Origin: Glaucostegus cemiculus
Taxonomy: Eukaryota
NCBI GenBank assembly: GCA_976551045.1
Contig: CDPCPM010000281.1
Coordinates: forward strand, 9,734,001 to 9,798,000
Direction of reading: 5' to 3'
DNA: 64,000 nt
Every line of letters starts with the position of its first letter. Position 1 is the first letter of the stretch. Shown in pieces: positions 1 to 64,000 of the stretch. The notes beneath the pieces were generated by a model that saw only the letters and a list, made by a program, of their open reading frames with translations, was not told where the DNA came from and made no database searches. The position numbers were made by a program, and so were the translations under genes.

Positions 1-106
1 ATATGATTGCTAGAAAAGTTGTGTTCAAGACTTTTGTTACAAGGGCTTTCAGTAAATTATTTTAGAAATTAAATCAGTGGAACCTTTCCATAAATGGCTT
101 TATAAT

Positions 107-415
107 TCATTCAGTTTTTGAGACATGAATGTCATTGGCAAGACTGGCATTTAATTGTCCATCCTTAATTGCCCTTGAACAGTCTAGGCTGTTTCATAGG
201 CCATTGGAGAGTCAATAACGTTGGTAATCTGGAGCCACATGTAGCCATACCCAAGCAGAATGGCCGATTTCATTAGTGAAGCAGACACTCCAGTATTATT
301 AACCTGAAATTAAATTCAGCAGCTTCCATGGTGAGATTTGAACTTGGGTTTCCAGGTTGTTGGTCAGAGCTTCTTGGTTAGTCGTTGGATAATTTAACCA
401 TTGAGCCATCACTAT
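107..415 (-). mobile_element. Old tRNA-derived SINE (MetaSINE-like) with LINE-type tail
   Basis: The reverse strand reads a degenerate tRNA head (gttcaaatctcaccatgg), a ttcactaatg core, and tail aagggcaattaaggatggacaattaaatgccagtcttgcca. Related pieces at about 15390-15585 (-) and 52740-52822 (+). Confidence 0.55.
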
Positions 416-2532
416 ACCCATAAGAGGTGTATTGTAGCATCTTTATTGCTGAATAGCTTAGACCCTCCAACTCAATAAGATCCACTCAGTGCATTTACCA
501 AAAAAAATCTGTTGTGTATTGCTTTTAATATTTAAACAAATTAGACACTCCCCACCCTGCAGGGGGAAAGGAAGTGTATCACATTTGTGTTTTTAATATG
601 GAAATTCTGTATCAGACCTCAACAGACTCAACTTTGAATCTCACAGCTTATAAGATTTGCTGTGATATTTTGATAGATCTCTTTCTTGTTCTGTGTTCTG
701 AGGGCTGAAATGTCACCAGGGAAGAGATGAATATATTTCCCAGTGATGGCATAGTGCATCTCAAAGCTTTCTGGACTGGGAAACACCAATACTTTCAGCA
801 ATGACAAACAAGTGAAGCTCCAAGACTGAGGGAGTCTCCTGCTGTGTGCTTGGCAATTTAGAGATTAACAACAACTCTGTATGCACTGACTGTAACAGTA
901 CAAGGCTTCAAAGCCACAAAAGTAGGAAGCAGTCATTTAGCTGGCAATGAGTGAACTTGAGTATGTTATTTATGACAAACATATTCAAATTATATTTCTG
1001 AAAATCCAGTTTATCATTTGCTGGACAGATAATCAAATATCCCTTTATAAGTCAATGTCAACTTAAATAATATTCAGTTCAGCTAATCCATTAACTTGCT
1101 GCAAATAGTTTATTCTCCTCTGATATTATACATGTGGATTTAGTGACAAATGCAGTGTTTTGGAGAGGTGGGTAAAAAAGCAAGGACAGTCTGACAGTAG
1201 TCGAGTATACTGTATTTTTATATGTAATCCATTGGTCTGCCATGGAAGTGAAATACACAGGATCCAACTGTGTATAAGAATAGAAATATTACTAGAGCTG
1301 AAGGATAATGTAATTTAATTGATGTTGCCTTTGAGTGAGGCTATGGCATTTAAGTTAAGAAGGTCTCTTCTCATTATCTCATTCCACTCTTTGGTCCTTA
1401 TAAGGCAGTCTGTCTGAGATGTTACCTCAGTCTCCACCATAGAAAGGACTTTACTGTAGATACTTCTGAGGTTTCTCACAGAAGTTAATCTAAAGTGAAA
1501 CACTGTGGGATAATCAGTGGTGGTGTATTTTTCTCTGAAGATCTTAATGTTTCCAAAAATAACCGTCTGAGAAATTGTTTTGTTCTCTGTGTTCCCAAGT
1601 GCATTCCCCATCCCAAAACCAACCACTTGCCTCCAAATACCTCCTGCTTGGTAGATGTTTGGCATTGGGTCAGGACCCTTGCTGGAACGTGTGGTGTGAA
1701 TGTCTTGTTGTAGGTGTCTGGGGCTTGTTGTTCTTCCACCTATGTCGGCTCCTTTTTATGATCCTCTACTTAACCTTGGATAAGTCTGAGAGTCCCAGAG
1801 ATCATTGCCCCAGTACACATCTGGTCACCACCAATTCCACTTGTTATCAAGGAGAAGGAGTGACGGATATTGGAGAGTCAGTCAGGGAATGAAATAGATA
1901 AAATACATGAAAGAAGATGGATGTGTTACCAATGGATTACTAGGTTGAAAGGGCGCAAAATATAAAATAATGTGGAGTAGAATTTAGCCACTACGGAAAT
2001 TTTATTAAAATGAACCATGTACAATTCCAAAACTATAACAGTTCACAAAACAGCAGTCGACAGGAAGAACCAGTGATTTTGGGCTTCAGAGACTGTGGGC
2101 TCAAGTTTAATTCCGAAACAAAATGCCTTGAGTCGTTGTCTGGAAAGTATTGGCCACCCCACTGGCTGTAACTGCTCATCAGCTGCTTTCCAGACTGAAA
2201 GGTGAGGTGATGGCAGAAAATCACAGGACTGGGAAACCTAATGTTTTGTTGTAGTTCCCAGAAGATTATTTCTGCTTCTCTGAATCTTCAAGCAATCCTG
2301 AGGATTAAAGAACCAATTGTGTTGCCAATGCCTCTTCTAGTTTTAGTTCCAATCACTGCTTCCCTTTTAGGCTAAGAGAGCACATTGGGCTCATTGATGT
2401 CAGCAGAGGCCAATCTGCCTCTCTGGCCAAGTCTAGAAACAAAGACAGTGGTGAAAGGTGAGGAGAGCTTTCACCTTTTGGCAGCAGTTCTTCCTGTGGT
2501 GAATGGCAGTGAGCGGTGGGCTCCCACCGAAG

Positions 2533-2586
2533 AATGGGACTGAAGTCACTGAAGAATGGAATGGGACTGAAGTCACTGAAGAATGG
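2533..2586. repeat. Perfect 27-bp tandem duplication
   Basis: aatgggactgaagtcactgaagaatgg occurs twice in tandem. Confidence 0.9.
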
Positions 2587-3074
2587 GAATCTTTTGACTA
2601 TGTTTCATACAAAAATATTGCAGCTTTTCTCTGAGAGAAGGCCTTTAGGGAACACCTGCTCTCTTGATGAAAGAGTCGGGAGTATTTTTGGCTGATCAAC
2701 AGCGGCATATTGAAAGCTGAGTAATTCATTCTTGCAGAATGTCTCTCATTACCAGAGTCTTTATTTACTAATCTGCTTTACTACCTTCGAATCTTGCCAA
2801 GTTGAAAGCTAGTGCATATAGAGAGCCTTTGAATACTGCTGGTGTGTACTGCAAGTCTGTGAAGCAGCTTTTGGTAAGAGTCTACAACCTTGTTGCTAAC
2901 TTCTGCAATTCCTGTAAATACCCCTGTTTTACTTTTCTCTGGCTGTCTTCAAGTTTGTCAATTCCCCATGCACGCAACTTCCTTCACAGATCTTTTTCTC
3001 ACTACAATTGGTCTGCACTCTCAAGCCGATTTCACAGTCACTCAGTAAATTACCTTCCAAGGTCTGAGCAGCAG

Positions 3075-3405
3075 ATTGGCACAGCTGTTAGACTGCTGCT
3101 TCACTATCCCAGTGAATCAGGTTCGAGCCTGACCTCTGGGTGTTGTCTGTGTGGAAGTTGCATGTTCTCCATGTGACTGGGTGGGTTTCCTCCAGGCGCT
3201 CTGGTTTCCTGCTGCGTCCCAAACACATGCAGGCTGGTTGGTTAATTGGCCAGTATAAATTGCCTCTGCTGTAGAAGTGAGTGGTAAAATCTGGAGGGTG
3301 GCGATGAGAATGCGGGCAGAATAGGTTACAGGGAAAATTAATGAAGAATGGAATTGCTCTGTGAGCCGGCATTGACTCGATGGGCTGAAATGCCCCAATG
3401 TGTCG
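3075..3405 (+). mobile_element. V-SINE (HE1-like), older subfamily
   Basis: B-box-like ggttcgagcc, V core gtctgtgtggaagttgcatgttctcc...gggtttcctccaggcgctctggtttcct, CR1-like tail tgggctgaaatg. Confidence 0.8.
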
Positions 3406-4067
3406 TCAAGAAATACGGTATGTGGAGCATTGTGTTTAATTCTTTTCTAGTTCACAATAAATGTTTGTGCTTTCTCTTTGGGGTACTTTGGAATCTTTAC
3501 TGTTACTTCGGTGAAAAGATTTCCTTTTCAGAGTGGGCAATATTTGAGCAAAACCTGTCTCGACCCTCATAAACCTGAGGCAGGGATTTTGTTGAGGTTA
3601 CACACAGCTTGATTTAGTTAATAGCACAGTGCTGAACGACTGAGTCTTGAAAAGCAAAGGAAAACTGTTACATGTCCTTGACACTTGTGTTCTTTGCATT
3701 TGAGTGAGACGAAGTGTGGCTGTATAAAGCAATGTTTTCTCAGCATTTCAGTGCAAGCAGGAGGAAGTTGCCGGTCACGTACTCTGCACATGTCTAATTG
3801 GCCACAAGTGTGATCTGATGGCAGGAGGGCAAGATTGGCTCTCCATTGGCTCACGCAATTGGATACTAATTGCAGCACCTGTCAGCATCAAAATGTTCAA
3901 GAAATCTCTTCTTTTAAATTTGAATATGTAGCTGCTGACATCCCAAACCTCATTATATAGGTATTCATCATTTTGTGAAAGGGATGTGATGCTGGAAAAT
4001 GTTTTGTCAAGCGAAATGTTCTAAATTGAAAAGTTTGGTTGGGGTGGGGGGAAGGCATCATTGGTAT

Positions 4068-4356
4068 CGTCAGAGTCTATTTCCCAGGGTGGAAATGTCA
4101 GTTACTAGAGGGCATAGATTTAAGGTGAGTTTAACGGAGATTTGTGAGCCAAGTTTCTTTTACGCTGAGTGTGGTCAGTGCCTGGAGCATGTTGCCAGGA
4201 GAGATGTTGGGAACAGATACAATAGCAACATTTAAGAGGCATTTAGACAGGCACATGAGTAGGCAGAGGATAGAGACCACAGGCAGGGACTAGGTTAAAT
4301 TGGTATCATGGTCAGCATAGACATCATGGGCTGAAGGGCCTGTTTCTGCACTGTAC
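4068..4356 (+). mobile_element. CR1 LINE 3' fragment
   Basis: Translates LFPRVEMSVTRGHRFKV. Tail gggctgaagggcctgtttctgcactgtac resembles 56590-56890. Confidence 0.8.
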
Positions 4357-6097
4357 CATATAGTATGGCACAGTGTATTCCTATGTTCCATGTATTATGG
4401 CACAGTATAATTCCTCTGGGTGGATAGTAACACATTATTAATTATAATAAAACATAGATTTATAAATCAGAATCACATACCCCAAAGAGTCAATGAGCTT
4501 ATTAGCAAGAACTTGTAAATCAAATATTTGTAAATTGAGGAAGACATGTCTCCTGCTGTTAATTTTTGAGCTTGCTTCTTTTCAAGTGTATGTTGCTGCC
4601 TTGCATTTATGTTGGTAAATTGAGGAGACCAGATCATTTTTCGGACATGGGATTGGCAGAATGTCGAGGGGAATGTCAAGAGTCTGTCCCTGTAGTTTGT
4701 GTTGCCATTTGGGACAGATTTGGAAGCCAATGATGGAGTTATCAATGTGGGAATGAAAGGCAAACTTACACTGGCAAACCACCAGGAGGACAGGGTTGGA
4801 AGGGTTTTGGGGATGGGAAAAAGTGTTATTAGTGGCCTCTGATTATAGCTCAGAGAAAAATAAGAGATGATCTCAGTAACTCTGTCACTCATGGTTCAGC
4901 AATCGGAATGGATAGTATGGAGGCCAGAAGTGGAAGCTTTAAGAGAAGTGATGGCTCTTGTAAGGTGAATATCTTAGTAATGGAGTTTTTGTTAGAACTT
5001 GCCTTTAGTTATATTTGGGAATTACAGGGAAACCATCATCGATAAAGTATTCCAGTGAACAATGAATGCTTTTCTTGAAGTTGGTTTTAGAGATCTTTCA
5101 TAAATGGATGCATTCTTGTGTTTTTTGACAGGATGCCAGATTTAAAGTGGAATTTCTATCGGTCCAGCCATGCAGTGCTGTGTGTATTGGGTTGATTTTA
5201 AATTCGATTGACTTCAGCAATGAGTTTTCTGAGATTCAAGTCTGATTTTAATAGATTAGGGAGACACAAAAGAGTAAAATTATAATGTGGTCAGAGCAGT
5301 TATTGAAAACAAATACATATTGTTCTGGCAGAATTCTTAAGGGTGAGGTGTTGAAAAGCAGGAGAGAATGGAGTGCCTGAGACTGCAGCTGGAAGAGAGC
5401 CAACCTCATTGCCACAAGAGATTGCCTGTTTAAAGTGTTTTATTATATGTATGTGAACACTAGCTCTGTGATGTCTGGAAGGAATATTTTCATTTGGGTG
5501 AAATATTAGTGGTATTTTCAATCAAATGAAAATATTAGTTCACGTTCTGGCCATGTGTGGCAGAGAATGTACTACAAACAACTGGTATTAGACTCTCCCC
5601 AAGATAATGTATATTATGCTTTAGACTTACTGTCCTTCCATAAAATTGCAAAAATATTTTTGCTTCTTGATTATAGCCACAATAAAGTTATGGAGGTAAC
5701 CAGTCCAGATCCTTTTTTTATGTTTGCTTTCTTTCTAAGCTCACATCTCTGCCTGACCTGTGCTATTAAGATCAATTTCTTTGGGGTAAAGTAGGTCCTG
5801 CTTTCCCATAGACATACACAGCTTGTTCAACTGGTTAATATGTGTCAATAGAGAGTTAAGATTACAACTGGACAGCATGGAATCCTTTCAAGCAATATTA
5901 CTTTGAATGTGATTGAAGCTCTGTACACCATGAGTGCTGTGTTTATCCTTTGTGATCTGCTGCCCAGTACTTACATGTAGCAATAACAACCCAATCTATT
6001 TTAACACACATTTCAAAAGAGCATGTCTAGCATCACTGCTTTGATTTACCCGATTGAAGAAAGCAGATAAAACAATTGATAGAAAAACAAACTACTT

Positions 6098-6196
6098 TGG
6101 ATGTTGGAAATATGAAATAAGAACAGAAAGTGCTGGAGACCCGCAGCAGGTCAGGCAACATCTGTGGAGAGTGAAATAAGAGTAAATGTTTCAGGG
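6098..6196 (-). mobile_element. Penelope-like element terminal fragment
   Basis: gtgctggagacccgcagcaggtcaggcaacatctgtggagag, the same motif family as 25860, 26880, 44660 and 61345. Confidence 0.6.
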
Positions 6197-7699
6197 AACA
6201 TAATCAGAAAATAAGTGTTCTCCCTTCTAAAGTGAAAGGCAGAAGGAATACCTGCCGTTACAAGGTATTGGAAAGGCTGATTAGGTTAAATTTTCCATCT
6301 ATTAAAACATCTCCTTGCAGCGTGCATATAAAAAGTTGAACCATTGGTGGAGACCAGATGTGCTCACATCAGGAGATCGGAGACATTTGTATTTTAATGC
6401 ATCTTATAAATACCTTGATCAAAATATTAAAACTGCATCCACTTTTTCTCACCGTTAGCTCAATGAATTCAGGATTACTTTCTGTAAAATATAAATTTTG
6501 TTTGCTTGGAACTTCTAGTTTATAGTCCTTTTTATTTTAACAGTTGAGATATGAATTTTAAATTCCCTTGTGAGAAAAGCCTGGTAAATCATTTGAGAAG
6601 ATAGAATCTGTTGCACTTCATGTTATTTTTCCATCAATGTGAAGTATAATTTCACTGCCAAACAATCTGAACTTTAAATTGAGGGTCGTTTCTGAGCTAA
6701 CGAGTATGTGCAGTTGAGAAAGATTGTTCACGCTGTACTTGCCATACTCCTTCGGATGTCATTATAGCACTTGATCTGAAGCTCTCAGCATTTACAGTAA
6801 GTGGGACCTTCAAAACTTAATACACGTGAACAAAGTGATTATTTGAGTGCTGTTTTGTTTTGCGCTGATTACTATTTGCTCTAGGTCTAAACCCTCTGAT
6901 CAACGTGTCAATGTTGTCACAATATTGTTTTTTAATCAAAATCAGATTTTCACTAAGTGTTGCAATTTTATGACTGATACTGACAGTGAAACAGAGAGAC
7001 CGCCACAATGCTAAGTTTGATCTGGAGTGTTTCCCGTAAGTGCAGATTTGTCAGTCCAAATGTGATACTACAAAACCTTATGACATCTGATTTATATTAT
7101 TAACTTTAAAAGCTTTTTCAGTTGTCGTTTCAAGAGACCCCAGAGAACCATAACTGTGAGTTAGCACATGATTTTATCTGTTATTTGCCTTTCATGCACT
7201 CATTCTAAAATTCTGGTACACAGCCTTTAAGAAAATAAGATCACAAACGCAAATACATGGCGGAGCTGATTCTAATGGTAAGATTGTGTCTCATACTGAC
7301 CGAAAGTTTGCAGCTTTGTGGCCATCCTACTTCTCTCCTACTGTCTTTGGGAATAATATCCAAAGGTTTAATCCCGTTTAAAGAAAAAATAAGAGGCGTG
7401 CTTCCCATATTTTATTTACAGTAAAATTTAATGATGGATTGCATAGAACCTTGGATGTTTGGAGAACCCCAGAAGGCTTTGAGGCCTTTAGGTCTGTACC
7501 AGTCCCTTGCTGGATCAAAACAGAGCCAACTCTGCTGTCAAGCTTTCTCCTAGTAAACCTGACTAAATTATAATTCAAATAATTTATCTAAATTTCCTCA
7601 AAAGTTTCCTCAGCCAATATTGTCCCTGCTCCAAAAATTACTGGATTAACTTGCTGACAACCATTTTATTAGTGGCACTTACACTTAAAAAAAATACCA

Positions 7700-8690
7700 A
7701 CAGGGATTCACAGAGAATTAATTGTGCAAAAGTGGATATAGGTCGCAAGTATCAGAAGGGAGGCTAAGGGCATTGTCAAAGCATTTGAGGAAAGTAGTCA
7801 GAGAGCATAAGGAATATAGGGAAGAAGTTCCTGAATGTTGAGCCTAAAATGCCGATGGCATGCCTCGTGAAAAGAAGGGCAGATGTACAAGAGTCCAGAG
7901 CTGGGAGAATATTATTCAGAGTGGGGAGTTTGCACAACTGGAAAAGTTATTACAGAAATTAGAGGAGTGGGTCTTTATGGAATTTCAAAACAACAAGACT
8001 TTAACTTGGAAGTATTGTGAGGTGAAGAGTCAATGGAAGCTTGCGGGGAGAGAAAAGATTGGTTTGCTATTAATTAGGGCATGAGTGGCAAAGTAAGGGA
8101 GGTCAGTCAGAAGAGTATTGTAATAGGGGAGAGGCTGCAGATGAATGTGAGACGTGCAGTGTGTGATATTATCAAGGTGGTTGTATGCCATTGTTATGAT
8201 GGTGAAAGTAAGGGTTGGTAGCCTAGTTTGAACTTAAGTAGGACCCTTGGTGGCAAACAGGCTGATTTTAGCCTGAAACAATGATTGGACAGAGGAACAA
8301 CTTTGGTGGCAGATGTATGTGTGGACTCTGGTAATGGCTTTGGTCTTTCTGTTGTTTAACTGAAAGGAATGGGGAACACATTTTACTGTAGATGTATTGG
8401 CTGTGACTTGGTATGTAGATTACACCTTAGCGATGGAAGTCCCCTGGACTTGGAGAACAGATGAGGTGCAGTGGAGGAGAATGACAATTGTGTCAAAGGT
8501 TGCTGAGAGTTCAAGGTGGAATAATGGATCACTGGTAACAAAAAAAAAGTTTCTACCTCTCTTCAGGGCCATTTTGGTGGTGGGGGATGAAGGAGACTCA
8601 ATTGATACGGGAAATATTGATTTGAAGAGGATGCAGGGACAGTTAAATCTTGGAGGTTGGCAGGGACAGAGGGGTTGAGAATAGATTTAT
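7700..8690 (-). mobile_element. Highly degraded L2-like LINE
   Basis: Purine-rich + strand. The reverse complement of about 8160-8205 resembles the L2 ORF2 motif ITKTAYFHLRNIA. Confidence 0.45.
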
Positions 8691-10049
8691 CCAAGAAGTA
8701 TGACCAATGTTACACCATAAATGAACAAGTGTGAAGAAAGGATACGTGTAAAGTTTACAACGATAAAAGTTTGGTGTAAATTACATTAATTTTACTTTTA
8801 AGTTGAGATTATTTTTGCACGAAGGTGTAAAATGATGTGCCAGGAGGGAAGTGCTGCTCCACATTAATACAACTGCTGCACATTTGCTTATGGCCTGAAC
8901 TTTCTCATCCTCGTGTGTACTTGCACAAAAGGGAGAAAGACCTCGGCTTGATTGTATTGCACAAAAAAAGGAAGTATTGGTTGTTGCTTTTGTTTGAATA
9001 CTGACTAAAAATATATGAGGTATCAGAATGGAATAGGAACACGATGTGGAAAAAAATATCTGCTATTCCTTCATAAATAATGGAAGCCTGCAGAGCTGCA
9101 CAGAAATGATAGTGGAAGTGAGACAGATTATGGTGGATGTGGTTAGGCCAGGGAGTCAAAAGTCTATTTATCTTGCCAGGTTATTATGCTGATAGTTTTC
9201 CTTGAAAAGAATATGGACTCATTTGAGCCAAAAGTGGCTTGATATGAATTAATGATGGATGAGAGAATTGCCAGGTTTAGAAATATTGATCGATCACAAG
9301 AAGCCAATGCTCCATTGTGGAATCACAGCCATATTTTTCTCCCTTTCTCTGGCCCCTTTCTATATAAGAAGTGTAACCTGCTGATATTAAAAGAAATGTC
9401 ACAAAAGCTGGCATACATCTATTTTATGCCTTATCAATCTCAGAAATGTCTCAAACGACTTCATCTGCATTGGATGGCAATGGCTTTCACTATGCCAGTA
9501 AATTCTATTGTGAATAATACAGAGAAATTATACATTCTATCATAGACCCATTCACAGGTTGAAGTGAACTATGCCTTTGAGATATTTGAGTCAGATCTCT
9601 TCTAATGTAAATTACTGTCTGACCAAGCTTTGATGTCGATTATATTATAAAATCCGTGGCGTGATTTTCTCATAAGCATTTACTAACAACGTTCCTTGAT
9701 GTACCTATGATGTAGTTTATAGCGATCAGCAAATTTACGATTACTAACACTGAACCAGGACCAGATCATATATTGAATATAAAAGGTAACAGGAGATGTT
9801 CAGTTGCTTTGTTTGTATGTGAAGTGTCTGGTTTGATTGTGAATGTCACTAATTGAGTGGAGTAAGAATTGATAAAATTCAAGCTTAGTGAATGAAAATC
9901 AATTTGTATTCCCAGCAGGTGTCCTTATTAAGTTCAGTCTATAAGATGAATGGGCTTGGACATGAGATTATCGTCAGACTGGGCTCAGTTTTGAAATCAA
10001 GGAGAGAGGAGTAACTCACTGAGTAACACATTTAGTGTGTGCCTGAGGT

Positions 10050-10382
10050 TCAGTGGGAGAATTCTCATAGCTGGAACCAAAAAGTTGTAGTTCCAATCTC
10101 CATTCAAGAAAGCCTTGGCTAACACTTCAATGCAGCATTGAGGAGGGCTACAAGGAGGGATATGCTGCTAATTTGTCTGAGGGGCCTTAATGTGATACTT
10201 GCTACCTGAGCTGGATGTACAAATCCTGTTCCGCTACTTTGAAGGAAAGCAGCAGAGTTATCCTCAGTGCCCTGACTAGTATCTGTCTCTCAGTGAACAT
10301 TTCTGGTTAAACATCACGTTGGCATTTGTGTATTCAATATTTTTAAAGCAATTAGGAACATTGACGGTACTATATAAATGTG
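10050..10382 (+). mobile_element. Old Deu-SINE-like element (SacSINE1-like)
   Basis: ggatgtacaaatcctgttccgctactttgaag...agagttatcctcagtgccctgactagtat core and ctatataaatg tail. Related to 18630-19290 and 53945-54280. Confidence 0.55.
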
Positions 10383-10964
10383 TGTATTACCTTACCTCAT
10401 GCTGTTCTGATTTATGGTCAGTTGTGTTAGTTTATGCCAGCAAGGTCCCACAAATGTTAATGAGTTAGATGAACAGTTAATCTGTTATGGGCATTGCTGA
10501 TTGAAGAAGGAATGTTGGCCATTCAAGGGTCAGCCATGATTATGAGCTAAAGTACTGTGGCTGAATCCAAAATATTCTGTTTTAGCTGTGACTGACTTCT
10601 CAGCCAATCAGACACATCAATACAGTTTGGAAAATAATTGCTGTCTGGTATTACATTGTAAAAAGGCCACTTCACTGAGATTCTACAGAGTGCTGACATT
10701 TACAACCATCATAACCCAATGTATGTCAGTATTTGTACTGCAATGAATGAAAAAATAGAAAGGGAAATATGGCTGCGGAGTTGAATTGGTTGATATTCTT
10801 ACAGTATTTCTGAGGTTTGTAAATTTGTGAGATTTTCCTGCATGGGTATAGTGATCATTGCAGCCATTACATTGAATTAATACCTGGTGTAGTAAGCCTT
10901 TTCTGGTAAATTAATTGAAAAAGTAAATCCCTTGTGAAGTATTATTGACCTTATTGATATTGAA

Positions 10965-11330
10965 GAGGTGATCTTATTGAAATGTGTAGGATTCCTACAG
11001 GGCATGATAGGGTAGATGTTGAGGTGTTTCCACTGATGGGAGAATCTTGAATGAGGGAGGCATAAGTACACGATTAGAGGGTGGTCTATACTACCAAAGT
11101 TTGGAAAGCAACTTTGGTGCTTTCCAAAGCACCAAAGTTGAGGTGCTTTGGAACTTCTCACAGAGGGTGGTGAATCTGTGGAATTTTCTAGTCCAGAAGA
11201 TTACGGACACCAGATTACTGGGAGTATTCAAAAAGGAAAGAGGTACATTTTTGAGAAATCAGGGAGTTGAGGGCTATGTGGATCTGGCATAGAAGAGATG
11301 AAATCTGGGACAGGGCAGCCATGATCCTGT
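10965..11330 (+). mobile_element. CR1 LINE 3' fragment
   Basis: Translates NFSQRVVNLWNFLVQK...LGVFKKE. Ends near cagccatgatc. Confidence 0.7.
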
Positions 11331-14300
11331 CATGTATTCAGTATCAGTCTCCTTGGGATGTCCCGATCTACCTCTTGTGCCAAAACCAACTTCCTGGCAA
11401 CTGGCTAATGCTCTTCACAGCAGGACACATCAAAAGCCTAACCTTAACCTCAGCTTCAACCTTGCAGTGCACATGCTCCCTATTTGCAGCTATTAACACC
11501 CCAAACACTGGTCTCGTTCTTACAGGTAGACGCTCAATAAAAATGATTTACTTCCATCATACACACAAAGGTAGAGGTTGCAGAACAAGAACATGCTCAG
11601 TTGGCATGTTCCCGGCAGGGCAGGCCTGAGGGGCTGAGTCACCTACTCCTGCTTCTATTTTCTTATGTTCCATGTCATTATGTTCTGTGGCCCATGGCCA
11701 GACAGTGTTGGCTCTTTCATATGACCCAATTGAAGGAAGTATGGCAGATTTGGTCTCTTTGATTGGTGGTGTGGTTTGAATCACATTGATGTTGCATTCA
11801 TTGGGAGCTTAGTTTATTTTTTTGGCTAAATTTTGTCTTGACAGATGCAAATCTAAATATAGAAGAGGCAAAAGTAAAACTAGCTGCCAACTGAGCATGT
11901 TCTCATTCTGAAACACACATTAGTAAACCCAAGAGAGGGTGGCGTTACCCCAGGTTAAGAATCTGCAAAGGATTGTTGATGTCTGAGCTTCTTCCTGAAA
12001 TGGCAGTTGATGCTGGTTCATTTGTTAATTTTATCTGAGATTCATAGATTTTCATTAATTAGAAAGACATTTATTAATCAAAGACATTGAAGGATCTGGA
12101 ATATTGTACAGCAAGTTAGGTCAAAATTTCATTGAAAGACACAGATTAAATTCTGTTAAAAGGCAACTGGTGTTTCCATGTTCCCAACTTCCTGCAGGGG
12201 GACTCTCAGAGTCTGGCTGAGGATCCAAAATGGCTTTGTTCACCTCTCCAATCTACTTGTTTACCTACAATGTGACAAATGGCACATGCTTCCGTGGAGC
12301 ACTGAAATGAAGGAAAAGACATAGTTGATAAATATACTGATTGTGATTCATACAAGGCTGCTCCAGTTCTGAGTCCTCTACCACCAGAGAGCAGGAAACA
12401 ACTCCCTTGAAGTTGTATTTTACCTAACTGCCAATGAAGAATTCTGAAACTAAGAAAATGATTGATCGGTGGGAAATCTAATACCTAGTTACATTCCTAC
12501 AATGGCCAATCCTCAAACAAAAGCAAGAACATGGACTGCAAGCAGGAATATCCTGGGAATGCCCAATGGCGTTTTAAAAAAATACCGGTTAACCTTTGCA
12601 AATGTAGCCCTTTGTTGGGATGGAAAGCTGGAAAGTAAGATTAAAGGACCAAGAGGACAAATGTGTACAAATCACAAAGGGGATGTTACTGGGTTGGATG
12701 ATCTGCTAAGCATCTAATAGCAAAGTAATACACCAGTAGTGATTTAAAACAAATCAGCTCACTCTGGTAATTGCAAAGGTATTAACATGACAGGAACAAT
12801 ATATGCAGAAAGGTGATGGATGACATTGAGGGTGAAATTGCAGAAGGCATATCAAGAAATCTTAAAATATGAGAAGCACAGCTCGTCTTCCAGTCTCGCA
12901 ATTGGAGAAGGAAAACTCGGCCTGTATCCAGACTTTGCCCTCACCTCCACTCACAGAACTCCAGACTGATTGAAAATAACATTGGAAAATTCTCCCTTCT
13001 ATCCTCCGCCCCCCACCCCAAAGATGGACACATCCCACCCCCCCGGCAACACCTTTTATAAAGGAAATGGAAGATGTGGGTCTGAAGGTGTTAGGAATGC
13101 AGGAGTGCCTCGGAGAAAGTCAGCAGTGCATAGAGAAATTCAAAGAGAGGTTGGAATTGGAATGAGGAGTGCACGTTGAAAGGGTGAGCCGCAGAGACAG
13201 AACCATGTTCAACAGGGTTCTTAATTCAGCATTTAGTAATTTTTTTGAAGGAACCAACATGGATCAAGATCGACAATGGTGAAAGTGTGAACACTAATTA
13301 AATCATCACTGCGCTGATTGTTCATACACTTCTTGACCCTGTTCTGTTCACTGACGTGGCTGCTTTGAAGCCCAGATTAGCGGTGAATATTCAGGAAACC
13401 AGTTTACCCACCTATTCCAAAGCTGATTTATTTGGTACTTGCCTTTCAGAATGTGTTGGCTGTGATAGAATGTTGTTCCTGGAACCTTGACTGAAGCACT
13501 TCTCACTAAACACCAGAGGTGGAGTCATGATTAATCATTGCTGGAGAAATCATCGCTCCTTGATTTATCACAGTTTAGTTGTAACTTAAAATCCTACACT
13601 GTTTCCAATATTTATCACATCTTTATTTCATTTTGATGGTAGCTGGCAGCTCCCTGAGCATTAGTAGCCAGAAAAAACAAAATTCTTGCAGCAAACACAG
13701 TTTCAGCACCCTAAGGAATATATTAATGAATGTTCTAATGCATGGGGTTAGCTGTACAGTTCATTGATTTACTACTGTCCTCTCAGAAGCTCAAGTCCTT
13801 GTATACTGAAGCCAAACACTTGGGACTACCTTTTTGTTAAAAAAAAGGGTTTGCTGACACTTGTCTCTTTGTATTTCTTGATATGAGTCATTTGGCGCTG
13901 CATTTGGGAGCTGGCTGACCTAGGTGGTGAATAATGCCATGCCTGTACCGATTACATCATATGGTCGGCTAAGGTAGGACTTGCATGGTGCAGGGAGGAC
14001 AGGTTCACTTGATACTGTATCAGGTGAGTCAATGGTTATCCTTGTCCCTCCACGCTGACAGATCACTTGCTCCTGGTAGGGTGAGGAAGGCTCTGTAGTC
14101 ACAAGGGTTTAAAGAGGCAACCTCTATTATTGAGTCATCAGGGGTCTAGTGAAGATGCACCTTTACTTTGTACAAGATACAGTCAAGACAATCTGTGGGC
14201 TTTGTTACCAGTTAGCCATCTAAAAACTGGTCCTGTTTAACACTTCTATTAGAGTCCAAAAAATATAGTGCAATAAAATCCAGACAGAACCAAATCACGG

Positions 14301-14449
14301 CTGTTCTCTTCTTGTTAATATGGTGTAATCTCCAGTGGGATTTCTGGTGCTTTTCTGACTTAAGCACATGAAGGACTAAATGTGCCACCATATGGGAAGA
14401 AAGAAATGGCTCATCCCTTGGTTTATAATTGAAGAGAGAGGCTACTCTC

Positions 14450-15460
14450 TGTTCTGCAGATGAAAATTGGCTTGACTGACAATAGAACAACATTGTATTA
14501 ATTTCAGGGATCATGACGCCTGCTTGGGAAATTTAACTCCTAATTTTTTTGGTGGGATTTTAATTTGTTTTCTTTATTCATTGTTTGAAATTAGGTGTTG
14601 GTTGCAAGACCAGTATTTATTGCCCATTTGCAATTGCCTTTTAACTGGAAGAAAGCCATTGCATCTTGTTTGACTCACCAATCCTTTCCCCTTATTCCTG
14701 AATCTTTCTTTCTCTTCCAAGTATTTTTCCACTTTCTTTTTGAAAGTTATTAATAAGTTCATATTTGTCATCCTGTTATTCCAAATCTTAACTATTCATT
14801 CCATTAGCAAAATGTTATTCCTTCCATTGCATCTGATTCATTCCCCATTCATCTTGAATTCATGCCCTTTCATTGTCAACTCTTAAGTTGTTATAAGCAG
14901 TTCTTCATTATTCTATCGAAATCCCTTATGATTTTAAATACCTCTATCGCATTTCCTCACCATTTTCTAAGTGCAACCCCAGTTTCTCCAGTTTGTAACT
15001 TTAATCCCAATCTAGTCACTTCCCTTTGTTCTCTCTCCAAAGCCTTCATATCCTTCTTAAGAGCGGTGGCCAGAATTGAACAAAAGCTCTGGCTGAAGCC
15101 AACCTAGTGTTTTACATTGCCACAATATTCTGCTTTGTGACTACAATAAATCTGAAATAAAAACATGAAATACTGGGAACATTCAGTGATCAGGCAAGGT
15201 CTCTAGAGAGAGAAACAAAGTTAGGTACCTAGTAATTCTTTTGCACAACTCCAAAGAAAAAGTGTTCTGCAGATGAAAATTGGCTTAACTAAGAATAGAA
15301 CACCATTGTATTAATTTCAGGGATCATGGTGCCTGCTTGGGAAACTTGACTCCTAATTTTTTTGGTGGGATTTTAATTTGTTTTCTTTATTCATTGTTTG
15401 GAATTAGGTGTCGGTTGCAAGACCAGTATTTATTGCCCATCTGCAATTGCCTTTTAACTG
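14450..15460. repeat. 198-bp direct duplication (14450-14647 and 15263-15460) around a 615-bp spacer
   Basis: Hand alignment is ungapped with about 11 mismatches in 198 bp. Confidence 0.9.
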
Positions 15461-15861
15461 ACTGGTTACTATGCCATTTCAGGGGGTGTTTATGAGTTAT
15501 CTACAGTGGTTGGTTTGGAGTTACACATTAGCCTGACTGGCTAAAGATGTTCTGAAGAACATTAGTGAAGTAGAGATCTTTCGTGTAGGCTTAGCATAAC
15601 TGAACCATTTGAGAGGACAGACCTTTCACCTAATATTGTCAAGAGAAAGCCCTCTGTCAGCCTTGCCACTGCTTCATACTGTCCTCCAAAAATGAAGGTT
15701 CAAGGCAAGGCTCTGGAAAATGTGGACCACTGAGTATCTTAGAAGCCACCTCTTAATGGTGGTGATTAAAGTCACCATCGCCTTCAAAGTACCAGCACAG
15801 TTTATGGTTCTTTGAGGAAACTGATGTTTGAAGATTAAAACTTCAAACCTACACAAAACTC

Positions 15862-16272
15862 ATAGTCAAAGTCGAGTTTATTGTCATATGCACAAGTACA
15901 TGTATGCAAAGATGCAGTGAAAATCTTACTTTCAGCAGTTTTACAGTACAGGCACACAGCATCATATAAGTGGCATTCACAAGAATAACATACATTAAAA
16001 ATTATGCACAATTTTTGACAAGAAAGTAACACAATTAGAAGAAAACAAAAGTCCATTTTAGTGCAAAGTGACCAGAGCGGTCATACTGTTGCTAAACAGT
16101 AGTGGTGGTTAGAGTTTTGGCACTTGGTTCAACAACTGAATGGTTGAAGGAAAGTAGCCGTTCCTGAACCTGGTGGCGTGGGACTTGAGGCTTCTGTACC
16201 TCCTGCCCGGTGGTAGCTGTGAGAAGATGGAATGGCCCGGATGGTAGGGATCTTTGATGATGGATGTTGATG
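15862..16272 (-). mobile_element. Rex1/Babar-like LINE 3' fragment
   Basis: The reverse strand encodes SIIKDPYHPGHSIFSQLPPGRRYRSLK..TRFRNGYFPSTIQLLN. Tail gacaataaactcgactttgact. Confidence 0.75.
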
Positions 16273-16354
16273 ATAGTCCATTGAGCAGCAGAGATCCCTG
16301 ACCCCCCCCTCCCCACGTGCTTCTGAGACCTGGATTAATTACAGCAGGCTCTCA

Positions 16355-17065
16355 GTTGAAAGATACCACCAGTGCAGGCTCCGCAAAATCATCCAAATCC
16401 ACTGGAAGGAGAAGGGAACAAGCATCAGTGACATCGCCAAAGTCAACACCACCAATGAGAGCCTTGTTATACTCGGTCAGTGCTGATGGGTAGGCCATGT
16501 CATTCATGTGCCCAATACCAGATTCCCAAAATAGTTAGACCAATAAACAATCTTCTGGAGGAATTCAGCAGGTCAATTAAGATCTGTGAATGTTGACAAT
16601 TCCTTTCCCCCCACAGATGCTGCCCGACTTGCTGAGTTCCTCCAGCGGATTGTGTGTTGCTCTAGATTCCAGCATCTGCAGTCTCTTGTGTCCCAAAATA
16701 GTTACTTTATTCCACTCCCCATCCCAGGAACAGATGATAATGTGGACAGAAGAAAAGCTTCAAGGATGTGCTCAGAGCCTTTTTGAAGTTGCAACAAGCC
16801 CACTGTCTCCTGGGCATCTCTGGCTTATGACAGTTCAAAGTGGAGATGGAGCATTTGGGATTTTATTGAGAGCCTTGAGTCTACACGTCAGGAGCAGACA
16901 GGAGCCCAACGTAAAGGGCAAAAGGAACGCATCACCTCACAACCTATGCACCAGCCTGCCCCATCAGTAGAAGAGACTGTGGTTCTCACCTTGGCCTCGT
17001 GAGTCATCCAGAACCTATACAACTGGAGTGGGTATAAGTCTTCATACTGAGAGACTGTCTATGAA
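16355..17065 (+). mobile_element. Degraded RTE-like LINE 3' fragment, interrupted by a Penelope-derived inverted-repeat element (about 16545-16695)
   Basis: Remnants of RKIIQIHWK and WVGHVIHVPNTRFPK. The insert has arms ctggaggaattcagcaggtc and gacttgctgagttcctccag. Confidence 0.55.
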
Positions 17066-18629
17066 GAAGCATAACTGTCAGCCTATTTTCCTCTTATGCC
17101 TTGATCTGTAAAGCCCCAAATTCCATTAATGGTTTTGTTAAAACTTATTCGTGCGTGTCCCTTTGTCAGGGCAGTGTGATTATGAGATCATGGCATTTGG
17201 CTGTGGAGGAAGAGATAGCACCATGATAATGCAACACAAATGCACTCCATTGCTGCACAAATAAGGCACTTCATGGTTCACAATTGGTAATGATGGCTTG
17301 GGAGGACATGATGTGGAACAAACCACATATGTGTCAGCCTTCAGAGATGGGTTTGACTATGGTAAAGCTGAACATTGGCACAGAAAGGTGAAAGTCCAGA
17401 AGTCTGTCTGCTGTAGGCGAGCACAAAACCAATATTTGTAGAAATCAGAGTTGGGAGGTTGCCAGTGCCCCACTGAAGTACTTACTTGATACGAAATCTG
17501 GTTTGCAGCCACATCCTGGAGGACAGTATTTAAACACCGGAGGTATTTAACACCACAGCAGAACAGACTTTTCATTCTTTAACTTCCTGTTATGAAATGA
17601 AGCACCTCAACCATGTGGTCAACTGAAGATTTAATGTCGGATCCTTGTATTTGATCTAAAACTGAGCCAGGAATCTAAACATTTTTTTTTCAACCATTGT
17701 TTATCTAACATTGAAAAAGTAGCAGTCAGACCAGTTTATTTTTCTACCTGGACTTAAACTCGCCCAAGATATTTTGGTCCAAGTCTGTGCACGTTGCACT
17801 TTGCATTCCAACTGGAAAGGCCAAAGGAGCTTTTCCATGCTTTGAAACATCTGTTCAACCCAGTTTTGCTTTGTTAACTACACAGTTGCAAGGCATTTTT
17901 ACGCACTGTTGCTTGGAAAGTGTCCAAGCTATTGTGTGGTGACTTTTGCAATATCCTCTCCGATCTTTTGCTACTTTCTTGACCAACAAAAGGAAATACT
18001 TCTGGAGGTGAAGTTTACTCCAAGAATAAAGTCCCCACATTTGTGTTAATTAACATGACTGGAGTTATCTCGTGTTCCAGAAGCAGTGGGTACTCTGTAG
18101 GTATAGCCAGCAAGGACAGGTTAGGTTTTAAATGTCATTTCTCCAACCAATCTGAGTTGTTCTGCCTCTAAGTGGGATAAAATAATGAGTAGCAGCTTCA
18201 AATAGGAAATAGGCTGATGATGAGCAGTAGTGATGAGTACATTAGACAGGCAACCACCAAAGGCGGTGTAGTATCTTTATAGATGTACCAACTAAGATAT
18301 TTATATTTGCAGAGGCCTCTAAAGTATTTCTAAGCAATTCTCTTAGATGCACACAACACAGGGAATAAGACTAATGAGCAAAGAAAATGACTTACAAAAC
18401 ACTGATGTCTTTTTTTTCCTGCAGATGTATGCTTGATTTTAGGCATTCTTTGACAGCACTAAGTACTTCTTGGTCAGGCATATCATGAGTCATGCAGAAT
18501 ACTGCACCATCCAGTTGATTCTAAATAGTATTCCAATGATTCTCCAATATTGTAGTCAAAAGGAACATTTCCTTTCAGAGCACTCATAGGTACACTGGAT
18601 ACAATGGACCTCCTTGTTACTGAGTTGTT

Positions 18630-19290
18630 TGCACTCTTGCCACTGAATTCATAGGTCATGAGTGTAGTTCCCACTCCAAGGACTGTACATGCTCCAGTGC
18701 AGTGCTGAGGGGTTGCTGCACTGTCAAAGGTGACTTTGTTTTGGTGGGATATTAATCTTTTTTTAATAAGATCTTTATTAGTCACATGTACATTGAAACA
18801 CACAGTGAAATACATCTTTTGCGTAGTGATTTTTGGGGGGCAGCCCGCAAGAGTCGTCATGCTTCTGGCGCCAACATAGCATGCCCATAACTTCCTAACC
18901 TGTAGGTCTTTGGAATGTGTGAGGAAACCGGAGCATACGGAGGAAACCCACACAGACATGGGGAGAACATACAAACTCCTTACAGACAGTAGCCGGATTT
19001 GAACCCAGGACACTGGCACTGTAAAGCGTTGTGCTAGCCACTATGCTACCATGCCATCCATCTGAGATCCCATCTGCTCTTTCAGTTGAACTTGAAAGAA
19101 CACAAACAGGAGAGTTCTCCCTGGTATCTTGGCCCATACTTGTTGCTCAATGAACATCATTGAAAATAGAATATAAGGTTTGTGGGAGGTAACTATGCAT
19201 AAATGTCTCCAACATTACAACACTTCAAAAGCAAAGGGGCTTCGAGACAATCTGAAATCAGGAAAACACTGTGTAAATACAAGTCTGTCA
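18630..19290 (+). mobile_element. Deu-SINE-like element split by a V-SINE insertion
   Basis: 5' half ctccagtgcagtgctgagggg...gatattaa resumes after 19059 as tctgagatcccatctgct...ggagagttctccctggtatcttggcc. Confidence 0.6.
18759..19059 (-). mobile_element. V-SINE with a non-CR1 (Rex1-like) tail
   Basis: Reverse strand: ggatggcatggtagcatagtgg...gggttcaaatcc...V core...tttcactgtgtgtttcaatgtacatgtgactaataaa. A tail-only relative lies at about 53725-53830. Confidence 0.85.
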
Positions 19291-20029
19291 TATGGTCTCT
19301 TAAGTGAACTTGTTTGTCACTTTGTGGTCGTTTTTTTACTGAAGACTATGAGACCTAGAAAGCTAGGTTGAGAAAATCTAAACCAACTCTTGTGGCGTTA
19401 ATGAGAGGTAACTTTAAGACCATTTAGTATGGGTTGGATATGAACCTTTTACAGCATTATACTGTTTCACTTTAAGAACAATACTAAAATGTTCTCTCAA
19501 AATAACAGTGAAGAAATCCAAATAAAATTGTATGGTGGGTTCACTAACGTTAGCCAGTCACCACGAGTATTTGTACACTTTGGTTATAGAGAGTGAGTCA
19601 AGTGACTGTCTGTTGACTGCATTGGTTAATGTTTATTTTTAGAGTTAACTGTGCTGGTTTATGTTGGCCAAGGCTTTGGTTGAACCTTTGTGGATTGAAG
19701 AATGTGAGATATTTGTACTTTTAGTATGAAAGACTTGTGAAGGAAAGCATGTTAACCATGTTTATATTGACAGACTGGCTCATAAATACTGTGGTTGGAT
19801 CGTAAAAATATTGCATATTGATAGGAGCTGGCACCATGAATCTCTTTGCATTCCAGCTTGACTGAATGCTGAATTGAGGAATACCATGTGGGAGGTTTTC
19901 CCCACTCGTTAATGTTATTTGCTAATTTCATGCTTTCTCTTCCGCCTCCCAAGCATTTTAATTCCTCATGATTTATAAAGTGGAAACATCCTCTGTTAAC
20001 CCAATAGCCATGATTAACGTGAGTATGAA

Positions 20030-20752
20030 AGACCACTTTAACGTTTGCTGGTTCATTCTTTCACCTCTACCAATCACTCCACTTCTCACAGAACTTTTCA
20101 TGCAACTGAGGGTGAATCAACATCTGCCCTTTTATCCCTTTTTCATCACCCAGGGCCCTAAACATCCTTTCCTGGTGAAGCAGCAATTCACTTGCACTTT
20201 TCTTCAACTTAGTATGTTGCATTCAGTGTGTACAATATGGTGTCTTCTGCATTGGAGAAACCAATTGCAGATCAATTGACTGCTTTGCAGTGTACTTCAG
20301 TTCAGTCCACAAGGTTGACCCTGCGCTTCAAGTTGTCTGCCTCTTTAATTCTTCATCTCATTCCCTCTCTTGATCTATCTTCCAAGCCATCCTACACTGC
20401 TCCAGTAATGCCCAATGTAAGCCTAAGGAGCACTTCATGTTTCATCTGAATGCATTACAGTCTTCAAATCTAACAATTCCAGGAAATTTGTGGCTTGACT
20501 TCCATATTTCATCTAGTTTCCTCATTTCTTTTCTGCCTGTAATTGCCTATTTTTAAAGAAATTGTTACCTTGATAACTCTACACCTATCACTGACATTGC
20601 CTCACAATTGTCACTCCACCCATCTGCTTCCTGCAACTTCAAACGTGGTTCCTTTCTCACTTTTCCAGTTTTGACAAAGAACCATTGATGTGAAACATTA
20701 ACTCTGCCTTTCTCTCCATTTCAGGTTTCCAACATCTGCTGTTTTGTTGCTT
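20030..20752 (+). mobile_element. Penelope-like element 3' fragment with decayed GIY-YIG endonuclease
   Basis: GPKHPFLVKQQFTCT, then frameshifted LV-C-QC-Q-GVFCIGET (GIY-YIG-type). A terminal segment follows with a decayed hammerhead motif at about 20667-20704. Confidence 0.7.
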
Positions 20753-23700
20753 CATTAAGCATTACTGGCAGTGCTGCTGTCAGGAACCTCACTTGACCCT
20801 CTGCTCTCCCCACTGCTGTGAGCTGTTTGCTGGGAACCTGGTTGCGATTCCCTGGTCCGCCCAATATCGGCCCATGCAGGCAGCCTCTGAACATTGCCTT
20901 GATGGCTCACTGCACACCAAACCTTGCAGTGATGAGGTGGCCATTCCCTTGCTGTGGGAGTATTAGCGGAGGGCGTAGGTTCACGCCAGGTTCCTGGTAC
21001 AGCAGCATACAGCCTAAGCAGATGTCTTTTTATAAAATTCAGAGGCATATGTACCTGACTCCAGGACCAAGCTTGCTATAACAAATCAAAGCAGGGTAGG
21101 ACTAACAGTGTAATTCATTACTGTTTGAGGTGCAGAGACTTCGACCCTTTCCTTTATCATTCCATACTGCATTTTTTCATAAATGGAGGGATTTGCAAGA
21201 ATTACTTGGAAAGTGGACCCCTCAATGACCAACTTTACATTTAAACTATGCTTAAAAAATGTTTTACACATGTTTTGAAGTGTTCGTACCCAGTTCTGGC
21301 AGAAGTCCCATGATATGGGGAATTGGACTGAGCACTTACTTTCACAATTCATCGTAGTACTGGTGTCACTTACCCACTGTATTTCTCACAGGTCCTAAGC
21401 CTATCAAGTGCACAGCACCATTGACTACAATTATTGACTGAAATTGGATCAAAGTGCAGCAAGGAACGCATCACATTGAAAGTGAATCATGTGTGGTTTA
21501 GCGAGTCTCTGCTGGGACATTGTTTTCATATTTTATAAATCCTGCCCCTGCTACCCCCAGTCATTTCAATGGATTATAAGTCTCTTTGTCAGGAGTCATG
21601 AGCACTGATATTTTTGGTCCACGGTTGCCTAGAGCTATGTCCCAATGCTGCCCCTGTCCACAGTGCTTGGGACCGCCAATAACAGAGTGAAATTTACCCT
21701 CTCCATGGGTCAGGTGTGGCTGCCAAGGAGGAATTTCTTCAACCATGCCTCCCAGAAGGCAGCAGGGCAGAGGAAACAGTAGCTTGTTGCATCTGCCATC
21801 TATTGCCATGCAAGTCAACATTCAATGCTTCTTAAAGGGTGAAAACCACAATAAGACTTCCTAAAGCAGGATGTCCAATTTCTTGATTTCTTTTTAGTGA
21901 CCCCTCCCCCCCTCCAACCCCCAGTATAGAGTTATGGCAAACACAGAGCTCAGTTAGCACCCCAAAAATCAAATTTCTAGACAAAGGTACATCCATGCAC
22001 TCTAATCCCTCATTCCTCTGCCAAAGGAAGGGATTGTTCTTCATGCCTGGACACCACCCCAAAGCGGAATAGACATTGCCTCCTACTGGAGAAAAGCAGC
22101 ATTTCTCTGATGGAATAAAATGGGTTATCCCGCACTGCAGCAATTCTGCCACTTATTGGCTCATATCGTTGCTTTCCCTGTAGCCCAAGCTGTTTAGACA
22201 GCTGCAAACGTTGATTTGCTCTGCTGCGTAATGTGCCATTAACCAACCAAAGGGGCACTTTATTGAGAATGAAAGTAAAGGCCTTCTTAACATAAGGCTA
22301 ATTTGCATATTTTGCCTTCAGAGTCAGAAAGCTGACAAATTGATTCTTTGGGGATATTAAATGTGCATTATATTTATTCAAATGAACCCTTTTGGGATAC
22401 TAAGTACGCATTACATGTCATTTTCTAACCCTTGAGGCCTAATTAAGTTGAGCATGCGATGCATTACTTCATAATTTTAGAATAACTTGTTTTAAAAGTT
22501 TGTCACTCTAGCTTAGGGGTAACACAAATGGCAAATAAGATAGCTTTAGTGTTATATTTAACAGGTCTGTCACTACCAATTGCTTCTGTAGTTGCATTTC
22601 ATCAGTAGAGAAAATGTACTTGTGATAAGAACTTAATATATGTTGTCAGAATATTACCAATGATTGCCAATTGCATATCTGGCACCATTCAATACTGACA
22701 TTGCCCATACACGATTCAGCTGATTCTTTATCTTTTATCTCTGGAGGAACACATTCTCTGGTCACGAAAGTTTCAAGAATTTTCCCCAAGTTTTCCAACT
22801 TCAAGTTCCTAGTCCATGTTTTGGAACAAGAAATTCATGCGGGAAGTTCTGGGAAAACAAACGTAACTTTGAAGCTGCAGCCTACTTTATTGAATCAGTG
22901 ACTGGAGAATTAATCCTAAAATTAGCAAAATGATCTGCAAAGCAAATATCAGAACACAACCCACGTGTGACCAGTTCTTGGAGATTTGGTCAACTTTGGC
23001 GAAGCGCAGAGCATTAAGGTGTAATAAGAAAAATTGTAATTCAAAGAGAGAACACCAAAGGCAATTTTACTAACTGTGGGATTGTTCCACCTGGTAACAA
23101 TGTCAGCTATTAAGAAATTCCTTCAATGGGAATGCAGAGCTCAGAGCAGCTCATGAGATTTCCTACAACATGGAGTTTATGTGAATGCATTCCTCATCTG
23201 GAAGGTTGTGTGAGTGGTGGCACCCCCAAACGTTTTCCTCACCCATATTTTGGAACGACAATTTTCAGGAAGTTAGGTCTACGGATAGACATAACTTTAT
23301 TACTTTTCAGTTTTTCCATTGTCTGTTGATATTTTACAATGTTTTTTTTATAAATCTCTTCCCCTTTATTAAGGGCATTAACCCTCTTCTGGGTATGATT
23401 CCACAGATTATAAATTTAGACTTGATGGATATCAAGACCTGTATGGTTTAACTACTCCCTGCCTGAGAGCCATTGAACCGTTAGGTGAAGTGCCACTTAG
23501 TATTAAACAATATTCCTGTTGAAGTAATGAATATTCATCTCAATACTGTCTTAAATTTAGCATAGACCAAACATTTTCAATGTTGATTTAAACATTGCTA
23601 GCATGCAAGTAGTTTGCCAGATTGCTCAATCAGATAATCTGCAGAGGAAATAAGAAAGAAAAATCTGGAATAATGTACAAGTAAAATAAACTTGTAAAAT

Positions 23701-24553
23701 AAAGGTTAGATCAAAGACTGTTCTTTGTTGCTGTTTTGTTTTAGGACTATATGCTTGCAAATTTCACTGGCTGATCCCATGATAAGAATTGGCCAATGAT
23801 ATTTACAACCATGCAAGCCCAGAGGGCAACTTAGTGGTGTCTGCTTGACACATTCCAAACGGCAAAGTCTGTGAGCATCTAATTTTGTTAGCATGGACTG
23901 CGGGCCATTGGTCTTCAGGACTTGGCTGCTGATGTCATGTTAGTCCCAAGTAACAAGGATTTTTCTGTGATCGTGAAGGTGGAAGCTGTTCAGCCTCTGC
24001 ACTGGCTTTGAGCTGTGACCCAACTTTCATGTCCATCATGTGTGAAAGGCCCAAGCTTGAATAGGTGGTTAGCTTGTTGCTCCAGACATGTGCAGTTAAC
24101 TTTTCAAAGGTAGGAGGGGATTTTCTGATGTGCTTGTCATTGTCCGGTTTTACTGTGTCGGTAGCATTTTGATATAGGTGTTCAGAGCTTGTTGCTATTG
24201 GACACCCTTCTTTTTTGCTGCATGTCCTTCAGCTCAGCGAATCAGAGGTCGATTGCTGTTTTCAACTCTAGGAACACTGTGACCAATGGGAGAAAAGCAG
24301 AGGAGAGAGAATGCATTTTTGTTACACTTCCACTGAGAACAAAGACTTTTTTCATAAATTCAACCAATCATTTTAATTTTCCTTTAGTTTTTTTACATTT
24401 TGATTACTACATTGCTTTCAAATACCATAAAAGTGGTATTTGAAAGCAATGTAGGTCATACCCGCATGTGCATACCTTCATTCATCAGGTTTTATTGTAA
24501 AGAGTTAATTGAAAAGATACATCTTATCTATGTTCTTTCTGTTCTCTCCACAG

Positions 24554-25256
24554 TTACTGACTTCAGTGTCAGTGCACTAACAACAAATGACACCCGAGAA
24601 GCAAGAGGACCGAATGTCCCCAAGATATCAGGGTTAGAACGAAGTCAGGAGAAAAGCCAGGAAGGTTCCAAAGACCAGCTGCTCGTGCTTGCCGTAGCTA
24701 AGGAGCCTGCTCCCCAGGCTCAGAACCCACCTCAACCCCAGTCCCTGTCCCTGTCCCAAACCCAGTCCCTGTCCCAAACCCAACCCCAATCCCAATCCCA
24801 AATAAAACTGTGCACTCCACTTCCTGTGCAGAACCAGCTGACACAGATTCCACCCCATTCACAGCCAAAGGCTCCACCACCATCCCAGGCTCAAGCCCAA
24901 ACCCAATCACAACCCCTCCCTCCGTCCCAGCCCCTCCTTCCATCCCAGCCTCTCCCTCCATCCCAGCCCCTCCTTCCGTCCCAGCCCCTCCTTCCGTCCC
25001 AATCTGTACCTGTCCCTCAAACCCAGCCCCAGGCCCAGCCCCAACCCCAACCCCAATCCATATCTCAGCCCCCAAATCAAGTCCAGGCTCAAACACCCCA
25101 GCACCAGCCTCAAACTCCTCAGCATCAGCCTCACCCTCAGCCACCATCTCCTGCTCAGCCAGTTCTTCAAACTCAGCTTCCATCTCGGCCAACATCTCGT
25201 AGCCTCCCACAATCTCTCTCTGTCTACAGCAGCAGTCTAAGCCTGAATAGCATAAG
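24554..25256 (+). CDS. AUTS2: AUTS2 coding exon (human exon 7 equivalent), 703 nt, Pro/Gln-rich
   Basis: Acceptor ttctctccacag|TT, donor AG|gtaaga. Encodes GPNVPKISGLERSQEKSQ...SLSVYSSSLSLNSI, matching AUTS2 GPIVPKISGLERSQEKSQ...LSAYNSSSLSLNSL. Phase 1 in, phase 2 out. Confidence 0.95.
24913..25002 (+). repeat. Coding 18-bp tandem repeat x5, (PL[P/L]PSQ)5
   Basis: Five consecutive cccctccYtccRtcccag-type units inside exon 7. Confidence 0.92.
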
Positions 25257-26864
25257 GTAAGAACTTGAAATTGTTTTTAGCACTTTGTATGTGCTCTGAA
25301 GATACTGAAACTCCCCTGAAAAGCTGTAACAACCAAATGTACTGATTTCCAACTTTGACTCACTTTATACTCAGTTTGGTTGAAATGAATGAATGAATTC
25401 AGCAGTATGTGCTGTGTGAATATTCCAGTGTGAGGTAGTCACATTTGATATGATCGTACATGTTGCACAAGTGAGGAAAATGTTACTCCAAATATAAATT
25501 TTGTACGATATAAAAATATTGACATGAACAGTGATGAAAACAGAAAGCTGTCTCAAAAACAGGCAGCGGTAACTAGGACTAGTGCATATTGGATACCAAA
25601 TGCATAATTTGTAGTGCTCGATGAATACTTCCCCAGTCTCCTCAAATGAGACAATGCTGTCATTATATTAAGGAGATGTGTGAAGTATTGGAAGGAATAT
25701 ATATATTGAAGAGATATTTGAAAGGTGCTTTTGAAAATAAATAAACCATCAGTCTTGCATGAAACACCCCCCAGATTGTTTAAAAAAATAAGGAAGGAAC
25801 TATCAGAGGCTCTGACCATCATCTTTCAATCCTGTCCAGCTACAAGCAAGGTACTGAGCAGAAATACTCAGCAGGTCAGGCAGCATCCGTGGAGGGGGAA
25901 ACAGAGGTAATGTTTTCGGATGGGTGACATTTCACCAGAAGCTTTCATCAATACATCTGTTCAACAGAGCGGGTTTTTATTTCACTTGTGGAGCTCTGTG
26001 AGGCTCCATGCTGGGTCCCTTACTTTGGGAAATAACTTATTCTTAAGTGTTGTGGATTTACCCTTAGATTCATGGATGATAGAAAATTTGGCCAGACTAG
26101 AAGTTTGTTCAACCATTTCCTCCGCAAAAATGGTGCTGTGCTTTTGAAAAGCAAGTTAACCTGAAGTCTAGCAATTTTGCCACATTTTGGTGTGCCTGTC
26201 ATTCATCAGCTTACTGCCTGGTGGGATTTTCATTCTCCCAAGCACTTTTAACAGTGTAAAACTCCAGAGAAACATGCAAAATTCATCTGCAGTCTCACTG
26301 GTCTGAAAAATTACTTCTCTTATTTACTCAGAGAATAGCCGAGTTTTACAGGCCCCATTTCCCTGAACCTGCTATTTAAAGAGGCAGCACTCAAAATTGT
26401 ATTTTGTTTTAAACCAAGATCCCTATCTTCTTTGACCTCAAATACAACTTCACACATGTGCCTAGACTGTTTTGCCTAAGGAGATAAAGACAACGGTAGT
26501 GATCACCTTCCAAGCCTCAGGTTCATTCCAGGTTTCTGCTGCTTGTTTCTACCCCAACTCACTGCCACATTGAAAGTCATCCATACTTCATCTACCTTTC
26601 CTTCAGCCTATGGGCACAGATGCATTGACACAGACACTTAGCTGCTACACAGGCTTCCCCAAAGTGCAGACAGTCAGATATAGCATTCATGTCCTTACTG
26701 AATTCTTCCTAGCAACTTCCTGCCTGGAATATCTCTGTGGCCTTAGTCAAAAAGAATATGATTTTGTACACTTTTCTACCAGCCTGTCCAAATCTCCGTG
26801 AATCCCTTCCCTCAGTACAGCATCCGTTCATTAAGTGACGTCACTTCCAGTAACTGGAAGAGTA

Positions 26865-27020
26865 TTGCTCAAGCAGCAAAGATGCTGGAAGAATGCAGCG
26901 GGTCAGGCAGCATCCATGCAAGGGAGTGGATTGTTGATGTTTTGGGTCAAGACCCCACTGAGTTCCTCCAGAACCTTGTGTGTTGCTCCATATTCCAGAA
27001 TCTGCAGTCTCTTGTGTCTC
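26865..27020. mobile_element. Penelope-derived short inverted-repeat element
   Basis: Arms gatgctggaagaatgcagcgggtcaggcagcatc and ctgagttcctccaga...tctgcagtctcttgtgtctc. Confidence 0.65.
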
Positions 27021-27269
27021 CAAGTGCTGCTTGGATTTTGTCATGTCCCTTTAAGAGCTGGCTTCAGAGATCATAGCAGCTTTGCTGTGTGCTGAAAGCT
27101 GTGAGAACTTGCAACTAATCAGTAGGGAGGGTCATTGTAAGAAGCAACAAATCCAGTGTCAATGCAGCAATGCATGGGGAAACCTGACAACGCTGTTGTA
27201 TGACATTCATGATTGGCTTTCTTGCTCTGCATGCAACTTTCAAAGACAGCATTAGAATGACACTACACT

Positions 27270-27830
27270 ATTTAATGCCTCTTAATTTTCTAGTCTGGTG
27301 CCAACCCAACATTACCACTACTGTTTGGGGTCTGTATATATCTCCCACTATTGTTTTTTTCCCCTTAGTATTACTTTGCTCTACCCAAAGTGACTCCATG
27401 TCACCCAAACTCATATGCTTCCTCACTACTGAATTACTGTCTTTAATCAACAATACTATCCAACTTTCCTTTCCTGTAGTCTGACATTCCTAAATATTGG
27501 ATACCCCTGGATATTCAGCTCTCATTCTTGGTTCCCCTGTAGCCATGTCCATGCAACCTCAACTATAATCATACCGATTTGCATGGGTAGTTTATTTGCA
27601 TTATTGAAAATGCTCTCTGCATTATGACACACAGTATTTACACTTGACTTTTTGAAGTCTTTTCTCTATCTTCCATTTTTTTTCCCTTCCTGTCCTTCAT
27701 TTCTATCCTTTGTTCCCTTTCCTCTGTCTCCCTGTACAGGATCCCATTTCCCTGCCATTTTTGCTTGAACTGTCACCAACAGCGTGAGTAAACATTCCCC
27801 TTAGCACATTGGTCCTGGTCCTCCCTGCTC
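27270..27830 (-). mobile_element. CR1 LINE fragment (AP-endonuclease region)
   Basis: The reverse strand encodes ESLWVEQSNTKGKKTIVGDIYRP. Confidence 0.65.
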
Positions 27831-27859
27831 TATGATCTCTGATGCCAGTAGGAAAAACG

Positions 27860-28335
27860 AGGAAGATGACTAAGGAGGTATACTCTCATGTGGCCAAAAG
27901 TAGGGCACTACATAGTTCTGATTATCACATTACGGGAAAGATGTAATTGTACTTGACATGTAGTCAGGAGACATGATGATGTGGCAAGGGCTTGAGAATT
28001 ATAGCAATGAGGAAAGATTGGTTAGGCTGGCATTGCTTCCTTTGTAAAGTAGGTGGCTTGAAGAGTGACTTTATTGAGGTGTATGACAAGATGAAGGATC
28101 TATATCCCTTGGAAGTCAACAACCAGGTATACTGATGTAAATTGATTAGTGGATGTGTCAGACAGGAAGTGGGGAGAACTCTTTTCACCCAAAGGTTGTT
28201 AGTCTTTGGAATATAAACAATAGCACTAGCAGAATATTTCATTGAATTTAAAAAATACCTGGGTGTGGACTTTAAGTGCCATAAACTTGCAAGCCTTTTC
28301 TGGCTAGAATGAATACAGTGGAGCAAAAGGCCTCA
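27860..28335 (+). mobile_element. Degraded CR1 LINE 3' fragment
   Basis: Similar to 56380-56720 (ttattgaggtgtat...ttttcacccaaaggttgtt). Confidence 0.6.
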
Positions 28336-28956
28336 AAAGAAATAATTTGCTCTATATATGCCATTTTGCCACCTTAAGTATAATTAATAATTGGACTGTG
28401 CTGCTTGTTGAAACTAAGCTCGATGAGCGATACTTGTACAACTTGACTCCCCAATTCTGTCCTCTCGAATCTCTGGAGTTTCATTTCAAGAGAGCAGCCT
28501 CCATACGTGGTTAGCTGCTTTAGGCTAGTAGTGAAAGACATCATAACCAAGCCTGATCCAAACACCCACGTACTCTTTAGCAGGTCTCACTGATAGCATT
28601 CAGGAGTAGGAAATCTGGCTGAAGAAGGCAGTGTGGATTTGACCTTGGCGTCCTCTTGAACCTCCATTTGGTTACCATTCTCTTCAGGCTATATTCACAA
28701 CTCGCCTTGAAGTGCAACATTGTACTAATGAATTGACTTCTGATTTAAAGAATTGTTTAACAATGCATGAATGTGTGTTGGGGGAGAAGAGTCTCATTCT
28801 TTACTCGTGCGTGACAGGGATTAAAAAGTTGCAGGATCAAGAAATCATAAATGTGAATACCAATGTTACCTGTGCCAATGTTGAGTGGAAATTATCCATG
28901 ATGCTTGTTTATGGATGTGATTTGTGTTCTTTGCTTCTCTCCCTCTGTTTTCTCAG

Positions 28957-29210
28957 CAGCAGCAGAAGCAGCACTCCAGTCAAGCCTCAGGCCCCTCCAG
29001 CGCACATCTCCCACCATCCTTCTACTCCAAGCTTTTCCTTGCCTCTGGGGGCCCACAATACTTCACATACCTTCACACCTAGTCTGCAGCCTGCAAACCA
29101 TTCACATCATCCCACCATGTTTGCCCCACACACAGCTCTGCCACCACCTCCTCCACTGACATCAAGTGCACTTCAGGTTCCAGGACATCCTGCTGGAGCC
29201 GGGTATTCTG
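28957..29210 (+). CDS. AUTS2: AUTS2 coding exon (exon 8 equivalent), 254 nt
   Basis: Acceptor ctgttttctcag|C, donor G|gtgagt. Encodes [23 protein letters not shown]...[37 protein letters not shown]. Phases join exons 7 and 9. Confidence 0.96.
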
Positions 29211-30283
29211 GTGAGTGACGTTCTGCCTAGTGGTCACAGTTCAACAATGCTGATGGTTTGAAACCTGGAACATTACTCCCTAATTCTGGATGTTTTTCAT
29301 TCAAATTCCATTTGTATCATTACAATCTGTAAACTCCCAAACAAAGGAACAGAGAAGTAAAAAAATAATTATCTAAATATAGGATAGTTCAATAATAGAT
29401 ACAGTGCAGTCTTACTCTTAGTATATAAATTCATTACACTTTGAGAACACACGTTGTATGTTTTTCTGAGTCAGTGGCAGCCTTTTAAGAATTTGTTACC
29501 TTTCCATGACTGATTACTTGATCTTGAAATGCAATTGGTACGAATTAGTTGATCTGTCAGTCAAAATGTGGAAACTTTGAAATGTTTCTAAAGCTTATTA
29601 CTAATGAAAGTTGTGACACATGTGTATGTCCATTCCAATAATAGATGATCTTGAATTGGCTGTTCGAGGATGAGGAATATTTTATTCATTTGGTACTACA
29701 TCCTGAGTTTTATGAAGGTTGATATTTGTACAGAGTCGTCCAAAGTTTTTATGTTTAAAAGCAAGCAAATGCAGCCTTCCAGAAGCAAGCATTTTGTTGC
29801 TGCTGTGCTAAGCAGTCCACCCGAATCTTTCATCTTACTTGCAAGGGGTATTGTGCTTGAATTCTGTGCTAAACACAGGATATGTCTGGCCAGGTGAAGA
29901 TAGGTACGTCGAGGTAATGTGCCATTGGTTATTTCGGCAGTACAAATTGGAAAAATTCCTTTGTGGCAACTCAGACTGTGCTGTCATGAATAATCAGGTA
30001 TACATGACATGGCAAGGGACACTCCTTGTGTTCAGCAATGGTTGCCTTGCAGCTGAGAGAAACCTTCTGAAGCTGTTTTAATTGTCTGTGCCAGGGAATC
30101 AGAAGTTGGTTCTAAGGATACCTTTCGAGTTTCATGAGTGCCACTGACGGGCAATTACTCAAAGCTGGTGCTGTCATTTGGGAAATCAAGAGAGGTTAGG
30201 GTTTGAAGGATTGATTGAAATAGCTGTTTAAGAGAGAGGGGACAGCAAATAAGGTAAGGCTAACACACAGGAAGGGAAGCTTT

Positions 30284-30535
30284 GGGCGGCACGATAGTGT
30301 AGTGGTTAGCGCGACGCTGTTACAGCGCCAGCGATCGGGGTTCGATTCCCGTCGCTGTCTGTAAGGAGTTTGTACGTTCTCCCATGTCTGTGTGGGTTTC
30401 CTCCGGGTGCTCCGGTTTCCTCCCATGGTCTGAAAGACGTACGGGTAGGTGAATTTGGGGGTTTAAAATGGGAGGCGTGGATTCGGAGGGCCGAAAGGGC
30501 TTGTTACCATGCTGTAAATAAATAAAAATAAATAA
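30284..30535 (+). mobile_element. Young full-length V-SINE
   Basis: A box tagtgtagtgg (30295-30305), B box ggttcgattcc (30339-30349), CpG-rich, V core, CR1-type tail and (taaa)n end. Confidence 0.92.
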
Positions 30536-32051
30536 GAAACTGGATGGTGATCCAGTGGGAATGGATTGAAGGGAATGGGAGACTGATGTTGTAAACCAGA
30601 TAAGCTCAGAAAGACCATAAAGGAAAAACTTAAGGAGACATCTTGCCACCTGGGGTTCTGGGGAGGCTGGAGTGGTTGTTTGTTTTGATGGACACAGAAC
30701 ACAGAAAAGGGAGGAACCAGCTGACACTTTACGCTCTGCTCACAACTAAGAAGCCTGTGAGTTCCATGTACGTGTTTTTTGGAGGTGAGAGAGAAAGGTA
30801 CAGGGCAGAGGAGTTCAGGAGACAATTTGTAGCCAAGAGAAGCATGGCATGATGTGGTCTCCAGGCCGGTCCTGAGTGTTGATAGTTTTGGTAAAGAAGG
30901 GTGACATCTGATAGTGATTGATGTGATGCTGCCAAAACTGCATAGAAGACTTAGTTTTTATCCAAGCTGGTAATTCATGATCATACTAGACTTTCAGCTG
31001 TAAACTGAAGATTTGGACTATGCCAGGAAAAATGGAGAAAAAGATGTGATATTTTAACACCATAAATTGTTAACCATTATGATATAGATAGGTCTTCGTT
31101 GGAGGAATACTGAAGTACTCTTCCTATTAAAATAATGGTTTAAGTTAACTTTCTGTAAAAGACCTCTGTGGTGTGCATTCGCTATAATGAGCTCTGATTG
31201 GTAATATCAGGTGTCCAGCTCTAGCTCTGAGGAAACACATGATCTGTTTATCTCTGCAACAGTTTCAGTCAGGATTGAAACACAATGTCAGTTGGGAGAA
31301 ATAACTTGGTGTGTTTCTTGGGGATCAATTTGACCATGTGGGAGTTTTCAGCTTGGTGACACTTCATCAGGATCTAGGACCATCTTGCATTTTTCAGATA
31401 ATCCGTTATTTTTCAGACTGGTAGCTTAAATTTCATCCCCAGCAAAAATGACCTCTTCTGCAAAGCGACAGATTTGTCATTCTTTAGTTTAAACTAAATA
31501 TCTTCCAATGTACCCAAACTAACAGACACTGAAGAGAATTCAATGCCAGTTGTATGCAAGGGCGTTAATACGTATATTGATGCTACATAATTCTGAGGGG
31601 AGATTAGCGGTTTGTTTTACCCTAATTTAAACAACTGCGCTGTTCTTTCATAACAGTGTCAGCTGAGAATGCTTGCTTTTCACTCTCCGTGTGAGTGAAG
31701 CAGTAACCAAGCTTTGAAAGAAATATCTTCATATCAATTAACTGCATCTATATCTGAAGCTTCACTCAAAGCTCAGAACCAATAATTTAGGAGCTGAAGT
31801 TTCCCTGAGTATTCCATAAATTAGATTAAGATAACATCACCATCTGCATGTAGCTTGTCAGATTGCCGTCCTGATCTTATTTGGTGACTAAAAATGCATC
31901 ATGTTCTCAGCAGGTTAGACGAGGCCCTGCAGGACACTTTGCGGCTTTGACTGGGTGTAATTTACTGAGTGTGTTGCTGGGCCACCAAAGTTCATCATGT
32001 TTCCTTCTGCAGAGATCTACAGTAGGATGACCATCAGCACTTGGAGAATGA

Positions 32052-32298
32052 TATTTTTATTTACTTACAGCATTGTAACAGGCCCTTTCGGCCCAACTAG
32101 TCCATGCCGCCCACTTTAAACCCCCAAATTAACCTACCCGTACGTCTTTCAGAATGTGGGAGGAAACCGGAGCACCCGGAGGAAACCCATGCAGACACGG
32201 GAGAACGTACAAACTCCTTACAGACAGCGACGGGAATCGAACCCCGATCACTGGCGCTGTAACAACGTCGCGCTAACTGCTACACTATCATGCCGCCC
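32052..32298 (-). mobile_element. Young full-length V-SINE, inverted relative to 30284-30535
   Basis: The reverse complement aligns ungapped with the 30284 copy, about 22 mismatches in about 245 nt. Confidence 0.92.
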
Positions 32299-32782
32299 TT
32301 ATTAATATTAATTCCCGAGTATTCAGTCTTATGCCCTCTACTCTGCGGTTTGCCAGAATGGACGGCATTTTTTACTGCAGCAGTAACACACACAGCATTT
32401 CAGTTGACCAGGCTGAACTGCTTTTGTTATGTTGTGAAGCAGTTTCTTCCAACGTTCATTGGATTGATGGAGATCTGTTGATTGATTTTCACAATTAGTT
32501 CAAGTGCTTTGACCAGTTCTAAAGGTGCAGTATACGATTTTGCGACACTGCAAAATGTTGTTTTATATTTCCAACCTGTATCCAAATATTTTGCTAACTA
32601 TTGACTTAAGTATGTCCAGAAAGCATCAACCCATTTATTTTTGTGCTCTTGACCCCCATTGTAAGTGTTATACCTTTGTTAGTCATGCTTTGCTTTCACC
32701 AAATTGGGGTAACTGAAAAACAGTTTATAATAAACAAGGATCTTGCGTGCATTCTGGATATTGTACTGTTTTATTTGATTAG

Positions 32783-33196
<414 letters not shown>

Positions 33197-33954
33197 TAAA
33201 AACTTTGTGTCTGTGATGCTAATTAGAGCCATTTACAATGATCACCTCCTTCCTAGCTTTCTTTAACTATTTGTGCTGTTTTGAATTTAAGACTATGGAC
33301 CAATGCACTATGCACCTGGTTGATGGGGTCTCTGCAATTCCGAATGAATGTTGGGAATTTGGATGTGCATTGTTCACAGTTTTCTGACCATTGGATTAAG
33401 TGGTCGGAAAATTGGCCCAGAATTCCACTCTGTTCCTCTGGTAGTTGGGAAGCCCCAGCAGAAAAGTGAGGGCAGAAAGACAAGGCAGCCAAATGATAAA
33501 GTACAAACATACTTCTTGCGAAGTTTCAGTAATGCATCTTCAAATTCACAATAGATCTTCTGTTTATCAAGGTGCCACTGTCTAGGGGCATCGGCTGCTG
33601 CCCTTCTACTTGCTCCTTGAGTTTCTCAGCAAGAAAACCCAGGGCTTTTGTGTGTAAATTGCCATTAATTAACTGAATTAGTGAAATCCTTAAGTATTTC
33701 AACCCTGGAGGACAAATATAGCAGAGGGCTGGGGTGGTGGAACCAGATATGGATGGGATTTTACTTTATATTTCTCTCAGATTTACCTTCTATGGTGAAT
33801 AGAACCCACTGTAATAGAGGGGATAGTGCAAAAAAAATTGGCCAGACCTGCCTTAAAAAGACAGCACTTGCAGTGACTTAAAGGTTTTGTGCTTTTGATG
33901 GTCCTGTCCTCCTACATAAAGGGGACTAAAGAGTTCATGTACTATAGTTCCAAC

Positions 33955-34281
33955 ATAGAAGGCCACCATTTTAACCCATCAGGTCCATGCCCGCTCACAG
34001 AGGAAACCCATTCCCTGCTAATTCTCCCCGTAACCTATTCTCCGCACATTCCCATCAACTCCTCCTAGATTCTACTATTCACTTACATATTTGTGGAAAA
34101 TTACAGTGGCTAATTAACCTTCCAACCCATACATCTTGGAGGAAACTGGAGCACCCAAGAGAAGCCCATATGGTCACAGGGAGAACACACAAATTCCACA
34201 CAGACAGCCCCAGAGGTCGAGATTGAACGTGTGTTGCTGGAGCTATGAGGCAGCAGCCCTACGTGTTGCGCCAATGTGCCA
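33955..34281 (-). mobile_element. V-SINE, older subfamily
   Basis: ggaggaaactggagcacccaagagaagccca...gggagaacacacaaattccacacagacag. Similar in structure to the 3075 copy. Confidence 0.8.
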
Positions 34282-34665
34282 AAAAAAAAGGAGAGGAGAC
34301 AAAACTAAAAATGGAGAACTTTCAAGAGTGAACCTCTCCCCAAATGACCATCTTGTACTCAAATTATATTTCTCCACAGAAACGAATGTGCATCCACTTG
34401 TAAAACTCCCAGGTGTCATTCAGTGCAGCTTAATCTTATGTTTGTATCCTGTTCTTCCCTGTGACTAAGGAGGTGCCCTTTCTCAGCTAGGCCAGTCTAC
34501 TTGGTGAGGGACTCAACATGGGAGTCAGAAGTGATGATAATATCTGACAATATAGCTGCAGGTTTGGTGTGATATATCATGTTCTGCAGAACCTGAGGGT
34601 CACAGCAGGAGTGAATGCATATTTACTGACCATAATTTGTTTCACGTGCTTTGATTCCTTTGCAG

Positions 34666-34710
34666 TTTGACAAATACCCAACAAAAGTCGATCCTTTCTA
34701 CCGACACAGT
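34666..34710 (+). CDS. AUTS2: AUTS2 coding exon (exon 10 equivalent), 45 nt
   Basis: Branch-like actgac near 34625, acceptor cctttgcag|, donor |gtgagt. Encodes FDKYPTKVDPFYRHS. Not in the ORF track. Confidence 0.96.
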
Positions 34711-37700
34711 GTGAGTGAACTCACCATTACACCAAGCTTGCTCCACCCTTGAAGCACTGTGTAAATTTAAAAATTAGTGTGAGAGCTCTGCCTTTTATAG
34801 CGCATGCATCAAAATTTAAGAGAGAATTGAATGCTTAGCAGCTTGTTGGTAACTTTTTGTGGATGTGCTCTCTTGGTAATATTTCCAACATAGTTCATAG
34901 ATGGCTAAGTTAGTTTGGAGGCTGGGTAACGTGTGTTCATTTAAGTAACAATCTGACCAAACTCGTACTTTCTGGGGAGACAGAGTACTTGTTCTAAAAC
35001 ACAAAAATACTATGGATCCAGTCAATTTAAAAATAATAATAGAACTGTTGAGTAGGTTAGGCAATTTCTATGGAGAGGGAATGAGAACTCATTTTCAGGT
35101 CAATGATCATTCATTGCTCAGTACTTGTTTATTGTTCTGGTCTGATAAAAAAATATTTTTGGACATTAACATTTTATTGATATTGGAGTTGAACAACATG
35201 ATGTTGTGGAAAGATTGCATACATAGTATTTGCTCTCAATGTTGGGTGAAATCTGAAGGAACATTAATGCTAAGCTCTTGTACATTAATTTTGACTTTTC
35301 CCCTTCCTCTCAGACCACCTAACGCCACATGGTAGAGAGAGTTTGGAGAGGGGTCAAGTACTTGCACAAGGGCATGTGGAAGATGGGATTCAGCTGGTGT
35401 TGCTGTGTGGACAGGAGAGAGGAAATGCTGCCTGATTTGACAGCTGAGGTCCAAACCTCACTCACAGAGCACAGTACACCTCTGGTTGACCTGTATATGA
35501 TTTTTTAAAACAATTTAACTACTCTCCTGGCTAATTTCAGCAGTCATTCCATCAGATGTTCTAATTCAGGGTATCAGATATGCAAATTCTTGCAGACATT
35601 GGAGATCATTTTCTCCTTGACAGAGTGTTGTCTACATGAGGTGAATCATCATTTTGTGTAAAGCTACAGACACTGGTGTCTGGCTTTTATTTCCTCTGAT
35701 ATGGAAGTTTCCTCGTGTCTTTCATAAACTCCTAAGTGATTCAGATTCAACTTCACAGAAGTCAAATAAACAGTTGAGGTTAGCTCCAGGCGTAGATAGC
35801 TTTCTTTACATAATGGTAGGAATGCTTTAACCCTTTGATGCTTAGCTAAGTCTGCACTCCTCTGATCAACTAGCTCAAGATTTTGTGAGGCACCAGTGAA
35901 CAAAACCAATTCTTCAGTAGTGTTATCTGATGTGATTGTTGTTTGTCTCCTACACTTATAAAGATTTTAAATGGAGAAAGTCTTTGGAAACTCTGCTTTT
36001 TATTTGCCTCTGAGCTGGAGGGGCCCAAATTTAAGCCCGAGTCCATGCTGTGAAAACTAATGTCAACCAAGTCTGTAGATAGACTGCAAATAGCCATCTT
36101 GAACCTAGATTGGGATGGGATAGTGCCACCTAACAGAAGTCTATGTTCTCTCCAACACCACCTGCAGCACTGCACTGAATCCTCAGTGGGTGCTGTTCAT
36201 CACCTTGGCTTTGCCTTCTGCTCTTGAGTAGCATGACAATTTTAAAGCATCTTTATCCCTTTAAAAGTTGATGGAAAGTGTTCTGTAAAAGGAGCTGCCT
36301 CTGCAACTGTTGTGCCTGAAACCTGATTCAATTCTGAGGTAACAAAAGCAGAGTCAAAATCAAGAAGATCCAAACCTCATATTTGCAGATACAGACCAAA
36401 AGAGGAAAAATGTATGATTACACCAGATCTTTACAGATCACTTTTGAAGATCAGTAAATGACCAAAACCTAATAGGGAAAAGAAGCTAAACAAAGAACCA
36501 TTGGAAGTACTCATAAGCCTAATAGAAATTTGCTACTTTTGAATTCTGTGATATTTCAGGATTATTTGACCTGTAAATTAATTCTATATATAGTAGTTCT
36601 AAGTGCAGGTTTAATTTGGATAAAAGGAAAACTGTCTTAGAACAAGAAGGATAAGGATTGCTATGTGGCATTGTGGAAAAATTCACATGTTGCAGTGAGG
36701 AGACACATGCCTTGTTTCATCACCATATAGCTTTTGAGTGAAGGAGAGGAAAATCAGTTCTTACTGCTAGTTGCTGGTCAGTGACTTAGATCGGAAGTAA
36801 TGTGCAGGTGGCTGTTAGGTGAGAAGAAGATTGGATTCCTCTCAATACATGCTTGTTATATGAGGAATAACCAAGTTGAAAGAAAGACCAGAGGGCTGCT
36901 AAGTTCCATGGAAGGGGATCTTGGTAGAAGGCAGTGGTTCCAGATGAGGCAGAGAGGATATTAGGGAAGGTGAAGCTGAAGAACATTCTTCCTTAAGTCA
37001 CGACCCAACAATTTTGTGCATAAATAATTGAGCAAATCTTGTACTTCTGGCAAATTGATTTTGGCAAGGACCGTCAAGACCTCCTGATGTGTATGTCCAG
37101 TTATTCTTAAAGGTCTTTACAGGATACTAACAATCATTTCTGAATATAAACATAATGAACCAACACAGAAGAATCAGGACACTAAAAAAAGCATGATTCA
37201 GCATAGATGGTGGGTGTGTTTCACATCCTGTATAGGTTAAAATGAATAGCTTGCATTTAATATTTTTTCTTTTCCAAGGTCATCCTTTTATGTAAGTCTT
37301 TGATATTACAAGATATTTTCAAGCACTATTTTGTTGTAATCACTGAATTTGACAAGAAATTATTACAACTAAAGTGGATCTGGAACTAATAGATTTCTCC
37401 ACTACATGATGTTCATGTCTGTTGCCTTACTACAAATGCACAGAAAGAACACTTGTTATCTGCTAATGGGAAGTCCATCTGCTTATTATTATCTGCTAAG
37501 AGCAAGGACTTCACCCCAAGAAATGCACTATCAAGGAAAACGTGATGGGACATCACAGTAATTAATACATCAAGATGATAACTTGTTGTCAAAAAAAGGG
37601 TGAATTCAAACTGCAGCTAAGGGATGGAACAATGGAACAAAAATGCAGCTTGACTATGGATTGTCCATTTGCACCAGAGCCAATTCAAATTGAGAGCAGA

Positions 37701-40700
37701 CACAGGAGGGGATGGTTTCCAATTCAACTTCAGTGCTGCACCTGGTGCTCATCATTGAGTGCATTGTGCATTTTAATTCACATCAGAGCCCAGCCTTCAG
37801 AAACCGTATCCTTTCTGATGATTTAAACAGCCTGGATATCAAAGGCATATGGAATTTCTCTTGAACTAATCACAACAGTCAGAAATATAAAGGCTACAAT
37901 CTATTTCATAGACTGAATCCAATCAAGTTACCATTTTTACTTGCATTCCTACACAGCTTCTTGCACTCAGTATGATTTTTTTTAGAAGAAGCAAAATTAA
38001 ACTTTGTGATCATTGAAGTATTTTAAATGATATGCTGAGTATAGCTGATGTCTGATAGTTTTCAATTGAGGCTTAAGGAGCCCCCATAAAGCAACAGGGA
38101 TCCCTTACTAACACACATGGATTTGGCACTATGCTTAGTTTGAATTTTGAAGTGGAAGATTTTGGAGGCCCAATTAAGAAGTTTTGAGAGAAGTAGTGTT
38201 CATTATGCAAATTACTCATTGAGAAACAAAGGAGTAACATGAGAGTTATAGGAAAATAAGAACAGATTTTGCTCAGTGGCTGGCTGTGAAGACGAAAAGA
38301 AGGTTGATGATTTGGCCATGTATAAGTCAGCAGAGTTTACTGGTTCAAAGAATGGTTAGGGAATGCCGGTCTTGTGTTTTAGAAGAGAATGGAAAGAGGG
38401 GTAAGAACTTTGCAAGTTTGAGATCCCTAGGATTCAGTGGGTCAGAGTAGGAGAACAGAGCGGCAAGGATAGGCTTGAACACAAGGAGCATACAAAGAAA
38501 ATTATGTCTATATCTTGCTGATAATGATGTCATCGGCAGGTCACAGGCCAACCAATGAAGAAAATGGCATATTGAATTATATCCCACCTATTTGTCAAAA
38601 GGGAATGGCTTCTTTCAATCATTATAGATCTGATTGGGTCTTTGTTTATTCAAATAGGGTTGTTGTACCCCTGAGATCTCACTTTACAGACAGTGCTTCA
38701 AGGGTTTTTATTCATTACTGTGAGCTGCTCTTTGACTGTGCTACAATCATTAGTATTCACACAGCAGAGCTGCTTTCCTACTTCATTCTCAAATCTCTTG
38801 CATCTAAAGCTTTGCTTGGTTATTGGTGTGCTTCCATGCAATACACACACGCTGATCAGTTGCAGAGCTTATAAGTAGTAACGAAATGAAGCATGTTAGC
38901 TGAGTAATGAAGCCAGTGTTCTCAGAGGCCTATCTTGTGTTTTTGTAGATGAATGTTCCACTCCATACTAAAAGGGAACTTTTTTAGAATTTACAACCTT
39001 TCTGCCTTTATGAAGGTTTCAACATTTTTGTTTTAGCACACTGGTGATTCCCCTAACCTGGGAGTCATTACCTTATAGATTAAATACTGCTTTAACTGTG
39101 TAAAGTGGAACTCAGGAGATGAGACGTCCTTTGACCATATATCCAAGTCTCCAAGTGAGTTAAAGTCATCATACTGAAAAGTTCTCGACAGGCCTAACAC
39201 TGATTGGGAAGTATCCAATTACTTGGAAATTCTTCATTGATTTTTGTTCCATGTTTTCTAGCACCTTACAGCTGCAGCTAATCTGATCGTCCAAAATAAC
39301 AAATTATTAGTTACAGAACTATCTATTTTACTTGTAATCAAATGAAATCTTAAAGAGATTTCAGCAAGTTTTTTTATATATTAGGGTATCACAGAATAAA
39401 GAACATGCTCTTTAGTTGCAAGCAATGACCATTTCTTACCTATAGTAGAATGATCTGCAATTGATGGTAGATTCATGGAGATCTTTTAACAAAACCATTT
39501 GTAGCTTTAATTCGCTTTTACTTTCCTGAAAGTTATGTTGAAAAAATAATTGAAATTCATTGCAAAGAAATGAATCTTAGTGCACATAAAAAGACTTAGG
39601 TAGTTTGTGAAGTCAGTATTCTGTGCTTTAATCTGCTCAAGATATGCATCCATCCTTCAGTAATAGGATCAAAAGGGAATAATGTGTTTGGTCAAGCAAA
39701 ATTTTTCATAGAATAAACAGGATTGAGTTAGATTTCATTGAACCCCATCTTCTAGAGATCACATCTGTTAAAAGTTAAGGGACTATTCAGTTTCAGTATT
39801 ACTGATAGATCATTCTTGGAGAAAGCCAATTCAAACATTACTTATTGAATATACAGTGCTTAGTTTAGTTTATCATAACTTTAGATGGTAGTCAATGGAA
39901 GCTATGTGTTCCACATTTTAAGTGGCTGTATCCCTCAGCAAACTCTATGTAAGGCATGGCAGAATTTCCTCACTGGCTGAAGTGAAGCAGTTTCTTTATT
40001 TGAGCATAGTCAAAATATTTGATTTAATTCAGTTACTACTTCTAAGCTGAGTTCTCCATGCCAATAATCAGTAACAGCCATACATTTTCTTTGCTGCTCT
40101 TGCTGCTTTCCATTGCACTGGATTTATCTGCAGCATACATAACTTCCACAAACTAAGCCTTGTTCTGGATTGTGCTTGGACCTGGAAGTAAAGATTTAAG
40201 TCCAATGGTTGATCATTCAACCAGGGTAAGAGCACCCTAAGCTGAATACATACCTGATGTGATCAAGGTTCGAAAGTTCTATTAGTCTTATGTTATGGTA
40301 ATATTTGTGGGGTGAATATATTAAAGATGAGTTTCTTATGAGAGCAGACACAGGAGGGGATGGTTTCTGAGAAAGAGCATGGATTATCAGAGCAAAGATG
40401 TTTGCCAGGCATAGTTGAAATGTACTGTATGTAACACATTTGCCAGTACTGAAATAACATCAATCTCTAAAATTCTGGCTTCTATTCTTTACGTGGCTCA
40501 AATTTATCCCCAGACTGCTAGAGCTGATTGGTAGGTGGCCTCGTGGAGAATGAAATGAACAAATTAAATTGCTGCCATAAATTCCTAGAGGAGATAGAAG
40601 TTTTTGTTTTTGGGAAAGTGATGCTTTTGGAACGGTAAGTGATGGTTCGCTGTTGCTCAGTTTTGGTCAGTTTTGCTTGTGATAGTCCTTCTCATGCCCA

Positions 40701-42333
40701 GTTAACCATGGCTGATTCCCTTCATCCTTCTATGGAAAGCACCATGACAAGGCTGTCAATTTCCATAAAGAGGAAGAAGTAAATCTAAGGAGAGGCTATC
40801 CATCTACTTTTGTGTACCCTTGTGTGTCCAACACGGGTGTTATTGGCAGAGCTACTGGTACAGGTAAATTTCATCTGCTCTCTCATTGAAAGTCCAAGCA
40901 CAGATTATTAAGTTGCAATTTTTAGCATTATTGTACAACCCCCATTCTCAGATGTAATGTCTAATATGACGGAAAAAGTTTATTTTGTGTCTGAATTGTA
41001 AAATCTCCATAAATCGCAGGTTCTCACACTCCCCATTACATACATTGGTTGCTAATGATCCTTGCATATTGCATCTTTACTTCTGGCAGGAGACGATTTC
41101 ACCAGGATTCTCCAAACTATGCACAACAGCCCACAGATCCTTTGTCTAATTTACCATTTCTTTACAATGGGAACCCTGAGCCAACTCTTAAGTGAATGTG
41201 TGTTAATCAGGTTCTGTAAGAGTTTTGAAGCTGATTCATCTGATCCATAACACATGTCAAATTGAGGCAGGCCACCTACTTTCTGTAATCTGCAGTGTTT
41301 TCTTTCATACCTGATAATTAATAATTAGTAAAGTACCAGTCTTGTGGTAAGTTGAAGCATTTCTTCTTTACAAAGAGTATAACATTATCTTAGTATAACA
41401 TCATTAAGCTTGAAATCGCAAAATGTAAGCAAAGGATGAGTGTTTTCTCAATCTTTTGATCCGTCTTATCCGAAAGGATTTGAATGCACTCAGAGTAGTG
41501 TGATTTAATATACAGCTGACTTCAAATACAGATTACAGACATGCCCCATTAGCTTGAGGAAATAAAGTCTGAGAAAGAAAGTTAGTACTGATATAGCTTA
41601 GTTTTCCTTATCCTAGAGTAGTTGATTGTCAGTCTTGCTGTTACTCCTGATGGAAATGATAAGAATTGAGTACAAATGATCTCTATCCCATTCAGATCCA
41701 AGGGTTGAAAGACTTGTACGGAGCCATTTCAGTTTTTGCAGATTCCATCTGAGTTTTGCTGCTTTGGCTCCTGTGTGCTATGAAATATCATTCTTATGGA
41801 GCAATGTTCCCATAAAAATATATTAATATCCTTGAAAAGGACATGTGCCAAGGTTTCCATGTGAATAGCTCCATTGCCAGGGAGAGCATGTGGAGAGCTT
41901 AGACCTATAAAGAGCTTTTTCAAGAGCACAATATTTCCTTGTATTTTTTCATGTCAGCACACGCTGCCATTAGCAACAGAAGGGAAATGTGGTGAAAGGC
42001 CATCAAGTGTTTGGCCATTTTACAGTAGCATGCAGATAAACAGGCCGATTTAGAAAGGATTTGTGATTTTTGGAGGCACTGGGTTGGATCTAGAGCCTTT
42101 GGGTGTGTGGGCACCCGTTTCTTCTTTCAGTCTTCAAAGCAGCAGAAGATTAAATCTGCTTTGCTGATTGGCTTTAAGATGCTGGTGAAACCAAATCCTG
42201 ATTCAAAGAACTCTTCTCGCATTTTAAGTCGAGCATGTGGCGTACAGCAGAAAAGGTGCTAAGTGCTTTGCTCACTGTGCTTAATTGTTGGATTCAGCAA
42301 ATCTGAAACATTCCTCCTTTTTCTTTTCCACAG

Positions 42334-42429
42334 TTGTTTCATTCCTATCCTCCGTCCATGGCTGGAATTTCTCCCATGATTCCACCTACAGGTCCTTTTG
42401 GTTCTCTGCAAGGAGCGTTTCAGCCAAAG
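42334..42429 (+). CDS. AUTS2: AUTS2 coding exon (exon 11 equivalent), 96 nt
   Basis: Acceptor ttcttttccacag|, donor AAG|gtaacc. Encodes [32 protein letters not shown]. Confidence 0.97.
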
Positions 42430-42954
42430 GTAACCCTGAAATCTCTTTGCCAATATCTTTTTCTTTGCACTCCTGTTTTTTCAATGTTAAGCATTGTCAG
42501 TCATCAAAAGCCTGGGAACTGTTGTTGCTTGGATCCTGAAGTGAGGTGAATCCTGGTACCCTGAGGCTTCATGGGCATCATTTCCATGTTTTGAACTAAT
42601 CTTTCAAATCACCTAACGAGGAAAGATACTCGGTAAACTCTCTGGATTTGGTGAAAGGGAAAATCTGGTACTTGGAGCACATTCGTACTTCGACTACTGT
42701 GATGAACAATGAACTCCTCGTACCCCACATAAGAAGGTTAATTGCATTATGTCCTCACCGACATTCCTGCTCTCATTTGTATTTCAATTACTGTTAAAAC
42801 TAAAGTTTTGCTTCTCTGAAGCATTGGTATTTGTGCATCTGCTTCAAAAGTGTATAAAATTGGAAGCAATTATCATTTGCAAACAATGTAATTGTAGAAA
42901 TGGGTTTCCTTTAAAATGTCAAGTAAAAATGTGTAAGGAATTGGGGTAGTAATA

Positions 42955-43290
42955 GCAGGAGGTGGGGGAGGGGTGTGGTGGCAGTGGTGGAGGGTAGGTG
43001 GGGGTGGTGGAGGGTAGGTGGGGGTGGTGGAGGGTAAGTGGGGGTGGGTGGCAGTGGTGGAGGGTATAGGGGATGATGGCAGTGGTGGAGGGTAGGTGGG
43101 GGTGGTGGCGGTGGTGGAGGGTAGGTGGGAGTGGTGGCAGTGGTGGAGGGTTGATGGGGTGGTGGCAGTGGGGGTGGTGGAGGGTAGGTGGGAGTGGTGG
43201 CAGTGGTGGAGGAGGATGGCAGCATGTGTGTGGTGATGGTGAAGGGGGGATCTGTGGTTGGGAATGATGGCAGCAGGTGGAGGGGGGAGG
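42955..43290 (+). repeat. G-rich degenerate minisatellite
   Basis: Repeated gtggtggagggtaggtgggg and gtggtggcag units. Confidence 0.9.
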
Positions 43291-44649
43291 TTATTATCCC
43301 TGAACCCTTTGGAGAATCAGGGAATTTTGAGTAGTACAGCACAGCCAATCCGTCTGTAAACCATCAGAAGGCACAGTGAGATTTAAAAGTCAATGCGGTT
43401 TTGAAGCAGTGCAGGTAATGGATCAGTTATCAGTTATTCTCTTGCTCTGTGTTCCTACTGTTATGTAATTACTGTACATACTTGTCAATAAATAGGGCTA
43501 CTAGTTTTATTCAGGTGCTGGTATTTTAGGGGGAAAGGGCTTGGAGATGTGGTGGATCCTACAGATTTTAGGGGGAAAGGGCTTGGAGATCCTACAGATA
43601 ATGAAATAACAACCAAAAATGCTGAAATGTCCACTAGGCCATGCGGCATCTGCGGAGACAGAGGAGCTGAGCTAATATTGCAGGTGGATGACCTTGCATT
43701 AGAACCGGTCAGTCCTGACTCAAACAGGAAAGTACAGGATATGATGCATAGCCTCGATACTTCCCAATACATTCCTCGATGAAAGGGTAATGGTTAGGCG
43801 CAACTCATGTTTCATTCACAGCCTGGTGACAGTTAAGGATCTTGCTTCTGAAGAAACACTGTTCAGCAGTTAGTCAGCTCTTTAGGTGAAACATGTTGTA
43901 AAAAGGCCAGAAATGTAACAGCCACATTCGGTTCATATCTTAACATATCTCAATGTGATCTATCTGAAAAGAAACAGAATATGTATTTTTGACTTATATC
44001 TTATAAACCATTTTATTTGAAGAATGATTCAAGGATCATCTTTATTTTATCATGGGGATATGTTACTTTATGCATCTAGTAATTTTCTGAGTTTTACCAA
44101 GTCAGTTGGAATGCACAGAATCTTTTCAGAAAATTGTCCCACAAAAATGCTGCTTCAGTTGTTATACTGTGGAGTAATGCTTCCAGTAACCATGGTGTGT
44201 GATGCGTGACCCACACTTGTGCAGAATCCCAGCTAAATGATGAGTGATTTTGTGATTCTAGGCATAAAAGAGATGTTAAGACCACAAAATCTCTCTTTAT
44301 ATAAATGTCACACTTTGTACACACCTTCCCTAAAGCTTAATATTTCTGTGGCTGTTATTTTTCTGAGTGGCTTTTCTGAGCAATCACATTTTATTCTCAA
44401 ATCCATTATGACCCATCAGTTTTTAAAAACATCCCTTATTTTTTGATTCCAATACAATTTTGACACCCGTTTGCTTCTAGTTTCAATTTTTTTAAGACAC
44501 TTTGGAAATTGTTAAAACAACTGAGAAGCCTGAGCAATAATGAAACTCAAATTTACACTTCCATGTGTAAAGGTTGTTAGCTGAGGAATTCATTATCTGA
44601 ATTCATCCAGTACTGGCCAATTCTGTAAAAGCAGTACCGTGATTGTCAT

Positions 44650-44913
44650 CACACACAAAATACTGGACGAACTCAACAGGTCAGGCAGCATCTATGGAGG
44701 GCAATAAACAGCCAACGTTTCGTGTCGAGACCCTTCATCAGGACTGGAAAGGAAGAGGGTAGAAGCCAGAATAAGAAGGTTGGGAGGGGGAGGAGCACAG
44801 GCTGGCAGGTGACAGGTGAGTCCAGGTGAGAGGGGAAATTTGATTTGCTGAGTTCCTCCAGCATTTTGTGCGTGTCACTCCAGATTCCAACACCTGCGAA
44901 CCTCTTGTGTCCC
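44650..44913. mobile_element. Penelope-derived inverted-repeat element, best-preserved copy
   Basis: Left arm acacacaaaatactggacgaactcaacaggtca (44651-44683) is complementary to tgatttgctgagttcctccagcattttgtgcgt (44841-44873). Confidence 0.75.
44709..44746 (-). ncRNA. Putative minimal type I hammerhead ribozyme motif
   Basis: Reverse strand reads CAGUC-CUGAUGA-A-GGGUC-UC-GACAC-GAAA-C-GUU-GGCUG: both core boxes, stem I, stem II with one mismatch, and a palindromic ACGU in place of stem III. Confidence 0.65.
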
Positions 44914-46137
44914 CATGATTGCCATAACAATATTGATAAATGTAATTAGAACAATTCAATTTTAGTCTGTTTAGTTAGAATAATTCCTGGGATTTACCTT
45001 CTTGAGGGTTAATTTTATTTTTTGGTGGACATTACGTTGCACAAGCAAATATTACAGATACATTCCAGCAATCTGGTCAGAAATAGTGCATCTCTTACAA
45101 GCAGCTTTTATTCTATAGGTATTACATTTCTAACTTTAGAGGATAAATGTACAGTAAACTACAGAAACAGAGTTCCTCATCTACCATTTTAATCCATCTT
45201 ATTGAACTTCCGACATGGATTCTCTTGTGGTTTCTCAGTAAACAATGGGAAATCTCACCACATTCAAATGAATGGTGAGTGGGTTTGTCAGTGTGTTTTC
45301 CCACTGTGTTTCTAATATTGAGATCTGTGTTTAAATAAAGTGCAAATTTTGAAAATCCAACATGAAGAGAGTTTGGACAGTTCTAAAGGTAATTCCATTT
45401 GGCTATAAGTCTGCAGGTATATCACACTCATTTTAATGGTGCAAACAGATATGAAACCAAAGAAAGGGTTGGTTCATATTTTGCCCAAGCCTGCAAGAAA
45501 ATAAGGTCAATGTGGCAGTTGAAGAACTGCTCCGATTCGGTAATTTACCCAAGTCGAGATAAAGTGAAGAGAAAATGGTGTCTTTGTCCCCATAATTTAA
45601 CATTATTTGGACATGTGCTGAAAAGGAAAACCAAAGAGTAGCAACTAGAAAATGTTTGGAGTTCAAGCAGTTGCAGGAGCTTTTTCTGAAAGTGGGATCG
45701 GTACACGTTGTGGATGGTGTGTTGACAGTGTACATGGTTGGCACAGACACAGTGGGCCAAAGGGCCTGTTCTTGTGCTGTACTGTTCTTTGATGGTATTA
45801 TTGGTGTCTTAAATGGGAATTGTTACTTATATTAACATTAGTACTCCTTGTCTCAATTTTGCATGTTTTCTAAAGCAGTGGACTGAAGATGAATGATTGG
45901 TATGATGTTCATACAACAAGCAAAATAGCAGGAGAATCCAATAGTTCCCACACAGGTTAAAAGTGAATAAAAGGCACAGGAATGAGCAGGAAGAAGGTGC
46001 TGTTTCCTCCTCAGAAAATGGCACTTTGTTCTCCTACAGTTGCAAGTCTAAATTAAACATTTCACCTGCTCCACAGAGCTGTCAGAAATTGTTTTCTGAT
46101 CTTCCACTTTAATAGGCTTTTCTATCTTCCTCCACAG

Positions 46138-46209
46138 ACCTCCAATCCCATTGATGTGGCTGGAAGGCCTGGAGCTGTTCCCCATACCCTCCTGCAGAAA
46201 GACCCCAGG
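46138..46209 (+). CDS. AUTS2: AUTS2 coding exon (exon 12 equivalent), 72 nt
   Basis: Acceptor cttcctccacag|, weak donor AGG|gtattt. Encodes [24 protein letters not shown]. Confidence 0.95.
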
Positions 46210-47969
46210 GTATTTGTTGCCTGATTTCTATAAAAGCTATGTCTTCATAATCCATTTTTTATAAGTGCAGTAACCTTGGATAACTTGTTTCTCCTTTCTG
46301 CCATATTGTCATGCTGTTAAGATAGGTTTTAAATGTTTGATTAAACCAGTAACTAATCTATGGTGGGATTGCAGCTATTTACTTTAAGTGTTAATTGCAT
46401 CCATTTACTTTCCAACCAGTGAAGTGACCTGAGAGTTGTTACACCCATTGCCACATTGATAGGTGGTGACGGATTTCAGACCTGCAGAAATGATAAGGAA
46501 TGCACGACTCCAGGCAAAATGACCAAAATTAGAATAAAATTGAACAATCATAAGAATTAGGAGCAGAAATACAACATACAAGAACATTTATACTGTTATG
46601 AAATGTTCAGCCTGAAAAAGGATTGGAAGCAGATTCAGTTATAATTTTCAAGAGGGAATTAGATAAACGGGAGAGACTTTGCAAAGCCACAAGGAATGGG
46701 CAAAGGACTGGGACAAATTGGAGAGTTCTGTCCAGATGTCAGCTGAAGCACGGTCAGCAGAATGTCCTCCTTCCTCACTGTAAGGTTGCACGATTCCATT
46801 GGTATTGGAAAATTGAGAAAGGAAATAGGTCTGAGCAAAGGGCATAAAAGTAGGATTGAGTAATTCCATCAGAAGAAGTGGTAGTAGCATGGGCATGATG
46901 GGCCAAATGGCTGCTTTCAGTGTTCTATTTTCTTTTTTAGAGGTGAAGAAGTTAATGTCAAGTCTCTGTATGTGACAGATGTACACCCATACTGCTGAAT
47001 AGTTGTGGTCAGGTGCACATCATAATAGATCCACAACTTGAATGAAGTCCTTATACTGCATTTCAATGTTACAACTTGGGCTCTGGCTTCATTAGTATTC
47101 TGCCTTCACTCAAGACTTTGTTTCGTTCGAGACTTGCTAGGGACAAGGTTGAAGGGATGCCAGGCAGTTGGGTTTGGGAGATGACTTATAAAACAAATGT
47201 TGGAATTTTCTGATCCTACATGCGAATTATCATCTAAATAAGGTATGGGTTCTTTTCCCAATTGACTGCACTGTTTAATATTCCGCACTAATTAGCACTC
47301 ATTATAGAGTCTTGCAGAAGGACTCACGGCGTGGGATTTGACGGTATTACTCAATTAGAGGAGAAACTGGTCATCTGAGACTTGAGTATTGCCCTTGGTG
47401 GTGTACAGGGTGCCCGTAAAAATCCAAGACGTGTAATACTTGACAAGGCAATGCTTGATGCTGTCTGAGGACAAAGAATTTCTGCAATAGTTACATTTCA
47501 TGTTTTGCGAATTAAGGTGAGGTTGTGAAATGTAATGATTCTGAATAAATTTTGATCGGTGCACTCAGCAGCTGTGATACCAGTATCAATCTACCCATGG
47601 ATGACAATGCTGAGCTTTTAGATTTCCCTTTACAGTGTTGTGACACATGGGATTTGATTTCTTGCTCTCTAAATCAGCACATGAAAGGTTAAACTGGTAT
47701 AACCCCAGTGTTACACATACACATCAGCTCATTTCCAAATATTTAGCTGTAGCTGTCTTAATATTGGCAATGGAAGAAAATGAGAACAGTGGGAGACTTG
47801 AGTTAAGTGGAAGAGGTACATATGATGATGTGCACTGTTAGTAGACCATTTGTAGGGTTTTCTTTCACTCAGTGAAGAATGTTTTTATTTTAATAAACCA
47901 CAAGCTGTGTATTATAGGTTGCCTTTATTTTGGCAACTTGAGCTTATTCAAAGAGCTGTTACCTCCATC

Positions 47970-48390
47970 TATCCATTACCTTCTACATTCTCTGACCTAC
48001 GTTGATCTTCAGTCCAGCAACACCTTGGTTTTAAACTTCTCATTCTTCTTTTCAAATTCCACTACGGCCACAGCTCTTCCCAATCTTGGTAACCTTCTCC
48101 ACCTTTTCCCTGTCTCGTTAACCTTCTCCTCCTCTTCCCTATCTCAGTATCTCCACATCTACAACCTTCTTAGACTCCATCTTCCTCCAGATCTCGTCTC
48201 TTGTACATCCCCAATTGTAATCACTCACCACTGACAGGCATACCTTCAGCAACCTAGGACCAGGGCTCCAGGATTCTCCGAGCATCTGCTTTACTATGTG
48301 GCTTGGAGTTGTACTTAATACAATAACTCTCCTATGAAGTACCTTGGGACATTCTTGCTATATTAGAGGTCCTATATAAATGCAAATTAT
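47970..48390 (+). mobile_element. L2-like LINE 3' fragment
   Basis: Remnant of DL-W-PVQQHL-FKLLILLFK--GHS-PNLGNLL. Tail tgaagtaccttgggacatt...ctatataaatgcaa is shared with the Deu-SINE-like copies. Confidence 0.6.
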
Positions 48391-48837
48391 TTTTGTTTTC
48401 GAACTCCCTGGTTGTTGATCTCTTGATAGACAGTTAAACTGATGAGAATGCCTTTGTGTTTTTGGAAGGAATTTGAGCTGAAGCCCACTACAATGGCAGA
48501 TACAGGGCAGAGGAAATCCTGGAAACTTTTAAGTCCAGTTTCTAATTTTGGAGAGAGAGAAGTCATGGTGTGTGTAAAATTTGCACTTAACAATCTCTGC
48601 TTATGAAGTTTGATCAGCTCAGATGAAAATAATTAGGCTAGGTTATAGTGAGTAGTGTTCTGTTTACAAGGTCCACGTTTGTAGAGAGAGTTAGTTATGC
48701 CTGTTGTGTTATATGTTGAGGTGTATGGTGAAGAATTCTGTTCATGGCATCAAACTGTGTGCTATTTATCATCATATAATAAATAAAACCACTTAATGAT
48801 TCACACGGTGCCTTAATTTGGTAAGTATGTTTATCCA

Positions 48838-49140
48838 CAAGACATAGGAGCAGAATTAGGCCATTTGGCCCATCGAGTCTGCACCATTCAATCATGGCTG
48901 ATTTTTTTTAAAATGCCATTCTCCCACCTTCTCCCCATAATGCTTAGCCTCCTTATCAATTAAAAACCGATCAAACTCTGCCTTGAGTACACCCAGTGAC
49001 TTGGTCTCCACTGCCCTGTGTGGCAATGAATTCCACAGATTCCCACCCTCTAGCTGAAGAAATCCCTCCTCAGTTTCTTCATGAAACTTTAAGTCTCAGT
49101 TTTAAAGGGATGTTTCTTTATTCTGAGCTGTGCCCTCGGT
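48838..49140 (-). mobile_element. CR1 LINE 3' fragment
   Basis: gacataggagcagaattaggccatttggcccatcgagtctg...aatgaattccacagattc...gctgaagaaa; the reverse strand reads FFS-RVGICGI-like. Confidence 0.75.
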
Positions 49141-50566
49141 CCCTGGGCTGATGGTAATGTCCAGGCCTTTCAGTATCTACCCATTATCCACAGAAAAAAG
49201 AATGATAAAATAAGTAATTTTCACCAAATATCCTTGTTTTTCAGTAGTCCTTCATTGTTTGTTACTTTCAATGATGTATAAATTGGAAAAGAATGTGGAA
49301 AGTTTGTTTTAATTTGTTTGCTTCACTAATTTGAATAGACATAGAAATAGTACAGCATCAGAAAGCACAAACATCAACAGTTGCTCATCACTGCAGAAAT
49401 GCTGACCTTGATACTTACAGGGAGGTGGAGGTGTTAAAGGTTGCCCTGACTAGTGAACTCATTAAAACCGGTAACCCGAACCACCTCATTCCGAATTGTT
49501 TTCTCTCTCGTCCATTCGGCAAGATTGGGAGCCCTTGTTGGAAGGCCTTTGATGGTGGGCTGCAACAGGGAAGGGAAGGGAGGGTGGAGTTAGGAAAGGT
49601 TGGAGTTTGGCTAGAAGCATCTGCTCATACCTTGTCACTGGGAAACCTGGCCCACTCTCCTGTAGTAAAAATAGAGGCGTGCAAGTTGATATAATGTAAA
49701 TAATTAAAACTGAAGGTGGTGAGATGAAGGTGGGGTGGGAACCCATGTCTGCCTTTTTGAAACCTCTTTTTACCATATTTGGGGTGAGTAATCTCCTGCC
49801 CTTTTAGCAGCTCTGTAAAGAAATAATGTTGATTTCTTTTAGTTTATAAAGGGAATGTGTTCAGTCTGGAGAAAGACAAATGTAGGATAATGTCAGGAAA
49901 ACAGTCCTGACAAAAGTTGAGGTGTCTGATAGGGGAGTTTGGCAGAGAATAGAAATTTAAAAAGTACAATGCGCTGGGGCATTTAAGTCGACCATCTTGT
50001 ATGGTAAGCTAAGAGTAGTCAAATATTTATTCTCAACTTGCGATCAAAGAAACCAGCACCAGTAAGTTAGGCTGTAACCCTGAAAGGAGAGGGGCTGGGA
50101 GAGGTAACGATAAATGTTTAAGTGAACATTTACTGCTAATTCAAACTAATCTGGTTTAACGAAGCTGAGTTTTATTTTGAACAGGACCTCTTCCCAATAT
50201 GCTGTATTTACCAAAATACTTCTAAACATAGGGAAGTAAAATAAAATGAGTTAAAAGCTCAGTTTTTCTGTTCAATCAAATTTTAGTAGAGAAGGGGGTC
50301 ACATTTTAGAATTGTTTTTGGCATTCAAAAAGGATCCAATCCAATGGAGATATGCCTGAAGAGTTCTCCATACCTAAAATTATTAACGCAGAACAGAAGG
50401 TCAGACAATTGTATAAAAATTTGATGATTGTATTTTCTAATAATGTTTCATCTAAAAGTAAAATGTTAACATTTTAAATTACTGACTAACGAAGTAATAA
50501 AAATTGCAATTATTGTTATGCTTTGACTGACAAGCGTGTAACTGAGCTGCCACTCTTTATTTGCAG

Positions 50567-50596
50567 TTGACAGATCCATTCAGACCAATGCTGAGG
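50567..50596 (+). CDS. AUTS2: AUTS2 30-nt coding exon (exon 13 equivalent)
   Basis: Acceptor ctttatttgcag|, donor AGG|gtaaga. Encodes LTDPFRPMLR. Confidence 0.95.
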
Positions 50597-51451
50597 GTAA
50601 GAATCTTTCCTCTGGAATTATAATCCGTCTGTTTGTCCCCTCTGGGAGTGAAAGATAAGTGAATGATTGAGAAATTATTGCTGGAAATTAGATCACAAAG
50701 CCCTGTTTATTTCAGAATTCAGTGATTGAAAACGGGGTGAAGTGTGACAATGAATATTTTCAGCTCATTTTGTGACTGTCCAGAAATTTAGCATCCACTT
50801 CGCCCGCTGAATCGCTCACTTTGTGTCTGATGTGATTTCTGCTAGAATTGCACATCAGGTTAGATCACACCCTAAAGAGAAAAACTGATTGTTGCGCTTG
50901 GTATAGATAGTTATGGAGGGGCATGTGGTTTCATAGCAGGGCAGTAATGCACTCGATTGTAATTTGCATTTCTTTAAGAAATTTGAATGAGATTTCTCAA
51001 GTATTTTCAAAACATGAGTGAGTGCTGTTCAGTGCTTTTGGAAGGGAGGTGGAGGTGTGGTTAAAGGAATTGAAACCCAGATCAGGATGTTTATGAGCAA
51101 AATGGGGGGAATCTGTGGTATGCGATGATCAACAAGTTGCAATAGGAGGCTGACTGGAATCGGGCCAATTAGAACATAAGTGATTTGGTTGTTGATATAG
51201 TCAGATGAGATGTCCACTCCACTTTAAAAGGTTCATGGGTTCACAGTGTGTAACCTAGAGTTTTGTCGAGTTTATATGCAGTGGGCACATAGTATTGCGT
51301 AACAGTAGCAATTGAAATTAGCAGCTATTAGAATGGATTTTTAAACATTATGATTTATGGAGGAAAAGCAAAGGAGTCTATGGGTATGGGCCTCTCTGTT
51401 GGAGGTCTGAGCCAACATTTACACTTTTGGAGTTGTTATAAAGGAAGATGA

Positions 51452-51775
<324 letters not shown>

Positions 51776-53390
51776 TAGTAACACTTTCCCAGTTGTTTCG
51801 GAGCTTTCTTCCAGTGGTGTATTGGGATTTGTTAGAAGGACACTGGAAGGCAGTAATTTGTGGTCCATTGCCGGGAAGTTCCAAACACACTGTGTATACT
51901 CATTGTTTATGTTCTTCACCTCCACACTCCTTGCTGCATTTGATCAAATGTTTCATCACTTCTCTCCCACTTCCCACTGCTGAACATCACAGGAATCCCA
52001 GTCTAGGCCAATGCTTGCGGGCCACAGGGAATTGTATGAAATGAGTTTAGATCATCTCGACCCAGTCTGTCGTGACCATGAATTTATAGAAGGAACTCAT
52101 CATGACACTAGACTAATTTCTCACTGAGATTCTAGAATCATTAATATGGGAAGTCGGTCGTAGTTACAGTAAGGCATCATGTACCTACGTTCAGGCGCAT
52201 TGCAGGTTAGAGTACGGAGGGATTTATTCTGCATTTGGACTGCACAAATAGTATTTAAAGTGGGAAAAGTTTGCTTTCACTCTAATAATGGTCTTTCTCT
52301 CCCTGACCCCATTGTTTGCTTACACTCAACCATGTTGGTTATTCACAATGCTGACAATTAGTGTCTATGAATTCAACTGTGTCAGACGTGGACACATTAC
52401 ACCAAGACCCCCAGGAGTAGAAAACTGTGAGCACTACAGGTTCCAACCAAAGAAAATGATACCTCTGAAGAGTACAGTCCTCTGAAGGTGGAAAGAAAAC
52501 GACACAAAGAAAATTATCCTGTGCCCACTTTCAGTTTAATGCCGTGCAGTTAGAGCCTCATCCCAATATGGGACTATAGTGTTTAGTCCACATCCTGTTT
52601 GTTCCCCTTCTAAGTTATGGAAGATGCTTTTAGAGATTGGTCTAAGCTGATGATGCAGAGACATGAGTTCAAGTACTATTTGGATTCTGGAACATGGAGC
52701 TACCATCAGCATTACTAACCAGGTGATGACTGAATTATCCTAAAAACCCCAAGATATTCCTCAACTTTAGGGAAGGAAACCTGTTTACCTTACTTGGTCT
52801 GGCCTCTGATTCCAGACCCACATCTGTGCTTCCCCTCACCCCTCTACAGGGAGTGAACCCCTCCTTGGACTCTACTACTGACAATTCAAAGTGTTCTCTT
52901 TGTAAAAATAAAATACAGGTTATGGCAGGGTTCTGTTAGTGTGAGCTGTTTGTAACCCAAAATGCAGGTGAGAACCAAGTTCCCACACGGCAGAAGATGC
53001 CTGGGCCTGCAACCCCGCAGCAGCCAGCAAATCCATCCTGAAAGGCCTCCCAAACATTCGTTTGTATATGGGGCCGTACATAAATTGGGTGTTCATAAGC
53101 TGGGGAGGCCCTGTGTGTTGAATTAACCAGAAATAAAGTAAAATGGACTTTATTACTTAAAAATTAGAAGATTTAAGCAACTTTGAATTCAGGTTTGATG
53201 GTACACATGAGTTAGTGGTGAGTGAAGTGTGTTGTTTGTGAATATTCTTTAAAAATTTGTGTGCAAGAATTTGTTCAAATTGCACCTGTCACTCTTCCCA
53301 CTGTACTGACGGTACAGATGGGGAAGGTTTTTGAAAGGAAGACTGAACAAGGAGAAGTGTAACAGCCAGTTTTATGTTCGCCTCTTGCAG

Positions 53391-53532
53391 CAACAGATAC
53401 AGTCAGATCCACACAAACTCGACTTCGGCCTGAAACCCGAATTCCTGAGCAGACCACCAGGTCCCAACATGTTTGGAGCTATCCACCACCCCCATGAGCT
53501 GGCTCGCCCTGCAACCCTCTTCTCCACTGCTG
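53391..53532 (+). CDS. AUTS2: AUTS2 coding exon (exon 15 equivalent), 142 nt
   Basis: Acceptor cctcttgcag|, donor G|gtaagg. Encodes [47 protein letters not shown]. Confidence 0.96.
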
Positions 53533-53944
53533 GTAAGGAAGAGCTGTCAATTGTGTAATTGTCTTCTCAGGGATCACAAGCTGCCAGTGTCTGCTGTTCT
53601 GTGTGGCCTGCAAGTTCCCTGCAACACCAACAGTCCTGTTATCTGTGCAATTACCACTAGATGGCACCATGGGCATTCCCTTTAATTCTCCAGTCTGATC
53701 CCAAACAGTTAAGATACCTTCATGAGTCACACAGTGAAAAGCATCTTTTGCGTAGAGTGTTCTGGGGGCAGCCCACAAGTGTTGTCACACTTCTGTGGTG
53801 CCAACATAGCATGCCCAGAAATTGCTAACATCCCAACCCATACTTACAAGTAAAAAGATACCACTCCTTCCAAGTATATTTATAACTATGTTGTTACATT
53901 TAAAACTATTCACTTTTTGACATGCCTGTATCTGTAAAGAAAAC

Positions 53945-54280
53945 CTTATATTTATAGAGCATATTAAACAGCATCACTGCCAAATACTTTTGAAATGCAA
54001 TAATTGCTGTATAAAATGCTGTAGCCAACTTGAACACACAAAGAATCTGTTTATAGGGATAAATTTGGGCAGGGCAGAATGTTAACTTCCCCCGATGTTC
54101 CAACTAGCAACATTTGTATAAGAAAGCAGTTGGGTCTTCATTTCAATGCTTCGTCTACAAGTCACCACTTCTAGCATTATCACACTCCCTACATCACTGC
54201 ATACTTTAGACTGCCGACTGAGTGTGGAATGAGGTGCTTGACCCCACAACCTCCCACGTAATAAGAGCGCTCCCACCCAA
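53945..54280 (-). mobile_element. Old Deu-SINE-like element
   Basis: Reverse strand has head gaggttgtggggtcaagcacc...gcagtgatgtagggagtg and tail ctataaata. Confidence 0.45.
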
Positions 54281-54707
54281 AATCACAGTTGATACCAACA
54301 ACAAGGCTGAGATAGAAAGGTTTTTTAAAGGAGTCAACAGTTTCAGGGAATAAGTGAGAAGTGGAGCTGAAGCCACAGTCAAATCAACTACAATCTTATT
54401 AACAAGTGGAGCAGGCTTGAGAAGCCATAAAGCCTGCTCCTATTTCTATTTCTTATGTTCTCCTGGATCAATCCTGCAATTAAACTCACAGCTTGATATT
54501 AGATAATGTAGATTGTGCTTAGAGGTAACTATAATGCAATGCTCTCAGTTTCCATTACATCTACGGGAAGCGACAGTTTACACTGTGCTTTATTTCACAA
54601 AGTGGTTCTACAAGCCAAGTTATAGAATGAGGCAGTTTGAAAGGTTTAAGTGCAAGTGCTTCCTTGGAGGAACTCGGCAGAAGGCTAACCATGCTGTTTG
54701 TTTGTAG

Positions 54708-54785
54708 GCACCACACATCCGACTGGAAATCCCTTCGGACCTTCGCCTCATCACAACAGCTTCCTGAGTCCGGCTGCTCACTTAG
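54708..54785 (+). CDS. AUTS2: AUTS2 coding exon (exon 16 equivalent), 78 nt
   Basis: Branch gctaac at 54684-54689, acceptor tttgtttgtag|, donor G|gtaatc. Encodes [26 protein letters not shown] (human [26 protein letters not shown]). Not in the ORF track. Confidence 0.94.
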
Positions 54786-55574
54786 GTAATCATGGCACGG
54801 CCAGTCCGTAGGGAACTCTTGGGTAACCAGTTCACTGACACAAGCAATTCCCAGCAAGTTAGCAACTGAAGTAATGCCTGCTCCGCCAAAGTGTGCATTG
54901 GTTTAAAAGGTCCACATTTGGTGCAGCTGATTCTGTGGGTCTTGCTGCATGTATATTGTAAAATAATAATTCACTATTTCGGGGTATGGTTCCATGAAAA
55001 TCTCAGATTGCATTTAAATACACCTTTCAATGAATTGCTTATCAGTGGACAGCAACCCACAAAGTTAGATAAATTGACTTGCACTGTTACAGATAGAAAA
55101 TGACATTTTAAAAATGTATTTTCATGTACCTCAGCCCTCCCATGACAGCTCGAAAAATAGCTATATACACTCGGTCATAAAGTCGCAGAATGAACCTTGC
55201 CAGATATTCCATCAATGTGATTTGCCCATGTTTATGCTGAAAAATGGTGGTGTGGCAAGGTGGGATGAAGGATTCGATCATCTGTGGTGATAGCCTGCAG
55301 TGGCATGGAGTGTCAGGCGATGGCGCTGTTGAGATCATGGTGTTTCGCCAGCTGGTGTTGCTGCTTTGGCAATTGCCACAAGCATTTCGACAAACATTTC
55401 ACAAGGAACGAGGCATCTGGAGGGAATGTGGGGTGGGGATGCAGGGGAGAGGATTGGCGGAGGTTTTCTTATGGCTTAAAGTAATTCTTCCTTTTAAAGT
55501 TAGAAAAAAGTCCTTGGCAATTTTGAGGCAATTTCAGCTGGCTGCGCAGTGACACTTGCTTTCCTCAGTCATTC

Positions 55575-57065
55575 TACAGGATGCGGAGATTGCTAGCAAT
55601 ATTTTACACATCCCTAATTGCCCCTGAGAAAGTGGCAGTGAGCTGACACCTTGAAACCACTGCGGCCTTGTCTAGCAAAGATGTTCCCATAATGGTGTTG
55701 GGTCGAGAGTTCCAAGATGTTTGGATCCAGTGATGTTAAAGAAACAGCAATAAATAGCCAAATCAGGATGGTGTGCAAGTTGGAGGGGAACCTGTAGGTG
55801 GTGGTGTTCCCAAGCACCTTGTCCACCTTGTTGGTAGAGGTTATATGTCTAGCAGAGGGTTGTGGTGGAGGGAGTGCCCTCGGATTGGAGGGCTGTGACT
55901 AGTGGTGTCCCGCAGGGATCGGTTCTGGGGCCTCTACTCTTTGTTATATTTATAGATGACTTCGATGAAGGAGTGGAAGGATGGGTTGGTAAGTTTGCAG
56001 ATGACACCAAGATTGGCGGTGTGGTGGATAGTGTGGAGGACTCGGAGTTTACAGAGGGATATTGATAGGATGCAGAGCTGGGCGGACAGGTGGCAGATGG
56101 AGTTTAATCCGGAGAAGTGTGAGGTGGTGCACTTTGGTAGGACGAACTCCAGGGCAGAGTATGAGGTAAATGGTAAGGTACTTGGCAGTGTAGAGGAGCA
56201 GAGGGATCTGGGGGTTCATATCCACAGTTCACTCAAAGTTGCCTCACAGGTGGATAGGGCAGATAAGAAGGCTTTTGGGATGTTAGCTTTTATAAATCGT
56301 GGGATTGAGTTCAAGAGCAGAGAGGTGATGATGCTGCTTTACAAAACTCTAGTTAGGCCGCACTTAGAGTATTGTGTTCAGTTCTGGTCGCCGCATTATA
56401 GGAAGGATGTGGAGGTGTTGGAGAGGGTACAGAGGCGATTTACCAGGATGATGCCTGGATTAGAGGGTATGGAATATGAGGAGAGGCTTAAGGTGCTAGG
56501 GCTTTACTCGTTGGAGAGGAGGAGGATGGGAGGGGACTTGATAGAGGTGTATAAGATATTGAGAGGAATAGATAGAGTTGACAGCCAGCGCCTCTTTCCC
56601 AGAGCACAGATGCTCAAGACAAGAGGGCATGGCTTTAAGATATTGGGTGGAAAGTTTAGGGGAGATGTCAGAGGGAAGTTTTTCACCCAGAGAGTGGTTG
56701 GCGCATGGAATGCGCTGCCTGGGGTGGTAGTAGAGGCAGATACGTTGGACAGGTTCAAGAGATTGTTAGATAGGCACATGGAAGAATGTGGAATAGTAGG
56801 ATATGTGGGAGGAAAGAGTTAGATTGTGAGACGTTTGAAGGATGGCACAACTTGGTGGGCCGAAGGGCCTGTTTTGTGCTGTATTGTTCTATGGTTATGG
56901 GTTTGGGAGGTGCTGTGGAGTAGTCTGGGCGAGTAATTGCAGTGCATTTTGGTTACAGTACACACTGCAGCACTGCACAGCAACAGCAGGGCAGTGAACA
57001 TTTAAGATGGTAGATGAGGTGTCGATCAAGAGGGCTGTTCATGCTGGATGGAGCTTTTTGAGTAG
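55575..57065 (-). mobile_element. Old CR1/L2-clade LINE 3' fragment that hosts the young CR1 insertion
   Basis: 55575-55844 and 56893-57065 join as ggtagaggttat|gggtttgggaggtgctg. Antisense to the copies at 57950-58480 and 58870-59930. Confidence 0.7.
55845..56892 (+). mobile_element. Young 5'-truncated CR1 LINE (ORF2 RT C-terminal half plus 3' tail), one frameshift near 56042
   Basis: [16 protein letters not shown]...KFADDTK, then [24 protein letters not shown]...LVRPHLEYCVQFWSP...FFTQRVVGAWNALP, stop at 56820-56822. Tail gggccgaagggcctgt...tgttctat. GGTTAT flanks both ends. Confidence 0.95.
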
Positions 57066-57229
57066 ACAAGCCTGAGGGGTATTGTGGAACTGGTGCAGAA
57101 AGCACAGCAGCCTGAAGGTTGTATATCATGACTTGGCCCCACCAGTCAGCCTTCCTACCACAGAGCAGTGCTTTCAACAGTCAGTTAGAAAGGGAACAGT
57201 TACTCTTTATCATGTAACCTTGCCAGCTC

Positions 57230-57422
57230 TTTTCTCACCCCTCCCCCTCACCTCTTTATCCTGCTTCTCTCCCCTCTACATTCTCAGTCCTGATGCAGGG
57301 CCTTGTTCCAACGTGTCTACTATCCCTTTGCCTGCACAGATGCTGCCTGAGCAGCTGAATTCCTGCAGCAGTTTGTTTTATTTTGCTCCAGTTGCCAGCA
57401 TCTGCAGTCTCTTGTGACTCCT
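57230..57422 (+). mobile_element. Penelope-like terminal fragment with decayed hammerhead motif
   Basis: cagtcctgatgcaggg...cacagatgctgcctgagcagctgaattcctgcagca...ccagcatctgcagtctcttgtg. Confidence 0.65.
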
Positions 57423-57949
57423 TATTCAGTGACTGGATGAGGTATGGCTGTGTCAGACGCCTCTATCCCCCACTGCAATACTGTTATAAGTAGTAAGCAA
57501 AGCGTGTTGAAATAACACTATTTTCTGAATGTTACTTGATACTTCTGCCTGATTTGCTCTCTGAGGTGTTCAGAGATTTCTCCCCATTTCCCGCAAGCTT
57601 CCTTTGGAGCAGGGGAGTGTGAAAGGTTAAATGGAGACTCACATAGTTGCAAATCCCATGGCTTAGAGTGGAGCTGTTCTGGCCTAGGAAGACCATGTAG
57701 TCATCCTGAGTATCGCCATGGCAACAAGAAAATTGATATTTCCGAGAACCTCGGGTGAGATACTGAAACTGTGCGCCAGCACATGGTGGAGCACTGTCAT
57801 CGTGATATATGGGTTAGCTTCAGAAGAGAACTAGCAATTCAAAACTGACTATCTCTGATACTCTATGGACCAGTAGCAGCAACAGAATAGTGTTTCCCCA
57901 CAGTCTTGTAGCCTCAGAGCCCACAACCTGACCATCTCTGACAAAGGGA

Positions 57950-58480
57950 AGTCTAACCAACATACTCAATGGCATTGTCATCACCAGATACCTTCACATA
58001 ATCACAATAAAAGGTCACAATTGACTAGAAAGCTCAACTGAACCAGCCAAATAAATTCCAGACAAGAAGGTGAGAGGCTGGGTATCCTGTCGGGAGAGGC
58101 TCACTTCCTGACATCCCAAGCCCTTTCCATCATCTACAAGGCACATCGGAAGCACGGTGGAATACTCCCCACTTCTCTGATAGCACCTCCTGAGCCCGTG
58201 ATCTCGACCGCCAGCAATGATGAGAGCTTCATGGGAACACCACCAGTTGCAGGTTCCCCTCCGAGCCACACACCATTCCTGACCTGGAACTATATCGCCT
58301 TACCCTCCACTTTGCCGAGTCTAAATCCTGGAATACCCTACACAACAGCATTGTGAGAATACTCAACCAGAAGGACTGCACCGGCTCAAGAAGGTGGCCC
58401 ACTACCACTATCTCTAGCACAGTTATGGGTGGACTCTAAACCTTAGCCTTGCCAGTGATGACAAGGTCCCAACAAACAAA
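57950..58480 (+). mobile_element. Old CR1/L2-clade LINE 3' fragment
   Basis: catctacaaggcaca...ggaatactccccactt (IYKA...EYSP); caggttcccctccgagccacacaccattcctgacctggaac is complementary to 55760-55800. Confidence 0.65.
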
Positions 58481-58869
58481 CAAATCCCTGACTTCATCAT
58501 TAGAGCATGCAGTGAACCCATGTGCAATGAGGAGAGCAGCAGGATACCAGCAGGAGCAGCAAAGAGACCTGGAAATGATGCAGGTCGTCCTGGTGAAGCT
58601 ACAACAGAGGACTCAATGTGTCCTAAATTGCAAAGCACCATGTAATAGACAGAGTGAAGTGACAACCCCCCCACTCACTCCAGCCCCCTCCCCCAATCCA
58701 TGGTGAAATGCACATTGCCCACTGATAATGGGACAGTGAATGGGAGGAAGAGGGTCCACAAACATCCTCATCAATAGCGGAGCCTGGCAGCTGCTGGACT
58801 GGACCGCTAACAGTCCTATCAAGTGATAGTTACTCTCCAGCGACCTGCTCACTGATGATCTGCCTGGGC

Positions 58870-59930
58870 CACTCAGCTCCAGACATCATCGTGGTCTTTC
58901 TCCAAACACAGAACAAAGCTGAATTCCAGAGCTGAGGAAAGATTGAGGGTGAAGTGACTGTTCTTGACATCACAGCAACATCTGACGTGAGTGTGGTATT
59001 GAGCAGCCCCAGTAAAGCTGAAGCCAGTGGCCGTTGAGAACTGAACTCTGCATTGGAAGACAGTTGTGGTTGTTGGAGGTCAATCATCTCAGCCCAGGAG
59101 TTTCAGCCACCTTCAGCTACTTCATGAATGATCATCTCTCCATCACAAGGTCAGAAGTGGAGATATTTGCTGAGAATGCAAATTGTTCAATTGCACCCTC
59201 TTATTATACCAAAGCAGCCTCTCCCCCTTTGCAGCAAGACCTGGGCAACATTCAGACTTTGGTTGCTAAATGACAAGTAAGGTTCATGTGCACATTAGTG
59301 GGAGGAAGTGGTGGCTTCCAACCTTCTCTTAATGTTTAACACTGTCACTGTCAAAAATGCCCCAGCATCAGTGAAGTCGTCATTGTCCAGTAACCCAACT
59401 AGATCGTCCAGACAACATCTGAAGCCACATGAGCTCGTCAAGAGCTGGGATTTTGTGACAAATGACTCAACTCATGACACCCCAAAACCTTTCCAACATC
59501 TAGAGGGTACAAGTCAGGAAGGTGAAGGAATGCACTGTGTATAGATGAGTATATATCTCCTGTAGCTTGACACCATTCAGCAAAATCGGCCCGCTTGATC
59601 ACCGAGTCCATCTATCCCAAACACCATCTACAAGATTTTGCAACTATTTTACAGGGCCTCTCAAGCAGTGGTCTCTACCATGAGAAAGGGCAAAAGCCAT
59701 CAGAGCATCGTCACCTTCGAGTCATACGCCATTCTGACTCGGGCTTTTACTGCTACTCCCTCATCATCAGTTGGACTTGTCAAGCCAACATCACTGGGCT
59801 AGTACCTTAACCACACAGCCTTCAACAGTGCAAGGTTCAGGAAAACTAACTTCCCACAAACTTCTTGTGGGTAATTAGGGGTGGGCATTAAAAGCTATTC
59901 CAGCTGGCAGCACCCAAATCTATTAAAAAA
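58870..59930 (+). mobile_element. Old CR1/L2-clade LINE fragment (decayed RT plus tail)
   Basis: VTVLDITATSD (ALDIKAAFD-like), FMNDHLSI, IFAEN (FADD-like), LQQDLGNIQT. Tail gggtaattaggggtgggcattaaa. Confidence 0.7.
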
Positions 59931-61341
59931 GGGTTCCTTCTTAAAAAAGAGTGTGAGAATTTCTTGAATAATTTAATCTGACGGGGCAGTACTGCTGAAG
60001 TGCCTGCTGGTGACACTGCTGAACTCATCGTGCTCAATGTCTGCATCACCACCTCATAGGTGTGATCTGGGGGATTTTTGAAACATCATAAAAATAAATA
60101 TAATAAATCTTCTAAATCCTGTAAATAATTTGTTGGCAAAGACACGAGGTCTCAAGCTGGCACTGACTCATCCAGTAATGGGGGAATGGGATAGTGTTGG
60201 TGTGTGTTCTGACACTTTCCTCTTGGAGTGTGAGTACAGGCAGTGAAGAGGTGCCCAGTGCCTGCACCTGAAGCAGGTGTTAGTCCCTTCACTCAGTGCC
60301 TGTTATCTTCTCCCTTCACCTCATTGGCTTTCCTGCAGGGAACCAGCATTTTGAGGAATACCTGTCTTTGCATGGCATAACCAGTGGTGTTTAAAGGCTA
60401 TTTAGCCCTCATACTTCATGCAAGCCCCACTCCCAGCACCCCCACCCCACCCCCATTAAGAGATTCTCCCTTTTAAGCACAGAGGCACTGCTAGAGCCTG
60501 AGCTGGAGTATTTGACAAATCTGAGTGAGACATTTCTTTGCATTTACCCTCTTTGTGTTGTTTCGCTGGTGTTCTGGGAGGGAACCAAAATACTAATTGG
60601 TTATTTGTCACAGTGATGATGCACATCAAGTTATGATTCTCTAAGTGCACTGGGTTACATTGAAGGTTGGACTTTTAAGGCGCAAATTTGATGGAATTAT
60701 TAAGATAGGCCAAGTTTCCTTCCTCATCATTGATTATCATGTGTTCCTGGCTAATCACTTAGAGATTTCAGAATACCCAGTTTATTCTACCAAATGTCCT
60801 TCTGCATTGGTGGACTGATTCCTAATCTATGTCAGTAGATTCAGGGTTGAGAGTAATTGAATAAGGTTGCTGGACCATGTGACCTGTTGGAAATATAATT
60901 ATTTCAGAAGGTTGTCAATCTGCGATCCAATGTTGGGGGAGAATTTAGTCTTTGATTGCCAGCAGCACATGGAAGAGCATTAGTTGCTGGTTTTATTACC
61001 TTCACGTATTCAGTTCATTGAAGTGGCTGGGTCTGAGTATTTGAAGAGTGAATGCAGATGGCTTCCAATAACTCTTGTCTGACTTTAACATTGACGGCCA
61101 ACATTGAAGCAGCTGGACTAAAATCCAAAGCAGAAGCTTAATGTTAGCAAAGCATAATAGTTCTGTGGTGTTTGGTAATATGATAAACAATACTGGCATT
61201 GTTTGCTCCAGTGAATAATTGGAAGAATAGCACAATGCAGGAGGTATTGTCATGACACCATACAAAGACGATCCCATTTTTCCCCTCCGCAAGGGAATTC
61301 TTCACCTTCACCAAGAATGGATTATGAAGATCAAAAAAGTT

Positions 61342-61515
61342 GTAGATGCTGGAAATCTAAAAATCAAAATAGAAAATGCTGTAAACACTCAGCATGTCCG
61401 ACTGTATCTGTGGGAAGAGAAACAGAGTTAATATTAAAGGGTCTTTGACGTTTTCTTCCCACAGGTGCTTTCTGACCTGCTGAATGTTTCCAACATTTTC
61501 TGTCCTTATTTCCAA
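61342..61515. mobile_element. Penelope-derived short inverted-repeat element
   Basis: aatagaaaatgctgtaaacactcagcatgtc...tgtgggaaga pairs with tcttcccacaggtgctttctgacctgctgaatgtttccaacattttctgt. Confidence 0.65.
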
Positions 61516-61799
61516 GAATGTATTATCTCATCAATACGTATCTCATCTGTTGTGTGAGGGACCGTGCTATGTGCAATGCCATTTTATTACCCTGCATAAC
61601 AGCAGTGACCTTTGAACCAGGTTGATTTATGAAATCATTTTGAAGAGATGTCAAGATATATAGAGGGGTTCTGGTGGGTGGGAGAGGAGCTTGGTTATCA
61701 ATATTGTGGCATGGGGAAAGGTCCACTTACATTGGTATACGTTGGGTATTTATGGGGCGACCAAGGTGGTTACTTAGTCACCCCATCGAGGCGCTCACC

Positions 61800-62400
61800 C
61801 TTTTAATTTGTTTGATTCAAGAAATCAAGGGAGTCCAAAATCAGAGTTGAGCCACATGTTGGATTCTTATCTGGGGGAGCCGAGTCACATGATCAGTCCA
61901 GCTAAGCACAGTATATGAGTTCACTGCATACGTGATCTTGTATATATCCGGATGGAGGGAGAGGATGGAATTGAGCAGTTTACAGCTCCAGAGCAGTTTG
62001 TCTTCCTGAAACCTCGGCCTTGTACAACTTTTGTTTTTGTTCCGGTGGCTGCTCACACTGCTTCTAATGCTTATTGGTGCCCTGCTCTTAGTCTCCAGAC
62101 AAGAGGTGGCAGTGGGAACCATCTGCTGAATTTTCGTTGTAGATATTTGAGACAGTCTTCTACTGCACCAGGGAGAATCTGGTTTACTCGGCATCTGTTT
62201 CTATGGGGAGACGATAGGCCTGGACTTCCTGCCGTCCTGTGTGGTCAGGTTCAGGGGCATGTCAGGTGGGGATTTGGGAGTTTCGTTTTCAGTGCATCTC
62301 CTTCAGGACTCACCATGATAACAACTTACTGTGCTGATCGTTGGGGTGGAAGGAGTGAGGTGTGGTGGAGGGAGAAAATTCGGAGCTGAAGTTCTACTTG
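61800..62400 (-). mobile_element. Degraded RTE-like LINE fragment
   Basis: The reverse strand has KQCEQPPEQKQKLYKA and KLLNSILSLH, resembling RTE RT motifs. Confidence 0.35.
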
Positions 62401-62474
62401 GTCGTTGTGTAGTAATGTTCAGTTTAGACTTGTGCACAGGGTCTCCGATACAGTAAACGGTATCTGAGGTAAGT

Positions 62475-62700
62475 TTTTTTTTTACACAGGGTAGTTGATA
62501 TTTGGAACTTACTACCGCAGGTGGTGGTGGAATCAGATGCAATTACTGTTTAAGAACCATTTAGACAGACACCTACATAGGCAAGGCATGGAAGCATACG
62601 GTCCTAATGAGGGGAAATGGAATTAGGGTAGATAGACAAAAAGGTCGGCATGGACGTGATGGGCCGAAGGGCCTGTTTCTGTGCTGTACATCGCCATGAC
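62475..62700 (+). mobile_element. CR1 LINE 3' tail fragment
   Basis: ttttacacagggtagttg...tttagacagacac...gatgggccgaagggcctgtttctgtgctgtac. Confidence 0.8.
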
Positions 62701-64000
62701 TTAAAAAGAATTGAAGTATACCAATAACAAAGACTTTAATTTCTTCTGAGAATGCCATCACCTTAAATATGTAAAGCATATGTTACTAATGCTCCTCTAA
62801 AAATAATGAAGGGATAATGCATAACATTATGTCTAGATCAGTTAATTTGGGTTGTTGCTATTTTGTGAATGCCTCATGTACCTTTAGTCCTTCATGGTGG
62901 TGATTGCAAACACAAGCAGGCACTGACAATGCGGGTGAGTGTGTTAACATGGCACAGCAAGGAGTTCATGGTGTCAACAGCACACCTCTCTTGCTTATCG
63001 TTAGCACTGCTGCTTTGACCTAAGTGGTTCATTTGATACCATCTCTTAACCTCACTCAACCGATCACATGTTCAGGAGCACAAAGCCTTTCCCACATTTT
63101 CTCATCAAAGCTCTTTGAAGATTCCATCCATAACATAAAGGCAAGGTACTGGTTGATTTCTCCTGGCTAAAATCTTGCAAGTATCTGGTGATTCTGTCAT
63201 TGATTCAAGGTGCCAGGATCTGCAGGGTGACAGGGGTTGAAAAACATTTTGGTGGCCAAGACTAATGTACAAACCAATTGCAATCAGACATCTTGTGTTA
63301 TATAAAGGTCTTGCTTAGAACAGAGTATGACTGGGAGATGGAGCAGAGGCAAGGTGGGTGGAAGGGAAGGATTCTCACCAGGAGTCCATATTCATTAGTG
63401 AGGAGCATGATGCGACAGGTTTGCACTTTGATAAATATCTCTTCACTGCAATCTGTCACTTACTGCACCTCCAATCGGGGAAGACTTTGTTTTGCAACAT
63501 ATGTCAAGGTGACTGTGGCAATAAATGTTTATGTGCTGGGCTCCTTCTGATAGGAGCTTAAAGATATTCTCAATATCTCACACTTGTCTGTCAGTGAGGC
63601 TGTGTGCTTGGAAAGGGCCAAGAGAATTTATTTCCCTCTTGCTCATAGGAAGTTTGTTCAATACAAGCAGTGAACTCTTGCCTGATGCAAGGTGCCATTG
63701 ACTGCACCTACTTTGCTTTATGGCATGCATGGGAACTTTGCCCTGTACTGGAACCAAAAGGGGTTCATTTGGTTTGACCAAATACAGCAGATCATGCAGG
63801 GCTTCATTTTGTGATAACTTACTGTGCCAGTGCATTTGATCCACCACAGCAAACTAGAATGTGGCAGCTTTTTATTGCATATCGTTTATTCACTTACAAT
63901 ACAGAAAGTGGCCATTTCAGCCCACTGAGGCTATGCTGGCTGACAGAGCAATCCCATGTACCCTGTAAGAGAAATGCTGTTCTGTAAATTTGTGTTGAGC

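Follow-up and report, generated by a model that had tools for sequence, protein, structure and literature searches.

A short non-coding element with inverted arms, located in an intron of AUTS2, carries a hammerhead ribozyme motif on the minus strand. The question raised by this locus, which lies in a 64,000-nucleotide stretch of Glaucostegus cemiculus DNA (the window), is whether the element belongs to a non-autonomous hairpin family that spreads with its own ribozyme, as proposed in a preliminary description, or is a fragment of something larger. Our analysis indicates that the element is very probably the 5'-truncated, inverted 3' end of an abundant Penelope-like element (PLE), inserted antisense in the AUTS2 intron, and that the hammerhead is a decaying passenger, likely inactive there.

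Insertion in the AUTS2 intron

The element is bracketed by 13-nt direct repeats (44637-44649 and 44913-44925, plus strand), probably a target-site duplication, which match at 11 of 13 positions, a level equalled by 34 of 5000 random flank pairs; the insertion is therefore 263 bp long (44650-44912). Its larger part (44650-44838, minus strand; 189 bp) derives from a Neptune-type PLE, of which it is the 5'-truncated 3' end (pLTR). Over query positions 1-189 this part shares approximately 90% identity with the best genomic copies, and it stops at the pLTR end without a tail. It is joined, through the inversion junction, to an inverted second copy of the pLTR end (44839-44874, plus strand), followed by the PLE tail of approximately 38 nt (44875-44912, plus strand), which is present at this end only and, in tandem copies, continues into the ORF start. 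The inverted arms of the preliminary description are thus real, the left one (44650-44683, plus strand), which is the final 34 nt of the pLTR, being 82% complementary to 44841-44874; however, they are insertion products (see below) rather than the terminal arms of a non-autonomous element. Next to the inversion junction, at 44839-44845, all four positions with C in the family arm are occupied by T, and the other three letters agree; this cluster could be either junction filler or the result of deaminations on single-stranded cDNA.

Six RNA reads splice from 42427 to 46136 (five in run X1, one in X2, none in X3), and the boundaries become GT..AG once the splice cut is read two places rightward, which defines a 3708-bp intron on the plus strand (42430-46137) with exons seen on both sides. 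Auts2-family exons were also found on the plus strand at 51482-54823. A second Auts2-family locus is present on a different contig; the top named matches of the exon at 32.8 kb are to AUTS2 (85% identity over 97%), ahead of fibrosin-like 1. With the motif on the minus strand, the PLE insertion lies antisense within a spliced AUTS2 intron, as initially claimed. Since AUTS2 is on the plus strand and its intron spans the insertion, the motif is present in the pre-mRNA as its reverse complement, and the hammerhead, being on the opposite strand, cannot cut it.

Older relics of the same pLTR end occur elsewhere in the window (57221-57420, 16547-16690, 26879-27020, 25847-25938, 6123-6195, and 61373-61503). 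The window has one further full-span motif, in the relic at 57221-57420, 12.5 kb away, on the plus strand (sense to AUTS2); its core is broken, A9, G12 and other core letters being changed. A decayed GIY-YIG-like frame at approximately 20240-20380 (plus strand) is probably another PLE relic. There is also an RT-like relic at 55853-56822, presumably from a CR1/L2-type LINE; the intron with the insertion also holds a short repeat of high copy number (45736-45791) that resembles the 3' end of this relic.

The parent family

A genome search yielded at least 4,227 DNA candidates for the element, the best 40 of which were scored. The best-scored copies are 89-92% identical and all end at or before query position 190, where the inversion of the window copy starts; none of the 39 other best matches listed passes this position into the junction. 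Among 30 loci, the sequence shared upstream of this position extends for 0 to 940 bp, and such variable 5' truncation speaks against the proposal of a non-autonomous element with terminal inverted arms. Translation of the longer copies gives the terminal part of a GIY-YIG endonuclease with a Cys linker in front of it, and RT remnants are found further upstream in relatives, which agrees with the Penelope origin suggested from the beginning. The closest relatives of the RT remnants are ray and shark proteins, in line with the assignment to cartilaginous fish, followed by longer RT proteins, some with GIY-YIG; the homologs carry RVT_1 and GIY-YIG domains. The window copy contains no RT or endonuclease coding part. 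In longer copies, the hammerhead motif is located both 3' of the endonuclease and 5' of the ORF start, and in the tandem copies (L137, L138, L130, L143, L123, L129) the pLTR and tail continue into the ORF. At the pLTR-ORF junctions of L137, L138, L129, and L143, a shared long frame seems to start with MPTLKK approximately 110 nt past the pLTR end, a position downstream of the hammerhead.

The number of candidates falls from 3' to 5' along the ORF (27,678 for the endonuclease, 6,017 for the RT start and 255 for the N-terminal part), as predicted by 5' truncation. In several of the 22 long regions, the N-terminal part is followed by RT, endonuclease, and finally the 3' pLTR; every such copy is broken. 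Near-full-length broken examples are L172, L179, L180, and L182; broken remnants of RT and C-terminal GIY-YIG in one order were identified in these four loci and in L185. No intact ORF was present among the matches listed in three protein searches (best 150 candidates scored in each), the longest open frames being 339, 530, and 357 aa; a live master element may still exist in the genome. A Pfam search with four translated pieces gave one sub-threshold RVT_1 match and nothing more. The CX2-5CxxC linker between RT and endonuclease was found in five of 28 endonuclease-picked loci, as well as in L022 and L026. Three other matches to this pattern in the endonuclease-picked loci were unrelated, and a count of 26 out of 27 in full-length homologs was discarded, as the pattern also fits the endonuclease's own cysteines. 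Judging from these sequence features, the family appears to be an endonuclease-bearing PLE of Neptune type, the clade being assigned by the Cys linker, which is also described for the Nematis clade, and not by an RT tree.

Four large contigs were sampled arbitrarily with 16 segments of 10 kb, which contained nine motif-spanning copies; this scales to approximately 160,000 copies (95% range 73,000-305,000; related older subfamilies included). Sampling thus puts the copy number at roughly 10^5. The literature consulted contains no description of the family in sharks or rays, although it may be catalogued in Repbase, Dfam or article supplements. A different study reported that Penelope-like elements are expanded in whale shark introns (bioRxiv 10.1101/443036).

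The hammerhead motif

The minus-strand reading given in the preliminary description for 44746-44709 is exact. The minimal type I hammerhead consists of stem I (44746-44742 with 44713-44709; five pairs, one of them G-U), the CUGAUGA box (44741-44735), an extra A (44734), stem II (44733-44722), the GAAA box (44721-44718), the palindrome ACGU (44718-44715), and U17 (44714), with the predicted scissile bond at 44714/44713, as originally placed. Stem II had been drawn with one mismatch, correctly, but as five base pairs closed by a 2-nt loop, which is below the 3-nt minimum of hairpin loops; GGGU-CUCG-ACAC, with four base pairs, a 4-nt loop and one G.A mismatch, is a better reading. The genome contains 4,168 exact matches to the core pattern fitted by the window copy and two to a reversed control; therefore, the motif is not a chance occurrence. 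An Rfam scan of 44000-45500 (E<=10) returned no hammerhead family, only three weak unrelated matches.

The window copy differs from the family majority at three positions: 44723 (the stem II mismatch), 44714 (C17 to U at a CpG), and 44712 (stem I A-U to G-U), none of these changes compensating another. GUU is cleaved more slowly than GUC. With flank identity of 94.7%, the copy is less diverged than average, and it retains 11 of 11 core letters and the palindrome. Its description as near-intact is accurate as regards the letters, but this state is not unusual: among the 28 nearest copies, nine keep the core and palindrome, and six of these, unlike the window copy, also have all stem pairs.

Monomer fold prediction for the window copy gave no hammerhead (z 0.35), and when the whole element was folded, pair probabilities in stems I and II were below 0.01. 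The double-hammerhead form was estimated at -3.3 kcal/mol for the window copy and -19.9 kcal/mol for an intact native copy, where it lies 13.8 kcal/mol above the best dimer fold of the same RNA. As the folding energies leave out the tertiary core and protein help, and the intact copy is also disfavored, the model neither rules cleavage in nor out. At this site, the hammerhead is likely a decaying, inactive passenger.

Inverted units and the mode of insertion

Thirty-one inverted units were found across the loci examined, ranging from 89 to 1378 bp, with every junction differing in extent. The arms are therefore insertion products and not terminal repeats of a separate family; together with relatives that run into GIY-YIG and RT remnants, this variation argues against the hairpin family initially envisaged. 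The tail is placed at one end only in 27 units, at both ends in two, and is partial in two; in several units the target duplication, of 11-15 bp, is perfect. The 3' ends of copies cluster at two places, the pLTR end and approximately 40 nt beyond it.

Partial tandems, an inverted 5'-truncated copy, a tail at one end, and a target duplication are all present in the family, and the same layout has been described for PLEs (Craig et al., 2021, PMC8557442; Arkhipova et al., 2013, PMC3846280). The reference units in these reports, EN-PLEs of the Neptune clade, share several traits with our family: copies are heavily 5'-truncated and partly in tandem, an inverted copy lacking its 5' part adjoins, one end has a tail of 30-40 bp, and the unit as a whole is flanked by a short target duplication; in the protein, GIY-YIG is C-terminal and a Cys linker separates RT and endonuclease. 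Differences from the units described there are the length of the window unit, which is merely 263 bp and non-coding, the target duplications (11-15 bp, compared to 8-10 bp in the rotifer examples), and the lack of an intact ORF among the copies examined here.

The following sequence of events would produce the window copy. The GIY-YIG endonuclease would cut the target with a stagger of approximately 13 nt, and both target ends would prime reverse transcription, from two start points approximately 40 nt apart, the pLTR end and the tail end. The first cDNA would extend for 189 nt, through the hammerhead, and the second one for approximately 74 nt; joined head to head, they would form arms sharing 34 nt, and only one side would carry the tail. 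PMC11167929 reports two internal sites of RT initiation that delimit the tail; self-priming on an antisense template is suggested in PMC3846280 as another route. Whichever route applies, the arms are products of insertion. As for the ribozyme, published work suggests that in transcripts of tandem pLTR-ORF-pLTR parents two motifs could pair via ACGU to form a double hammerhead, probably aided by the protein of the element; cleavage would be weak, and insertion would not depend on it.

Decay of the motif and subfamilies

We analyzed 142 distinct motif-spanning copies, of which 29 were chosen by likeness, 24 by exact pattern, and 89 not by motif; 56 copies of the latter, unselected set belong to the main subfamily, as assigned by flanks. 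In these main-subfamily copies, G12 is changed in 20 of 55 cases (36%), compared to 154 of 444 (35%) at all motif CpG positions (four CpGs). The core is kept in 19 of the 56 copies, the core and palindrome in two, and everything in none. Copies decay like neutral DNA. Non-CpG core positions have diverged by 6.6%, compared to 9.2% in the flanks (p 0.044 in a pooled Fisher test, 0.29 in a per-column test); this points faintly to constraint, for which the master elements would be the simplest candidates.

The preliminary description would have counted the absence of covariation in stems I and II against its proposal. In 116 of the 142 copies, those free of gaps in the motif, no covariation in these stems was found beyond shuffles on five measures (score 0.143, compared to 0.147 for shuffled data, with 360 of 500 shuffles as high). 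This is expected if copies decay after insertion, and it argues against function of the copies, not against their origin.

Several groups of copies have fixed changes in the motif. In subfamily B, stem I contains a G.A mismatch (13/13 copies); subfamily C has U17, an A.C mismatch in stem I (9/9 copies), A at N7 and CCUG in loop II; and in each of two small older groups A9 is changed to C (2/2 copies). Members of subfamily B (L089, L091, L092, L095, L106, L108-L113, L116-L118) often end in a GT microsatellite. Exact core matches often belong to subfamily C (L094, L096, L098, L101-L103, L158, L166), from which numerous RNA reads also derive. Flanks of subfamilies A and C differ by 20%, while the core boxes and the pairing of stem II are the same in both; of the five motif changes, three fall on the free position N7 and loop II. 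Stem II varies between U-A (78 copies) and U-G (24 copies), and one intact variant of the motif has 117 perfect copies in the genome.

Alternative explanations

The short length of the element, its lack of coding sequence, the inverted arms and the probable target duplication would all be expected of a MITE-like or retrozyme-like non-autonomous hairpin with a fixed structure and a working ribozyme, spreading as a unit, and non-autonomous PLE-derived retrozymes have been reported from vertebrates, one chondrichthyan among them (Li et al., 2026; bioRxiv 10.64898/2026.07.22.740005). Like these non-LTR retrozymes, the window copy is PLE-derived and non-coding, and has a type I hammerhead. However, retrozymes are described there as tandem repeats with the hammerhead in consecutive units, while the window copy has just one motif, carried by an inverted stub, and is related to pieces of a coding element with RT and endonuclease; no direct repeat of the element, and hence no tandem unit, is found in 43.5-46 kb. 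Nor do copies share both ends and a fixed length, as MITE-like elements would: the other best matches listed never cross the junction, and the inverted units vary in length and junction. With stem covariation also missing, this explanation is largely refuted already and we regard it as highly improbable. A role acquired at the locus is likewise very unlikely. Antisense or hairpin RNA from the window copy might regulate AUTS2, or its motif might cleave in trans as a dimer with another family transcript; the core and palindrome are intact, and the arms pair in the predicted minus-strand fold. Three RNA-seq runs (X1, X2, and X3; 18-24% of each used) placed 7,720 to 17,031 family reads per run, on both strands, so partners do exist. 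Yet 186 of the 193 reads at 44712 carry the family letter and not that of the window copy, and therefore derive from other copies; 98-99% of reads placed on the element continue into unlike sequence, and its unique flanks have zero or near-zero read depth. Moreover, AUTS2 pre-mRNA bears the reverse complement of the ribozyme, and all three changes in the window copy weaken the structure or stay uncompensated. No pile-up of read ends was seen at the cut site, either at the window locus or in an intact family copy, a weak test given the insensitivity of fragmented RNA-seq.

A different doubt concerns the parent: the motif may not be a ribozyme even in master elements and may persist as a part of the pLTR involved in protein binding, RT start or promoter function. 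The fixed uncompensated changes of subfamilies B and C and of the two older groups would fit this possibility, as would the report that ribozyme mutants left in vitro insertion of an anole element unaffected (PMC11167929). On the other hand, core boxes and stem II pairs persisted between subfamilies A and C in spite of the divergence of their flanks, most of the A-C changes in the motif spared paired and core positions, stem II alternates between U-A and U-G, and the intact variant is present in many perfect copies. We consider a ribozyme that is dead in the parent unlikely, though deserving some weight; the verdict on the window copy, a decaying fragment of a PLE 3' end, is unaffected.

Comparison with known systems

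Minimal hammerheads (min-HHR) were described in pLTRs of metazoan PLEs by Cervera and De la Pena (2014; PMC4209133), single motifs being inactive and dimers weakly active. The sequence features listed in that work are found in the window motif, which supports its initial classification as a minimal type I hammerhead: CUGANGA and GAAA boxes, U16.1 and H17 (U in the window copy, C in the family majority), A at 44734, G44733 with C44722, palindromic positions 15.2-16.2 (ACGU, 44718-44715) without a stable helix III, and location in a PLE pLTR. Helix II is shorter, with 4 bp compared to 7-8 bp in the Schistosoma example, and copies of our family do not covary, unlike the families presented there, which are full of covariation. 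The abundance, 4,168 exact cores and approximately 10^5 copies by sampling, is equal to or higher than the 4,000 given for coelacanth and 9,000 for frog; no shark or skate term occurs in the text consulted of PMC4209133 or in one supplement.

The Poseidon-clade element PAc from green anole (Frangieh et al., 2024; PMC11167929) resembles our family in the position of the hammerhead near the pLTR-ORF junction, in two preferred 3' ends bounding the tail, and in the absence of RNA-seq read ends at the cleavage site. However, the ORF of PAc begins inside the hammerhead, while the frame of our family apparently starts well past the pLTR end; PAc was tested biochemically, and our family is known here from sequence and RNA reads.

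The window element is real, but an ordinary and likely dead member of a known PLE hammerhead type; the locus, one among thousands of similar stubs, is of little import in itself. The family could be of wider interest. Possibly, though this must be considered doubtful, it amounts to a natural experiment, in which some 10^5 hammerhead ends include subfamilies that spread with fixed uncompensated ribozyme breaks, so that transposition in vivo would not need cleavage, and where the one-tail rule within a single target duplication would record twin priming from two internal RT starts in a Neptune-type element. Biochemical demonstration of two such starts in the published accounts available is so far limited to the Poseidon element (PMC11167929), and the family supplies a large sample of insertion junctions for the two-start-site model. 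It also supplies native variants (intact, stem I mismatched, and core-broken) for addressing the purpose of PLE hammerheads. Intact motifs are unevenly distributed: nine of the 100 listed perfect copies are located within 1.5 Mb of one contig (C172, 0.65-2.2 Mb), which may reflect either low CpG decay in this region or a local burst.
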